From Syntrophorhabdaceae bacterium (GTDB lineage Bacteria; Desulfobacterota; Syntrophorhabdia; Syntrophorhabdales; Syntrophorhabdaceae): a DNA stretch of 64,000 nucleotides. Under the pieces are notes generated by a model. The model was not told the origin of the DNA. It searched no databases and worked only from the letters and a program-made list of their open reading frames with translations. Shown here piece by piece: positions 1 to 64,000 of this stretch. Location of the stretch: the NCBI GenBank assembly GCA_963665295.1, contig OY762209.1:544001-608000 (forward strand), written 5' to 3'. The position numbers and the translations under genes were made by a program. How positions within the stretch are numbered: the stretch's first letter is position 1; each line of letters opens with the position of its first letter.

Positions 1-797
1 CATATGATCAGCGTGTGTCCTCCTTGCGATCTCAAGAGAGGGTCTCCCCCGCTCAACAAACAATATGCTGATTTTTCATCATACACGACGTAGAATACCG
101 CATGAACGTTCTGCTGCGCGTCTACGGACTTGAAGATCGCCCTTCTCCCTTTCGCCTTGACGGCCTCATCGAGTCTCTCCACATCACTTAAGGGATAGGG
201 AAATTTCTTGTTCTGGCGGCGAAAAGACAGGCAACTGTATGCATACGCCAAGGCAAGGTCATCAGTTTCCTCGACACGTATGTTGTTGCGAACAGCTCTC
301 CTGATGACCTCTCTCTGGTCTTTGGCTATGTTGCGGAAAATATCATCGATGCGGCTTTTTTCGTAATCGAGGATATATGTATAACGGGTCGTCTGAGAAT
401 ATCCCCGCCACCGGAAAGGAAGCCAGTCCTTGAAATTGTGATGCATGCACATCTGTACCACACGGCCGGCGTCAACCTGATCCAGCAAGGCATTCAGCCA
501 CCCTCTCTCCATGGATAACCGTTTTCGCGGCGACTCGTTGCCCGGTTTCCCGTAGAGGACCCCGCCTGTGCGCGTGAGATAAGGCTCATTGATCCTGCCG
601 GCGCCAAAAAAGGGCAAAATGATGCCGGAGGCAATCCGATTATTCTCCGTGACGACGATGATTTTGAAATCACCCCTTGTGACGGCTTCAAGCCACCAGG
701 AATAACAGAACAGATCTCCCTGCGGCGAGTCATTGACGAACTCATCCCAGAGACCGTATTCCGCCTGTGTCAAAAAGGTTGTTTTCACGTGCCGCAT
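1..797 (-). CDS. GNAT/FemAB-like acyltransferase of a polysaccharide locus (partial, runs off the window start; not in ORF track)
   Basis: Hand-translated from ATG at 797: MRHVKTTFLTQAEYGLWDEFVNDSPQGDLFCYSWWLEAV...DWLPFRWRGYSQTTRYTY...; open to position 1; overlaps the stop of the upstream GT2. Confidence 0.7.
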   Translation of the reverse strand, partial: MRHVKTTFLTQAEYGLWDEFVNDSPQGDLFCYSWWLEAVTRGDFKIIVVTENNRIASGIILPFFGAGRINEPYLTRTGGVLYGKPGNESPRKRLSMERGWLNALLDQVDAGRVVQMCMHHNFKDWLPFRWRGYSQTTRYTYILDYEKSRIDDIFRNIAKDQREVIRRAVRNNIRVEETDDLALAYAYSCLSFRRQNKKFPYPLSDVERLDEAVKAKGRRAIFKSVDAQQNVHAVFYVVYDEKSAYCLLSGGDPLLRSQGGHTLII

Positions 798-1837
798 CTC
801 CCGTTGCAGCTTCCCTTCTCCCCGCCCGTCCCTTGAGCCGGGCAAGAAGGGCGAACAAAGGCCGCTATCCTTTGAGAAAGAAACTTTCTCCCACGGGATA
901 AGAGTCTTCTGATTCCGCTTTGACGCCAAATAGTCTCCGCATCGATTGCGAACCATTCGCAGCAGACGAAGTCGAGGGGCCAACAAACGTTGAAGGGTCT
1001 ATTTTTCGCGAGTTTGAACAACATTTTCCGGCCTTTCTTCTTCATTCCCATGGAAAAGCTGCTCTGAGCCATCCGCCGGTAATGAGCGTCATACAGTTTA
1101 GGGTAATGCGCAACAAAACCGGCATTCTCCGTCAGAATCCTTTCGTGCAGTTCCAATCTGAGTACATCGAGGCTCCGGTCGGTCAACTGACCGCCTTCGT
1201 GGGTGTGAAGCTTAACCAGTACTTCCGGAATGGTCGCAAATTCGAACCTCCGGGCCAGCCTGAACAAGTGCTCCGTATCTTCACAGACCCGAAAACTCTC
1301 GTTGTATAAACCAACAGCATGGAGACACTCTTTCCTGATCGTCAAACCAAAACCGTTGCCAATGGTTGTGACCGCAATATATGCTGTTTCTTTGTCCTGA
1401 AACTCGGCAGGCCAGATCCTTTCGTTCCACAAAGTTTCCCCGCCCGGGGTATCCTTTACCCGCCGGATTCCGGTCCATGCGAAACCGATGCGGGAATGGG
1501 CGGTTTGAAAAAAACCATGCATTTTTTCGAGAAAGGTGGGGAAGTACTCATCATCGTCGTCGAGTATGGAGATCAGGGAGCCCCGGGAAGCCCTGATTCC
1601 CGAATTATATGCTGCGGATACCCCTTTGCGGGATGTATGCCGAATAAGAACAATCCGTTGGTCGTGAAATTGCCGCACGACTTCCGCAGTGCCCGTATTG
1701 CACGCATCGCCCGAGTCGTCCACTACGACGCACTCGTAGTCCCCGTATGTCTGATCGAGAACGCTGCGGATGGCCCTCTCGAGAAGATGAGGCCTCTTAT
1801 ATGTCGCTATGATGATAGAAAAGGTGGGATGTTTCAT
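785..1837 (-). CDS. Glycosyltransferase family 2
   Basis: FSIIIATYKR...VVVDDSG...ILDDDDEY...EDTEH GT-A motifs. Confidence 0.9.
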   Translation of the reverse strand: MKHPTFSIIIATYKRPHLLERAIRSVLDQTYGDYECVVVDDSGDACNTGTAEVVRQFHDQRIVLIRHTSRKGVSAAYNSGIRASRGSLISILDDDDEYFPTFLEKMHGFFQTAHSRIGFAWTGIRRVKDTPGGETLWNERIWPAEFQDKETAYIAVTTIGNGFGLTIRKECLHAVGLYNESFRVCEDTEHLFRLARRFEFATIPEVLVKLHTHEGGQLTDRSLDVLRLELHERILTENAGFVAHYPKLYDAHYRRMAQSSFSMGMKKKGRKMLFKLAKNRPFNVCWPLDFVCCEWFAIDAETIWRQSGIRRLLSRGRKFLSQRIAAFVRPSCPAQGTGGEKGSCNGRCGT

Positions 1838-2815
1838 TCAGATACCATGGCTCTCCCTGGAACGGAGAGTCCTGTTCATACGAGAAAAAATGGTTCTAAC
1901 CCCTCTTTGCCCCCAGACCGTTGCCGCATCGACGCCGAACCATTCATAACAGACAAGATCAAGCAAAAAGGAAGGCGAGGGCCTGTTCTTAAACAGTTTC
2001 AACAGGATCTTCCGGCCTTTCCTCTTCATCCCCAGCGAGTAGCTATTGAGGGCCAATTGCCGGTAATGGACGTCGTACAGCATAGGGTAGTGCGCGATAA
2101 AGTCGGCGTTTTCCATCAGTATCCTTTCATGGAGCTCCAATCTGAGCTCGTCCAAGCCCCGGCCGGTCAGCTGATCGCCTTTATGGCGGTGAAGTTTGAC
2201 CAGTACTTCCGGAATGGTCGCAAATTCGTACTTTCCGACCAACCTGAACAGATAGTCCGTGTCCTCGCGCACCCGGAAAGCCTCACGATACGGACCGACG
2301 GCATCGAGGCATTCCCTTCTCATCATTAAGCCGTAGCCCTTGCCGATGGTAGTCGCGGCGACATATGCCGCCTCATGGGGCCGAATCTTCGCGGGCCATA
2401 CCTTTTCATACCATAAAACCTCCCCTTCCGGGGTATCGAATACTTTCCGGATCCCGGTCCACGCAAAACCGATGCGGGAATGGGCTGCCTGGAAAAATTG
2501 ATACATCCTCTCAAGAAAGGCGGGGTAGTATTCATCGTCGTCATCCAACATGGCAATCAGGGAACCCCGGGCGGCATTGATCCCGGTGTTGGATGCGGCG
2601 GCCACGCCTTTGTTCCGCTCATGTTCTATCAGACGAATGCGCTCATCGTGAAATTGCTGCACAATTTGTGCTGAACCCCCATGGCCCGCATCGTCTACGA
2701 CAATACACTCGAAGTCTCTGAAAGTCTGGCCGACGACACTGCAAATCGCCCTCGAAAGAAGATGAGGTCGCTTGTAGGTAGCGATAATTATTGTAAAAAG
2801 AGGGTCTTTCACCAT
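1838..2815 (-). CDS. Glycosyltransferase family 2 (paralog of the adjacent gene)
   Basis: FTIIIATYKR...VVDDAG...MLDDDDEY; start moved to MVKDP, overlapping the upstream stop. Confidence 0.9.
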   Translation of the reverse strand: MVKDPLFTIIIATYKRPHLLSRAICSVVGQTFRDFECIVVDDAGHGGSAQIVQQFHDERIRLIEHERNKGVAAASNTGINAARGSLIAMLDDDDEYYPAFLERMYQFFQAAHSRIGFAWTGIRKVFDTPEGEVLWYEKVWPAKIRPHEAAYVAATTIGKGYGLMMRRECLDAVGPYREAFRVREDTDYLFRLVGKYEFATIPEVLVKLHRHKGDQLTGRGLDELRLELHERILMENADFIAHYPMLYDVHYRQLALNSYSLGMKRKGRKILLKLFKNRPSPSFLLDLVCYEWFGVDAATVWGQRGVRTIFSRMNRTLRSRESHGI

Positions 2816-3642
2816 GGTCTCGGATTGGTAATAAGGCGCAACGAGAGATAAGCCTGCTTCATCCATTGAAGCACGAGCGGCTCATTTCCCCATGCCCTTC
2901 TCAACTTCGTCACGCGTCTGTACGCCTCAGGACAGGTCTTGAACAATTCTTCATGCCGCCGAAAGATGGTCAGGAGCGCGTCTATCCGGTTCCTTCTATT
3001 CTTCTTTCTTCTTCCCGAGCGGCAGTCTCCCGGTTTGTCATATGTTCTGTAAAATACCAGATCTTCGGGAATCCTGTAAACTCTTCTTCCCTTCTCCAGT
3101 ATGGAAAGCCAGAAGTCATAATCTTCCAACCCATGGATGAACTCTTCGGAATAACCGCCCACTGCCTCCCAGTCCGTTTTCCTGAAGAAGGACGTTGAAT
3201 GAATGACGTTATCTTGAAGCATGGCGGCAAGAGAATAAGGCGGCAGCTCAAATCTTCCCGAACGGGCGCCGAAAAATTGGACCTCGCTGTATATGATGCC
3301 GAGATCGGGATCGGCACCGAAGACAGCAAATGCCCTTTCAAGGAAAGAAGGTGCGATCTTATCATCCGCATCGAGATTGAGTATGAGAGGCGCCCTGGCT
3401 GCCGCGATTGCGGTGTTGCGGGCCGCAGACGGTCCGCGGTTCGACGTGTGGATAAGGGTAACTCTTTCATGACGCAGATGGTCCAGTCTTTGCCTGGTAT
3501 CGTCCGTCGATCCATCGTTGACGATGATGACTTCATAATCCGGGAAAGTCTGGGCAAAGACCGACGACAACATCTCCCCTATATAGCGGCCATGGTTGAA
3601 GCAGGGGCAAATAATGGATATGGCGGGATTCGTCGGCATCAT
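2809..3642 (-). CDS. Glycosyltransferase family 2
   Basis: SIICPCFNH...VNDGSTD...LDADD...EDYDFW; ATGA overlap with the wzt stop. Confidence 0.9.
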   Translation of the reverse strand: MMPTNPAISIICPCFNHGRYIGEMLSSVFAQTFPDYEVIIVNDGSTDDTRQRLDHLRHERVTLIHTSNRGPSAARNTAIAAARAPLILNLDADDKIAPSFLERAFAVFGADPDLGIIYSEVQFFGARSGRFELPPYSLAAMLQDNVIHSTSFFRKTDWEAVGGYSEEFIHGLEDYDFWLSILEKGRRVYRIPEDLVFYRTYDKPGDCRSGRRKKNRRNRIDALLTIFRRHEELFKTCPEAYRRVTKLRRAWGNEPLVLQWMKQAYLSLRLITNPRPW

Positions 3643-4889
3643 TTCTGCTGTTCTCGTTCGTGGATGGTCCATGTCGGGGTAAGATACAAGAGGCCCCCAT
3701 ATCGCTGGAGGCTCCGGGTGATCGCGCTGTTGTTGACCATTTTGAATAGGATGCACGGCTCTATGACATCATACGCGTCGTATCGGTAATGGAATATTTC
3801 ACTCAGCAGCTCCACGTTGATGCGGTATTCTCCGGGATAAAGCCTCAGATCGGCGATATGAAGGGACACGTGGCACGGACGGGAAAGATCGCGCAGGGAA
3901 AAACCCGAATCGTTGTCATACATGGTACAGACGCAGTCCCCATTGGATTCGAAAATACTGACGACTATTTTCACTTTCTTGAGGTTTGCGGCGGGTGCGA
4001 CGAACAGGTGGATGTTGAGGTCGTCGCCAATGGCATAGACCCCTGTCACCTCTCCATGCCGGTTTCTCAGCTCAATTCTTTGAAGGCAAACCTCCTGCGA
4101 CCCCCTGCGATGTCCGAAATTCGCGGATTCGGCGAACCCTCGTTCGTTTGATGTATTTGATGACCGGTAGGCATCGATTACCTCGTCCGGAGCGCCGATC
4201 ATCCGCATCCTGCCTTTGTTGATCCATATGCACCGGGAACAAAACTGCCTGACGGCTGCCATATTATGGCTGACAAAGAGGATGGTCCGCCCCTGTCTCG
4301 ATACCTCATTCATTCTCCCGAGGGATTTGTTTTGAAATTCGGCGTCTCCCACGGACAATACCTCATCGATTAACAAAATCTCCGGGTCAAGGTGAGCCGC
4401 CACAGAAAAGGCCAGCCTCGCCCACATCCCGGTAGAATAATGTTTGACCGGCATGTCAAGAAAAGTCCCGACTCCGGAAAACTCGGTGATTTCCTCGAAT
4501 CTATTCAGAATCTCCCGTCTGGATAAACCCAGGATGGCGCCATTGAGGAAAATATTTTCCCGGCCCGTCAATTCCGGATGAAATCCTGTTCCCACTTCGA
4601 GCAGGCTGGCCACCCTGCCCCGCACCAGAATACTCCCTTTAGTCGGCGGTGTGATTTTGGCGATTATTTTCAGAAGCGTTGTTTTCCCCGCTCCGTTTTC
4701 TCCGATGATCCCCCACTTGTCGCCCGGGAATATGTCAAACGAAAGGTCGTCGAGAGCCCAGAATTCCTGCATATCGTGACCTCTCCTGAAGCAGGCGGTA
4801 AGGCTCTCCCGTAGCGTTCGATAGGGAGAACGATTCTTCTGGACGCTATATTTCTTGGAGACGGACTTTATTTCAAGGATCGGCTTCAC
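3639..4889 (-). CDS. wzt: Polysaccharide ABC exporter ATP-binding subunit with C-terminal Wzt_C-like domain
   Basis: Walker A GENGAGKTT, signature YSTGM, Walker B LLIDE; follows the wzm-like gene with a GTGA overlap. Confidence 0.88.
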   Translation of the reverse strand: MKPILEIKSVSKKYSVQKNRSPYRTLRESLTACFRRGHDMQEFWALDDLSFDIFPGDKWGIIGENGAGKTTLLKIIAKITPPTKGSILVRGRVASLLEVGTGFHPELTGRENIFLNGAILGLSRREILNRFEEITEFSGVGTFLDMPVKHYSTGMWARLAFSVAAHLDPEILLIDEVLSVGDAEFQNKSLGRMNEVSRQGRTILFVSHNMAAVRQFCSRCIWINKGRMRMIGAPDEVIDAYRSSNTSNERGFAESANFGHRRGSQEVCLQRIELRNRHGEVTGVYAIGDDLNIHLFVAPAANLKKVKIVVSIFESNGDCVCTMYDNDSGFSLRDLSRPCHVSLHIADLRLYPGEYRINVELLSEIFHYRYDAYDVIEPCILFKMVNNSAITRSLQRYGGLLYLTPTWTIHEREQQK

Positions 4890-5704
4890 AGAATATCCGC
4901 ACAATCGATCTCGTTCCTATTGAACGCGACCAGGCCGACCAGAAGTATCAAAAAGGATGACGCCAGCCCCATTGTGCTGAATTGCCAGTTGACCGCTTCA
5001 ATGGAAATGGCGGCCCTTCCCAGGTGAACGGCTGCCGCGACCGGGTTCAGCGAGAGAAGAAAGGCGAGTGTCCCGGATTTGACGACGGACAGGGGAAATA
5101 TGACCGGCGTGGCGAAAAAAAGAAATTGCAGCAGAAAGGGAATGACATGTCTCACATCCCGATAGCGGATGTTCAACGCCGCGAGGATGAGCCCGCATCC
5201 CAGCGTCGAAAAAAGGACGACAGCCAGGCAGAGAGGGGAAAGCAAAAGAAATGTCGGGATGTTTACCCTGATGTCATAAAAAACCAGCAGCGCCAGACAG
5301 AAAAAGAGGGCGATAAAGAAATCGACCAGGGACACCAGAATGGCCGCCGTAGGAACGATGATGCGCGGGAAATAGACCTTTTTGATCGTATTAGCCTGGT
5401 TGACCATGCTGTTGCCTGCATTACTTACCCCGGAGGCGAAAAAACCCCAGAGGATGAGCCCGGAATAGACAAAGACCGGATAGGGAGTACCCGTGTCTAT
5501 GTGAATGACCCGCTTCCAGAAGAGGGTAAACAGCATCATCAATGCCAGAGGTTGCAGGAGCGCCCAGCCTGCGCCGATCAGGGTCTGCTTGTATTTCACT
5601 TTCACGTCGCGCCAGGCGAGAAACCAGAAAAGCTCCCTGTAGTGCCACAACTCGCGGACCTTGAAGCGCCACCAGTCGGGATAAGTTATCTCATATTCAG
5701 TCAT
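4886..5704 (-). CDS. wzm: Polysaccharide ABC exporter permease
   Basis: ELWHYREL...RDVKVKYKQT..G..WALLQP, KKVYFPR, YRDV, FFATPV; multiple TM segments. Confidence 0.88.
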   Translation of the reverse strand: MTEYEITYPDWWRFKVRELWHYRELFWFLAWRDVKVKYKQTLIGAGWALLQPLALMMLFTLFWKRVIHIDTGTPYPVFVYSGLILWGFFASGVSNAGNSMVNQANTIKKVYFPRIIVPTAAILVSLVDFFIALFFCLALLVFYDIRVNIPTFLLLSPLCLAVVLFSTLGCGLILAALNIRYRDVRHVIPFLLQFLFFATPVIFPLSVVKSGTLAFLLSLNPVAAAVHLGRAAISIEAVNWQFSTMGLASSFLILLVGLVAFNRNEIDCADIL

Positions 5705-6614
5705 ATTCAAAGCGCGATTCCATTTCACAATTTGGTGCGCGAGGGGGAGAGAACACAGCTTTCTTTTGAAAATACCTTTTATCCGCATGTGTATCCCAAT
5801 CGAAGTGTCCCGCCTTTCTAAGCTTCAGTGAAAGGGTTGCAAGGAGAATGAGGCATCTTTCTTGTATTGTCCTCAACACGGGATATTTATTCTTCAGAGA
5901 TGTTTTTAATCTTCGTGCCTTTTGGAAATGATGATAATAGCTGCTCGTAGCGTCCTCACGAATAGTGCTCTTGAAAAGAGCTTCGTCGATGGTGACTATG
6001 GAGGGAGTGACTACGCGCAGCTTTACGCCCATCGCCGGTGAATGACCCGTGAGCATATCCATGGGCATCCTCAATGGGTAAGCATGTCGAAGCAGTTTGA
6101 TCGCAGCGGGTTTCTTGATGATATACCCGAATGTTCCATAGGGACACTCAATAGGTTTCGCAATATGGTAGCGGGAAAATACATTCTCTCTATCTGATGA
6201 GCATTCGACTCCGCGGGAAAAATCGTGACATTGACCGGAGTGTCCGAGCAGCAACAGCTCATAGTCCGGTCTTTCAAAGAACCACCTGTTTTTCAACAAC
6301 ATCCCCAGGTCTTCCTCAAGAATGACGTCATCCTCGAAAACGCACGCCCCTTCGATATCTTCGTCGATCATCTTTTTGTATACTGTGAGATGGCTCAGAA
6401 GACATCCTATTTCTCCTCTCATAAGCCGCCTGGCATTGAGAGAAGACCAGGGAGGAAAGCTGTCTCCACCGCAGGCTTCTATTTCTTGATCGGACATCTC
6501 CTGCCCGTCAATTGCATCAATGAATTCGTGGGCGACATTAAGCCTGTCGAGTTGCCTCACAATATGCTTCTTTCTGTCTTGAGACCTTTTCATATTTATG
6601 ACAAATACTTTGAT
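5697..6614 (-). CDS. Glycosyltransferase family 25
   Basis: (K)VFVINMKRSQDR, FIDAIDG, GEIGCLLSH, FEDD, GYII motifs; start possibly ATC at 6614 (ATG at 6593 otherwise). Confidence 0.85.
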   Translation of the reverse strand: MKVFVINMKRSQDRKKHIVRQLDRLNVAHEFIDAIDGQEMSDQEIEACGGDSFPPWSSLNARRLMRGEIGCLLSHLTVYKKMIDEDIEGACVFEDDVILEEDLGMLLKNRWFFERPDYELLLLGHSGQCHDFSRGVECSSDRENVFSRYHIAKPIECPYGTFGYIIKKPAAIKLLRHAYPLRMPMDMLTGHSPAMGVKLRVVTPSIVTIDEALFKSTIREDATSSYYHHFQKARRLKTSLKNKYPVLRTIQERCLILLATLSLKLRKAGHFDWDTHADKRYFQKKAVFSPPRAPNCEMESRFEYD

Positions 6615-6997
6615 GATAAGACCTCCGCAAGACGCATATCTATTTTGCTTTTCCCCCCGGGTGTCGAATCACATTAGAAAGAGTTATGACGGAAGGTTTG
6701 CAGTCTTTGAAACGCTTATGATACCGGTTCGTGACATGAATATTATAGTAGCAGTATGTCCGAGATATTGTCAATAGCTGTGGATAGGGCTTTTCAAAGC
6801 AATTCCGGGCCTCACCGTCGCAAAGGTTGATTCCATGGGATTGGTGGTCCCTATGTGCACCCGGTGTTGGGCCGGGAAGTCATAGAAGGCGAAGCGCACG
6901 ACCTCCGGTCCGGCGAAGATAGGGAGGGTGGCGTTGCCGCCGACCGGGCAACAGCTACGTTCTTCGGTCGGCGGCAACGCCGGGGGGGAAGGTACTC

Positions 6998-8302
6998 TCA
7001 GTTCGACATAAACACTCCCGGCAGATAAAGTATCAGCTGCGGGAATATGAAGAAGAGTATGATGCAGATGATAAGGGAGATGAGGAACGGGTAGACGCCC
7101 GAGTAGATGATACTCATAGGCACCTTCGTGATGTTCTTCACCACGAATACGCACATGGCGACGGGAGGGATCACGGAGCCCACGCAGACGGTGAGGGAGA
7201 CCATGATGCATGCCCATATGGGGTCGTACCCCATGGAGAGTATGGCGGGGAAGAATATGGGTGTGGCGAGAATCATGAACGCGAGGTCGTCGATGAACGA
7301 CCCTCCTACGAGGTAGACGATAAAGATGATGCTCATGATGATGTGGCGGTTAAGGGGAAGAGTCACTACCCACTGGGCCACGATGTCCGGTATGTTCGTC
7401 ACTGCCACGAAGTGACCGAGCACGCTGGAGGATGCCACGATGAGGAGCACCATGCAGGAAGTCCGTAACGCCTCCAGGATGGAGCGCTTGAGGCCCTGGA
7501 AGTTGATGTCCTTTTTGACGAGGCAGAGGAGAAGGACTGCGAAGGTCCCCACGCTGCCTGCTTCGGTAGGGGTGAAGAAGCCTTTCATAAGGCCCCCGAT
7601 CATGACGCAGAAGATCACGATGGGCCAGATGACGGCGGGCAGGGTCGCCACTCTCTCCTTCCATGAAAAAGGTTCGCATGCGGGCCCTATGGTGGGGTTT
7701 ATCCGCGCCCACCCGAAGATGACCACGAGAAAGAAGAAGGCGAGCATGAGACCGGGGATCACGCCTGCCATGAAGAGCTTCCCTATGGACTGCTGGGTGA
7801 TGATCCCGAGTATGATGAGGATGACGCTCGGGGGGATGAGCACGCCTAAGGTACCCACGGTGGCCACGATGCCTGTTGAGAGTTTCTTGCTGTAGTTGAA
7901 GCGGTCCATCTCGGGGACCGCGACGCTTGCGAAGGTGGCGCAGGTGGCGACCTGGGAGCCGCATATGGCTTTAAAGACCGTGGCCCCTGCCACGGTGGCC
8001 ATGGCAAGGCCTCCGGGGATGTGACCCAGGAACCTGTGGGCACTGTCATAGAGTCTCTTCGCGATACCCGCGTTGAATGCGATCTGTCCCATAAGGACAA
8101 AGAGGGGCACCACGGTGAGGCTGTATGATTCGAGGGCATCGTAGAAGTCATTTGCCAGTATGTTCATGGCAGGGCCGGGGCCGACCACGATCGCATAGCC
8201 CGCAACCCCGATGATCGCCATGGCAAAGGCGAGTTCGATACCCGTCAGGAACAATCCCAACAGGACAACTATTCCGACTATTCCGACAGTTATTTCATCC
8301 AT
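6998..8302 (-). CDS. dctM: TRAP transporter large permease
   Basis: PLFVLMG, GGLAMA, GTLGVLIPPS, FTPTEAG; highly hydrophobic. Confidence 0.92.
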   Translation of the reverse strand: MDEITVGIVGIVVLLGLFLTGIELAFAMAIIGVAGYAIVVGPGPAMNILANDFYDALESYSLTVVPLFVLMGQIAFNAGIAKRLYDSAHRFLGHIPGGLAMATVAGATVFKAICGSQVATCATFASVAVPEMDRFNYSKKLSTGIVATVGTLGVLIPPSVILIILGIITQQSIGKLFMAGVIPGLMLAFFFLVVIFGWARINPTIGPACEPFSWKERVATLPAVIWPIVIFCVMIGGLMKGFFTPTEAGSVGTFAVLLLCLVKKDINFQGLKRSILEALRTSCMVLLIVASSSVLGHFVAVTNIPDIVAQWVVTLPLNRHIIMSIIFIVYLVGGSFIDDLAFMILATPIFFPAILSMGYDPIWACIMVSLTVCVGSVIPPVAMCVFVVKNITKVPMSIIYSGVYPFLISLIICIILFFIFPQLILYLPGVFMSN

Positions 8303-8783
8303 TTTCTTTCTCCACGATGAATATCTTGAAAATATCGCTTATAAGTGCGAAGCATTCGATAAAGAAGCAGAATGCCAGACCAAATGAAGCAGGGAAATAG
8401 GGTATGTGGAGAGTCAGGGAGACCTCGCCGGTTTTGTACAGGTGGATCCCTTTCCGGTAAAGGAAGAAGGAGAGAAGGGCAAAAAGGATTATCCCCATGA
8501 GTCTCGTGACGATGAAGAATGTGTTCTTCACTGCAGGGGAACGGTTCTCGATAAGGAAGTCAACCGCCACGTGCCCTTTTCCCCATGTGGTCTGGGGCAC
8601 GGCGAACCCGACGACTATGGCGCCCGAGACGGCAACCAGTTCGTAGGTCCCGAGTATAGCGGTGCCGAACATGCGGAGCACCACGTCCGCCACGGTGAGC
8701 ATCAGCATAAAGAAAAGCACGACCCCCGCAAGTCCGTTCATCCAACTGCATATCCTCTTGAACACCGCAACAAATGCGCTCAT
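8295..8783 (-). CDS. dctQ: TRAP transporter small permease
   Basis: 4 TM segments, GHVAVD motif, lies between dctP and dctM. Confidence 0.88.
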   Translation of the reverse strand: MSAFVAVFKRICSWMNGLAGVVLFFMLMLTVADVVLRMFGTAILGTYELVAVSGAIVVGFAVPQTTWGKGHVAVDFLIENRSPAVKNTFFIVTRLMGIILFALLSFFLYRKGIHLYKTGEVSLTLHIPYFPASFGLAFCFFIECFALISDIFKIFIVEKENG

Positions 8784-8795
8784 TAAACCTCCTGG

Positions 8796-8828
8796 AAGAG
8801 GCGCCGGGGAATACTCCCCGGCGCTCTT
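8796..8828 (-). terminator. GC-rich intercistronic hairpin after dctP (mRNA stabiliser or partial terminator)
   Basis: gcgccgggga-atac-tccccggcgc perfect 10-bp stem. Confidence 0.5.
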
Positions 8829-8832
8829 GTTT

Positions 8833-9858
8833 TTACTTGCTGTTCTTCTTTATGAATTCGCGGGCGAACTTGAGCACCTCGTCGCCGGGAAGGTTCTTCG
8901 CCTTCATGTTCTTTACGTACTCCTCGAAGAGAGGCTGCGCCTTTGCGGCCCAGCGGGCGTCTTCTTCCTTGGAGAGTTTGATGATTTTGTTGCCCCTCTT
9001 GAGGGAGAAGGCTTTGCCCGACTCATCGATGGCCTCCCACACGCGTGCTTCCTTCTCTATCCACTCCTGGTTGATCTGTTCGATGATCTTCTGGTTCTCC
9101 GGAGAGATGCTGTTCCATTTGTCCTTGTTCATGGCAACGATAAAGGTAGCCGTGTACGCGCTGCCGTGGTTCTCGGTCGTATACTTGATTACCTCGCCGA
9201 GCTTCCAGCCTTCGAGGGCCTCGTACGGGCAGAGGAGACCGTCGGCGACACCCTTTGAAAGGGCGTCATAGGCATCGCCCATGGGCATGGCCACAGGGGT
9301 GCCGCCCAGGAGGGACATGAATTTCGCGTTTGAGCCGAAGGTCCTCATCTTCATGCCCTTCAGGTCTTCGAGTTTGTTGACGGGCTTTCTCGAATGGAGG
9401 ATGCCCGGGGTCTGGGCGTGGAAGAACATGACCTTTACGTCATTGAACTCTTTCGGTTTGAACTTCTGGTAGTATGCGTTCACCAGGTGGGTCGATACGT
9501 TGCCGTTCGGATATCCGAGAGGATAGTCGAGGACCTCGGTGAGGGGAAATTTACCCATGGTGTAGCCAAGAACGATATTACCCAGGTCTACCACGCCCTG
9601 GACCACACTGTCATAAGTCTGGGCAGGAGGGGTAAGGGTCGCGCCCGCATACTGGCGGACCTTTATCTTTCCGTTCGTCCTCTTTTCCACTTCCTTACAC
9701 CAGTCCGCAGTGACTACCGCGAGCTTGTGGGTGGGAGGAAAGAAGGTGGAGAACCTTAAGGAAATGGCCTTCTCCTGGGCATAGCCCGATGAAGCCGCCA
9801 TAACCATTACCGCGAAACAGAAGACTGCGAATACACTGATGGTGCTGGAACGTCTCAT
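8833..9858 (-). CDS. dctP: TRAP transporter substrate-binding protein
   Basis: Signal peptide; EVEKRTNGKIK, DLKGMKMR, LGGTPVAMP, YDALSKGVADG. Confidence 0.92.
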   Translation of the reverse strand: MRRSSTISVFAVFCFAVMVMAASSGYAQEKAISLRFSTFFPPTHKLAVVTADWCKEVEKRTNGKIKVRQYAGATLTPPAQTYDSVVQGVVDLGNIVLGYTMGKFPLTEVLDYPLGYPNGNVSTHLVNAYYQKFKPKEFNDVKVMFFHAQTPGILHSRKPVNKLEDLKGMKMRTFGSNAKFMSLLGGTPVAMPMGDAYDALSKGVADGLLCPYEALEGWKLGEVIKYTTENHGSAYTATFIVAMNKDKWNSISPENQKIIEQINQEWIEKEARVWEAIDESGKAFSLKRGNKIIKLSKEEDARWAAKAQPLFEEYVKNMKAKNLPGDEVLKFAREFIKKNSK

Positions 9859-9927
9859 AATACCCCCTTTGTTTAGTTGGATTGGTTTTTGCTTCTTACG
9901 CAGGATTACAAGATGGAGCTCTCCTTA

Positions 9928-11277
9928 TTACCATTCATAGAGTCTCCGGTAAAGCCTTCCCCGGCTTATGCCGAGAAGTTTCGCCGCAAGACTTTTGTTT
10001 CCTTCTGTAACTCCCAGAATGTCCCTTATGTACTGCCTTTCGGCGTCTTCGAGGAGGACATTCCCTCCGTGGGTTGCCCGTTCCTGTTCCACACGTTTAC
10101 ACGGCCTGGTCTCAAGGACGTGGAAAGGCAGCTTGTCAACGCCTATTTCCCATTCTCCTTCGGAAAGGAGGACCGCCCTTTCGAGGACGTGTACAAGCTC
10201 TCTCACATTGCCCGGCCACGGATAGTCCGTCAATCGGTCGAGGGCCCGGGACGAAAGGCTCTTTATCGGACCTCCCCTCGAAATCTCCGACAGGAAGTAG
10301 TCCGCGAGGAGGGGAATGTCCTTTTTCCTTTCCCGAAGCGGAGGGATGCGGATGATAAAGGCGCTCAGCCTGTAAAACAAGTCCGCCCTGAAGGTTTTCC
10401 TCCCTGATTCCTCCTCCAGGTCCTTGTTGGTGGCCGACACTATCCGTACATCGACCCTTATCTCCCGCGTATCCCCGAGCTTCCTGAAGGTCCCTGTCTC
10501 TATGACCCTAAGCAGCTTGGCCTGCACCGACGGGTGCATGTCTCCCACTTCGTCTATAAAGAATGTGCCATGGTGCGCAGTCTCGAGAAGACCCGTCTTG
10601 TCGGATTCAGCCCCGGTGAAAGCCCCTTTCTTGTGGCCGAAGAGCTCGCTTTCCAGGATGTTTTCCGGCAGGGTGCTTGCGTTGACGGTGACGAATGGCC
10701 CCCCGCACCGGTCGCTCGCCCGGTGGACGGCCCGAGCCGCCAACTCTTTCCCCGATCCTGTTTCTCCGAGGATGAGCACGGGCGTATCCGAGGGAGCGAC
10801 CAGGGATATCTGTTTCCTGAGGTCCCGGATCTGCCTCGACTTGCCGACAAACCGGTCGTCCACGGCTGAAGCCGCCCTTCCCTCCCCTGCGGCGCGCCTC
10901 ACGTTCCTGCCCCTGTATTTCGTTTCGCAGACTTTGAATACCGTATTCAAGAGGAGGGATACATGGACCGGTTTTACGAGGCAGTCGTAAGCCCCTAGTT
11001 TCATGGAGCTTACCGCAGCGTCCACGGAGGCGCCGCCGATAATCATGATCACTTCCACGAGAGGATGGGAGGCCTTCACCCTATGAAGAAGGTCCACGCC
11101 ATCCATATCGGGAAGGGCAAGGTCAAGGATAGCTATGTCCACCTTTTCCCGCCGGAGGAACTGAAGGGCGTCGGAACCCGTACTCGCGGTAAAAAGACGG
11201 TACCGGTCCCCGGCGAGGTCGGTCCGCACCCTTTCGGCCAACCCGGTTTCATTATCGACTATGAGGATGGAAATCAC
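9928..11277 (-). CDS. Sigma-54-dependent response regulator (NtrC family)
   Basis: Receiver domain + GETGSGKE + ESELFGH + GAFTGA + FRADLFYRL + Fis-type HTH. Confidence 0.93.
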   Translation of the reverse strand: MISILIVDNETGLAERVRTDLAGDRYRLFTASTGSDALQFLRREKVDIAILDLALPDMDGVDLLHRVKASHPLVEVIMIIGGASVDAAVSSMKLGAYDCLVKPVHVSLLLNTVFKVCETKYRGRNVRRAAGEGRAASAVDDRFVGKSRQIRDLRKQISLVAPSDTPVLILGETGSGKELAARAVHRASDRCGGPFVTVNASTLPENILESELFGHKKGAFTGAESDKTGLLETAHHGTFFIDEVGDMHPSVQAKLLRVIETGTFRKLGDTREIRVDVRIVSATNKDLEEESGRKTFRADLFYRLSAFIIRIPPLRERKKDIPLLADYFLSEISRGGPIKSLSSRALDRLTDYPWPGNVRELVHVLERAVLLSEGEWEIGVDKLPFHVLETRPCKRVEQERATHGGNVLLEDAERQYIRDILGVTEGNKSLAAKLLGISRGRLYRRLYEW

Positions 11278-11326
11278 TCTTTCTCCACCTGTCCCCTGTT
11301 TCTAAGGTTGCAAAGACTGCGAAAAA

Positions 11327-11938
11327 CTAGCCCCCGTGCGCCTGTTTCAGCTCTATCGAGGGATACCGTTGGTCCGCTCTCACCATTCCGGCGAGGAGCG
11401 TCACCACCGGTCCTATGACAGGGTCGTCTTCGAATGACCTCGTGAAGGAGTCGAGCTTCCGTTCCTTTTCGGACATGTCCATCGTCCGGTCCAGGAGAAA
11501 AAATCTCTCCGCTTCTTTTGTGGTCACCTTTTTGGAAAGGCCCTGCACGATCTTTTTGTATGCGGGGTGTGCCTGAATTCTCTTCGTCTGCCACGGGCGG
11601 AAGCGCCTCTCTTCATCGCTCAAGCGGGTAAGCAATGGTCCGGGGCCGGGAAGTTCAGCCTCATAGTTCTCCACGAACTCCGCGCCGCACTCTGTGAGCA
11701 TCCATCCCGTTTCCAAGGACCCCGTGACGAGTTTCCTGTGGTCTTCGTTTGCGGTCAGGCATTTCAAGACCATGGGCATGTCGATCTGGTCGGGATGCCT
11801 CTGCCAACTGAATCTGCCGGGGGCAAGGCCCCGCGCCGCAACCGCTATGTCCTCCCCATGTGCAAACCGCCCTTCGCCGCCGGCAAAATAGACGGCAAAC
11901 ACCACCACGTCGGTATCAGAAAGATCTTTCCATTCCAT
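11327..11938 (-). CDS. Hypothetical protein, probable winged-helix N-terminus
   Basis: AGGAGG SD before MEWKDL; EDIAV..APGRFSW...GWMLTECG pattern. Confidence 0.55.
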   Translation of the reverse strand: MEWKDLSDTDVVVFAVYFAGGEGRFAHGEDIAVAARGLAPGRFSWQRHPDQIDMPMVLKCLTANEDHRKLVTGSLETGWMLTECGAEFVENYEAELPGPGPLLTRLSDEERRFRPWQTKRIQAHPAYKKIVQGLSKKVTTKEAERFFLLDRTMDMSEKERKLDSFTRSFEDDPVIGPVVTLLAGMVRADQRYPSIELKQAHGG

Positions 11939-12022
11939 TGCGCCCTCCTGTAAGATAATCCTTGCCCGCCTGAGCCGGGCAAGGGAATTCCCCATCCGGA
12001 CTTCTCTACAAACTTCTCACAC

Positions 12023-13171
12023 CTATACGTTGATGCCGAGACTGCGCGCGATAATGAGCTTCATGATCTCCGTAGTGCCCGCAAAGATCGAAAGGGCCCT
12101 GGAGTCACGATATAAACGGCAAATCCTATACTCCTCCATATAACCGTAGCCTCCGTGCAACTGGAGGGCCTGGTAGGCGACCCTGTTGACCATTTCCCCT
12201 GCGTATGCCTTGGCCATGGACACCTTTGTGTTGATATTTTCTCCCTTCATGAACTCTTCCACCAGGGTGCTGAGGAAATTCCGGCCCATCTCCACGTCGA
12301 TAGCCATTTCCGCGAGCTTGAAGGCATTGTGCTGATGGCAGGCCACGGGCTTTCCGAAAACCTCCCGGACCTGGGAATACTTGAGCCCTTCTTTGAAGCA
12401 TTCCTCCGCAAGGGTCTGGCATTTCACCACCACCTCGAGCCTCTCCCGGGCGAGTTTTTCCATCATGTACTTGAATCCCATCCCCTTTTCGCCGAGGAGG
12501 TTCCCCACGGGCACCCTCACATCCTCGAAGCTAAGCTCCGCCGTATCCTGCATGTGGTATCCCATCTTTTCGAGTCTGCGGCCCCTGATGAGGCCGGGTG
12601 TATCCCCTTCCACCACGATAAGACTGATGCTCTTGCCCGGCATGGCGTCCGGGGTCTTGCAGGCGACGATTATGATGTCCGCCACCATGCCGTTGGTAAT
12701 GAAGGTCTTGGCCCCGTTGATGACAAAATGGTCTCCATCCCTTATGGCCTTGGTCCGTAAAGACCCGAGGTCCGAACCCGCGTCCGGCTCCGTAAGGGCA
12801 ATGGCGCATATGGCCTCGCCCGTGGTGGTTTTCGGCAGCAGCCTACGCTTGAGGTCTTCCGTACCGTAGGAGTAAAGGTAGGGGGTTGCCACATCACTGT
12901 GAAGGGGCACGCCCACGCCGAAACCGTCGCCCCGGATCAGTTCCTCGTTGATCATGACGAGGGAGTAGGTAATGTCCACCCCCAGTCCGCCGTACTCTTC
13001 CGGAAGCCAGGGACACAAGAAACCCTGGGACCCCATCTTCTTCCATATTTCCCGGGGGACTGCCCGGTCATGTTCCCACTCCTCGAGATGGGGGGTAATC
13101 TCACGGGCCACAAATTTTCTGAATACCTGCCTAAAATCTTTAAGCTCCTGGCTGTCCTCAAATAAAGGCAT
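12023..13171 (-). CDS. Acyl-CoA dehydrogenase
   Basis: ALTEPDAGSDL, INGAKTFITNG, QLHGGYGY, IFAGTTEIMK. Confidence 0.95.
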   Translation of the reverse strand: MPLFEDSQELKDFRQVFRKFVAREITPHLEEWEHDRAVPREIWKKMGSQGFLCPWLPEEYGGLGVDITYSLVMINEELIRGDGFGVGVPLHSDVATPYLYSYGTEDLKRRLLPKTTTGEAICAIALTEPDAGSDLGSLRTKAIRDGDHFVINGAKTFITNGMVADIIIVACKTPDAMPGKSISLIVVEGDTPGLIRGRRLEKMGYHMQDTAELSFEDVRVPVGNLLGEKGMGFKYMMEKLARERLEVVVKCQTLAEECFKEGLKYSQVREVFGKPVACHQHNAFKLAEMAIDVEMGRNFLSTLVEEFMKGENINTKVSMAKAYAGEMVNRVAYQALQLHGGYGYMEEYRICRLYRDSRALSIFAGTTEIMKLIIARSLGINV

Positions 13172-13218
13172 GCTCTTTTCCTCCCTTGAGCGAAATATGG
13201 TGTTTCTCCTTCGTTATT

Positions 13219-13236
13219 TGACTGACCGGCCGGTCA
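13219..13236. promoter_or_regulatory. Palindromic operator TGAC-TGACCGGCCGGTCA (copy 1)
   Basis: Perfect 14-bp palindrome upstream of the acyl-CoA dehydrogenase; occurs three times around the TetR gene. Confidence 0.7.
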
Positions 13237-13296
13237 TACCCATGCTCACCTGCGTTATCGACAACCCACCCGAACCGACGGGCCAACCCTCATTAA

Positions 13297-13314
13297 TGAC
13301 TGACCGGCCGGTCA
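13297..13314. promoter_or_regulatory. Palindromic operator (copy 2)
   Basis: TGACTGACCGGCCGGTCA, identical to copy 1. Confidence 0.7.
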
Positions 13315-13344
13315 ATGCAGAAGTGGGAAAAGCGTTTTTCCGCC

Positions 13345-14019
13345 TTATCCTCTTACCTCTCTTTCGGGACCGGCTTGTGCCTGCTTCCTCGCCGACCCTT
13401 TGGGAAGGCGCTCATCCGCTACTTCCATGCCTCTCAAAATGGCGTCGCGGAAAGCCCTCGTGTACGTCTTGTTGGCTTCCGGGGGCGGGCACTCCACATA
13501 CCACTGGAGGAGCATCCCGGTCAGAGTGGCCAGGATGATGCCGGCGTGGATGCGGGTGTCGATATTCTCTCCAATGAGTCCCTCCTTCTTACCCTCTTCG
13601 AGGAAGGTTTCCACGTAAGCGCTGTACCTGCGCTGGATGTCTTTCATCTTTCTTTCCGTATCGGAGCAATTCCCTATGATCTCTCCGAGCAGGGTATGCC
13701 ATACCAGCATAAGCTCCCGGTGGTCCCGCCCGAACTCGGTGGTGTATCTGTAGAAAACCCTGAACCTTTCAAGAAAATCTCCCTTGCACTTGCCCACTTC
13801 TTCGATAACGCCGTCGAGAAACTCGACCGAATATTTGTCCAGGATGCTCCCCAGTATCTCGTCTTTGCTTTTGAAGTGACAGTATACGGTACCCTTGGCT
13901 ATGCCCACGGCCCGCGCGAGGTCTATCACGGATGTTCCCACGAAGCCTTTCGCGAGAAATTGCCTTATGCTCGTATCTATGATGGCGTCCCTTACGGTAT
14001 CGTCTTTCTTCTTGCTCAT
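13345..14019 (-). CDS. TetR/AcrR family transcriptional regulator
   Basis: FLAKGFVGTSVIDLARAVGIAKGTVYCHFKSKDEI HTH. Confidence 0.92.
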   Translation of the reverse strand: MSKKKDDTVRDAIIDTSIRQFLAKGFVGTSVIDLARAVGIAKGTVYCHFKSKDEILGSILDKYSVEFLDGVIEEVGKCKGDFLERFRVFYRYTTEFGRDHRELMLVWHTLLGEIIGNCSDTERKMKDIQRRYSAYVETFLEEGKKEGLIGENIDTRIHAGIILATLTGMLLQWYVECPPPEANKTYTRAFRDAILRGMEVADERLPKGSARKQAQAGPEREVRG

Positions 14020-14050
14020 AGCTTTCCTCTTCACTTTGACCACCAACCTA

Positions 14051-14068
14051 TGACCGGCCGGTCAGTCA
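14051..14068. promoter_or_regulatory. Palindromic operator (copy 3), upstream of the TetR gene
   Basis: TGACCGGCCGGTCAGTCA, just downstream of the predicted promoter. Confidence 0.7.
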
Positions 14069-14078
14069 AATAAAAGTG

Positions 14079-14108
14079 ATGATACTACACCCCAATTTCG
14101 CATGTCAA
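14079..14108 (-). promoter_or_regulatory. Putative sigma-70 promoter of the TetR gene
   Basis: TTGACA-18 nt-TATCAT on the minus strand. Confidence 0.55.
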
Positions 14109-14223
14109 CAAAAAAATGAGTCTCCCCTTCTCTTTCTTCCACCCGCCAGCCGGCCGGGGGCTTGCGTCCCGGCCCGGAGGGGAACTATATTTCATGTGTA
14201 GAGCCCAAACAAGGAGGCGGAAG

Positions 14224-14604
14224 ATGATGAAAACCCTCGTGTGCGCATTAATTGTTGTTTTCACCTTCGCCGGAATCTCATGTACCACGTCGAATTACAA
14301 CACCCAGTCGGGGGCTGCCATAGGGGCAGGCCTGGGCGCGATCGCGGGGCAGGCTATAGGCCGCAATACCGCGGGCACCTTGATAGGTCTCGCCGGGGGC
14401 GCCCTCGTGGGGGCCATCGTGGGAAATGCGGTGGACCAGAACGAGATGAACAGGAGGCTGGAGTGGGAAAGGCAGAGGCGGGCCTACGCCTACCCGAGCG
14501 GCCGGCAGGAAGCGCCTCCCGGACAGTGGGTAGAGGTGCCGGGCCAATGGGTGGGAGGAAGATGGGTGCCTGCCCACAGGGCATGGGTTCCCGTGAACCC
14601 TTGA
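14224..14604 (+). CDS. Glycine-zipper lipoprotein with C-terminal W-x-x-G-x-W repeats
   Basis: Lipobox-like AGISC; GAAIGAGLGAIAG..GALVGAIVG; AGGAGG SD. Confidence 0.8.
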   Translation: MMKTLVCALIVVFTFAGISCTTSNYNTQSGAAIGAGLGAIAGQAIGRNTAGTLIGLAGGALVGAIVGNAVDQNEMNRRLEWERQRRAYAYPSGRQEAPPGQWVEVPGQWVGGRWVPAHRAWVPVNP

Positions 14605-14691
14605 CGGGTTTGCCGGGATGCGACCCGGCGCGGGTCACCCGCCGCCCCGTCGCGACACGGGCGCAAGCGCCGCGATAACTCAGGAGGTAGG

Positions 14692-15258
14692 ATGATGAAG
14701 AAGACAATTGCCTTATCACTCTCAATGGTTCTCGTACTGTGCGGCGTGTCGGCGGTCATGGTGTGGGCCGATGACGCCCCCATGGGCACCAAAGTGTTCG
14801 ACGAGAAGGGGTTCGGGTATGCCATACAATACCCCGACAATTGGCTTTATTACACCCAGCAGGCCCATACCGCGGTCTTTATCGGAAAGGGGCCGGGAGA
14901 CAGGAGCCTGCCCACGGTAATGATAAAGAGCCTCTTCTCGGACAAGGCGGGCGGCACTTTCAAGGACGTGGACAGCGTGATCGCGGACCTGGAGAAACAG
15001 TTACGAGCCGCGGAGCAAGCCATAGTCTTTAACCCCGAGCCTTTCGTCTACGCAAGGGACGGCCTCAACCTGAAAGGAAAGCAGGTCGTGACGGAATACA
15101 CCCTCAAGGACGAGAAATTCAAGGAATGGGCGTTGGTCCTGCCCCGCCTCAACGGGGAGGCCTTCTTTGTGTGGGCCTATACGGCCCCCCGGAAGGCCTA
15201 TGACGAGTACCTCCCCGTGGCGAAAGCCATGTTCCACTCATGGGTCATCAAGGATTAG
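14692..15258 (+). CDS. Secreted protein (PsbP-like fold possible)
   Basis: Signal peptide; GYAIQYPDNW...TAP...Y.EYLP..KAMFHSW. Confidence 0.65.
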   Translation: MMKKTIALSLSMVLVLCGVSAVMVWADDAPMGTKVFDEKGFGYAIQYPDNWLYYTQQAHTAVFIGKGPGDRSLPTVMIKSLFSDKAGGTFKDVDSVIADLEKQLRAAEQAIVFNPEPFVYARDGLNLKGKQVVTEYTLKDEKFKEWALVLPRLNGEAFFVWAYTAPRKAYDEYLPVAKAMFHSWVIKD

Positions 15259-15324
15259 ACCCCTCCTGCCTCTCACGAGGCGTTCTCTGTATCAGGGCGC
15301 CCGCGGGCCCGTGTCCGCGGGCGT

Positions 15325-16320
15325 TCATTTTTGTCCCCCCTGCCGGGCATCCTGAAACCGCCGGAGCAGCGCCTTTACGTCCTCTGTCTTGAAGATATCG
15401 AGGTCGGCGAGGGTTGCCGCCTTTGCGCGGAAGGACGCTTTGTCGGGAGACTCGTCTACTGCCAGTCCTGCTTCTTTCAGCTTATGAAGGAAATCTGCCT
15501 CGCTCGCGCGGCTCCACCTCCGCTCATAACGCGCCGCTTCCTTCATGGACACTTCGATAAGGGCCCGGTCCCATGCGGGAAGATTCCGGAACCATCGCAG
15601 GTTCGCCACCGCGATGTGGGAAGAATAGACGTGGCCCGTAAGGCTCAGGTACTTCTGCCCTTTATAAAACCGGTTCGACCATATGGCGGAAAAGGGGTTC
15701 TCCTGGCCGTCTATCGCCCCCGCCTCCAGCCCCTTCTCCACCGCTTCCAGGGACCCTATGGGCAAGACCCTCGCACCGAAAACCTGCCATAGTGCCTCGT
15801 GAAGAGACGATTCCATGACACGTATCCGAAGCCCTTTCACGTCCTCCACGGTATGGACCGGTCTCCTGCTGTTGGTCAGGTGACGGAAACCGTTTTCCGA
15901 GAAGGCGAGACCTTTGAACCCCGCCTTTTCGAGCCGCCCGAGCATCTCCGCACCCAGGGGGCCTTCGAGCGCCGCGTCCGCCTGCTGGTACGTGTCAAAA
16001 AGATAGGGATAGTCGATCACCTTGATCTCCGGCACAAACTCGTCAAAGGGGCCCGACGTGACAATGCCCATCTCGATGCCGCCCCTCTGGATAAGCTTCA
16101 ATATGTCGGTTTCCGTTCCCAGGGAACCGCTGTCACGGATCGTTACACGAAGGGAGGACTTGCTTTCCAGAAGACGTTTGAAATATTCCGCCGCCACGTT
16201 CTGGGCCGCCCCCGGTCTCGTGACCACGCCGAGTCTGATCGTTTCCTCAGCCGGCGCGGCGGATACCCCGAAAAACGACGCAACCACGGCCAGCGCGATA
16301 ACCAGTTTACCGACTCGCAT
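15325..16320 (-). CDS. dctP: TRAP substrate-binding protein (orphan DctP)
   Basis: Signal peptide; ENGFRHLT, DVKGLRIR, IDGQENP, LTGHVY. Confidence 0.9.
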   Translation of the reverse strand: MRVGKLVIALAVVASFFGVSAAPAEETIRLGVVTRPGAAQNVAAEYFKRLLESKSSLRVTIRDSGSLGTETDILKLIQRGGIEMGIVTSGPFDEFVPEIKVIDYPYLFDTYQQADAALEGPLGAEMLGRLEKAGFKGLAFSENGFRHLTNSRRPVHTVEDVKGLRIRVMESSLHEALWQVFGARVLPIGSLEAVEKGLEAGAIDGQENPFSAIWSNRFYKGQKYLSLTGHVYSSHIAVANLRWFRNLPAWDRALIEVSMKEAARYERRWSRASEADFLHKLKEAGLAVDESPDKASFRAKAATLADLDIFKTEDVKALLRRFQDARQGGQK

Positions 16321-16526
16321 GGAATACCTCCTCACAAAGTGATATAAATAGGAAAGAATAACAAGAGGGCTCGGAATAGTCCACCGAAAAACCCGGAGAC
16401 AGGGTACATAGCAGGGGAAGCGCGGTGGTGGTACATCAATTGCAGGTATTCTGTTGAACGCGGCAGGCGATTCCCGCGACAAGGCGGGATTTCGCGCCCA
16501 TACCCGACACGACTGAAGGCGAGGAA

Positions 16527-17657
16527 TTGGGTCTTTCATTACAGGAATCTTTTCAGATACTCGGGGTCCCGGAAGACGCCTCCCCCGAAGAGGTGAGGCA
16601 GGCATACAGGGACCTGGCCGTGGTCTGGCATCCCGACCGTTTTTCCGGCAACCCCCGCCTGGAGGCCAGGGCAACGGAGATGCTGAAGCAAATCAACGCG
16701 GCCTACGGAATGGTGAAGGCCTTCCATGAGTCCCGACGGGAAACGGGAACTGTGGAAGCACACCCCGACCCTCCCCGGACCGGGCCCGAAGATGCCGGCG
16801 CCGATACCTCCTGTAATGAGCCTGTGAGGGAGCGCCGAAGGTCCGTGTCCCCATTCCTTGCCATTGCCCTCGGGCTGGCCCTCGCCCTTTCTCTCGGCGC
16901 TTTCCTTTACGCGGGATTCAAGGAGAGACGGCCCCAGGCCCCGGTGACCGTCTCTTTACCCCGGGAGCCCGCCGTAACGGCTGAATCGCCCCCACGGGAG
17001 ACAGGGTCACCTAAACCTTCGGCCCGTACAAAGCAGGCCGTGGTGAAACCGCGCCCTTCCGACAAAAAGCCCCTGTCCCCGGAAAGGTCCTTCACCCTGG
17101 GGTCGTCAAAGGACGAGGTGCTCGCCGTGGAAGGGGCCCCTGCCCACGTATCCGAGAACAGGTGGGGCTATGGTTCCTCCTATGTAGACTTCGTGAAGGG
17201 ACGGGTAAGCGGATGGTACAGCAGTTCCCTGGACCCGCTCCGGGTGAAGATGACCGCTTCCGGAGAGGCGGGGGGAACGCACTTTACCGCGGGTTCGACA
17301 AAAGACATGGTCCTTGCAATTGAAGGCACCCCTATGCGCATTTCGGGAAACAGGTGGAGCTACGGTTTTTCATATGTAGACTTCGTGAAGGGACGGGTAA
17401 GCGGATGGTACAGCAGTTCCCTGGACCCGCTCCGGGTGAAGATGACCGCTTCGAAGGATACAGGGGCAAAATCCTTCACCCTGGGGTCATCAAAGGACGA
17501 GGTGCTCGCCGCGCAAGGCACGCCCACCAGGCTCTCCGAGGAGCGGTGGAGCTACGGCTACTCTTACGTCGATTTCGAAAAGAACAGGGTGGTCCGCTGG
17601 TACAACAGCGAACGAGATCCCCTCTTCGTCGGCCCCGAGCCGGGTCAGGACCGGTAA
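16527..17657 (+). CDS. J-domain membrane protein with three C-terminal repeats
   Basis: ILGV...AYRDLAVVWHPD..QINAAY J-domain; single TM; repeats FTLGSSKDEVLA..GTP..W.YG.SYVDF. Confidence 0.8.
   Translation: MGLSLQESFQILGVPEDASPEEVRQAYRDLAVVWHPDRFSGNPRLEARATEMLKQINAAYGMVKAFHESRRETGTVEAHPDPPRTGPEDAGADTSCNEPVRERRRSVSPFLAIALGLALALSLGAFLYAGFKERRPQAPVTVSLPREPAVTAESPPRETGSPKPSARTKQAVVKPRPSDKKPLSPERSFTLGSSKDEVLAVEGAPAHVSENRWGYGSSYVDFVKGRVSGWYSSSLDPLRVKMTASGEAGGTHFTAGSTKDMVLAIEGTPMRISGNRWSYGFSYVDFVKGRVSGWYSSSLDPLRVKMTASKDTGAKSFTLGSSKDEVLAAQGTPTRLSEERWSYGYSYVDFEKNRVVRWYNSERDPLFVGPEPGQDR
17181..17452 (+). repeat. Exact 80-bp direct repeat (17181-17260 and 17373-17452)
   Basis: Identical nucleotide strings 192 bp (64 codons) apart. 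Confidence 0.9.
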
Positions 17658-17760
17658 CGGACGCGGCGGACCCGTGTTCGCCGCCCCCCTGTCAATCTCA
17701 CGAAGCCCGCCTTATATTTCAGGTAACGATCATACCGATTACCAAAAACAGGAGGCAGCC

Positions 17761-18297
17761 ATGATATCGGATAACGTGAGAGACGCCATGAACGAACAAA
17801 TCAAATTCGAACTTGAATCCTATTACATCTACCTCTCCATGACGGCCTATTTCCATGCCCGGAACCTGGACGGCATGGCCCACTGGATGCGATGCCAGGC
17901 ACACGAGGAGATGATTCACGCCATGAAGTTCTTCGACCATATCCTGGACCGCGCCGGAACGGTCCGACTCCTCGACCTCAGACAGTTGAAGACGGAATGG
18001 GACTCCCCCCTGGAGGCATGGAAGGACGCCTACGAACACGAGAAATTCATCACCGCGAAGATCCATGGGATCATCAAGATAGCCCGGGAAGAAGACGACT
18101 TCGCCTCCGATACGATCCTCAACTGGTTCTCCAAAGAGCAGATCGAGGAGGAGCAGAACACGGATAAAGTGGCGAGACAGCTCGAAATGGTGGGGGACGA
18201 CAAGCACGCCCTCCTCATGCTCGACCGCGAACTCGGCACGAGGGTTTTCACCGCGGGCTCACCCCTCGACCCCCTCGCGTACAACCTGATAAATTAG
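17761..18297 (+). CDS. ftn: Non-heme ferritin
   Basis: NEQIKFELESYYIY, QAHEEMIHA, EHEKFIT, EQIEEE ferroxidase motifs. Confidence 0.92.
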   Translation: MISDNVRDAMNEQIKFELESYYIYLSMTAYFHARNLDGMAHWMRCQAHEEMIHAMKFFDHILDRAGTVRLLDLRQLKTEWDSPLEAWKDAYEHEKFITAKIHGIIKIAREEDDFASDTILNWFSKEQIEEEQNTDKVARQLEMVGDDKHALLMLDRELGTRVFTAGSPLDPLAYNLIN

Positions 18298-18306
18298 GCG
18301 GGAAAC

Positions 18307-18768
18307 ATGTTGCCTGTGAAGAGGGTCCTGGTCGCGTACTTCAGCGCGGACGGTAATACGGAGACCATGGCGGAGTATATCGCCGAGGGAGTGCGGATCG
18401 GCGGGGCCGACGCGGACGTGAGAAAGATGACAGACATCGAAGGACCGGTCGACCTCCTGGGCTACGACGGTTATGTCTTCGGCTGCCCCACGTACCACCT
18501 CAGTGTGCCCGAGGAGATGAGAAGGCTGCTCCTCATTGCCCTCGACACGGGTCTCGCCGGGAAGGCGGGAGGGGCGTTCAGTTCGAGCGCCCACCCGGGT
18601 GGCCGTGAGTCCGGGGCCGCGGGGCTCGTCTTCGACGAGATGGAGTCCGGCCTCGCCCTGAAGATGACGGACCTCGGCCCTTTCAACCTGAAGGAGGACC
18701 TCTTCGACCATCCCGATGGGATGAGCGCCTGCCACGATTACGGCAAGGCCATAGCGGAGATGCTCTGA
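18307..18768 (+). CDS. Flavodoxin-like protein
   Basis: YFSADGNTETMA, FGCPTY, GKAGGAFSS. Confidence 0.85.
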   Translation: MLPVKRVLVAYFSADGNTETMAEYIAEGVRIGGADADVRKMTDIEGPVDLLGYDGYVFGCPTYHLSVPEEMRRLLLIALDTGLAGKAGGAFSSSAHPGGRESGAAGLVFDEMESGLALKMTDLGPFNLKEDLFDHPDGMSACHDYGKAIAEML

Positions 18769-18786
18769 GGACGGACGGCCCCCTTC

Positions 18787-20148
18787 CTAGCCGATATTAT
18801 ACTTCCTGATCTTGGAGATCAGGTTGACCCGTGATATCCCGAGGATCTGGGCGGCCTTCGTCCTGTTGCCCTTCGTATATCCCATGATCCGGGCGATGTG
18901 GTCTTTCTCCATATCCTCGAGGGACTTGAGGGGCGCGTCCATAAGCCCTCCCTCTAAGGAGGGGGTGCTTTCGAGAAAGTAATTGGGCAGGGATTTCTTC
19001 CGCACCTCGTTCGTCGACTCGATGATCACGGCGCTGTTGATGATGTTCATAAGCTCCCGTACATTCCCCGGGTAGTCATAGCGGGTCAGAAGTTTCATGG
19101 CGGCATCGGAAATCTTTTCGATCTTCTTGTTGTTCAGTTCACAGAATTTCCTCAGGAAGTGGTGGGAAAGGAGAGGGATATCCCCTTTTCTGTCCCTGAG
19201 AGGGGGGAGGAAGACGGAGTTCATGTTGAGACGGTAAAACAGGTCCTTCCGAAAATTTCCCTTCTTTATCTCCTCGTGGAGGTTCTTGTTGGTGGCGGCG
19301 ATGATCCTCACGTCGACCTTCAGGTTCTTGGTGGACCCCAGACGGAAAAACTCCCCTTCCTGGAGGACCCTCAGGAGCTTGACCTGTATGGGAAGGGCCA
19401 GTTCCCCTATTTCATCGAGAAAGAGGGTGCCCTTGTTCGCCTCTTCAACAAAGCCCCTCTTGTTCGACGTGGCCCCGGTAAAAGCCCCCTGACTGTGACC
19501 GAAAAACTCCGACGCGAAAAGTTCGTTTGCAAAGGCCCCCGCGTTCACGGCCACGAAGTTTTCCCTGTTTCTCAGGCTGATACGGTGAATAGCCCTCGCG
19601 ATAAGCTCCTTGCCTGTCCCGCTTTCACCCCACACGAGGATAGAGCTGTCCGTACGGGCCATCTTCTCCACCACGGAAAAGATCTGGAGCATCTGGTCGT
19701 TCTGGGTGATGATGTTCTTGAATGCTTCTTTAAACTGAAGTTCTTCCGCGAATTCCGCCTGTCCCGTGGTTCCCTTGCGGTTTTCCCGGTTTTCAAGCAC
19801 GCTGTTGATGAGGCTGAGAAGGCGGTCGTTGTCAACGGGCTTGGTCAGGTATTCGACGGCTCCCAGCTTCATTGCCGATACGGCAAGTTCCACGTCCTCC
19901 ACGCCGGTAAGGACGATTGTCTCCACGTCGATGTTATTCTCGTTGATATTCTTCAGGATATCGAGCCCCGTCACGTCCGGCATGTCCATATCGAGGAGCA
20001 GGAGATCGTACTGGTTGCTCTTCAGTTCGTGGTAAGCCCTGCGGCTGTCGCTCAGGGTGGTAACGTCGAGGTCGCCCGCCTGGAGCAGAAATATATTGAG
20101 ATAGTTGAGGACTGCCTGATCGTCGTCGATAACGATGACTTTTCTCAT
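18787..20148 (-). CDS. Sigma-54-dependent response regulator (NtrC family)
   Basis: Receiver + GESGTGKE + GAFTGA + FRKDLFYRL + HTH. Confidence 0.93.
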   Translation of the reverse strand: MRKVIVIDDDQAVLNYLNIFLLQAGDLDVTTLSDSRRAYHELKSNQYDLLLLDMDMPDVTGLDILKNINENNIDVETIVLTGVEDVELAVSAMKLGAVEYLTKPVDNDRLLSLINSVLENRENRKGTTGQAEFAEELQFKEAFKNIITQNDQMLQIFSVVEKMARTDSSILVWGESGTGKELIARAIHRISLRNRENFVAVNAGAFANELFASEFFGHSQGAFTGATSNKRGFVEEANKGTLFLDEIGELALPIQVKLLRVLQEGEFFRLGSTKNLKVDVRIIAATNKNLHEEIKKGNFRKDLFYRLNMNSVFLPPLRDRKGDIPLLSHHFLRKFCELNNKKIEKISDAAMKLLTRYDYPGNVRELMNIINSAVIIESTNEVRKKSLPNYFLESTPSLEGGLMDAPLKSLEDMEKDHIARIMGYTKGNRTKAAQILGISRVNLISKIRKYNIG

Positions 20149-22202
20149 CTGCTTTCCCCGGAGGCCCTGGGAATATAGATATGGAACGTGGTTTCCAGCC
20201 CCACTTTGCTGTCCACCTCTATTCTCCCCTGATGCTCCTTTATGATGCCGTAGGCTATGGAAAGGCCGAGGCCGGTCCCTCCGTGGTGCCTTTTCGTGGT
20301 AAAGAAGGGGTCGAATATCTGCTGTACCGTCCGTTCGTCCATGCCCTTTCCGTTGTCGCTCACCCTGAGTATCACTTCCTTTTCATTGTAACTCGTGGTG
20401 ACGCTGATGGTACCCCGCGCCTTGTCTATGGCCTGTGAGGCGTTGATAAGGATATTCACCACAACCTGTTGCAGCTTCTGAAGGTTTCCCACCACGGGGG
20501 GCAGGTCCGGCACGAGATCAACCTTTACGTCGGCGATTCTTCTCACCTGGTTATCGACGAGCCTGAGACAGCTCTCCACCACCGCGTTGACGCTGACCCT
20601 CTCGTTGAGCAGACCCTCGTCACGTTTCGCGAACTTCCTCAAGCCATCCACGATGCCTTTGATCCTGTTTGCCCCTTCCGCCATATCGTCAATGAGGATG
20701 GGTACGTTCTTTCTGAAGACCTCGTAGTTGAGCCTCGCGATCTTGAGGTCCGGGTGGGACTGGCCGTGGCGGTCGAGGATGGGGAATATGTCGTTCATCG
20801 CCTCCTGAATAATGTAGAGGTTTCCCCGTATGAAGGTATTCGGGTTGTTGATCTCGTGGGCTATACCGGAAACGAGTTGCCCCAGGGACGCAAGCTTGTC
20901 CGCCTGCAAAAGCTGCCGTTCCATGTTCTTCTCTTTTGTAATGACCCTGGATATTTCGAGTATCCCGTCCACCTCGCACAGGGAGTTGAAGATGGGGTAC
21001 GCCTGGAGCAGATAATAGTCATCCCCCACCACCTTCTCCTGGGTTACGGGGGCCTTTTCCGCAAGGACCTTCGCGGCAAGGCAGTCATCGCATCGGGCGC
21101 TCTGGCCGAACACCTTCTTGTAGCATTTTCCTTTGCCGCCTACGGTTTTCTGGTTCGACATGACGATGTTCAGGCCGGGGTCGATAACCACCACCGTATC
21201 CGTGATCGCCTTGAAAAGGGCCTGAAACCTCGTGCTGCTCTCTCTCAGCTTCTCCGTGAGGTTGACAAGTTCCAGGTTCTTCTTCACGAGGAGGTCTTTC
21301 TGGCGCTCAAGGTCCACGGTCCGCTCCAGGACCTTCCGTTCCAGGGTCTCGTTCTGATCGATAAGTCTCATCTCCAGTTCCTTGCGCAACCGGATGTCTT
21401 TGTATACAGCCTCCACGCACCTCCTGCCATCGTATTCGATAAAGATGTACGAACCCATCACAGGGATGCGCACTCCGTTCCTGTTTTTCAGGGTAAGTTC
21501 GAAATCCACGGCCTGGCCTTCCGCCAGCTTCTGATGGATGAGGGCCCTTATTTCGTCGAGGTTCTCAAATATATGGTCCTTGACAAAATTGAGCTGTGCC
21601 TCCTTGCCTTCCGGGTAATCGAGGAGCTGGTAGAACGCCCGGTTGGCCTTGATGATATCCCCGTTCGTCCTGGAAAGGGTGAGGGGGATAGGGGCCATCT
21701 CGAAGAGGTCCTCATAACGTTCCCTGGAACTCTCCGCTTCCTCCGCCCTCCTTCTCGCCAGCACTTCGAGTCTGCCCACGTGCTTCTCCAATTCGGCCTG
21801 GGTCTCCCGTTGCCTGATGGCACGCGAGAGGCCCCGGCTTATATGGTCAAGCATTTTTTCTTCTTCTTCGAGAAAATCCGCTGCCTTGAGATAGTAAATC
21901 TCCACGGAGCCCCTCTTCTTCCCGTCCACCGTAATGTCCGAGGTAAGGGACCGGGTGATCTTATCCTTCGCTACAGGCGTCGATGTATACTCGCTGCCGT
22001 CGAACCATATCGACGAAGCGGCTATTTCAGGGAACCGGACGCCCCGCGCCAGGTGAACCGTGCAGCGGGCGAGGACCACGGAAATATCCTCGTTCGAGGT
22101 AATTTCCGGCCCGATGTCGTACAAGCATTCCAACTCCTGCATGCGTTTCTTCAGCTCTTGTTCAACGTGCTCCATAGTGCGTGAAGACCCCATGCCTTTC
22201 AT
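20145..22202 (-). CDS. Cytoplasmic PAS sensor histidine kinase
   Basis: AHEINNP H-box, NILINA, DNGKG, FDPFFTTK, GTGLGL; PAS segments; no obvious TM. Confidence 0.92.
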   Translation of the reverse strand: MKGMGSSRTMEHVEQELKKRMQELECLYDIGPEITSNEDISVVLARCTVHLARGVRFPEIAASSIWFDGSEYTSTPVAKDKITRSLTSDITVDGKKRGSVEIYYLKAADFLEEEEKMLDHISRGLSRAIRQRETQAELEKHVGRLEVLARRRAEEAESSRERYEDLFEMAPIPLTLSRTNGDIIKANRAFYQLLDYPEGKEAQLNFVKDHIFENLDEIRALIHQKLAEGQAVDFELTLKNRNGVRIPVMGSYIFIEYDGRRCVEAVYKDIRLRKELEMRLIDQNETLERKVLERTVDLERQKDLLVKKNLELVNLTEKLRESSTRFQALFKAITDTVVVIDPGLNIVMSNQKTVGGKGKCYKKVFGQSARCDDCLAAKVLAEKAPVTQEKVVGDDYYLLQAYPIFNSLCEVDGILEISRVITKEKNMERQLLQADKLASLGQLVSGIAHEINNPNTFIRGNLYIIQEAMNDIFPILDRHGQSHPDLKIARLNYEVFRKNVPILIDDMAEGANRIKGIVDGLRKFAKRDEGLLNERVSVNAVVESCLRLVDNQVRRIADVKVDLVPDLPPVVGNLQKLQQVVVNILINASQAIDKARGTISVTTSYNEKEVILRVSDNGKGMDERTVQQIFDPFFTTKRHHGGTGLGLSIAYGIIKEHQGRIEVDSKVGLETTFHIYIPRASGESR

Positions 22203-22299
22203 ATGTAATTAACCCCCGCTTATCTGTTAAATATACCACACAATGGGGCTGAAATGCATCGTACCATCGGGCCCGGTCATACCGTGGTCTATTTTCGGA

Positions 22300-25200
22300 T
22301 CATTGCCTCAACCTGCCTCTCACCTTCATCTCGAAGTAGCTTTCCGAGTAAAGGTAGGGTTTCTTTTCAATGCTCTGGGGTGAAACGTTCACGGGTACCG
22401 CAATGAACCTGCCTTTCCCGTCAGCGGTAGCGAATCCTTTCGCAAAAAGGTCCTTGCCGCGGAACGCGCCCTTCGCGAGTCCCTTGTATGCGGGGTTGGC
22501 TTCTTCTATCTCGGCGTGAATCCCGGCAGTGGACTTGTATCCAAAAGACATGCCCATCAGCTCCGCGAGCTTATTGATGATCTGCCAGGTTTCGAGTCCT
22601 GTGGCGGGCTCGAACACCTTGTTTACCGCCTGGACCCTTCCGTCGCAGCTCGTCTGGGTGCCGCTCGTTTCAACGGGCAGGGAAGCCGGTAATACGACTT
22701 CCGCCTCCATGGCCGTCGCCGTCATGACACTGTCGACTACGAGCATGAACTCCGAACCGCCCGTCAGCCCGAGGTTCGCCGTCTCCCTGAGCGGATCTTC
22801 ACCAAAAATGAGGAGGGCCTTGATCCGGTCTTTCTCCATCTCGCCCTTCAGGTCCGTTATCCCGGACGCATCCCGGAAGGGGACGTTCCCCGGAAGGTAC
22901 CGCGGGTCCGCGCCCATGTCGAAAAGGCCCTGGGAGTTGGAGAAATCTCTCAGTATGATGATCCCGTTGCCTGCTTTTCCGATCCGGCCCGTGAGCATCA
23001 TGAGGTTCCCGATCGCTTTGAGGTCGTTTTCCGACTTTTCCCACAGGGAGTCGATATTGTAAAGGACGATCACATTGAGACCCGGCTCCCCCAGGAGGTC
23101 GGCCAGGGCGCTCACTTTCTCCTTGTCCACCCCTGTGGTGGCGGACACGGCGTTCACATCCAGATTGGCTACCGATTTCTTGAAGGCCTCGAAACCTTCA
23201 GTCCGTTTCGCGATATAATCCTTGTCCACGGCCCCTTTTTCGATCAGAGCCTGACAGAGCCCGTTTATGAGGGCCGTATTGGTCCCGCGCTTCGAGTCGA
23301 TCCACAGGTCGGAGAACTTATTGAGGGGGATTTCCGACGAATTGACGGTGACGAGGCGGGTCCCTGACTTCTGGGCAGCCTTCACCTTCAGCTCGGCGAT
23401 CAGGTTTTCCTCCGACAGGTCGGCGTTTATCACGAGGACCACGTCCGCCGCCGCCAGTTCGTCCATGGTGGTGGTCGAAGTGGTGACCCCGAACATGCCG
23501 TCCAGGGCATCCTGGTCAACACCGTTCAAAAGGTTGCTGAAACTTCCGATATTGTTGGTCCCAAGCCCTGCCCTCACGAACTTCTGGAGCAGGAAAAGTT
23601 CTTCGTTCGTCATGCGGGGCGATCCGAAGACGGCCACCGACCCGGGCCCGTGGGTAGCCACGATCGATTTCAGCCGTTTCGCCGCGTGATCGAAGGCCTG
23701 GTCCCATGTCGCCTCGACGTGGGCCCCTTTCTTCTTTATCTGCGGCTTCGTCAGCCTCCCCTCATCCAGCATGTAGCGGAAACCCCACCGCCCCTTGGAG
23801 CAGAGGTAACCCTTGTTGTGGGATTCCCCGTTCACGTTGAGGACGGTAAAGGCGTGGTCGCCGAAGACCTTGTAACTCAGGTTGCAGCCTATGGAACAGA
23901 AACCGCACACCGATTCGACGGTATCGTAGGCCCAGGGTCCCGGCTTCGGGAAGGGCAGCTTCTCGGTTATGGCGCCGGTGGGACAGGCGGCGATGCAGTT
24001 TCCACAGGAGATGCACGTGGTTTCAAGGAGCTCCTTCTCCATGGAGGGCTTTACCACCGATCTGAAACCCCTGTACACGAAGCCGAGGGCCGAGACCTTC
24101 AGTATTTCGGAGCACGTCCTCACGCACCGGCCGCAGTTGATGCACTTGTTCGGGTCGAGAGCGATGAAGGGGTGGTTCTTGTCAATCTTATACTGCCGGA
24201 CATCACCCACGAAACGGGAAATGTCCACGCCGAAATCGGACGCGTACTTCCGGAGGGCGCAGTCGAAATAGGCGGAACAGCCGCACTCCAGGCAGCGGGC
24301 GGCTTCATTGGCCATCTGCTCTTCCGTGAAGCCGAGCTCCACCTCGGTGAAGGTCCTTATTCTCTCCTCTACGGGGAGTTCGGGCATCTTCTCCTTGGTT
24401 ATCTTCGCCCATGAGGCAAACTCGCTCTCCGGTATCTCTCCGAAGTCCTCTTTCCTGCTTATGAATCCCTTGGACTCCTCTTTTACGCTTCCGGCCGTCA
24501 CGTACTCGTCGATCGACTCCGCGGCAATCTTGCCGTGGGCTATGGCGTCGATGGCGACGGCGGGACCGGTAATCACGTCCCCACCGGCGAAAACGCCGGG
24601 TATGGACGTTTCAAAGGTGGCTTTGGAGGCGACAATCACATTCTGGCGCGTCGTCTTGAGCGTGCCGTCGGCATTGATTTTACCCAGATCGATGTCCTGA
24701 CCGATGGCCGATATGGCGAAGTCGCACTTGAGGTCATATTCGGAGCCCTTGATGGTCACGGGGCTTCTTCTGCCGCTTGCGTCCGGCTCACCCAGTTCCA
24801 TGCGGATGCAGGTGAGGGCCTCGAGACGGCCGTCTTTCGTGACGATACCGGTGGGGGCTGAAAGCTGGATCAGCTCCACCCCTTCTTCGAGGGCCGCGTC
24901 TATTTCCATGTCATGGGCGGGCATCTCTTTCTTTGTACGCCTGTAGAGGAGGGTAACCTTATCGGCGCCCATGCGAAGGGCCGAGCGGGCCGCATCGATG
25001 GCTGTGTTGCCTCCGCCCACCACAACGACCCTGCCGTATATCTCAGGCATCTTGTCCGCCTGGAGCTGTCTTAAAAAGTCCGCACCCCGGAGCACGCCGG
25101 GCGTCGCGTCTTCGCCCTCTATGCCCATGGCCTTGCCCTTCTGGGCTCCCAGAGCGAGGAAGATCGCATCGCACCCCTCCTTCTTCAGGGATTCGATGGT

Positions 25201-26010
25201 GAAATCCTCACCGAGCACGGAGTTCGTCTTCACCTCGACCCCGAGGTCCGTAATCCACTTGATCTCCCTGTCGAGGGTCTTTTTGGGAAGGCGGTATTCG
25301 GGTATGCCGTACCTGAGCATGCCTCCCAGGTGAGGTGAGCCTTCGTAAAGGGTAATGTTATAGCCTTTCAGGGCGAGGAAATAGGCGCAGGTGAGACCGG
25401 CGGGTCCGCCGCCCACGATGGCAACCTTCTTCCCGTTCTTTGCGGGGACTTGCGGGGTCCACGGGTCCTCTATGTCGATATCCGAGGCATAGCGCTTCAG
25501 ATAGTCGATGCCCACGCGGTCGTCCACCCTGTTTCTCCGGCAGGCTGTCTCGCATTCCCTCACGCAGACCCTGCCGCACACGATGGGCAGCGGGTTGGTC
25601 TGTTTTATGAGCTTTACCGCCTCTTTGAACTTGCCCATCGCCATGAGGGCGATGTATCCCTGGACATCGACGCCGGCGGGGCACGTCTGGGTGCAGGGAC
25701 CGAGGCAGTCCGCATAGTGGTTCGAGAGGAGCAACTCCAGGGCCGTCCTTCTCGAATTCCTGATCCTGTCATTGTTGGTCTCCACCACCATACCGTCCGC
25801 CACGGGACTTGAACATGAGGGAACCAGTTTTTCGAGACCCTTGACCTCAACCACGCAGAGATAACAGGAACCGTATGGCGGAAGCTTCGGGTCCCAGCAC
25901 AGGGTTGGTATGTCATCGACTTGATTTGCCCGGACCACATCGAGGATCGTCTGTCCGGGGCTTGCCGCGTATTCTTTGCCGTTGATCGTTATTTTCAGGT
26001 TTGTCGTCAT
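22300..26010 (-). CDS. Large Fe-S flavoprotein: [2Fe-2S] + GltD-like FAD/NAD(P) domain + 2x[4Fe-4S] + FdhA/NuoG-like molybdopterin-fold domain (NfnA/BfuA-like)
   Basis: N-terminal 2Fe-2S cysteines; GGGPAG and GGGNTA dinucleotide motifs; CINCGRC, CISCGNC, CGFCSIGC; GTNNIGSFS where FDHs carry the Mo-ligand Cys/Sec. Confidence 0.85.
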   Translation of the reverse strand: MTTNLKITINGKEYAASPGQTILDVVRANQVDDIPTLCWDPKLPPYGSCYLCVVEVKGLEKLVPSCSSPVADGMVVETNNDRIRNSRRTALELLLSNHYADCLGPCTQTCPAGVDVQGYIALMAMGKFKEAVKLIKQTNPLPIVCGRVCVRECETACRRNRVDDRVGIDYLKRYASDIDIEDPWTPQVPAKNGKKVAIVGGGPAGLTCAYFLALKGYNITLYEGSPHLGGMLRYGIPEYRLPKKTLDREIKWITDLGVEVKTNSVLGEDFTIESLKKEGCDAIFLALGAQKGKAMGIEGEDATPGVLRGADFLRQLQADKMPEIYGRVVVVGGGNTAIDAARSALRMGADKVTLLYRRTKKEMPAHDMEIDAALEEGVELIQLSAPTGIVTKDGRLEALTCIRMELGEPDASGRRSPVTIKGSEYDLKCDFAISAIGQDIDLGKINADGTLKTTRQNVIVASKATFETSIPGVFAGGDVITGPAVAIDAIAHGKIAAESIDEYVTAGSVKEESKGFISRKEDFGEIPESEFASWAKITKEKMPELPVEERIRTFTEVELGFTEEQMANEAARCLECGCSAYFDCALRKYASDFGVDISRFVGDVRQYKIDKNHPFIALDPNKCINCGRCVRTCSEILKVSALGFVYRGFRSVVKPSMEKELLETTCISCGNCIAACPTGAITEKLPFPKPGPWAYDTVESVCGFCSIGCNLSYKVFGDHAFTVLNVNGESHNKGYLCSKGRWGFRYMLDEGRLTKPQIKKKGAHVEATWDQAFDHAAKRLKSIVATHGPGSVAVFGSPRMTNEELFLLQKFVRAGLGTNNIGSFSNLLNGVDQDALDGMFGVTTSTTTMDELAAADVVLVINADLSEENLIAELKVKAAQKSGTRLVTVNSSEIPLNKFSDLWIDSKRGTNTALINGLCQALIEKGAVDKDYIAKRTEGFEAFKKSVANLDVNAVSATTGVDKEKVSALADLLGEPGLNVIVLYNIDSLWEKSENDLKAIGNLMMLTGRIGKAGNGIIILRDFSNSQGLFDMGADPRYLPGNVPFRDASGITDLKGEMEKDRIKALLIFGEDPLRETANLGLTGGSEFMLVVDSVMTATAMEAEVVLPASLPVETSGTQTSCDGRVQAVNKVFEPATGLETWQIINKLAELMGMSFGYKSTAGIHAEIEEANPAYKGLAKGAFRGKDLFAKGFATADGKGRFIAVPVNVSPQSIEKKPYLYSESYFEMKVRGRLRQ

Positions 26011-26026
26011 TCTTGGTTCTCCATAG

Positions 26027-27793
26027 TTAGTTTTTTGCCACCGCATCGAACTTGCAGGTTTCAAAACACTTGCCGCACTTTACGCAGAGGGCAGTATTGA
26101 TCTCATGAACCTTCTTCTTCTCGCCGGTTATTGCCTCCACGGGACATGCCTTGGCGCAGGCCATGCAACCCTTGCATTTATCCGCCAGTATCCCGTAGGT
26201 CAGGAGCGCCGAACAACTGTGGGCCGGACATTTCTTGTCGTGGATGTGGGCCTCGTATTCTTCAGGGAAATATTTGAGGGTGGTGAGAACGGGGTTGGGC
26301 GCGGTCTGGCCGAGGCCGCAGATCGTGTTGTTCTTGATCTCGTAAGCGAGGTTCCTGAGGAGATCCACGTCGCCCGCCTGTCCGTTGCCTTCCGTGATCC
26401 TCTCCAGGATCTCCAGCATGCGTTTCGTTCCGATGCGGCAGAAGGTGCACTTCCCGCACGATTCTTCCTGGGTGAAGGTGAGGAAGAACTTGGCCATTTC
26501 GACCATGCAGGTAGTCTCGTCCATAACCACGAGACCGCCGGAGCCCATGATGGCGCCTGTCTTGTTGATCTGCTGGTAGTCGATCTGCAGGTCACCCATG
26601 GATGCGGGGATACACCCGCCGGAAGGACCTCCCATCTGCACTGCCTTGAATTTCTTGTTGTCTTTTATGCCGCCGCCTATGTCGTAGACGATCTCGTTGA
26701 TCGTAATACCCATGGGGACTTCGGCAAGGCCTCCCCTTGCAATCTTACCCGCCAGGGCAAAGACTTTTGTCCCTTTGCTGTCGTTGGTTCCCATGGATGA
26801 GAAGGCTTCCGCCCCGTTAAGTATGATCCACGCCAGATTGGCGAAGGTTTCCACGTTGTTGATGTTGGTGGGCTTTCCCCATAGACCGCTGTTCGCAGGG
26901 AAAGGCGGCCTGAACCGGGGCATCCCTCTTTTGCCTTCGATGGATGCAATAAGGGCCGTCTCTTCACCGCACACGAAGGCGCCCGCCCCTTCCTTGATCT
27001 TGATGGAGAAGTTGAAGTTTGAGCCGAAGATGTTCTTGCCGAGGAACCCCCTCGACAGGGCGGTTCTGATGGAGTCCTTGAGGCGCTTCACCGCTTTCGG
27101 GTACTCCGCCCTCACGTATATGTAGCCTTCGTCCGCGCCGATGGCGTAGGCGCAGATCATCATGCCTTCCAGCACGGAGTGGGGATCGCTCTCCAGGGTG
27201 CTGCGGTCCATGAACGCGCCGGGATCGCCTTCATCGGCATTACAGATGATGTACTTCTTGTCTCCCGCGGCCTGCCTGCAGAACTTCCACTTGAGGCCTG
27301 TAAGGAACCCGCCGCCGCCCCTGCCTCTCAGTCCCGAATTCGAAATGATCTCTATGACCTTTTCCGGTGTATATTCTGTGAGGACCTTTTGGATCGCTTT
27401 GTAGCCATCCACCGCCATATATTCATCGATAGAATTGGGGTCGATAATCCCGCAATTCCTGAGCACGATCTTATGCTGTTTACTGAGGAAGGAGTCGTCT
27501 TCCGAAGGGCCGGAATTCTTTACGACCCATTCCCTGACCGGGGTGTTACCCACTACATGCTCGGTCATTATCCTTTTCGCCTTTTCAGGCGTTACATCGC
27601 CATAGAGGAAGGAATGGCTCTCTTCGTCGATCACCTCTATAAGGGGCTCGCGGTAACACATCCCGCAGCATCCGGTCTCCTTGAGAAGAACCTGGATATT
27701 CTGTTTCTCGATTTCGTCCTTTATGGCCTCATAAGTCTTATCTCCACCCGCAGATACGCCGCACGTCCCAAGTCCGACTTTTATTGTCTTCAT
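26027..27793 (-). CDS. NuoF/HydB-like FMN/NADH-binding subunit with N-terminal thioredoxin-like 2Fe-2S and C-terminal 2x[4Fe-4S]
   Basis: GLRGRGGGGF, NADEGDPGAFMDR, GAGAFVCGEET, NNVETF, SCGKCTFC, CKGCMAC, CVKCGKC. Confidence 0.92.
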   Translation of the reverse strand: MKTIKVGLGTCGVSAGGDKTYEAIKDEIEKQNIQVLLKETGCCGMCYREPLIEVIDEESHSFLYGDVTPEKAKRIMTEHVVGNTPVREWVVKNSGPSEDDSFLSKQHKIVLRNCGIIDPNSIDEYMAVDGYKAIQKVLTEYTPEKVIEIISNSGLRGRGGGGFLTGLKWKFCRQAAGDKKYIICNADEGDPGAFMDRSTLESDPHSVLEGMMICAYAIGADEGYIYVRAEYPKAVKRLKDSIRTALSRGFLGKNIFGSNFNFSIKIKEGAGAFVCGEETALIASIEGKRGMPRFRPPFPANSGLWGKPTNINNVETFANLAWIILNGAEAFSSMGTNDSKGTKVFALAGKIARGGLAEVPMGITINEIVYDIGGGIKDNKKFKAVQMGGPSGGCIPASMGDLQIDYQQINKTGAIMGSGGLVVMDETTCMVEMAKFFLTFTQEESCGKCTFCRIGTKRMLEILERITEGNGQAGDVDLLRNLAYEIKNNTICGLGQTAPNPVLTTLKYFPEEYEAHIHDKKCPAHSCSALLTYGILADKCKGCMACAKACPVEAITGEKKKVHEINTALCVKCGKCFETCKFDAVAKN

Positions 27794-27799
27794 CCTTCA

Positions 27800-28306
27800 T
27801 CACTCTCCCTTTGAGTTCTCTTTATATTCCTTGAGCAGTTGCTGAACCTTCTTCGTGGTGAGCCGCCCGTAGGTCTCATCGTTGATCATGAGCACCGGTG
27901 AAAGAGAGCAGCACCCGAGGCACGCAACCTTTTGCACGGTAAAGAGTCCGTCGTCCGTTGTCTCATTATTGCCCAGCTGCAACTCGCTCTCGAGGGTCCT
28001 GATGATGCCCGTGGAAGCGTTCACATGACAGGCCGTGCCGTCGCAGACCTTGATAATGTTCTTCCCCATCGGTTTCAGGCGGAACTGGGAGTAAAACGTG
28101 ATGACTCCGTAGATGTCGGCGGAGGGAATGCCCACGACCTCGCTGATGTGGTCGATCGCCGATTCCGGGATGTAGCCGTACGTCTCCTGAGCAGACTGAA
28201 GAAGAGGTATGAGGGCCCCCTTCTCGCCCTGGTATTTCCAGAGCTCGATCTTGAAATTGGAAAAACCGTTGCTGACTTGATCTTTCTTCGCGTTTTCGAT
28301 AGCCAT
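27800..28306 (-). CDS. NuoE/HydC-like [2Fe-2S] subunit
   Basis: LIPLLQ..Q..YGY, TFYSQF, CDGTAC, CLGCC. Confidence 0.92.
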   Translation of the reverse strand: MAIENAKKDQVSNGFSNFKIELWKYQGEKGALIPLLQSAQETYGYIPESAIDHISEVVGIPSADIYGVITFYSQFRLKPMGKNIIKVCDGTACHVNASTGIIRTLESELQLGNNETTDDGLFTVQKVACLGCCSLSPVLMINDETYGRLTTKKVQQLLKEYKENSKGE

Positions 28307-28458
28307 TTCTACTCTCCCCTAATGAAATGTAATCGCATGGCGCCAGGGTGGATGCACACCAGCCTTGTTACGGCAAAACTCCGCCCTGGAAGCCTGCCTG
28401 AACAGGGCCCCCGGGGCGAAGTAGTAATTGGATTAACGTTAAAGCAGCTCTCTCCGTA

Positions 28459-29457
28459 TCACGCCTCAAACAGCGTGATGATGGGCCATTCCTTGATGCG
28501 CAGCACGCCGTCAAGGGGTTTAAACTTGTTGCGGATGGTGTTCTCAATCTCGCTGAAGCTGGTGCCCTTCATCAACGCAACGATATCATATTTTCCTCGC
28601 GTGAAATCACAATACACGACTTGGTCATTAAAGTAAAGTACTGGATATATGGATTCAAGTTTTTCCTTTTCAATCTCGAACATTACGTAAGACGATGCCC
28701 GGTTTCCGGCGGCCTGCACCTCGCCTCCCTCCTTGTCGCGCCCGAGGGCTTTATCGACGGAGCCCATAATGTTGACCACGTTTTCTCCGAACAACGGGGT
28801 CTCCACAGTAAGAAGTTGTGCGTCCGCGACACCGGGAACGCTCTTTATCTGTTTCTCCACTATTTCCTGAATCTTTTCGTTCGATTCCGCCTGCAGGAGG
28901 AGGACCAGGTCATGGTCGCCCCGCACCGCGTCACAGTATAACACATTTTCCTGAAAATAGAGCTTTCTGTATACATCCATCAGGTTAGCGTCTTCGGCCA
29001 CGGTCACGAGGGCGTAGTTTGTCACGGACTCGGGGGCCACCGCGGATTTCCTCAGCGTCTCCTCTTGATCGGTCTTTGCGCCGGCCGGCGGTATGGCGGC
29101 GAGCACCTTCTCGAGGTCATCCATGGTGAAGGGTTTTTCCAGGTAGCCGTCGGCCTTCTGGAACCGCACTTCCTCCGCCGTGCCTTCGCTGCCGTATCCC
29201 GTAATGACGATAACGGGAAGGTCAGGATAGTTGAACTTGATCACCTTCAAAAGTTTGAGCCCGTCGATGTCGGGGAGCCTCACATCCACTATGGCGTAGT
29301 CGAGGGGCACCTGTTTCTTCTTGAGGGTTTCCAGGGTCTGCAACGCCTTCATGCCGTTTTCGCAGGGCTCGGTATGGTAGCCTTTCTGCATGAGACCCAT
29401 AGTGACGCTTCTCCTCAAAGACGCTTCGTCATCGATAAGCAGTACATTCTTTTCCAT
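28459..29457 (-). CDS. Response regulator fused to two Lrp/AsnC-type ligand-binding domains
   Basis: Receiver (IDD, DVRLP, TGY, KP); two repeats ..CD..RG..D.... Confidence 0.75.
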   Translation of the reverse strand: MEKNVLLIDDEASLRRSVTMGLMQKGYHTEPCENGMKALQTLETLKKKQVPLDYAIVDVRLPDIDGLKLLKVIKFNYPDLPVIVITGYGSEGTAEEVRFQKADGYLEKPFTMDDLEKVLAAIPPAGAKTDQEETLRKSAVAPESVTNYALVTVAEDANLMDVYRKLYFQENVLYCDAVRGDHDLVLLLQAESNEKIQEIVEKQIKSVPGVADAQLLTVETPLFGENVVNIMGSVDKALGRDKEGGEVQAAGNRASSYVMFEIEKEKLESIYPVLYFNDQVVYCDFTRGKYDIVALMKGTSFSEIENTIRNKFKPLDGVLRIKEWPIITLFEA

Positions 29458-29513
29458 GTCAGTTACTCCTTTGTTCCTTTATTGTGAAACTCTTTGCACA
29501 CGCCATACAATAT

Positions 29514-29529
29514 AGCAATAGTCGTGCCA
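29514..29529 (-). promoter_or_regulatory. Sigma-54 (-24/-12) promoter of the oxidoreductase operon
   Basis: TGGCACG-ACTA-TTGCT on the minus strand, an exact match to TGGCACG-N4-TTGCW, 57 bp upstream of the start codon. Confidence 0.85.
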
Positions 29530-29594
29530 TAGGGTCAACAGTCGTAATTTCAATGTATTACAATGCCCTGTCTTTTTGTGAACACCGTGGCGAG

Positions 29595-29740
29595 TGATAA
29601 AATATTTAACGCATTATGCCTCAAAGCCAATACAGACAATATTATACGCAGGTGTTAAAAATACTTACATACGCCATAAATGGACGTTTCACTCTAACAC
29701 ACCGATATCATGAAACTTTACACTGTTAATATATTTAACA
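29595..29740. promoter_or_regulatory. Candidate upstream activator sequences (17-bp TGT-N11-ACA-like dyads)
   Basis: tgataaaatatttaacg 29595, tgttaaaaatacttaca 29653, tgttaatatatttaaca 29724, in an AT-rich spacer. Confidence 0.55.
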
Positions 29741-29969
29741 TATCAAAATGTTACGGATACCCGGGAAGAGGGTCGGCGGCCGCTACCGCCTCCTCGACCC
29801 GATCCTTCCCGGCGTTATGGTCCGTCCTTTTTCGACCTTGCGCCCCATAACGTCTCCTTACGTCCGTCAACCGGCTGAGGCTCATCTTCCTTACCGGGGC
29901 CTCTTTATAAGGGTATGGGTTTGGGACCCGCAAAAAAAGCAACACGAGCCGGACTTCTTCTCCCGGTCC

Positions 29970-30752
29970 TTAAGGGGCCTTCTGTTCGGGCTTGAGGGTC
30001 GAGACGATCCTGTGCCTCACCTTTGCCCAGGAGCCGGTGGTAAGAAAACTCTCCTCCATGTCCGCCGTCATGGCGGCGAATTTCTTCATGGGGACGGCAA
30101 AGGTCATGAGGTCTTTGGGCACGCAGGGCCGGGCTGAAACGTCGAGCATGCCGATTACCCCTCTCGGATGGTCCGACATGCCCTCCACATATGGGTACTG
30201 GACGATGGTGGAGCATCCGGCTCCGAAGGGGCAGATCACGCCGTTCACATCCGGCTCGTCGTAATTGCACAGGGTAAAAAGGCCCGAAAGGACATCGGGG
30301 CGGGCAAAAAAGATCACCACGAGGGGTTCGTCGGCCTCCGTGAGGGCGCTCCAGGGCTTGAATACGATGAATTGCCCGGGGGCCGTGAAGGCAGGCTGCA
30401 TTTCCATGACTTCCGTAACGAGTTCCGGCGTCTTCTTGTAGCGCTCCCCTTCGAGTTCCCCCGGTATGCCGTGGGAAAGGAAGTATTCGAAGTTCGGCCT
30501 CAGTTGGGACGAAAAGCCGAGGTATCTCTTTCCGCCCTCACAACCGAGGGCGGCGGCGTTGAACTTGGCCGCCCTGCCCTTCCGCACTCCGGCGACATCG
30601 GCAAGAAAGCAGCGATGGGAGTCCGAGGATGCGGGCTTTGCGGTGCGCACTCCCGCCTCCTCGCCCGTGTACCAGAAGACGATGGGCTCCTCCGCCCCGT
30701 CGAAATACTTCTTCCACAGCGTTTCGAAACGGTCCTTCAAGATCATGTCCAT
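29970..30752 (-). CDS. DUF169 family protein
   Basis: HRCF...GCEGGKRYLGF, GERYKKTPE, PFGAGC, GMLDVSAR. Confidence 0.75.
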   Translation of the reverse strand: MDMILKDRFETLWKKYFDGAEEPIVFWYTGEEAGVRTAKPASSDSHRCFLADVAGVRKGRAAKFNAAALGCEGGKRYLGFSSQLRPNFEYFLSHGIPGELEGERYKKTPELVTEVMEMQPAFTAPGQFIVFKPWSALTEADEPLVVIFFARPDVLSGLFTLCNYDEPDVNGVICPFGAGCSTIVQYPYVEGMSDHPRGVIGMLDVSARPCVPKDLMTFAVPMKKFAAMTADMEESFLTTGSWAKVRHRIVSTLKPEQKAP

Positions 30753-30954
30753 AATACTGCCTCCCTTTCTCAAACGTTATTTCCCATATTAGTACGGAAG
30801 ACAGTCATTGCACAAGGGCCGTGACGGTTTTCTTTCATGATCGACGTGCATATATCACCTCCATGGGCGGGATAGGTTTGAGGGCGATAGAGCACGGGCG
30901 GATGACCTGAGCCCTCCCATAGAGAGACTGATTATTTTGGAATTTGGAGGACTC

Positions 30955-33007
30955 ATGAAAAGGACAGGCCTTTTTGGTGGAAGCATTCATATTTTGGACC
31001 CCCGTCAATGCAAACTCCTGCTCACCGGTCCTGTTCTGCTTTTCTTTCTCATTATCCTTTACGCCCTGCCCCTGTTCGCGGGCGGGTCCCTGACCGACCT
31101 GGGCGTTCTCACGGGAGGAGCCGCCTCGGAGGCTGCCGGCGTTTCAGCGGACGGCTCGGTCGTCGTCGGCTGGTCTACCGACGGCTCGGGTAACCCACGG
31201 GCCTTTTACTGGACTCAGGCGGGAGGGATGGTCGACCTCGCAGGGTCGGGCGCCATCTATTCGAAGGCCTTCGGCGTTTCGTCCGACGGCAACACCGTCG
31301 TGGGGACATGGACCGACAGCAGCAAGCAGCAGTGGCGGGCATTCCTCTGGACCAAGACGACGGGTATGCGTGACCTGGACATATTGTCCGGGACTTCTTC
31401 CTCCTCCGCGTACGGGGCATCCGGCCCTGCGGTCGTAGGCAGCCCGGCCGCGTGGCGATGGACAGAGGCGGGAGGCATGACGGACCTGAAGTCGGATAAC
31501 GCCTATGCCGTCTCCGCCGACGGAACCGTGGTGGCGGGCGGGGTGCTCCATGGGTGGCGATGGACAGAGGCGGGAGGCACGGTGAGCCTCGGCAGCCTGC
31601 CGGGAAAGACCTACTCGGCGGCCTACGCGATCTCGGCCGACGGCTCGTCCGTGGTGGGCGAATCGGGCACCGCGTTCCGGTGGACCGAGGCGGGAGGCAC
31701 GGTGAGCCTCGGGACATTGACGGGCGGAACGACCTCCACGGCCCTCGGGGCGTCTACGGACGGCTCCGTCGTAGTAGGGACGGCAACGGACTCCACGAGC
31801 GCCCGGCAGGCGTTCAGATGGACCGCCGCAGGTATGCAGACTGTTAAGGACTGGCTTACCGCCCATGGGGTCACCGTCGCCAATACCCTTGCATCAGCCG
31901 TCGCAACATCTTCCGACGGATACGCGATTGCCGGTCAAAACTCTAATAATCACGCCTACCTGGCCAAGGTAAACACCAAAGGAACCCTTACCCTCTCCAG
32001 GACAGGGACGGGAACAGGGACGATCACCAGTTCCCCGGAGGGCATCACTTGCGGAAGCACCTGCTCGTACGCTTACGCGGAAGGCACGAAAGTAACCCTC
32101 ACCGCAGAGGCGGACGCTGATTGTGCATTTCAGGAATGGACGGGCTGTGCCTCCGTGAGCGGGACCACCTGTACCGTTACCATGACCTCCGATGCGACGG
32201 TAACCGCCAGATTCGGCCACAACGCGACCCTCAAGGTGACCAAAACAGGTAACGGCGCAGGCTCCATCACGAGTTCCCCTGCGGGTATCAGTTGTGGAGA
32301 TACGTGTTCGTACATATATGGGCCGGGCGCCGCGGTCATCCTCACCGCTACTGCGGGCTCAGGGTCAAGGTTCCAATCGTGGAGCGGATGTCCATCGCCG
32401 AACGGGTCCTTTTGCACCGCCGTCATGAGCGCCGACACGGCGGTTACCGCACAGTTTGCTCTGGTGAAGACCCTCACCTGTCACGAAGTCCGATCCGGCA
32501 AAAGGCGGAAAAATCCACGGCAGCACCGGCATCGATTGCGCGGGCCCTTGCCGCCGGGCGAGCGATGCCTACCTTCTGGGACAGGCAGTGACCCTCAACG
32601 CGAGTTCGCGGCCCCAATCCGATTTCCTGTACTGGACGGGTGACTGCGCCCTCGAGGGGCACAACACCCGATGCAACGTCGTGATGAGCCGGGATATCTC
32701 GGTGGGTGCGGTCTTCGTGCCTTCAGCCACACGGAAGGTCACCCTGAAGGTAACCAAGGGGAGGTCGAATGGTGGAACCGGCCGGGTCGAGAGCGATGAC
32801 GGCAGTATCACCTGCGGCGGCACATGCAGCAACTCCTATCATGCGGGCGCGCCCGTCGTGTTGTCGGCTGTTGCGGATGGGGGAAGCACGTTCATCGGCT
32901 GGAAACCGGACTCCCTCGGCTGCGCCGGCACAGCCCCGTGCGTCGTGACCATGGAGGAAGCCCTTACCGTGACCGCCGTATTCGGCAAATCAGAGGAGGG
33001 ACAGTGA
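30955..33007 (+). pseudogene. Secreted HAF-repeat plus InlB-B-like repeat surface protein, frameshifted near 32479
   Basis: DLG..S.A.GVSADGSVVVG...AF.WT repeats, then G.ITSSP.GI.CG.TC repeats; reading continues in the +1 frame after ...ACC CTC ACC T GTC ACG AAG. Confidence 0.75.
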
Positions 33008-33018
33008 AGAAGACTATC

Positions 33019-33378
33019 CTACCTCGCCGCGGCCCCCTTATCCGACAATTTGCCCGCGAAGCGACCGATCACGGGCAGGCGGAACCTTTCTCCCTTGAAG
33101 GCTTTCCACATGAGGGTGGCCCAGAGGGCGACCCCTACGAACCAGAGGCAGGACGCCAGGAGGAACCCCACGCCGGGGATTGAGACCAGGATAATCATTA
33201 CCACCATCAAACCCAGGAACGTGATCAATGACTGCATGGCGTGAAACCGGACAAAAGAGCTGTTCTTCTCCATGACCAGGAAGATGATGCCCGTCACCCA
33301 ACCAAAACTGTAGCAAAGAAGCGCCTCGAAGCTCTCGTCCATTCCAAGGGATGTCTCCTGCCTCGTATCCTCTTCCAT
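33019..33378 (-). CDS. DUF4870-like small membrane protein
   Basis: ALLCY..GWVTGIIF..EK..FVRFHAMQS...KAFKGERFRLPVIG. Confidence 0.8.
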   Translation of the reverse strand: MEEDTRQETSLGMDESFEALLCYSFGWVTGIIFLVMEKNSSFVRFHAMQSLITFLGLMVVMIILVSIPGVGFLLASCLWFVGVALWATLMWKAFKGERFRLPVIGRFAGKLSDKGAAAR

Positions 33379-33562
33379 ATTGTTCCCCCTTATATATGAA
33401 TCTCTATGTTGAGAAGGGTAAGTAAAAGGGACCGCCCTTGTCAATACAAATATGGGGCACGGCCGGAGCCTTTGCGGCGCCGTAGCCGCATCTCCATATT
33501 CCGGTTGAGGTTTCGGAACGTTTTGCCTATAGTATAGCAATTACACGCCAAAGGAGGATAAT

Positions 33563-34678
33563 ATGTCTCAATGGGAACTGGTTCTGGATCATGATTACCG
33601 CTGCGGCTCCAGCGAAGATCGATCAATGAATGGCCATGACGGCATTTCCAATGCACCTGTCGAAGAGATGGCAGGGAAGAAAGGGTTTATCTTTTCCAAT
33701 GCCCGAAAAACGCTTATGGTGCCCTTCTGGGAAAACACACAGAAGGTCCCCGGTGTCCGCGTGGAGGTGGACTGTCTCTTCGGCCGCAGAGGGCCCCTGA
33801 TGACGGCATCCAACAGGAACATCGTCAATTCCTTTGGTTGCTTCTTCATCGGGGTCAACGCGGGGGACCATTTATTTGTCTCCATAGGCCGGGGCGGACC
33901 CGACTCTTCCCTCGGGCTGGAGCAGAAGGTGCCCCTCGACAAATGGGTAAAGGTGACCTTCGAGTATACCCCCTTCGGACAGGCGCGGCTCTCTTTGGAT
34001 AACGTCTCCACCGAGCGGCAGGGCCTGGGGTTCTCATTTCCGTGGTTAAGCAGGGCGGGTATCGAAATCGGCGGCATCACCCTGCAGGGCAGGGGCGCTT
34101 TCCCTTCGGCTATGTGCATAGGGGCTGTACGAATATACCGGCCCATGCCCGTGTCTCTGCCCCTGGTGTTCACGAAGGACAACAAACTTACCGATAAACA
34201 GCGCAAGGCGTCGGATGAACTCACCAGGTTTCTCTCCGATCCCACGATAAAAAAACAGATGACCAAGTACCGCGACGGGCTCGTGGCGGCCCTCAGGGAA
34301 CTGGTGATATCCGGCTGCAGGAACAAGCCTCACCTTGCGAAAGAGATGCGGCTCCTCGGCGCAAAATTCACGGAGGTTGTCGATAAAAGGCAGAAGAAGG
34401 GACCGGGTTCAGTCACGGCTGAAATGGCGGACCTTGCCACGAAGATGATGACTCTCCTTAAAACGGAAATCCCCCGGGAGGAACGGACGGCGGCGATCAG
34501 GAAGTTTTCGGACTGGGAAAAACGCAACCCCGCGCCGGAGAGCGTCCTCAAAACACGGGCGTCCGCGAAGGTTATAGACCCGGAAGTCTTCAAGATAGAG
34601 ACGTCATTCCGCTCGGCCATAAAGCAACATATCCTGTCCGACATACCAGAAAACCTCTGGCCGGGCGAATACAAATAA
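33563..34678 (+). CDS. Hypothetical protein: N-terminal LamG/ConA-like beta domain, helical C-terminus
   Basis: AAGGAGG SD; DRSMNGHDG...VPLDKWVKVTFEY...LSLD...IGG...IGAVRIY pattern. Confidence 0.6.
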   Translation: MSQWELVLDHDYRCGSSEDRSMNGHDGISNAPVEEMAGKKGFIFSNARKTLMVPFWENTQKVPGVRVEVDCLFGRRGPLMTASNRNIVNSFGCFFIGVNAGDHLFVSIGRGGPDSSLGLEQKVPLDKWVKVTFEYTPFGQARLSLDNVSTERQGLGFSFPWLSRAGIEIGGITLQGRGAFPSAMCIGAVRIYRPMPVSLPLVFTKDNKLTDKQRKASDELTRFLSDPTIKKQMTKYRDGLVAALRELVISGCRNKPHLAKEMRLLGAKFTEVVDKRQKKGPGSVTAEMADLATKMMTLLKTEIPREERTAAIRKFSDWEKRNPAPESVLKTRASAKVIDPEVFKIETSFRSAIKQHILSDIPENLWPGEYK

Positions 34679-34705
34679 TTCAAGAGAACATTACGGAGGA
34701 TTGCC

Positions 34706-36013
34706 ATGAATGATCAGGAAGTCAAAGATCTTGCCCTTCAATATCTGCCCATATTCTATTTCCACGAAAATGAACATTTCGGCCCCATGAGATTCGATGA
34801 ATTCGTCGGATCGTGCAAGCTGTGGCAGGACGACAACGACACGGAATGGTTCGGCGAGTCTCTCACACCCGTACAGCAGGAAGGCGCCATGGACATGGAC
34901 GTGCTCATGGCGATGAACAACAACGCGGACAAACCGAGAGAACTCTTCCTTGACTACGCCGGGTGGGGTGATGGCGGGCTTGATTTTATCAGGCACGAGG
35001 AGTGCAATCCCGACGGGGCCTTCGCCAAATACGGCGGCATAAATCTGCCCCGCAATTTCCATCTTTACGCCCACATTGCGCCGGGAGAGGCATTCATAAG
35101 CCAGTCGAAGCTTGTGGATACGATACAATACTACAAGGACCAAGGTTACTATAACGAAGCGACGAGGGTCAAGATTGTCGCCAATATGGAAAAGATATTC
35201 CGGAAATTCATGGCCCTGAGCTACGCCCCCTTCTACTGCATGCAGGACAGTCCCCGTTTCGGCGGGATGGACTATCATGAAGGCGACCTGGAGGATGCCG
35301 TTACCATTATCTTCAATTACAAGGCAAGGTTGGACCAGGACCATTCACCGAGATATGTGGCTTACAAGAGGCACGGCATCCAGATAAGCTCGGATTTCGA
35401 CATGATGGCGTGGGACGGGGAAGTAAAGACGGCCGACGGATATGACGAAGTCGAACGGACCGGAGACCACCCCCACGCATGGGTAGCCGGGGGCAGCCAC
35501 GCGACATATCCGAAAAGGGGATACTATTCGCGGAGGGGTATCCCGCAGGAGGTGTTCGATTATTACTGGTACGTAGACCCCCTGACATCGTGCGCCCTCT
35601 TTATCACCCACCTCGTGCTGGAGTACCTGGACATCCCGGACGTTGCCCGCTGGTCCCTTTCCGATGACGACGATGCCACGGGCGGAGGAAAGACCGTCGG
35701 GGAAGCGGGGGGTAACGCCGACTGGAAGGAAGACGAGATTGAAGTCATAGACAGGTTCAACAACAAGGCGCCGCGGTGGTGGGACGGCTACAAAGGCCGC
35801 ATGGGCCTGAAAGTGAAAAAGACCCTTCGGAAAAAGCACACGAGCGGACCCCAGCAGGGCAGTGGGCCGGTTTGTCTCATAGGTGAAAACGCCATGGACA
35901 GGGCGGTTTTCCGGGACCTGTGTAAAGACGATGCCACGAGGCAGGCGCTGCTGGATGCGATGACGAAGGAAGCAATGGAGCGGGTCCGTGAAATCGCGGG
36001 CATTCCTCTATAG
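34706..36013 (+). CDS. Hypothetical protein, Vps62/NPP1-like motifs
   Basis: YLPIFYFHENEHFGP, HEGDLE, HPHAWVAGGSHATY, WWDGYKGRMG, GP. Confidence 0.6.
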   Translation: MNDQEVKDLALQYLPIFYFHENEHFGPMRFDEFVGSCKLWQDDNDTEWFGESLTPVQQEGAMDMDVLMAMNNNADKPRELFLDYAGWGDGGLDFIRHEECNPDGAFAKYGGINLPRNFHLYAHIAPGEAFISQSKLVDTIQYYKDQGYYNEATRVKIVANMEKIFRKFMALSYAPFYCMQDSPRFGGMDYHEGDLEDAVTIIFNYKARLDQDHSPRYVAYKRHGIQISSDFDMMAWDGEVKTADGYDEVERTGDHPHAWVAGGSHATYPKRGYYSRRGIPQEVFDYYWYVDPLTSCALFITHLVLEYLDIPDVARWSLSDDDDATGGGKTVGEAGGNADWKEDEIEVIDRFNNKAPRWWDGYKGRMGLKVKKTLRKKHTSGPQQGSGPVCLIGENAMDRAVFRDLCKDDATRQALLDAMTKEAMERVREIAGIPL

Positions 36014-36028
36014 ACGTTGTTGTCTCGG

Positions 36029-36067
36029 CCCCGCGCAGCCTGCCCGTATCGGCGGGGCTGCGCGGGG
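36029..36067. terminator. GC-rich hairpin between convergent genes
   Basis: ccccgcgcagcc / ggctgcgcgggg perfect 12-bp stem. Confidence 0.5.
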
Positions 36068-36111
36068 ACATGGGCGAACAGGGCAAACCATTCCCCCGCG
36101 CCCCTGTCCGG

Positions 36112-37380
36112 TCACTCCCGGTTTCCTGTTTCAACGGTTGTGGCCGCTTTGATCTTCACCACCGCCTTCGGATCGTACATCTTCTCCCTGATGAACATGC
36201 CCGGGAGAAACGTGGCAATCAGGTACGCAATTCCGCAGGTGGCAATGCCCGCGCCGATGGAATAATCCGTGGCCATCCAGCCGATAAATGCGGGAGAGAT
36301 GATGGAGCCGATCCGGCCGATATTATAGGAAGTGGACATGGCGGTCCCGCGAACGGCCGTGGGGAAACTCTCGGTGAGATAGGTGGCGTTTATCGCATAA
36401 AGGGCGCCATAGAGGCCTCCGAAGATCAGCAGGAGGAAGGCGACGTTGGATTTGTCGGCAAAGAACATGATGAGCGGGATGGCTGCGGTGATGCCGAGCC
36501 CGGTGAAAACCCATGTGATCCGCCGGCCGAAGCGGTCGGCCAGCAGGCCCACCACGGGCTTCGAGAGAATCCCCATGGCGTAACTCGCGGCGAGAAACCA
36601 CCCCATGTCTTTCAGGGTCACGCCCAGGTCTCTGACCAGGTAACTCGGAAGCCATGTATTCGCCCCATAGTACCCGAACTGGAGACACACGGCGGTGCCG
36701 CTCCAAAGCAGAAAAGTCCCCCGCGTGGCCTTGTTGTCCCAGATGAGGGCAAATTCGTTCTTCTTTTTTCCGTTCCTCCGCGCCGCTTCGCGGGCAGCAA
36801 ACCAGCTCGGCGGATCGGAAATGCCCCGCATCAACGCAAGGCAGGCGACGCCGGGGATAACGGCCAGGACGAACATGGGCCGCCAACCCCAGGTGGGCAT
36901 CACGACGCCGGAAATCAAGGCCGCAAGGACATAGCCCATGGACCAGCCCGCCATCACGATGCTGAGAGCCGTGGTTCTCACTCTTGTGGGGACATACTCG
37001 GATACCAGCAGGTTGCCGATACTGTAGACCGCAGCGAGTCCGAGACCGGAAGTGATACGCATGACCGCGATTTGCCAATATTCGTGGCAAAACCCGATGA
37101 CACCCGTACATAATGAAAATACGAGGATAGACCACCACGTCACCCGGACCCGGCCGAACCGGTCGGCCATCCAGCCCGCTCCCATGCCCCCGATCCCCAT
37201 GCCGATAAGCGTGCAGGTTCCGAGCATCCCGGCTGAAACGGGTGAAATCTTCAGTTCTTTCATGAAACCGGGCAGGGCCAGCGCCAGTATCTGAAGATCG
37301 AAACCGTCCACGACCATGGCAAGAACGATGGTCCCTGTCAGCATCACGGCCTTCTTGTCAATTCTCTCTTTGGCCTCCAA
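36112..37380 (-). CDS. MFS transporter (aromatic acid/H+ symporter-like)
   Basis: DGFD, GWMADRFGR, SEYVP..VR, GLLADRFGRR, TESFPTAVRGT; about 12 TMs. Confidence 0.9.
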   Translation of the reverse strand: MEAKERIDKKAVMLTGTIVLAMVVDGFDLQILALALPGFMKELKISPVSAGMLGTCTLIGMGIGGMGAGWMADRFGRVRVTWWSILVFSLCTGVIGFCHEYWQIAVMRITSGLGLAAVYSIGNLLVSEYVPTRVRTTALSIVMAGWSMGYVLAALISGVVMPTWGWRPMFVLAVIPGVACLALMRGISDPPSWFAAREAARRNGKKKNEFALIWDNKATRGTFLLWSGTAVCLQFGYYGANTWLPSYLVRDLGVTLKDMGWFLAASYAMGILSKPVVGLLADRFGRRITWVFTGLGITAAIPLIMFFADKSNVAFLLLIFGGLYGALYAINATYLTESFPTAVRGTAMSTSYNIGRIGSIISPAFIGWMATDYSIGAGIATCGIAYLIATFLPGMFIREKMYDPKAVVKIKAATTVETGNRE

Positions 37381-37585
37381 TCTTCCCCCTTCCCGCGCAC
37401 GGGAAATAAGGCGCTGCCCCATGGAGAACTATCGGAATTACCTGCCCTCCCGATGAGGGACTCCATCTCCGGATAGATGAGATCATGCCTCATATTTATG
37501 TTGATATCAACCTTATTCGCAGGGTGCGCGGCACGGACAATGCCGCCTAACCCGGCACGGCGCCGGTTTAAGGATAAATTCCGGC

Positions 37586-37613
37586 TTGACAAATACCGCT
37601 CCTCTGTTAAAAT
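37586..37613 (+). promoter_or_regulatory. Putative sigma-70 promoter for adc
   Basis: TTGACA-16 nt-TAAAAT with extended -10 TG. Confidence 0.45.
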
Positions 37614-37734
37614 GAACCGGGGCAAGAGGGATGAGATTGCCACCAGGAATATCTCCGGCGCGGTCATGACCGTATTTTCTCATAACCTGCCGGTTGATCG
37701 CTACGGCTTGAATACTGCCGACAAAGGAGGAAGT

Positions 37735-38484
37735 ATGAAAATCGATGAAGTGAAGAAGAGTGTGGCCATGCCCGTTACGAGCCCGTCCTTTCCGCCCGGG
37801 CCGACCCGGTTCCGCAACCGCGAGTTCCTGATCATCGATTATGAAACGGACATGGATGCGCTCAGGGCCGTTGTGCCCGAACCCCTCGAAGTAGACAAGC
37901 CGGTGGTGAGGTATGAGTTCATCAGGATGCCGGATTCGGACGGTTTCGGCTCCTATAACGAGTCGGGACAGGTTATCCCGGTACGATTCAATGGTAAGGC
38001 AGGGAGCTATGTCCATGCCATGTACCTTGACGACGTGTCGCCCATCGTGGGCGGCAGGGAATTGTGGGGATTTCCGAAAAAATATGCGCACCCGGAAATG
38101 CACGTGGACCGGATCAACAAGGACTGCTATGTGGCGGCCCTGAAATACGGAGAACTGGAAGTGGTCCGCGCCACCATGGCGTACAAATGGCAGCGGCTGG
38201 ACAAGGACGCCCTCGGTGAAGCGGTAGCCGCTACCCCGAACTTCCTGCTCAAAATCATTCCCGATGTGGACAACACCCCGAAGATCTGCCAGCTCGTGCG
38301 ATACTTTATCGTGGACCTCACCGTAAAGGAAGCCTGGACCGGACCAGCGTCCCTGCAACTGTTCTCCCATTGCATGGCCCCTGTGGCGGACCTGCCTATC
38401 AAGCGCGTCACGGGCGCCGTCCATTTTATCGCGGACCTGACCCTCGGATTGGGGGATGTAGCCTACGACTATCTGAAAGAATAG
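37735..38484 (+). CDS. adc: Acetoacetate decarboxylase
   Basis: [48 protein letters not shown] (catalytic Lys pair), LKIIP; AAGGAGG SD. Confidence 0.9.
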
Positions 38485-38524
38485 AGGCCGACCAAGGGAA
38501 CTCCTCCGGCCCGATCCATTGCCC

Positions 38525-39454
38525 TCAGGCGTTCCCTTTATCCTTTTCCAGGAAATGGCGCAGGGTCTCATTCCTGAGTCTCACCATCTTTTCCTTCATC
38601 TCCGGAGTCCAGTCATAGAACCCCTTGCCCGACTTCAGACCGAGGTTGCCATCCTCCACCAGCTTTTGCATCAATTTGGAGGGCTCCGATGCCCTCGACA
38701 AATCGGCGAAAAGGTACGTGGATATGATGTGGAATATGTCGAGGCCACCCATGTCCGCGCTCAGGAAGGGACCGGTCACGGGAAGACGCCTGCCGTGGCC
38801 GTATATGATCGATTTATCCACCTCCTCGACATCCGCATAGCCCTGTTCCACGATGTAAAGGGCCTCCCTCAAAAGGGCCAGTTGGAGCCTGTTGCCTATA
38901 AAACCGGGGCACTCTTTATTCATGCGGACCGGCTGCTTGCCCAGGGCCTTCACCCATTCCATGGTCCTGTCCATAACCTCCCCGGACGTCTTTTCGCCGG
39001 GCACAACCTCCACAAGGGGAATGAGTTGGGGTGGGTTCCAGAAATGGGCGACCACGACCCTTTCCGGATGGTTCAGACCCTTTGCGATGGCGGTAGGACT
39101 CAATCCGGACGTGTTTGTCGCAAGGATGACGTCAGGAGGCCGAATCTCGTCCAGTTCTTTAAAAACCTTCTGCTTGAACTCAAGGTTTTCGGGCAGACAT
39201 TCCATAACGAGATCAGCGGACCCGGCTGCCTCGCGGATCGACGTCACGCATGTGATCCTCTCCATTACCGCTGAGACGCCGTCCCCGGGCAGCGCCATTC
39301 CGTTGAGGCTTTCCCTGATCATGTTCAGTGCCCTTTCAAGCAACTCCTGAGAGACATCGCACAACACCACGCGCCGGGAAGCGAGCGCCCCAAGCTCCGC
39401 GATGCCATGCCCCATCGTTCCCGCACCCAATACCGCAACATTTCTGATTTCCAT
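38525..39454 (-). CDS. 3-hydroxyacyl-CoA dehydrogenase family protein
   Basis: GAGTMGHGIA, E..PE..EFK, ATNTS, HFWNPP, PGFIGNRLQ, GLKSGKGFY. Confidence 0.9.
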   Translation of the reverse strand: MEIRNVAVLGAGTMGHGIAELGALASRRVVLCDVSQELLERALNMIRESLNGMALPGDGVSAVMERITCVTSIREAAGSADLVMECLPENLEFKQKVFKELDEIRPPDVILATNTSGLSPTAIAKGLNHPERVVVAHFWNPPQLIPLVEVVPGEKTSGEVMDRTMEWVKALGKQPVRMNKECPGFIGNRLQLALLREALYIVEQGYADVEEVDKSIIYGHGRRLPVTGPFLSADMGGLDIFHIISTYLFADLSRASEPSKLMQKLVEDGNLGLKSGKGFYDWTPEMKEKMVRLRNETLRHFLEKDKGNA

Positions 39455-39765
39455 GCCACCCTCCCGAAGAACCGGTCCGCCATCCCAACAAACCGGGGAA
39501 AGGTCCAGGCGGTGAGCCTTCCCGGTCTGCGCCAAGCCCTGTACCACGGGCGCCTGAGTCCAGTAAACCTCATCGGGATACTCCTGTCAAGGGCGGCTGC
39601 GGCAAAGGCGGAATTGCCCCGTCGCCCGGATGGCGGGGAGTTCACTGCCCTGAGGTGTTGATGGCGGGGCGGCGGGCGGTTTATAGAGACCACGGGATGA
39701 TTAATTCTGTTGAGCCCCCATGGAAGAAATGTGATACTTAGGTAATGTGAGACTTTGGAGGGGTT

Positions 39766-41478
39766 ATGATAAAGAGGTCGTCAGGTGGGTTCCCGGTTGT
39801 CGCTTCCATGATTCTTTTTTGCGTGAGCTTCATTTTCCATCCTTTTGCGTCGTCGGCAGCCTCCGAAGTCTCTGCCGGGCCTCCCGCCGGTCGGACAACC
39901 GTCCAACTGAAAGGCAATGCGCCGCAGTCCACGGCCCCCGCCGATGAGAAGAAATCCGACTGCAAGTATGTAGGGTCGGCTGCGGGAACCTTTTCGGGCG
40001 ACGACAGCGGCACATGGGACGCTTTTGTCAACAGTGGGTGCAAAATAAGTGGAAGCGGCCATTCAGAGGAAGTAGGGAATTTCACGGTAACGGGCAACGT
40101 GTCGTCGGGGGGCAAGATCCGTATGGTTGCAGGCTCCGCAACGACAGGCGCCGTTTTTGACGGGCAGATTGCCGGTTCCGGGGCAATATCAGGCTCCTGG
40201 CGAAACGCCCTCTGGGCGGAGACCGGTACATTCGAAGGGACTTTCTCGTCCTACGCCATACCGCCCATAGATATCGGAGAAATCAGCTTCAACTGGGGGG
40301 AGGAAAGTTCCGCCATCAATCTGAAGGCCCGCGTCAACAAGGCGGATGTCGCCGTTCCGATTCCTGAATACGTGAAAGGCGCAGCAAGCGAGCCAGCCGC
40401 ATATGTAAGGAATGCGGCGGTGACCATTCAGGCCAGATTTGTGGCTAATAGCCCCTTGAATCAGGTTACCGTGTGGGCGGAGGGAAGCCTTGGCGGGCTT
40501 CCGAAAAAGACGGTTGACTTCGGGGGCGCCACGTCGTCTCCCTCCGTTGACTTCACTGCCTTGAAGAGGCTGCCCAATAAGATCGGCGTAAACAAGATCG
40601 TGTGGAAATGGAAATACATGGGCCTGGACGGCAAGGTCAGGGATATGGGCAAGACCTCTCATGTGGCGTATACCTCCTTCGCAGCGCCACTCTCCACCCC
40701 CGTGTACAAAGAGCTTATGGCCTGGACGGCCGACTGGGCAAGCAATCTGGGCAACGAAAAGCAGATCACCGACGCCATCATCAGGAAACTGGGGCGGTCG
40801 GGGATGCAGTACGGCATGGCGGCCTGGGACACGGCCACCATGCTGGATGCGGGCGGCGGCATGTGCGGCGGATGGTCGCAAATGTTTGCCGACATGGCGG
40901 CGACTCACGGGGTGTTTCTGCACCGGAGGTGCTTTATTCTGCAGAATGACGCAGTCCCATCGCCGGAGGCGAAGTGGCTTTATATCGTCATAAAGGCAGC
41001 GGGCCTGAACAGAAGCGAACCGGCGACCGACCCGTGGAATTGGGGAGACGTGGACAAGAAGTCGGCATACCCCTATCCCCTGTACCTGGGTAACCTTTCC
41101 AAAAAAGATGACGTGAACTACGTAACGGAAAAGAGATGGGCCTTCGCCTCACCCTATGATGGGCATTGCATCGATTTCCTCGAATATGACGGAAAGGTCT
41201 ATCTCTATGACCCCAGTTTCGGCAAGGGTCCGTTCAATAACACCTTCACCTCGGTGCCGAGCGGTTCAATGACGGGGACCGCCCTGAGCACGTTCAGGAC
41301 GAACTACCACGACAAGGCCATCGACTACTTGAGGGGTGTCATTGCATACCGTAGCTGCCGCACCTGTGAGCCCGAGACCGACCCGTCTTTCGAACTGGAC
41401 GTGAAAACGAAGAACATACCGGCCCTGCGTGACCCGGCAACGCCGGAAACATTTGAAATGCACTATATATGGGATTAA
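39766..41478 (+). CDS. Secreted protein with putative C-terminal transglutaminase/papain-like domain
   Basis: Signal peptide; GGMCGGW...DGHC...YLYDPSFG (Cys-His-Asp order). Confidence 0.6.
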   Translation: MIKRSSGGFPVVASMILFCVSFIFHPFASSAASEVSAGPPAGRTTVQLKGNAPQSTAPADEKKSDCKYVGSAAGTFSGDDSGTWDAFVNSGCKISGSGHSEEVGNFTVTGNVSSGGKIRMVAGSATTGAVFDGQIAGSGAISGSWRNALWAETGTFEGTFSSYAIPPIDIGEISFNWGEESSAINLKARVNKADVAVPIPEYVKGAASEPAAYVRNAAVTIQARFVANSPLNQVTVWAEGSLGGLPKKTVDFGGATSSPSVDFTALKRLPNKIGVNKIVWKWKYMGLDGKVRDMGKTSHVAYTSFAAPLSTPVYKELMAWTADWASNLGNEKQITDAIIRKLGRSGMQYGMAAWDTATMLDAGGGMCGGWSQMFADMAATHGVFLHRRCFILQNDAVPSPEAKWLYIVIKAAGLNRSEPATDPWNWGDVDKKSAYPYPLYLGNLSKKDDVNYVTEKRWAFASPYDGHCIDFLEYDGKVYLYDPSFGKGPFNNTFTSVPSGSMTGTALSTFRTNYHDKAIDYLRGVIAYRSCRTCEPETDPSFELDVKTKNIPALRDPATPETFEMHYIWD

Positions 41479-41493
41479 TTACGGGGGATAACC

Positions 41494-41940
41494 ATGAAAA
41501 AAACAATAGCCTGTGTCTGTGTCGGTGCTGCAATCTTCTTTTCCTTTTTCGCGGGTTCCGTTGTGGCTGCCGATAACCCCGGTGTGGACCGGAACTCCGC
41601 GGTCGTCTCCGTCTCCCGATTCCTTCAGGATACGGAGGCGCCGGTGGATTACACCGAGGTCTCCCGGGCCATCCTCCTTCTCGGCCCCGGCAGCGAGGGG
41701 TTGCTCGTGCAGGTATTGAAACGGGAGAAGGCGGTCAAAGTCACTGAAGGGGTCAGGCTTCCAGGGGTCATGAGCCCCCTGGACATGCTCAAGGCAACCG
41801 CCCTCGATGCCCTTGGAGAACTTCGCGCCTATCAGTGTATTAATGAAATGAAAGAGGTGTACCACAAAACCGGAAACGGTACGTTGCGCCGCATAGCGAA
41901 GAAGAATATTGAAGCCCTGGGCGGCTCCGCGGATGAATAG
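41494..41940 (+). CDS. Small secreted helical (HEAT-like) protein
   Basis: Signal peptide; ALDALGELRA...LRRIAKKNIEAL. Confidence 0.6.
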   Translation: MKKTIACVCVGAAIFFSFFAGSVVAADNPGVDRNSAVVSVSRFLQDTEAPVDYTEVSRAILLLGPGSEGLLVQVLKREKAVKVTEGVRLPGVMSPLDMLKATALDALGELRAYQCINEMKEVYHKTGNGTLRRIAKKNIEALGGSADE

Positions 41941-41981
41941 GCGGCCGGCGATTTCCCCATCGGGCCTTTCGTGAGTCGCCC

Positions 41982-42608
41982 ATGATGTTCGACACTATCC
42001 TGCTTTACGCTATCACGTGCTTTACGGTTACCGTCATTCCAGGCCCCACCATGCTTCTCGCCCTCACCAACGGGACATCCCGAAGATGGCGGGTAGCTGC
42101 CATGGGCATTCTCGGCGCTGCCCTTTCCGACCTGCTTCTCATCGGCGCAGTTTCCATCGGCTTGGGTGCCTTGCTGGCAGCCTCCGAAACCATCTTCTCC
42201 GTGGTCAGATGGGTCGGCGTCTTCTACCTTGCATGGCTCGCGATCCAGTTGTGGCGCAATCAACCTGCCGGGTTGCCGACAGGCTCCGGTTGCCTGCGTC
42301 TGTCGGCGGGGAGAGCCTTTTTCAGGAGTCTCCTGGTGTCGTTGTCGAATCCGAAGGGTTTGCTCTTCTTTTCCGCGTTCCTCCCCCAGTTCATCGACAC
42401 CTCCAAGGCGCAGACGCCTCAGTACCTGCTGCTCGCACTGCTCACGGCAGCAATGGACATCGTGGTAATGGCCTGCTACGCGACCGGCGGCGCCCAAGCC
42501 GCACGGCTTCTTACCGTCAAAGGCCTGCGTCGTTTGAACAGGGGGTGTGCGTCGCTGTTGTTATCGCTCGCCGCTTTCCTGGCGCTCTATCGCAAGTCAA
42601 ATGCGTGA
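41982..42608 (+). CDS. LysE/RhtB family exporter
   Basis: PGPTM, G..YLAWL, SNPKGLLFF.AFLPQF. Confidence 0.9.
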   Translation: MMFDTILLYAITCFTVTVIPGPTMLLALTNGTSRRWRVAAMGILGAALSDLLLIGAVSIGLGALLAASETIFSVVRWVGVFYLAWLAIQLWRNQPAGLPTGSGCLRLSAGRAFFRSLLVSLSNPKGLLFFSAFLPQFIDTSKAQTPQYLLLALLTAAMDIVVMACYATGGAQAARLLTVKGLRRLNRGCASLLLSLAAFLALYRKSNA

Positions 42609-42676
42609 CCCCTTGCGCCCGGGGTCGGCTATCCGGTAACATGTACCCGCGGCAAGCCTCAATTCCGTGCCGGTCT

Positions 42677-43699
42677 CTAGGCAAGCCCGGACATGAGGCG
42701 GTTTATGTATCCGTCGATTCCGCCTTCCGCTGTTTTGTCGATTCTCTCCATTTCGGGCCTGATCCGTTTCATGGTCTCTTCATTGCGGACCACGTCGAGG
42801 GACAGGTTGCTGTAGGAGCTTCGCTTCAAAAGCGAGAATGCCTGTTTCTGCTCTTTCGATAGAGAAAGGTAATCGTCAAGGCCCTTCAGCATCCGCTCCT
42901 TATCTTCATCGAGATACCCGTTCACATCCATGAGAAGGTTCAGGCCGAAGTCACCGCAGACAAGATAGCTGTGCATGGCGTTGAGGTGCTCCAGGAGCAT
43001 GCGGATTTCCCTTATTATCTCTTCATCGGTCATGGGAAAAAAGGTGCCGTCTTCAACCATCTTCCTCATGGAGGACCTGGGGTGCATGGCGAAGGTACGG
43101 ACCCTGATAAAGTCCGGCTGAACCATGTTCAAAAGCCGTACTGTCTCCAGGGCATGCTCTTCGCTCAGCGTCCTGCCGCCGATACCGGGCATGATATATT
43201 CGGACAATTCAATGCCTGCTTCTTTGACGTGTCTGCCGCCCACGACAATATCATCCGGGGTTATCCCCTTCCTGATCATCTTCAACACCTTTTCGGAGCC
43301 GCTCTCCATTCCGACATGCAACCTCGTCAATCCGGCTTCCTTCAATTGCGTGAGTTCCGCGACGGTTCTTCTCTTGAGGGTCGGCGCCCTTGCATAAGAT
43401 GTTATCCTTACAATAGAAGGGAATTTCTCTTTGAGATACTTTATGATCTCCAAAACGTCTTCGGTTTTCAGTACAAGGGAATCGCCGTCCTGCAAGAACG
43501 CTGTCCGGACGGGATAGTCTCCGTATTCCCTCGCCATGCTGTCAATATCCTTCTTTACCTCTTCCACCGTTCTCCGCGAAAACTTCGTCCCCTTGTAGGA
43601 CGAACAAAAGGTACACTGATTCCACGGACAATTTCTCGTTACCCTAACCAGGAGGCTCGAAGCCTCGCTGGGGGGCCTTATGTTCCCTTGTTCATACAT
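42677..43699 (-). CDS. Radical SAM protein
   Basis: IRPPSEASSLL..TRNCPWNQCTFC, FLQDGD, HVGMESG. Confidence 0.88.
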   Translation of the reverse strand: MYEQGNIRPPSEASSLLVRVTRNCPWNQCTFCSSYKGTKFSRRTVEEVKKDIDSMAREYGDYPVRTAFLQDGDSLVLKTEDVLEIIKYLKEKFPSIVRITSYARAPTLKRRTVAELTQLKEAGLTRLHVGMESGSEKVLKMIRKGITPDDIVVGGRHVKEAGIELSEYIMPGIGGRTLSEEHALETVRLLNMVQPDFIRVRTFAMHPRSSMRKMVEDGTFFPMTDEEIIREIRMLLEHLNAMHSYLVCGDFGLNLLMDVNGYLDEDKERMLKGLDDYLSLSKEQKQAFSLLKRSSYSNLSLDVVRNEETMKRIRPEMERIDKTAEGGIDGYINRLMSGLA

Positions 43700-44217
43700 A
43701 TTATCAGGCTCCTGTAAGAATACCCCTACCCCCGTGCCTCCATAGTCCTTCACCGCCGATCAATATCAACATAGCGTTCCCTATCAGATAACCTTACCCT
43801 ATTCGAGCGTGTCCGTCCATAGCAACCCCCTTCCCACGGCTATCTCCCTGCGCTGTGGATCAGGCCCGCTACGTAGACCCTGCTGCCGTGTACTATCTGA
43901 TCAATATTTACGATGTGATATTGTCGTCTACGGCAAGTCAGAATAAATAGCCTGCTTCCGCCTCGCAAAGGGGCCTTTCCTTTGCGACGAGTCGTGGGAC
44001 GCCCCCCATTCCTCCTGTTAGCGTGACATCCCTTTAATGCAATTTGGTTTTCATTGACAAAATGACGTCACATATGATACTTCGAAGCCGGGCGTTCCTT
44101 GCATGTCCATTCCGTGGCGTTGGCGCGTGGAGCTTCCCCTTTATTCAGCCCCTGTTGCGCGACTGGTCCGGCGATCGGAGCAGTCTTGGCCTATAATTCC
44201 GGAAAGGAGCGAAGACC

Positions 44218-44655
44218 ATGTCGGCAGATGAGATAACCGGCCGGCAACCCCGTGGTATTCTCGTATTGAGGACCGTGGCGATGCCGAAAGACACAAACTC
44301 CAAGGGCAATATTTTCGGCGGTTGGATCCTGTCCCAAATGGACATAGCCGGGGACCTGATGGCATCGGAGATCGCCCGGGGCAGGACGGTTACAGTCTCG
44401 GTGGACAGGATGACATTCAAACTGCCTGTCCGGCTGGGGGAAGTTATCGGCATATACGCGGAGTTGGCAAGAGTGGGCACTTCATCCATGGACATCATGC
44501 TTGAAGTCTGGGCCAGACAACTCCTCGGGGCGTACGAGGCGGAACACCAGCTGGTCACGGAAGGCACATTCCGTTATGTCGCCATCGATGATGACGGCAA
44601 ACCCCGCATGGTACCTGACAACCCGCAATTCTTTTCGAGGCGCACGCCGGATTAA
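44218..44655 (+). CDS. yciA: Acyl-CoA thioesterase (hotdog fold)
   Basis: AMPKDTNSKGNIFGGWILSQMD, GRTVTV, VGTSSM, FRYVAID. Confidence 0.88.
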   Translation: MSADEITGRQPRGILVLRTVAMPKDTNSKGNIFGGWILSQMDIAGDLMASEIARGRTVTVSVDRMTFKLPVRLGEVIGIYAELARVGTSSMDIMLEVWARQLLGAYEAEHQLVTEGTFRYVAIDDDGKPRMVPDNPQFFSRRTPD

Positions 44656-44689
44656 CCGAAGGGTGCCAAGGGGACCGCAAACAACCCTG

Positions 44690-45049
44690 ACGGTCTTCCA
44701 CACGATTACCCGTCTTCGTCATGCCCTCGCTCATGCCAAGGCCCTCCTCTGCGGAGGAGCAGGACGGGGCAAGGTGATATTCGAGCACCGTGTGCACGGG
44801 TCCAAAGGCATGGAGTACTCCCCTTCGGCAAACGCTCTCGACCACGTGAGCAAGGTGAATGACATGGCGGCCCTCCACCCAGGGAGCATAGGCGGCCCGG
44901 GAGAAGGCTTCGTCAAATCCGGCCGGGTGAAAATAGTGGATACCGGGAAGATAGAACGCCCCTTCGGCTTTATCACCATAGGCGAGCCTCAGGGCAAGGT
45001 AAAAAAGGTAATAGAGGCCTACCGCAAGGAGGCCGACATAGCCGAATAG
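44690..45049 (+). pseudogene. Probable C-terminal remnant of a PstS-like periplasmic binding protein
   Basis: HPGSIG...VKIV...IERPFGFITIGEPQGKVKKVIE resembles a PBP C-terminus; no credible start or signal peptide. Confidence 0.35.
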
Positions 45050-45169
45050 CACGCAGGAGCGAGCTATTGCCCGGGTAATCAGCCGACGCCGACGCCCGGC
45101 CTCTCAGGACGACGGCCGGCCGGCCGTGATGAGTGAACCGAGAGGAAAGGCTGCATGGGCCTGGTGGGG

Positions 45170-45440
45170 GGGTGGTCGGGGAGGGTTCTTCCCGGATGCT
45201 CCCTGGCGCTGAAATGTGACCCATTGCTCAATTTCACCGCCCTCGATACGCAGTGCGCAGCAAGTCTTCATTTAAGGGTAAGTCGGCAGTCCGCAAATCC
45301 TGCCTGTTTCGTCACGCCTGATCCTCCTGTCCGGCGCATCGTGCCCGCAGGAAGACGCGGTCACCGGTCGGCAAAATCGGGCAGGGTCCCCACATTTCAT
45401 CTTAATGCTCGCCACCGGGAAGAACCCTCCCCGACCACCC
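45170..45440. repeat. 26-bp perfect inverted repeat with longer imperfect inner arms (MITE/REP-like)
   Basis: gggtggtcggggagggttcttcccgg (45170-45195) and its exact reverse complement (45415-45440). Confidence 0.75.
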
Positions 45441-45522
45441 GGAACGTTGGGATTGGAGAGCATGTATTACCGATCGAGGCCGGTTCCTGTCCCCTCTTCA
45501 CAAGACGTCATCTGTCGTAATT

Positions 45523-45714
45523 TTGGGATATAATATCGTACACGGCAAGCGCGGGGTAAGCGCCGACACGGCCCTTCGCCTTTCCCGCTATCTTTCCCTA
45601 CCAGAACGTTGTTGGCTCAACCTGCAGTCAAGCTATGACCTTGAGGTCGAAAAAGACAAGCTGAAAAGCAGGATCGAAAGGGAAGTGAAAATACTTGAGA
45701 AAACAACCGCATAG
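45523..45714 (+). pseudogene. higA: N-terminally truncated HigA-family antitoxin
   Basis: IVHGKRGVSADTALRLSRY...WLNLQSSYDL; lacks the N-terminal HPGE segment; no higB upstream. Confidence 0.75.
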
Positions 45715-46387
45715 CAGCAGGGATGAGAGCCATTCGGCCATTCAACTGCGCGGGTCCCGAAAGTGCCCGGCTCGTTGTTGAGATTCCCTGTCGTGCCAAA
45801 CCCTTGTCCTGGCTTATTTTGCGGGATCACCCCAGAGGGCGGAGGTCCGTCGAAGATGGATCGTATTAAACGCCTGAAGGCCGTCCACGTCTACCCCTCG
45901 TTTTGAACCAAAATCCTCTATGTCTGCGGTCCTTGTCTGTCTGCTAAAGATCCCTCCTTCCTGAAGGCGAGTTTGTGTGTGTTTTTCGCGATATGAACAT
46001 GAACATATCATGTGGCAACAGATTGCCTCCTGCGTAATTAACCTCGCCGCGAAATGATTCTGTTTGCTGGGGTCACACGCGTTTTGATCCTCGTCCCAAT
46101 TGAAAATAGTAATGGTGATGAGGGGAAAACCATGTCAAATACTGATTGTGAAAAGTGTCGAATATTAGGAACTTGCGTGGGGGCAAAATGGTGCGGAAAA
46201 AACTAATGATTTGTACGCACAAATCAACTACTCCTTCCTGAAAGCAAGTCTGCGGTCTCTTCCCCTCGTGTACTGAGTTTCATTCGGTAAAATACAACCA
46301 TACGGTCCATGGCAAGGAATTAATTTGACATTATTTTTGCCCAATACGAGAATAGAACAAATACCTTAAATAAGCAGGATAAGACGG

Positions 46388-49300
46388 ATGGTAGGGGTCA
46401 TTGAATTATTTAAAGGACCGACCCCGATACCCTTACGGCCAGCCTCAAACGGAGGACAGGAAGACAAATTGTCTGAGGAATTTAGTCAATCGGGTTGGGA
46501 TAAACTGAATGCTCGTTTTGCAGAACGAACTCGATGGGCCAATCTGTCAGTAACTATCGAAGAGATCGCAAAAGAAAACAGGTCACTTATCGAGAGCCTT
46601 AATAGGTTCGATCCAAAGTTTGCCATTCCCCTCCTGGCAAGCCTTCTAACACTCCCAAAATACCAATCGCATTGTATCCGCTTTGAAATTCTGGTTGTTC
46701 TAGCGATAATCCACTGCCGCGGCAGGAAAAAGGCGAGTCTAAATGAACCGATTCGCTGGTTCTCTCAGATAGGCGAGTCGCAATGCGTGTTAGGTGAAGA
46801 TCCTGCCGAAGATGTCTTTGTTTCTCTGGTGAGGGATGGCAAAGGAGACTACCGGCTTCTTCAAGGTATCTGGGAGTCCGCAGGTTTCTATACTCAATGT
46901 GTCTTGGACGCAATTGAGACCATGCCCAACACCGGCCAGTATGAGCAAATCAAGAAGAGCATCCGTGCTCTTCTCATAATATCCGATATAGTATGCAAGA
47001 AAGCCGGTCTCTCTCGCTATCAACTGGGTTCCGATGAGCGCTATTCAACGTTATCACCGCAGGCACTTCCGGGACGTAATGCCCTAATCTCTCGCGTGAC
47101 AATTACGTTCACGGAGTTGGATGAATACGGCATTACTCCCACCGATATCTTGCCGTTTACCTTTCATCCTGAGATGCGAAACGAATTGCCTATGCAACAA
47201 ATTGGCCTTAGTTACTTGCATCGCTGTCCGCTCATCGTGCACGATGAGCCTCGTCTCACGGTCGCCCTCCCTTCAGCCCTGTCGGTAGCAATTCGGGACT
47301 ATGCGATCGCAAATGTCATAGAAAGCGGACTGACTGAAACTTTTGATGATGCGCTTGCTCAGAATTACTCCAGACTATTCTTCGATACACCTCTCCTTGG
47401 CGGTCCAACGCGAGCCCCGGTCTTCTGGGAAAAGTCAGGTACATTCCAATGGTCGAATTTCTCCCTAAGAGTCGATGAAGGCTACTTCATCTCGTTCCAC
47501 GTGGTCCTACCGTCAGTGCAGATGCATCCCGATGGTGGCTTCAAGGGCGTCTATCGAGATGGAGGAAATCTGGCCAAAACGCTGCAATCTTCGATCAATG
47601 GGGTTGTCAAGCATTTCCAAGGGCAGAACGATTTCAAAGAGGGACTTGTTGTTCTCGTACTCTGCGGCTGGGGTAAAGGTTATACTACCCAAGTTGTCAA
47701 ACTCGCTGACCCGCATTGGCGCTTGGAAACCATGTCCTCAGCGGATCTCGTACGACTCAGTTGGCTTGGTGACATGAGTCCCAGCTACTTCTGGCGCATT
47801 CAAGACGGGTTGGAAGCCGTAAGGAAGGCTGGGGTCGAGATCGTCAATCCCAATGGGATTCTGAACCTGATCGGATGGGTACGCAGCAACAACGGCCACT
47901 TCGTGCCGCATGCACAGCTACCAGAAGGCGAGATTTCCCCAGAACGGCCCCTAATACTCAACCTCCCTCTCAACCTTCTGCGGGAAGTGCGCGCTGATTC
48001 CGATCGCGGTTATGACCGACACAGCGTGGTGGATAACGTTGGAGTTCAGCACGACGTCCAACACGTCTCGCCCAAGCCATTTTTCAGCAGCGGAAGCTCG
48101 CGACGTGTCTATGCCTCCATGGACGACATCGAAAAGGGAACGCATACGTCAGTGTATGAAGGCTCACTCAAGCTTTGGATCTCACTGACCGCGCGCAACT
48201 TCTCAGAAATAGAAGTCGAATCCCGGCTGTGGGAAATGGCAAATGAATGGCTCCGCCGCGTCGGCGATGCCCTCGATAAACGGTACGGTGCGATAATCGA
48301 GACGCGTAATCTCAAGGCCTATGTTGAATTCCATGACGATGACATACCAAAGGAAGGAGGAGATAAACCAGCTTTCGAAGATCTTCTTCCCTGTTGTATA
48401 ATAGAGCCTCACAGCGAGCCTAATGCTTGTAAAGCTGTCTTCCAAGCCGGGTTCGTAGCTGGCTTTCGCATCGCCGAGAATGTTGCCGAGCGACTCTTCG
48501 TCCGCACTGTGGCGCGGGCCTATTTGCATCTCCTCGGTATAGAAGATTGCGATGGTGAGGCCAAGGCCGTTGAGGCCCTTGTCGTTCCAAATGACGACGC
48601 GCGTAGCTTCCATCTCGTTTACGCGCAACAATTCATGGACTACGTTCGCGATACTTTGCCCAAAAAGCTAATCGCTATCGATCCGGTAGATGATGCCGCC
48701 AGCAAGATAGGCCTTGGTTGGCGTGTCCTTGAAAGAAACCAAAGCAACAAGATCGAAGGAAAAGATGCTTGTACAAGCTTTCTTCGTAAAATAGTTGATG
48801 TCTTGCTGACTGAAATTTTCGTCGCACTTCAATCGTTTAGCCGGCTTTCAGCGCTGATGCGCCTTGTGGCCAATTCTGAAAAAGCAAATGACGAGGCGTA
48901 CCATTGGGGGCGGACATCAGCAGCTCTCCTTGGTCTCCATGGCAACGAGCCAGGCACCGTCGATCGCTATGTCGAGCAGATGTCGAAGTTTGCTGGAGCC
49001 AATGTCGCAAGCCGTATTCTGATTGAGATCGGCTTATGTGTCTGTCCGGCAGGGGGAGGGACCCAACTCTCGGATATCGAGCTAAGCAAGTTGATCGCGC
49101 AGGCTGCCTTGGTAGTACGTATTGGTGGTCTCTCGGACGCGATATATTATAACGCGCTCGCCCCGGAACTCACTATTTCGCCTTTGGGTGACATCCTCTT
49201 TCGCAATGATTTTGGCCTCATGGTGGTCGAACCTATGCTGGCCCGCGAGATGGAGAACAGGTTTATCGGTAGTGCCCCCTTGCAGAGGAAGAATTATGAA

Positions 49301-50257
49301 GAACCCCCACTCGCTTCGAACGCCAAAGGCAATGTAGGAGAAGAATTCTGGGATGCATGGAAAATCGAGATGGGTTTTAATCTTGACGAAGGCCGAAACA
49401 TTATTGATGCTCTGGAAAACAAAGGCATTGAGGATCACGCTGCCTTATTAAAGATCCGGCAAAGCGAGTATCTAACTCTTGTCTGTTCCGACAAGGTTCC
49501 CGAAGACGCAGCGAGAAGATTTCTTAATCAGTTTTCGCTATCCACGAGGCCGCAGTGGGATAAACCTCCTGAGGGCTTCATCGGCAGAGATCTTTACCCG
49601 TGGCGCTATGGCCGGCGTTTATCCTTTGCAACTCGCCCTATTCTAATGTTAGATGAGACCGATGATCCCTTGCTGATTGTGGCGCCGGGTGCCCTGCGAA
49701 AGGGTTTCGCTTACGTTTTGGACGGTGCCTATAGTGGTCGACTTGAGCGGGCCTTCTTTCGCACCAATGAAATGAGGGATGCCTGGTTGGGGAAAGCACG
49801 GGAAGGTCACACCTTCAACGCTGAGGTTGGGAAGGCTCTATCAGAGGCCGGATGGCACGTCCGGGAGAATGTTGGCTTGCCCGAGCTTCTCAATCGCAAG
49901 ATTGAACGCAACTATGGAGATATTGATGTGCTTGCATGGCGACCGGATCGCGAAGAGGTATTGGTTGTTGAGTGTAAAGATTTGTCATTGGCGCGCAACT
50001 ATTCCGAGATAGCGGCTCTGCTTTCAGAGTATCAAGGCATCGAAGCGGAAGGCAGATCAGATAAGCTAAAAAAACACCTCGACCGGGTGGCGCATCTCCG
50101 CGATAATTCTGACGAACTTAAGCGATTTACGGGACTTCAAAGGCTACAGGTCATATCTTGCCTCGTGTGCAGTGGCGTGGTCCCTATGCAATATGCAAAG
50201 ATAGGCACCATCACAAATACCCGCGTCGGCAGAGTCTCCGATATTCTGAACCTCTAG
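46388..50257 (+). CDS. Large hypothetical protein with C-terminal PD-(D/E)XK (NERD-like) nuclease domain
   Basis: 1289-aa uninterrupted ORF; C-terminal GDIDVLAW...VLVVECKDL...KHLDR. Confidence 0.7.
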   Translation: MVGVIELFKGPTPIPLRPASNGGQEDKLSEEFSQSGWDKLNARFAERTRWANLSVTIEEIAKENRSLIESLNRFDPKFAIPLLASLLTLPKYQSHCIRFEILVVLAIIHCRGRKKASLNEPIRWFSQIGESQCVLGEDPAEDVFVSLVRDGKGDYRLLQGIWESAGFYTQCVLDAIETMPNTGQYEQIKKSIRALLIISDIVCKKAGLSRYQLGSDERYSTLSPQALPGRNALISRVTITFTELDEYGITPTDILPFTFHPEMRNELPMQQIGLSYLHRCPLIVHDEPRLTVALPSALSVAIRDYAIANVIESGLTETFDDALAQNYSRLFFDTPLLGGPTRAPVFWEKSGTFQWSNFSLRVDEGYFISFHVVLPSVQMHPDGGFKGVYRDGGNLAKTLQSSINGVVKHFQGQNDFKEGLVVLVLCGWGKGYTTQVVKLADPHWRLETMSSADLVRLSWLGDMSPSYFWRIQDGLEAVRKAGVEIVNPNGILNLIGWVRSNNGHFVPHAQLPEGEISPERPLILNLPLNLLREVRADSDRGYDRHSVVDNVGVQHDVQHVSPKPFFSSGSSRRVYASMDDIEKGTHTSVYEGSLKLWISLTARNFSEIEVESRLWEMANEWLRRVGDALDKRYGAIIETRNLKAYVEFHDDDIPKEGGDKPAFEDLLPCCIIEPHSEPNACKAVFQAGFVAGFRIAENVAERLFVRTVARAYLHLLGIEDCDGEAKAVEALVVPNDDARSFHLVYAQQFMDYVRDTLPKKLIAIDPVDDAASKIGLGWRVLERNQSNKIEGKDACTSFLRKIVDVLLTEIFVALQSFSRLSALMRLVANSEKANDEAYHWGRTSAALLGLHGNEPGTVDRYVEQMSKFAGANVASRILIEIGLCVCPAGGGTQLSDIELSKLIAQAALVVRIGGLSDAIYYNALAPELTISPLGDILFRNDFGLMVVEPMLAREMENRFIGSAPLQRKNYEEPPLASNAKGNVGEEFWDAWKIEMGFNLDEGRNIIDALENKGIEDHAALLKIRQSEYLTLVCSDKVPEDAARRFLNQFSLSTRPQWDKPPEGFIGRDLYPWRYGRRLSFATRPILMLDETDDPLLIVAPGALRKGFAYVLDGAYSGRLERAFFRTNEMRDAWLGKAREGHTFNAEVGKALSEAGWHVRENVGLPELLNRKIERNYGDIDVLAWRPDREEVLVVECKDLSLARNYSEIAALLSEYQGIEAEGRSDKLKKHLDRVAHLRDNSDELKRFTGLQRLQVISCLVCSGVVPMQYAKIGTITNTRVGRVSDILNL

Positions 50258-50661
50258 CTTAATTGCAGCCCCGGGCGCAATCTTTAGTTTACCGACCTCG
50301 TCGTAACTTCCGTACTGATCAGGTATTGTTTCTTACTTACGACAGTTCTCATGCTCAGCCACCAAGATAGTGGGCTGATGAAGGGTGCGCCACCGATGCC
50401 TACGCAGGCTCGATGACGCTTTCTATGCGTAATCTTCGGTTGCACCGCCATAGCCTCTTACCGCTTTGCAGGTGCACGGGCCTATTTTCGGTGTCGGCTC
50501 ATTTTGAAGAATTCGCTCAGAGGGCTCGTGCTGATGTACTTCCTGAAAGAGATTCTTTCCCTTGCTGCCCAGCATGAAAGGTTACAAGTGGTATTTATCG
50601 AGCAATTGCTGCATGCAACATAACATCGCTCTGCCGATGATATGTTGCAAATAGGCGAGGC

Positions 50662-51800
50662 TAGTGTACTGTCTCACTAATAGCTTTACAATTACCCTTG
50701 GCTATGCTATCATAGTGCATGTGGAATCCAGCCAGTACGCTAGACATGACGGAAGAGCGGAGAAAGACATTGGAAACATGGGTCAAAGCAAAGAAGACTC
50801 CCCAAAGGGTGGTTCTACGCTCCCGCATCTGCCTGCTCGCGGCAGAAGGGATGTCCCATAACGCCATAGTGAAGAGGCTCAATACCTCCCGCCCTACGGT
50901 GATATTGTGGGTAGGCAGGTTCAAAGAACAAGGTCCCTCGGGCTTATCAGAGGACGCACCCCATGGGCCGAGTTCAAGGCGCCTTAACCCGGAGATAGTG
51001 CGCACCATCGTGGAAGCCACACTCCATACAACTCCCAAAGATGCTACTCAGTGGTCCACCCGCACCATGGCAAAGGAGAAGGGCGTGAGCCATGCCACCG
51101 TGCAGCGCATCTGGGATGCCCATGGACTACAGCCCCATCGGGTAGAAACTTTCAAGCTGTCCAGAGACAAGAAGTTCGTGGAGAAACTGACCGATGTGGT
51201 GGGCGTCTATCTCAATCCTCCCGACAAAGCGGTGGTACTCTGTGTGGATGAGAAAAGCCAGGTGCAGGCCCTGGACCGGACCCAGCCGGGATTACCGATG
51301 AAGAAGGGGCGCTGCGGCACGATGACCCACGACTACAAAAGGAACGGCACTACCTGTCTTTTTGCCGCCCTCAATGTTCTGGAAGGAAAAGTCATAGGCT
51401 CCTGCTATCCCCGCCACAGAAATACCGAATTTCTTAAGTTCCTGCGTACCATAGACCGTCAGGTGCCAAAGGGCCTCGATGTCCATATGATTCTCGACAA
51501 CTACGGAACTCATACCCACCCCAATGTGAAAGCATGGCTCGAAAAACACCCCCGTTTCGTTCCCCACTTTACACCCACAAGCTCGTCGTGGCTTAACCTG
51601 GTGGAGCGCTGGTTCGGGGAGATCACACGAAAGAGAATTCGTCGCGGCATCTTCAAAAGCGTTCAGGAACTGGTGACCGCCATCGAAGAATATATTCGCT
51701 GCAACAACGAAGACCCCAAACCCTTCGTATGGACCAGGAAGGCCGAGGAGATACTTGAAAAAGTGAATCGCTGTAAAGGCGTTACTGAGACACTACACTA
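50662..51800 (+). mobile_element. IS630-family insertion sequence, complete
   Basis: Ends TAgtgtactgtctcactaa / ttactgagacactacacTA (imperfect TIR); TA duplication inside CTAG at both ends. Confidence 0.92.
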
Positions 51801-51801
51801 G
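50719..51801 (+). CDS. IS630 family transposase
   Basis: HTH; VDEKSQ, HDYKRNGT, ILDNY..H, SSWLNLVERWF (DDE). Confidence 0.95.
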   Translation: MWNPASTLDMTEERRKTLETWVKAKKTPQRVVLRSRICLLAAEGMSHNAIVKRLNTSRPTVILWVGRFKEQGPSGLSEDAPHGPSSRRLNPEIVRTIVEATLHTTPKDATQWSTRTMAKEKGVSHATVQRIWDAHGLQPHRVETFKLSRDKKFVEKLTDVVGVYLNPPDKAVVLCVDEKSQVQALDRTQPGLPMKKGRCGTMTHDYKRNGTTCLFAALNVLEGKVIGSCYPRHRNTEFLKFLRTIDRQVPKGLDVHMILDNYGTHTHPNVKAWLEKHPRFVPHFTPTSSSWLNLVERWFGEITRKRIRRGIFKSVQELVTAIEEYIRCNNEDPKPFVWTRKAEEILEKVNRCKGVTETLH

Positions 51802-51872
51802 ACTCCTGTCGTAGCGGATTGTATCTCTTTGATTTCTTACGGAATATTCTTCAAGGTCCGATCCTTTATCTG

Positions 51873-51901
51873 TTGACATTCTCTCCACCAAATACTAAGA
51901 T
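51873..51901 (+). promoter_or_regulatory. Strong sigma-70 promoter reading into the cassette array (Pc-like)
   Basis: TTGACA-17 nt-TAAGAT. Confidence 0.7.
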
Positions 51902-51914
51902 TTCCACAAATTAC

Positions 51915-51940
51915 ATACTGCGGTAGATTAATTGTTAGGC
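51915..51940 (+). other. attI-like site: crossover core GTTAGGC at the start of cassette 1
   Basis: GTTAGGC (51934-51940) is the exact complement of the attC R'' box GCCTAAC; no attC hairpin precedes it. Confidence 0.6.
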
Positions 51941-51958
51941 GCAAGCATGTAGGAACCA

Positions 51959-52243
51959 ATGAAGGCTAAGATTGACGCACTGCAAGTCACCAGTCAACCG
52001 CTCACCGGCAATTGTTCGGGGGTATATTTCTTATTCGATGAACACGAATTGGTCTACGTCGGTCAGGGCTGGAATTGTTTCTTGCGTGTGGCCGAGCATA
52101 CGAGAAGGGATTCAGACAAAATCTTCACGAATTGGAACTTCATCAAAATTAAAAGTGAAAAAGAAAGAAAACAATTTGAACAAGAAGTAATAAACAGATT
52201 CAAGCCCAAATATAACAAGGTCCATATGGGAGACGGTTCATGA
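51959..52243 (+). CDS. Minimal stand-alone GIY-YIG nuclease (cassette 1, gene 1)
   Basis: SGVYFL..ELVYVGQ...RVAEH...FEQEVINRFKPKYN contains the GIY, YIG, Arg, Glu and Asn positions. Confidence 0.8.
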   Translation: MKAKIDALQVTSQPLTGNCSGVYFLFDEHELVYVGQGWNCFLRVAEHTRRDSDKIFTNWNFIKIKSEKERKQFEQEVINRFKPKYNKVHMGDGS

Positions 52244-52434
52244 TTAACACCGGCAAGGCGTGTTCAATCTGTGGTAAGTGGCACCGTTTAGAAGAATATA
52301 CATACGGCAACCGAGAGAACAGATCTTACTGCAAGACATGCAACAAAGAAGAAAAGAAGGCATATGGAAAAGGCGGCGCACAAGCAGCTAGAGAATATAG
52401 AGAAAATGAAAGAAGTAAATGGAAAAGGGCCTAA
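52240..52434 (+). CDS. Small basic CxxC-x19-CxxC zinc-finger protein (cassette 1, gene 2)
   Basis: CSIC...CKTC; ATGA overlap with the GIY-YIG gene; stop TAA lies inside attC R''. Confidence 0.7.
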   Translation: MINTGKACSICGKWHRLEEYTYGNRENRSYCKTCNKEEKKAYGKGGAQAAREYRENERSKWKRA

Positions 52435-52489
52435 CAATCGGCTGCACCGAATCCAGGCTATGCCCGTCTCGGTGAGCCGCATGTTAGCT
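52429..52489 (+). other. Integron attC site (61 bp)
   Basis: R'' GCCTAAC, 5 nt, L'' GCT[G]CACC ... L' GGTGAGC, 5 nt, R' GTTAGCT. Confidence 0.88.
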
Positions 52490-52517
52490 CCACAAAGATG
52501 AAACTGAAGAGGCGACC

Positions 52518-53612
52518 ATGAAAGAAAATCTGATGAATGCGATCAAAGAAATTAGAAACGACGGTTCTCTGTTGATCTTGGATGAAGCATCAATCAAGTC
52601 GGCTATCATACTCCGCCTTCTTTCGTTGCTGGGGTGGAATCCTTTCGACATTAACCAAGTTAAACCCGAGTATACCGTAGAATCCAAACGGGTAGATTTC
52701 TCCTTAAGAATAAATGGTGCAAACAAGGCTTTCATAGAAGTGAAGCGACCGAGTGAAAACCTTGAGCCACATCAGGAACAGCTTCTGGGATACTCATTCA
52801 GGGAAGGAGTTAAGATCGCAATTCTAACAAACGGAGTTACCTGGTGGTTCTATCTCCCGTTAAACGAGGGCAGTTGGGAACAGCGACGATTCTTTACTGC
52901 TGATTTTACGGAACAACCACTCGAATCGATAGCTGACCGATTCATTGCTTTGCTGTCAAAAGATCATATCGCGACGGGTGACGCGGTAAAAAATGCCGAA
53001 GGCCTATATCAAAGTCGCCAAAGAAAAGGCATTCTGAAAGAAGCCTTGCCTAAGGCGTGGCATAAATTAATTAATGATCCAGACGATCTCTTGGTTGATC
53101 TCTTGATAGAAACCACCGAAAAACTGTCTGGGTTTCGCCCAGAAATAGAAGATGTTGAGAGATTCTTAGGCAGTATTGCCCATCCTGCATTTCCAAAGCC
53201 TGGAACCCCTCTTTCTCCCGCGCCTCCGAAGCCGTATCAACCCCCGAGGCCGGGAGTTTCTGAATCATCTACCGATGGCTATATCAACAAACAGATCGTG
53301 GCATTTACACTACTCGGAAAAACATATCGTCCTCGTAATTGGAAAGAACTTATGGTCACTGTCGCTGAGGAAATGTACCGGAGGCATCCTGCGGACTTTG
53401 AACGTGCGCTTATGCTTCGTGGTCCCAAGATGGCCTATTACGCACTTCATGCCAATCAATTGAGTCAACCATCACAAATTTCCGATTCGAAATACTTTGT
53501 AGAGACAAAACTGAACACAAACTCAATAGTAAGGCGATGCCACGGATTGCTGTCACTTTTCGGATATAGTGATACTGATTTAAGCATAGAGGTAGATGAA
53601 AAGAGAACATGA
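52518..53612 (+). CDS. HsdR_N-type PD-(D/E)XK nuclease fused to a SeqA-like C-terminal domain (cassette 2)
   Basis: LGWNPFD...PEY...RVDF...FIEVKR...QL..Y...ILTNG..W; Pro-rich linker; C-terminus LRGPKMAYYA...PSQISDSKYFVETKLN. Confidence 0.8.
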   Translation: MKENLMNAIKEIRNDGSLLILDEASIKSAIILRLLSLLGWNPFDINQVKPEYTVESKRVDFSLRINGANKAFIEVKRPSENLEPHQEQLLGYSFREGVKIAILTNGVTWWFYLPLNEGSWEQRRFFTADFTEQPLESIADRFIALLSKDHIATGDAVKNAEGLYQSRQRKGILKEALPKAWHKLINDPDDLLVDLLIETTEKLSGFRPEIEDVERFLGSIAHPAFPKPGTPLSPAPPKPYQPPRPGVSESSTDGYINKQIVAFTLLGKTYRPRNWKELMVTVAEEMYRRHPADFERALMLRGPKMAYYALHANQLSQPSQISDSKYFVETKLNTNSIVRRCHGLLSLFGYSDTDLSIEVDEKRT

Positions 53613-53682
53613 GCTAACCCGTCGCTACCTTTAGCCGGATCGCGGCCCTGTCGGGCTGCTCTGGCTGATCCTATTGTTGTCG
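53612..53682 (+). other. Degenerate or hybrid attC site closing cassette 2
   Basis: R'' (G)AGCTAAC complements the cassette-start GTTAGCT(C); internal hairpin; L'-like GCTGATC, 5 nt, GTTGTCG. Confidence 0.6.
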
Positions 53683-54398
53683 CTCTTTTAATCGGTAATG
53701 GTTGTTTTTGCGGAACCGCTCACATTCACACTTTGTAGGTGTACGCGAGAAAATCCAATCCGATAATGCAGGCGCAATAATCATTAGTTTTTTCCGCATG
53801 CTTTTGTCATTATCTAACCCACTAACGAGATTACACTTATTTCCCGCGCGTTTGAGAGGGTTCTTTACGCAGTCCGGATATCGTACCTGTCACAGCTTTT
53901 TTGTGGTAATGGTGGACGGAAGGCAAAGCCCCCCTGTAGACTTGTGGAGCCAGCCCTCCCGGTGTTGCCCTGGACGTGCTATTCAGATCGCCACCGGCAG
54001 TTATCATTGTGGATTATCTTCCTTCCTGGTGCCAATTTCCCGGCATCCTCTATTTCAATAATTAATTATGCCGGGTCGTGTGGATGGCCGCAGGGGGTGA
54101 AGGCTTCAGGTTCGTTGCTCTGTGAAGGTTCGTGGGGCGTCGGCGTATTAAATATACGCCAGAGCACGCGTACCTTTGCAGAGCGGCGGAGATGGAGTCT
54201 TCACCCCCTGCGGCCATCCGTCCAAGTGAACATAAAGCCAAACAGACAACACAAACCGCGAACAGACGAGAGCCATCCCCGCAAAACCCCGACACTCTCC
54301 CTTCCTCTCTCCCGCTCACGCCCCACGCTCACGCCCCACGCTCACGCTCGGTTAATGCTTGACTCTCTTACTGCCCGCCGTGGTATCATAAGGACGCT

Positions 54399-55364
54399 AT
54401 GGGATTGACACACATTACCGACGGGCGGGTTAAGCTTATTATGGTCGGGGGGAAAGGCGGGGTGGGGAAGACTACCTGCGCGGCGGCCATTGCCCTGAAG
54501 ATCGCCATGGACGGGAAGAAGGTGCTTGTCATTTCCAGCGACCCCGCTCCCTCTCTGTCAGACATCTTCGAAGTCGCCATCGGCAATGACGAGGTGCGCA
54601 TTACCGGCGACTACGAGCTTTACGGCCTGGAAATCTCCTCCGACGCGGTGCTCAGGAAGTGGAAAGAGCGCTTCGGGCCCGAGATCTACGAGGTGGTCCG
54701 GTCCTTCGCGGACGTAGACTACGATTTCGTCGACTACATCGGGACCGCGCCCGGCATCGAAGAAGAGTACATGCTCAACTACATCATGGAACTCGTGCAG
54801 GGCGGCGCCTACGACGTGGTGGTATGGGACACGGCGCCCGCAGGGCACACCTTGCGCCTCCTCAGGCTCCCCCACCTCTTTCTCAAGCACATGGAAGCGG
54901 CCACGAAGTTCTACATGAACATATACGGCTACCTGGAGAAGCTGAAGGACACGGTGAAACTCAAGGGGTCGAAGAGAACGCTCCTCGAGGTGATCGGCAG
55001 CTGGGAGGCCCTTTCGGAACAGATCGTGGCCTTCATACGGGACCATGAGATCACCAAGTATGTAATCGTCACCATCCCCGAGGCCCTCGGCGTGAAGCTT
55101 ACCGAGAGGGTGATAAAAGAATTCGAGGAAAACCGGCTTACCGTGGAAAATATCATTATCAACCACGTGGTGAAGGACGCGGACTGCGAGTTCCACAGGA
55201 CACGCAAGGCCATGCAGGAGCACTACATGGGGTCGATCAGGGACACCTATAAGGGATCGAGTATCGTCACTCTCTACCTCGCGGCTAAGGAGATACGAGG
55301 CCTGGCAAGGATAATGGAGGTCTCGAAGGTCCTCTTTTCCCCGGAGGAAGGACCGGGGGCGTGA
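54399..55364 (+). CDS. ArsA/GET3 family ATPase (single domain)
   Basis: GKGGVGKTT, SSDPAPSLSD, PGIEE, DTAPAGHTLRLL, IPE. Confidence 0.9.
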   Translation: MGLTHITDGRVKLIMVGGKGGVGKTTCAAAIALKIAMDGKKVLVISSDPAPSLSDIFEVAIGNDEVRITGDYELYGLEISSDAVLRKWKERFGPEIYEVVRSFADVDYDFVDYIGTAPGIEEEYMLNYIMELVQGGAYDVVVWDTAPAGHTLRLLRLPHLFLKHMEAATKFYMNIYGYLEKLKDTVKLKGSKRTLLEVIGSWEALSEQIVAFIRDHEITKYVIVTIPEALGVKLTERVIKEFEENRLTVENIIINHVVKDADCEFHRTRKAMQEHYMGSIRDTYKGSSIVTLYLAAKEIRGLARIMEVSKVLFSPEEGPGA

Positions 55365-55948
55365 AGACCGGGGGCGTGAGGAAAATAAAGGTCACCGGGG
55401 GCTATCTCAGGTCCAGGAGCATCGAAATCCTCGAAAACGACATAGCGCGGTACACCCCCTCCAAGGTACGGCAGGCAATATTCAACATAATCGGCGACGT
55501 GGAAGGGAAACGGGTCCTCGACATTTTTGCGGGCTCCGGCTCCTTTGCCATCGAGGCATTGAGCAGGGGCGCAGCCTTTGCAACGTGCGTCGAGAAAGAC
55601 AGGGAAATGTGCGCCCTCATCCGGCGGAACCTTGAATCTCTCGGCCTCTCTCCCGTCTGTGAAATACTTAACATGGATGCGGAGCGCGCAGTGCCTTTTC
55701 TTTATAAAAAGGCGGCCAAGTATGATATAATTTTCATGGACCCTCCGTACAACAGGGGGTATATAGCGGCAATTACATCGCTCTTTGAAGAAGCGGTGAT
55801 TTACGAAAGCGATACGGTCTTCGTAATAGAGCATTCGAAGAGAGAACCATGTGACGCTCCCGGATCCGGGGGGAAGGAGCGCACCTTGACAAAACAATAT
55901 GGCGACACGTGCATTACCACATATGAGCTGCAACACGATCTCACTTAA
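55361..55948 (+). CDS. rsmD: 16S rRNA m2G966 methyltransferase
   Basis: VRQAIFN, LDIFAGSG, EALSRGA, FMDPPY, YGDT; adjacent to coaD. Confidence 0.9.
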   Translation: MKTGGVRKIKVTGGYLRSRSIEILENDIARYTPSKVRQAIFNIIGDVEGKRVLDIFAGSGSFAIEALSRGAAFATCVEKDREMCALIRRNLESLGLSPVCEILNMDAERAVPFLYKKAAKYDIIFMDPPYNRGYIAAITSLFEEAVIYESDTVFVIEHSKREPCDAPGSGGKERTLTKQYGDTCITTYELQHDLT

Positions 55949-55959
55949 AGGAGTCCCCG

Positions 55960-56448
55960 ATGAAACGCAAAGTGGCAGTGTATCCCGGTTCTTTTGACCC
56001 CATCACCAACGGGCACCTCGATATCCTCAACAGAGGGCTCGAGCTTTTCGACAAAGTCATAGTGGCAGTTGCGTATAATATTGAAAAGAAGGCGCTCTTT
56101 TCCGTCGAGGAGCGGATGGAACTGATCAAGCTGTCCGTGGACGGCAACGAGAACGTGCTCGTGGACAACTTCAACGGTCTCCTGGTCAATTATGTGAAGA
56201 AGGTGGACGCGAAATTCGTGATCAGGGGCCTCCGGGCCATGAGCGACTTCGAGTACGAATTTCAGATGGCTTCCATGAACAGGAACTTAAATAAAGACAT
56301 GGACACCTTGTTTATGATGACCAGCAAGGATTATTATTTTATTAGTTCCAGAACGATCAAGGAGGTCCAGCAATTCGGCGGTTCCGTGAAAGGGCTCGTG
56401 CCCCCCATAGTGGAGACAAGATTGAAAGAGAAGTTTTCCCTGAAATGA
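55960..56448 (+). CDS. coaD: Pantetheine-phosphate adenylyltransferase
   Basis: YPGSFDPITNGH, RGLRAMSDFEYE, ISS. Confidence 0.97.
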   Translation: MKRKVAVYPGSFDPITNGHLDILNRGLELFDKVIVAVAYNIEKKALFSVEERMELIKLSVDGNENVLVDNFNGLLVNYVKKVDAKFVIRGLRAMSDFEYEFQMASMNRNLNKDMDTLFMMTSKDYYFISSRTIKEVQQFGGSVKGLVPPIVETRLKEKFSLK

Positions 56449-57731
56449 AAAAGGCCTTCCTGCCGGTCATTCTCCTGGCTCTCCTTGCGCTTTTCGCGTT
56501 CCGGGCCGAGGCAGGGGATGTATATGTGGCGAAGGTCCAGGGTGTCATAGGCCCTGCCACGGCAGGATTCATATCGGATTCGATCGCGAAAAGCGAGGAA
56601 AAGGGCGCGGAGGCGCTCGTCATACTCCTCGACACCCCCGGCGGCCTCGACACGGCCATGAGGGACATCGTAAAAGACATCATGGAGGCGAAAGTCCCCG
56701 TCATAACCTACGTCTATCCCTCCGGCGCGCGCGCCGCGTCCGCGGGATGTGTCATCCTTCTCGCCTCCCATGTGGCGGCAATGGCCCCCGGCACGAACGT
56801 GGGCGCAGCCCATCCCGTAACCATAGGCAAGGACAAACCGGACAAGGTAATGATGGAGAAGGTCCTCAAGGACGCCGAGGCCTACGTGCGGAGCATTGCG
56901 AAAAAACGGGGCCGGAACGAGGAATGGGCGGCAAAGGCGGTGACCGAGAGCGCGTCCATTCAGGCGAGCGTTGCCCTCAAACTGAAGGTTATCGATGTGG
57001 TGGCCGCCAATGTTGACGAACTGTTGAAAAGCATAGACGGCAAGACCGTGGACACAAAAAAGGGTGCGGTCCTCCTCAGGACGGCGGGAGCGAAGAAGAT
57101 TGAGATAGAAACACCCTTCAAATACAGGTTTCTCGGCTTTATAAGCGATCCCAACGTAGCCTACATCCTTATGATGATCGGCATTTACGGGATACTCTTC
57201 GAGATTTACAATCCCGGGGCCGTTTTTCCCGGCGTAATAGGAGGGATATCCCTCATCCTCGCTCTCTACTCCTTCCAGGCCATACCGATCAGCTATGCCG
57301 GGGCGTTCCTCATACTTCTCGGCATCATATTCTTTGTCCTCGAAGTGAAGATCGTGAGCCACGGGGTGCTTGGTATTGCAGGCATAATAGCTATTGTGAT
57401 AGGCTCTATTATGCTTGTTGACCTCCCGTCCGGAAGCATGCTCTCCATTTCCTGGAAGTCCATCCTGGCGGTGGCGGTGATTTCGGCCCTTTTCGTCTTC
57501 GGTGTACTCTCCTTTGCGATCAAGGCGCAAATGTCGAAGGTGAAGACAGGCGAAGAAGGGCTCACCGGAGAGGAAGGGATTGCCCGGACCGATGTTCTCG
57601 AGACCGGAAAGGTCTTTTTGCACGGTGAACTATGGAATGCAGTGAGTGATGAGCCAATAAAGGCGGGTGAGAAGGTCGTGGTTTCCGGCGTAAAAGGCCT
57701 GACTTTGAGAGTCGGGAGAAAGGGGGTTTAG
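56445..57731 (+). CDS. nfeD: NfeD family membrane-bound serine protease
   Basis: [20 protein letters not shown] block, C-terminal GELWNA OB domain; adjacent to slipin. Confidence 0.92.
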
Positions 57732-57732
57732 C

Positions 57733-58482
57733 ATGATTCCTGTTTATTTGTTTGTAGTGGTGATTATAGTGTTCTTCCTTGTAAGCGCGATAAAGATTCT
57801 CAACGAATACGAGAGGGGCGTCATCTTCAGGCTTGGGCGGGTGCTCGGCTCTCCCAAGGGACCGGGACTCATCATCCTCATACCCATAATCGACAGAATG
57901 GTAAAGGTGAGCCTGAGAACGGTGGTCCTCGACGTACCCTCCCAGGACATGATCACCAAGGACAATGTTTCCATAAAGGTAAATGCAGTCGTTTATTTCC
58001 GCGTCATCGATCCCCTGAAGGCGGTCATCGACGTGGAAAACTTTCTCTACGCCACGAGCCAGCTTTCACAGACGACCCTGAGAAGTGTCCTCGGTCAGGC
58101 CGAACTCGACGATCTCCTCTCCCACAGGGAGAAGATCAATGAAAGGCTCCAGGAGATCCTTGATACCCACACAGAGTCCTGGGGTATCAAGGTCTCGAAC
58201 GTGGAAGTGAAAAACGTCGATCTCCCCCAGGAGATGCAGCGCGCCATTTCACGGCAGGCAGAGGCGGAAAGAGAAAGAAGGGCAAAGGTGATCGCGGCCG
58301 AAGGTGAATTCCAGGCATCGACAAAACTATCGGAGGCGTCCGACATACTCTCCAGGAACCCCATGGCACTCCAGCTACGCTACTTACAAACCCTTATCGA
58401 GATATCGACGGAGAAGAATTCGACCATAGTCTTCCCTCTTCCCATTGATCTTATCAAGGTTTTTACAGAGAGACTGAAATGA
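57733..58482 (+). CDS. Slipin/stomatin (SPFH) protein
   Basis: [35 protein letters not shown]. Confidence 0.93.
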
Positions 58483-59672
58483 AAAAGTGGTTATCAGCCC
58501 TAATAGTCATAGTCCTCATGTGCACCGGCACGGCCTACGCGGAAAAAGCGCGCAAGAAGACGAGCGCCCTGAAACAACCGGCCAAGGCGGCCGTTGCGAA
58601 GGTGAAGGAGGACCCGTGCAAGGCCTTTATAGTCGCGGAGGCGACGACCGGCACCGTCCTTGACGGCGAGAATGTCCATGCCAGGCGGCCTCCCGCGAGC
58701 GTGACAAAGCTCATGCTGGCCCTGGTCGTCCTCGAAAAGCTTTCAAGGAACGAGATTGCCCTTACGGACAAGATCACCGTAACGCCGGACGTGGCGCGGA
58801 TAGGGGGCAGTCAGGTCTACCTCAAGGTGGGCGAGACCTTTACCCTCGAAGAGCTGATGAAAGCCGTCATGGTGGCCTCGGCGAACGACGCGGCCTACGC
58901 GGTGGCGGAGCACGTGGGAGGAAGCAAGGAAGGGTTCGTGACACTCATGAACGAAAAGGCCAAGGCCCTCGGCATGGCTGATACGGAGTTCCATTCGGTC
59001 CACGGCCTCCCTCCTTCGAAGGGTGAACAGGAAGACCTTACCTCCTGCAACGACCTTGTGCTCCTTGCCCGGGAAATCCTCAAATATCCCAAAATCATCG
59101 AATGGACGTCGATCAAGACGGAGGGTTTCAGGGGCGGCGCGTTCATCATGAATAACCATAACAAGCTCCTCACCAAGATGCCCGGCGTGGATGGGCTGAA
59201 GACGGGCTTTTACCGGGAGACCGGTTTCAATGTGGTCGCCACGGCGAAGAAGGGCGATCTGAGGTTCATCACCGTGGTCATGGGCAGTCCCTCGGCCAAG
59301 ATACGGGACGACATCGCCATGGAAAAGATGAAGAAGGCCTTCGGCCAACTCCGCATGATGAGCGTGGTGAAGAAAGGTGAACTTGTCGATAAAGAGGTAA
59401 TGCTTCAGGACGGAAAATACAGGAAGCTCAAAGGAGTGGCAGGGGCCAACTTCCTCTACCCCATTACGAACGACAAGAAAGGCAGCATCAAGAAAGAGAT
59501 TGTCATGCCCGACAAGATCAAAGGCGAGATAAAAGAAGGGCAGAAGATGGGCGAGATCATCGTGAAATTCAACGATGTGCAGGTGGGCAAGGTGGACGTG
59601 GTCTCTCCGGTGTATGTCCCTACCGCGAATCTGTTTACCCGTTTTATCCGGAAGCTCGGGCTCAATATATAA
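58479..59672 (+). CDS. D-alanyl-D-alanine carboxypeptidase (peptidase S11)
   Basis: SVTK (SxxK), SAN (SxN), KTG motifs; signal peptide. Confidence 0.92.
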
Positions 59673-59695
59673 GCTGAAAAGGGGATCTGGGGACC

Positions 59696-60925
59696 ATGTT
59701 GAGAAATAAAGAGATCGTAGTAGGAATAACGGGCGGCATAGCCGCATACAAGACCGCCGAATTGGTGAGGGCCTTTACCAAAAGAGGTGCCAACGTGCAT
59801 GTGGTGATGACGAAGAACGCCATGGAGTTTGTGACGCCCCTGACGTTTCAGACCCTTTCGGGCAACCCCGTGGTCCACAATATGTTCGAGCTTTTCACGG
59901 GCTCCAAGATAGGCCATATCGCTCTTTCCGATATCGCCGACCAGGTGGTGATCGTGCCGGCCACGGCAAATATCATAGGCAAGATAGCCAACGGCATTGC
60001 CGACGATTTTCTCACCACCATGATCATGGCTATAACCGTGCCGGTCCTTTTTGTGCCCTCCATGAATACGAAGATGTGGGAAAGCGCGGCGGTTCAGGGC
60101 AATATCGAAAAGCTGAAGGACAACGGGTTCCAGTTCATGGAGCCGGGAAGCGGCGACCTCGCGTGCGGGACCACAGGTAAGGGGCGTCTCCCCACTATCG
60201 AAGAGATCATCGAGAAGATGGAGGATATCTTCACGGAGAAGGACCTCACCGGCGAAACGGTCCTTGTCACGGCGGGCCCCACCATGGAATATATCGATCC
60301 TGTAAGGTGCATCACCAACAAGTCGTCCGGCAAGATGGGATACGCCATTGCAAAGATCGCAAAGCGGAGAGGCGCGGAAGTGGTGCTTATTACAGGTAAG
60401 ACCTATCTCCCGCCCCCGAGGACGGACATACCCTTCATAGAGGTGATTACCGCCGCGGAAATGCGTGACGCGGTGATGCAGCACTATAAACAGGCCACTA
60501 TCATTATAAAGGCCGCTGCGGTGGCGGACTTCAGGTGCCGGGCGGAAAGCTGCCAGAAGATCAAGAAGAAGGGCGGTGACAAGTGCATGACCCTCGAACT
60601 CGACAAGAACCCGGATATCATCGCGGAACTGGGCGAGGTCAAAGGGGACAGGATCCTCGTCGGCTTTGCCGCAGAGACGGAGAACATGCTGGAGCACGCA
60701 GCGGACAAGCTGAAAAGGAAGAACCTTGACCTTATCGTGGCAAACGACGTTTCCAAGGCAGGGATAGGGTTCGGTTCGGACAATAATGAGGTGGCAATCA
60801 TCGACAAGACGGGCAGCGTGCGGCAGGTGCCCCTTCTCACCAAGGACGAGGTCGCTCACATCATCCTCGACGCCACAAAAAAAATACTGAAAAAAAGAAA
60901 GAAAGCCGAAGAAGATTGGTATTGA
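59696..60925 (+). CDS. coaBC: Phosphopantothenoylcysteine decarboxylase/ligase
   Basis: GITGGIAAYK, PATAN, PSMN, LACG..GKGR, TAGPT.E.IDPVR, SSGKMG, GFAAET. Confidence 0.96.
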   Translation: MLRNKEIVVGITGGIAAYKTAELVRAFTKRGANVHVVMTKNAMEFVTPLTFQTLSGNPVVHNMFELFTGSKIGHIALSDIADQVVIVPATANIIGKIANGIADDFLTTMIMAITVPVLFVPSMNTKMWESAAVQGNIEKLKDNGFQFMEPGSGDLACGTTGKGRLPTIEEIIEKMEDIFTEKDLTGETVLVTAGPTMEYIDPVRCITNKSSGKMGYAIAKIAKRRGAEVVLITGKTYLPPPRTDIPFIEVITAAEMRDAVMQHYKQATIIIKAAAVADFRCRAESCQKIKKKGGDKCMTLELDKNPDIIAELGEVKGDRILVGFAAETENMLEHAADKLKRKNLDLIVANDVSKAGIGFGSDNNEVAIIDKTGSVRQVPLLTKDEVAHIILDATKKILKKRKKAEEDWY

Positions 60926-62319
60926 TGAGAGCATCGAGCAGTGCGTCCCCCGCGGCACGGAACGCCGGGAGGGAGATAAAGAGATTGCGATTCGCATGGA
61001 CCCTTGCGTCCGTGGCGCTGGGTATTTCCCTCTGTTTTCACGCCTTTCCCGCCTTTTCCTACGAAGAGGAAGACAGGGTAATAAAAGTGGTGGAGATGGC
61101 GAGCAAGGCCATCGTCAACATAAAGACCGAGGAATGGTCCAAGGCCCCGGAAGAGCCCAAGAAGACAAGTGTCTTCAAAAGGCTCCTGAGCGAGGAGGAA
61201 GAGCCGGAGGCCTTTGAGAACCAGGGCTCCGGAGTCGTCCTCGACCCCAGGGGAATCATCGTCACCAACGAGCACCTTATCTCGAAGGCCGTCAACATAC
61301 GGGTAAAGTTCATGAACGGCAAGGACTACGAGGCGTACGTCCTCGGAAGCGACCCGGAATTCGACATAGCCCTTCTCAAGGTGACCGACAAGGCCGACCT
61401 GCCCTACCTGAAGATTACCCGGCCCAAGAGCATAAGGGTGGGACAGAAGACGATCGTGATAGGCAACCCTTTCGGGTTGTCAAGCTCCATTTCCGTGGGA
61501 GTGGTGAGCGCCCTCGGAAGGAACCTGAGGATCGACGGCAAGGTGTACGCGAACCTCATCCAGACCGATGCGGCAATAAACCCGGGCAACAGCGGCGGGG
61601 CCCTTCTCGATATGGACGGCAATCCCCTTGGTATCGTCACCGCCATTTACGGCGAGGGCAAGGGCATAGGCTTCGCCATTCCCATGGACGATGTGATGAA
61701 CATGCTCTCGGAATTCCTCGAAAGCAAGATAAAGCGTCCCATATTCGGCGTCTTTACGGAAAAGAAGAGGGACGAACGGGGCCCTTATTTCTACGTGGCA
61801 AAGGTTATTCCCGGAAGTCCCGCCGAGAGGTCCGGCGTGAAGGTGGGCGACCGCATCGTGGAGCTTAACAAGAAGAAGATCAAGGAAGGCTTGAAGCCTC
61901 ACAGCGTCCTAAGAAGCGTAAAGGCCGGAGGGACCATCCAGTTCAAGATCATGAGGGGCACAAGGACATTCCTGATAAACGTAAATGACAAGACCATGGA
62001 GGGATACATGCCTCTTCCCGCGGACGAAAGCCTGTGCAATATGCGGATAGCGGATATAAAGGGCTATCCCAGACTCAAGTTCAAGTTGAAGGATAAAGAG
62101 GGCGTTGTGGTAACCAAGGTGCACAGCAAGAATTCCGTGGACCGGTGCGGCCTCCTTCCGGGGGACGTAATTCTCAAGGTGAACAATAATATGGTCTCCA
62201 ACACCAAAGATTTCGAGTCTTTTATGGCGGAAGGCTTAAAGAGGAATTATATTTTGTATCAGGTGAAAAGAAGTGAGGATATCTTCTTTGCGCCTGTGAA
62301 ACTTGATACCTTGCTCTAG
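60916..62319 (+). CDS. HtrA/DegQ-like serine protease with PDZ domains
   Basis: GSGVV, TNEH, DIALL, IGNPFG, QTDAAINPGNSGG. Confidence 0.92.
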   Translation: MVLMRASSSASPAARNAGREIKRLRFAWTLASVALGISLCFHAFPAFSYEEEDRVIKVVEMASKAIVNIKTEEWSKAPEEPKKTSVFKRLLSEEEEPEAFENQGSGVVLDPRGIIVTNEHLISKAVNIRVKFMNGKDYEAYVLGSDPEFDIALLKVTDKADLPYLKITRPKSIRVGQKTIVIGNPFGLSSSISVGVVSALGRNLRIDGKVYANLIQTDAAINPGNSGGALLDMDGNPLGIVTAIYGEGKGIGFAIPMDDVMNMLSEFLESKIKRPIFGVFTEKKRDERGPYFYVAKVIPGSPAERSGVKVGDRIVELNKKKIKEGLKPHSVLRSVKAGGTIQFKIMRGTRTFLINVNDKTMEGYMPLPADESLCNMRIADIKGYPRLKFKLKDKEGVVVTKVHSKNSVDRCGLLPGDVILKVNNNMVSNTKDFESFMAEGLKRNYILYQVKRSEDIFFAPVKLDTLL

Positions 62320-62327
62320 GGGGTCCT

Positions 62328-62702
62328 ATGAACGACGAAAAAGGCTACACAGTTAAAGACACATCGGGAGATTCCCGGGACGAGGATGTAATGGCGGGTT
62401 CAGGAAAGCACCAGGAATCGCCGGAGGATGCCCTTAAGCGGGAAGACTTCTTTACCGGCCTCACTTTCTCCGCCCTCATACTCTCGCTCTCTACTTCGGC
62501 ACTGGTGAACCTGGGCGAACTGCCCGATCCTCTCTCCAATGAGAAGGCTCTTAATTTTCCCCTGGCGAAGCAGACAATCGGGATTATCGAGATGCTGAAA
62601 GAGAAGACCAGAGGCAACCTGAGCCAGGATGAGGACAGGCTGATCAACAACATGCTCTATGACCTCAGGATGAAATACGTGGGGGCCGCAGGAGCGAAGT
62701 AA
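62328..62702 (+). CDS. DUF1844 family protein
   Basis: FSALILSLSTSAL..LG..P.P, AKQTI..IEML.EKT.GNL..E...LYDLRMKYV. Confidence 0.85.
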   Translation: MNDEKGYTVKDTSGDSRDEDVMAGSGKHQESPEDALKREDFFTGLTFSALILSLSTSALVNLGELPDPLSNEKALNFPLAKQTIGIIEMLKEKTRGNLSQDEDRLINNMLYDLRMKYVGAAGAK

Positions 62703-62876
62703 GATCGTCCTCCCGGACGATCAACCGAAAATACCGGCGGAGAAGAGCCGCCGGGTTCATGCCTCCCGACATAATAAAACCGCACGCTCCTTGAGCGAAG
62801 GCGGCCCGCGCCACGGGGTCAGGAGGCATCCTTTTATGGTGACGCCCCTTGACCCGGTGACCCGTCCTGTTTCTTC

Positions 62877-63599
62877 CTACTTTTTACCCGCCGCCCTGGA
62901 AACCTCCAGCAGGAAGTCTTCAGCGCGAGGGTTCTTCGCCGTTGTCCTGATCAATATATCCGTGGGGCTCACCTTACTGTTACGATAGTACGCGCGGTTC
63001 CATCCATTTCTTACTTTGACCACCGCGCCGTCAAGGGAGATGCCCGCGAAAAGTCCCTGAGACCGGGAAAAGCTGAGTATGTCCGCGCTCAGGTTGGCGG
63101 TAGCCGCTGCGGTCCCCGCACCTATGGGGCCGGCGGCGATACCCACGTCAGCTCCCAGTTTCACGCTGCTGTTGAGAAATGCGGTGACGCCCCGCTCCGT
63201 CATGGCCAGGAGCACCACCTCCGACGCCTGACCTCCCGCCTGAAGGCCGAAGCTGACCTCGCCGATGGTATAGAATGCGGGCCCTACCCAATGCCCTGTC
63301 CTCGCATCCCGCACCGCAAGCACCCCGCTCCCTCCCGAGGCGCCCACGATGAAGGCCCCTTTAAGGATCTGAGGAGCGATGAAGACACCCTTCGCATCTT
63401 TCAAAAGGCTGCGAAACGCGTCCATCTCGGGCGCTGCAAGAAAATTCTCGAAGGTCATGCGGCTCTTCTCCACGAGCTGCCTCGCGTCGGCAAGATCGCT
63501 TGCCCCCAATGCAGGAAAAGTCATGACGCTGCACAGCAAGACAACAGCCAGGACACCCTTCAGCGCTTTCTTCCACACACATCTGTTCATCATATCCAT
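62877..63599 (-). CDS. Ysc84/SYLF lipid-binding secreted protein
   Basis: AKGVFI.P..KGAFIVG..GG.GV, SFGLQAG, SRSQGLFAGISLDG. Confidence 0.88.
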   Translation of the reverse strand: MDMMNRCVWKKALKGVLAVVLLCSVMTFPALGASDLADARQLVEKSRMTFENFLAAPEMDAFRSLLKDAKGVFIAPQILKGAFIVGASGGSGVLAVRDARTGHWVGPAFYTIGEVSFGLQAGGQASEVVLLAMTERGVTAFLNSSVKLGADVGIAAGPIGAGTAAATANLSADILSFSRSQGLFAGISLDGAVVKVRNGWNRAYYRNSKVSPTDILIRTTAKNPRAEDFLLEVSRAAGKK

Positions 63600-63736
63600 A
63601 CTGCCTCCCTTGCGAAGGGGTTACGGGTGCCCGCCGTTGCCGACGGGCGCCTTCGCACCCCGTCTTCTTCATGATGCGACCGCCCGGGGGCGCCCGCCAA
63701 TTTTACGTCCTGCCTGAATTGTTGCCGGTAAAGCCC

Positions 63737-64000
63737 TTACTTTGCCGGTTCGAAATGGGCATTCCTGTTTTTGGCCCAGCACTCCTCGTTATGTTCCTTG
63801 CAGAGCGGCCTTTCCTTACCGTAGCTCACCGTGTTGAGGAGCGCGCCATCGACTCCCAGGCCCACGAGGTAACTCTTCGCTGAATCGGCCCTCTTCTGAC
63901 CCAGGACCAGGTTGTACTCTACAGTACCCCTCTCATCGCAGTTGCCCTCGATCCGCACCTTCTTGCCCGGGTTCTGTTTGAACCAGTCCATATCCTTCTT
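63737..64000 (-). CDS. pal: Peptidoglycan-associated lipoprotein (C-terminal part; start outside window)
   Basis: [35 protein letters not shown]. Confidence 0.9.

Follow-up and report, generated by a model that had tools for sequence, protein, structure and literature searches.

An integron array with an attI, a likely promoter and two cassettes in a Syntrophorhabdaceae genome without a detectable integron integrase gene

The DNA analyzed here (hereafter the window) is a stretch of 64,000 nt from a Syntrophorhabdaceae bacterium (GCA_963665295.1, contig OY762209.1, positions 544,001 to 608,000 of the forward strand), and coordinates are those of the window unless a genome is named. The genome that carries it (hereafter G000) was assembled as a single contig that is 98% complete. 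We confirmed that the window holds a genuine integron array, composed of an attI, a likely promoter and two cassettes, in a genome in which no gene for the integron integrase (intI) was detectable. The GC content of the cassettes is 44 to 45%, compared with 55% for the genome. Upstream of the array lies the gene for a 1289-residue anti-phage protein, Upx (46388–50257, plus strand), which is a neighbor and not a cassette; it matched PADLOC with 1773 bits and NCBIfam NF042954 with 1825 bits, below the cut-off of 1900. The left part of the integration platform (50539–50660, plus strand) is followed by an IS630-family element (50661–51801, plus strand; NF033545, 270 bits) with terminal inverted repeats, which is located within the platform approximately 70 bp upstream of the −35 box and leaves the promoter whole. 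G000 contains 14 full-length copies of this element at 98.7–100% and two partial ones, and its insertion here is recent. The element, the damage to the attC of cassette 2 and the two ORFs of cassette 1 go beyond what an earlier reading of the letters alone (hereafter the sequence-only reading) had described.

Both cassettes show the boundaries expected of integron cassettes. Cassette 1 (51935–52483, plus strand, 549 bp) starts with the core GTTAGGC at 51934, which complements the R'' box GCCTAAC at its own end, and cassette 2 (52484–53676, plus strand, 1193 bp) starts with the core GTTAGCTC at 52483, which complements a second R'' box, GAGCTAAC, at 53611. The stop codons of the two cassettes are TAA at 52432–52434, within R'', and TGA at 53610–53612. 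From the word frequency of the genome, the chance of the two core complements is roughly 5e-4 and 4e-5, with the sizes of the searched intervals picked post hoc. The first site, attC1 (52429–52489, plus strand), is intact, and its boxes are R'' GCCTAAC at 52429, L'' GCTGCACC at 52441, L' GGTGAGC at 52471 and R' GTTAGCTC at 52483; all box coordinates of the sequence-only reading were verified when the sequence was read again. The bottom strand of attC1 folds with −18.5 kcal/mol (z −5.18; none of 200 shuffles equally good) into the canonical structure with an R box, an L box and one extrahelical base. The probability that the R box is closed was 0.97 for attC1, 0.01 for the second site (attC2) and 0.36 to 0.77 for intact attC2 homologs in loci L062 and L061.

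A geometry scan of the whole genome (AAC..GTT with 7/7 L-box pairing over 5.5 Mb) gave 27 candidates, among which attC1 alone passed a consensus-box filter. A stricter genome scan with RYYYAAC/GTTRRRY boxes returned no site, because the R' box of attC1, GTTAGCT, lies outside GTTRRRY. We also trained a covariance model on 11 attC sites from the genomes of relatives. It produced three matches in the window, namely, attC1 with 56.4 bits (E 8e-13), the reverse strand of attC1, and 53612–53682 with 24.9 bits (E 4e-4); the score of attC1 is not fully independent because one training site is 84% identical to it. The sequence-only reading had staked its proposal on such a match at 52429–52489. Genome-wide, 150 of 1624 candidates were scored with the model, which is not exhaustive since it missed an intact 91-bp attC elsewhere in G000. 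The weaker of the two sites, attC2 (53612–53682, plus strand), ends cassette 2 and is 82% like the first attC of the integron in genome G016. It is damaged by a 4-nt insertion in L'', a mismatched L' and poor R pairing, and it did not give the canonical fold. The array ends at 53677–53700 (plus strand), probably the original right-hand side of the empty attI, and similar sequence comes after the attC of the first cassette in G051:C33 and G012:C156. A third attC-like site of 32.6 bits, which folds poorly, was observed at G000:C1:787884–787948 in a mobile island, where it follows an HNH gene; at least two more attC-like relics were seen upstream of it by eye, and no dock of the window type is present there. 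The sole Rfam match, to a miRNA, falls on a palindromic repeat at 54086–54215 and was dismissed as due to chance.

Cassette 1 contains two overlapping ORFs. The first (51959–52243, plus strand) encodes a 94-residue GIY-YIG nuclease-like protein that scored 21.7 bits against PF01541, whose cut-off is 22.6, and retains G21-V-Y23, Y33-V-G35, R43, H47, E74 and N86, residues to which we presume catalytic roles. The second (52240–52434, plus strand) encodes a Cys-rich protein of 64 residues with two CxxC pairs; it overlaps the stop of the GIY-YIG ORF at ATGA, its own stop lies in R'', and its nearest Atlas clusters are unnamed viral proteins. This ORF also accompanies the GIY-YIG gene in two other loci, L100 (57%) and L099 (82%), the latter with an in-frame stop. 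The whole cassette 1 unit recurs in L099, 88% identical over 491 nt, with its own core and a different attC. Among the seven metagenome homologs, L103 is likewise part of an attC array, L100 has cores that match but no hit of the model, and four have neither.

Cassette 2 encodes a single 364-residue protein (52518–53612, plus strand) composed of an HsdR_N domain of PD-(D/E)xK type and a C-terminal SeqA-like domain. The protein matched PF04313 (HsdR_N) with 42.5 bits and has 1201 homologs; D60, E74 and K76 are invariant in all 30 aligned homologs (30 of the 120 listed). The profile of the C-terminal domain matched SeqA (3sk7) with an E-value of 2.6e-4. In a structural model with a pLDDT of 86.5, Foldseek returned DrdV, BpuSI, HsdR and SeqA, with an rmsd of 1.6 to 2.2 Å for SeqA and no hit at E≤0.001. 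The nuclease domain has an intact catalytic motif and, in a single-gene cassette, no methyltransferase partner, as in type IV-like systems. From the SeqA-like fold of its C-terminal domain, the protein is predicted to read adenine-methylated DNA and to cut it, and this nuclease-SeqA fusion could be a methyl-adenine-directed restriction enzyme. A literature search found no paper describing an HsdR_N-SeqA fusion, within a coverage that leaves out most subscription papers. In L082, the same core pair, GTTAGCT and AGCTAAC, and two attC sites flank the homolog; among 20 genome loci, this is the only one in which the homolog is a cassette, the other 19 having no attC match. Homologs flanked by matching cores or attC sites, which the sequence-only reading had named as a check, were found elsewhere for each cassette.

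A role of both cassettes in anti-phage defense is likely, and we regard them as compact candidate defense genes. Searches of the proteins of cassettes 1 and 2 against named defense systems, including PADLOC, gave no match beyond short domain hits. In being compact nuclease-domain genes, they resemble the defense cassettes of integrons described by Darracq et al. (10.1101/2024.07.02.601686) and Kieffer et al. (10.1101/2024.07.02.601719), the latter of which also mentions a pseudo-attC within a small defense island. They differ in that "GIY-YIG" occurs 0 times in the main text of either paper and that an HsdR_N-SeqA fusion was not found in the accessible passages of either. Two observations were made beside the Upx gene: it is full-length with its own TTGACA upstream at 46325, and 45523–45714 encodes a truncated HigA antitoxin of which the C-terminal part is left, scoring 47.6 bits against TIGR02607 (cut-off 47.7), with no HigB partner seen.

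The region in front of cassette 1 was compared with related sites, which we call docks. The array of the window is dock A, and a paralogous site in the same genome (G000:2370044–2370312) is dock B; besides dock B, the set comprises 13 homologous loci in 11 relatives, chosen from search hits and therefore not a random sample. Over these 13 loci, 60 to 270 bp upstream are conserved despite different neighbors, and the 158 bp preceding the first core have matches in nine of 68 family genomes. In a 15-site alignment, conservation extends from TTGACA to TTAATT-GTT and then stops, as expected for a crossover point, which leads us to read 51902–51940 (plus strand) as an attI with the crossover G|TT at 51934/51935. 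The alignment marks the site ahead of cassette 1 as an attI shared across the family, together with a conserved putative TTGACA promoter, and the attI and integron cassettes proposed in the sequence-only reading held up in it and in the covariance search. The predicted cassette promoter, Pc (51873–51901, plus strand), has TTGACA from 51873, a 17-nt spacer and TAAGAT ending at 51901, which agrees with the consensus at 10 of 12 positions; 32 nt separate it from the core GTTAGGC. A perfect TTGACA 17 to 18 nt from a −10 box is present in 12 of 14 homologous docks, and sites of this kind have a density of 0.04 per kb per strand in the genome. The case for the promoter rests on this conservation because a plain promoter scan of the region counted six promoter-like sites versus 4.9 in shuffles, which is no excess. 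From this conservation, we regard 51873–51901 as a likely promoter, which would transcribe the cassettes as the sequence-only reading had proposed.

The left part of the platform matches G051:C130 (79% identity across 53 nt), dock B (93%, 130 nt) and the same-genus genome G001 (86%, 81 nt). Positions 50597–50649 correspond to the sequence that immediately precedes the start of intI in G051, and no intI follows them in the window. In G051:C130, the dock homolog adjoins a divergent intI that carries stops and a frameshift, and its −35 box is TTGAAA. An attC was found downstream of eight of the 13 relative docks, one being a training site of the model and two being weak (E 0.085 and 0.13). Complete integrons of the family (G016:C1, G035:C146 and G003:C1) have the same attC types, and the TTAATT|GTT end is common to sites beside intact intI in G016, G017, G035 and G003; unlike the window dock, they have an intact intI, and the interiors of their attI sites differ from the window type. 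In the complete integron of G003:C1 (L066 / L011), the layout is not the usual divergent one: the attI and cassettes lie past the 3' end of intI and share its orientation. A palindromic box, TACTGC-n2-GCAGTA, was noticed both within the attI and close to where intI begins (L051:1709–1911); it may be a binding site for the integrase or a repressor.

The absence of intI, which the sequence-only reading had put as "no intact integrase," was borne out by three kinds of search of the genome. A TIGR02249 profile search gave 13 matches, the best with 73.9 bits against a cut-off of 265 and none over it; tblastn with the recombinases of 14 relatives detected no intI remnant near either dock; and a family IntI profile built from 10 sequences found nothing near either dock in six frames. 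A stretch on the minus strand at 50260–50600, suspected as a decayed 5' end of intI from what we took to be a resemblance, was rejected since neither the tblastn search with 14 recombinases nor the 10-sequence profile supported it. IntI over the cut-off was found in 10 of the 41 genomes in the search of relatives. The 11 dock-bearing relatives, all draft genomes, include four with IntI over the cut-off, one with a partial match and six in which none was found; the match of G051 is the broken intI adjoining its dock. An intI lies beside only one of the 13 relative docks, 10 have none within at least 2.4 kb upstream, and two contigs end early (128 bp and 1.7 kb). Four sequencing runs, analyzed as contigs, revealed no joint for excision or reordering of cassettes (three were patchy over the array and one may be the source sample), and a lone IS-skipping joint was assigned to dock B from its loose ends.

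With two covariance-model matches, the second a damaged site, and no intI adjoining its attI, the array is an integron remnant of CALIN type, and remnants of this type are well known and common. CALINs without intI were described in 2016 (Cury 2016, PMC4889954), and the accessible parts of several sources (among them PMC4889954, 10.1101/2022.09.11.507474, 10.1101/2022.02.06.479319 and PMC8876359) portray them as common, for the most part small and free of intI pseudogenes, and mobilizable in trans. According to the available text of Loot et al. (10.1101/2022.09.11.507474), 95% lack an intI pseudogene and 1362 of 2961 have two cassettes. The array of the window, small and without an intI pseudogene, resembles such typical CALINs; it differs from them, as far as those sources describe them, in retaining an identifiable attI and a Pc-like promoter and in having a dock of which G000 carries a second copy loaded with other cargo. 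It shares with the SALIN and attG cases of Loot et al. (10.1101/2022.09.11.507474) cassettes that lie far from intI and are perhaps expressed from a nearby promoter, but its insertion site is a conserved attI, whereas those reported there are arbitrary genomic sites. As in the Xanthomonas integrons with inactivated intI (10.1101/2025.06.18.660453), the platform outlasts the integrase. In the Xanthomonas text, however, strains with a common intI lesion usually have identical arrays, whereas docks of the window type share a junction yet differ in their first cassette, and their loci are not syntenic across the genus. A conserved chromosomal integron locus was rejected, since in each of the three same-genus genomes a different gene stands upstream of the ArsA-like ATPase.

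Dock B bears directly on how the array arose. Across the left junction, where intI is missing, it has 93–94% identity to the window, and it carries no IS630 element; its first cassette has no Pfam match, is unrelated to cassette 1 and ends in the intact 91-bp attC. A second short cassette was observed after it (G000:C1:2370044–2371420), whose attC-like end breaks off beside an opposite-strand ORF that we take to be transposase-like. G001 has the same intI-less junction with a third distinct first cassette. For precise G|TT joins that carry different cassettes behind one junction, the simplest explanation would be an IntI acting in trans after the dock had become detached, and cassette exchange probably continued in trans after intI was lost. 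The description of the array as frozen in the sequence-only reading fits the genome of today, but the different first cassette of dock B suggests exchange after the loss of intI.

We give a probability of about 0.7 to the reading that the array is a detached platform of attI and likely promoter, with two IntI-inserted, likely anti-phage cassettes and exchange in trans after intI loss. Insertion of both cassettes at G|TT by an integron integrase is the most likely origin of their joins. Counted in favor were the sites, the folds, the homologous docks, the mobility of the cassettes elsewhere and the lack of an intI match in the genome, together with the Upx gene and HigA fragment as neighbors. 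Counted against it were the broken intI and TTGAAA −35 box at the sole dock beside an intI, the promoter scan that showed no excess over shuffles, the lack of an attC match for cassette 2 gene homologs in 19 of 20 genome loci and for GIY-YIG homologs in five of seven metagenome loci, and the fact that both cassette proteins match named defense systems by short domain hits at most. The same broken intI would suit an array that came complete with its present cassettes and decayed in place, with no later exchange, and so would the IS630 element and damaged sites of the window array; intI loss is among the routes to CALINs listed in the text of Cury 2016 (PMC4889954). Yet docks A and B and the dock of G001 share the intI-less junction and have three different first cassettes, so that decay in place would call for several deletions that all ended at one position. 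Since a dispersed family repeat forms the junction, repeat-driven parallel deletions could occur, and we regard decay in place as unlikely but worth keeping in mind.

Two further explanations have much lower probabilities. The array might still be active through an intI that the assembly lacks (on a plasmid, for instance) or through another tyrosine recombinase of the genome. G000 does have several ordinary tyrosine recombinases, and a one-contig record would omit other replicons; however, that contig is 98% complete, and the recombinase matches at E<1 skip positions ~295–347 of the IntI profile, presumably the IntI-specific insertion, which makes continued activity very improbable. The remotest explanation is off-target insertion at an ordinary attG behind an unrelated promoter, at a place that was never an integron platform. 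IntI does insert cassettes at attG, and small CALINs may arise in this way according to the text of Loot et al. (10.1101/2022.09.11.507474), and the family IntI profile found no intI remnant. By contrast, the sequence upstream of the docks is conserved among the relatives, ends at GTT and lies beside intI in one of them, and the attG explanation appears largely refuted by the 15-site alignment.

When IntI recombines the folded bottom strand of an attC with attI, the newest cassette comes to stand at the head of the array, a scheme consistent with PMC4889954. On the preferred reading of a detached platform, cassette 2 would have been inserted first and cassette 1 later, displacing cassette 2 downstream, and Pc would transcribe both; at least one exchange in trans would have followed the loss of intI from the platform. 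With no IntI present, the order of the array would now be fixed. An incoming IntI should still be able to excise cassette 1; cassette 2, whose own attC is damaged, could probably not be excised through that site. More tentatively, and at odds well short of even, the module of approximately 270 bp made up of promoter and attI could be a satellite dock of this family that is copied to other chromosomal positions without an integrase gene, filled and refilled in trans by a passing IntI, and able to switch on captured defense genes, an idea based on the presence of intI beside only one of 13 homologous docks in relatives.

The array as such is ordinary, as integrase-less cassette clusters outnumber complete integrons. 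What is new is an attI-Pc consensus for a family so far unstudied, which is not visible to standard tools, and besides it the signs of cassette exchange in trans. IntegronFinder would miss the attI of the window because, as its method is described, it matches only class 1–3 attI sites by exact pattern. With the consensus, the origin of CALINs, a question left open in the text of Cury 2016 (PMC4889954) and Loot et al. (10.1101/2022.09.11.507474), can be asked; here the origin appears to lie in a detached dock that was loaded in trans rather than in random insertion at attG. A literature search found no natural solo attI-Pc dock in chromosomes, with supplements and subscription papers as places that could hold cases.

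The surroundings of the array are rich in repeats. The arms of a 35-bp inverted repeat (83%; 46184–46218 and 53772–53806) enclose the Upx gene, the IS element and the array. A mobile element bounded by these arms found no support: the repeat that flanks the region was present in 10 of the 68 genomes of the family, but a scan of 31 of 65 neighboring ORFs gave no partner gene that recurred consistently. Similar left and right ends, approximately 67 kb apart, were observed at G000 818585 and 751288, the second of which precedes an integrase-like ORF. Pieces of the dispersed non-coding repeat, which is found in many family genomes, are located at 45957, 46234, 50539 and 53730–53945. Palindromic repeats of two further families, whose copy numbers in the genome range from several to many, occur at 45170–45440 and 54082–54219.
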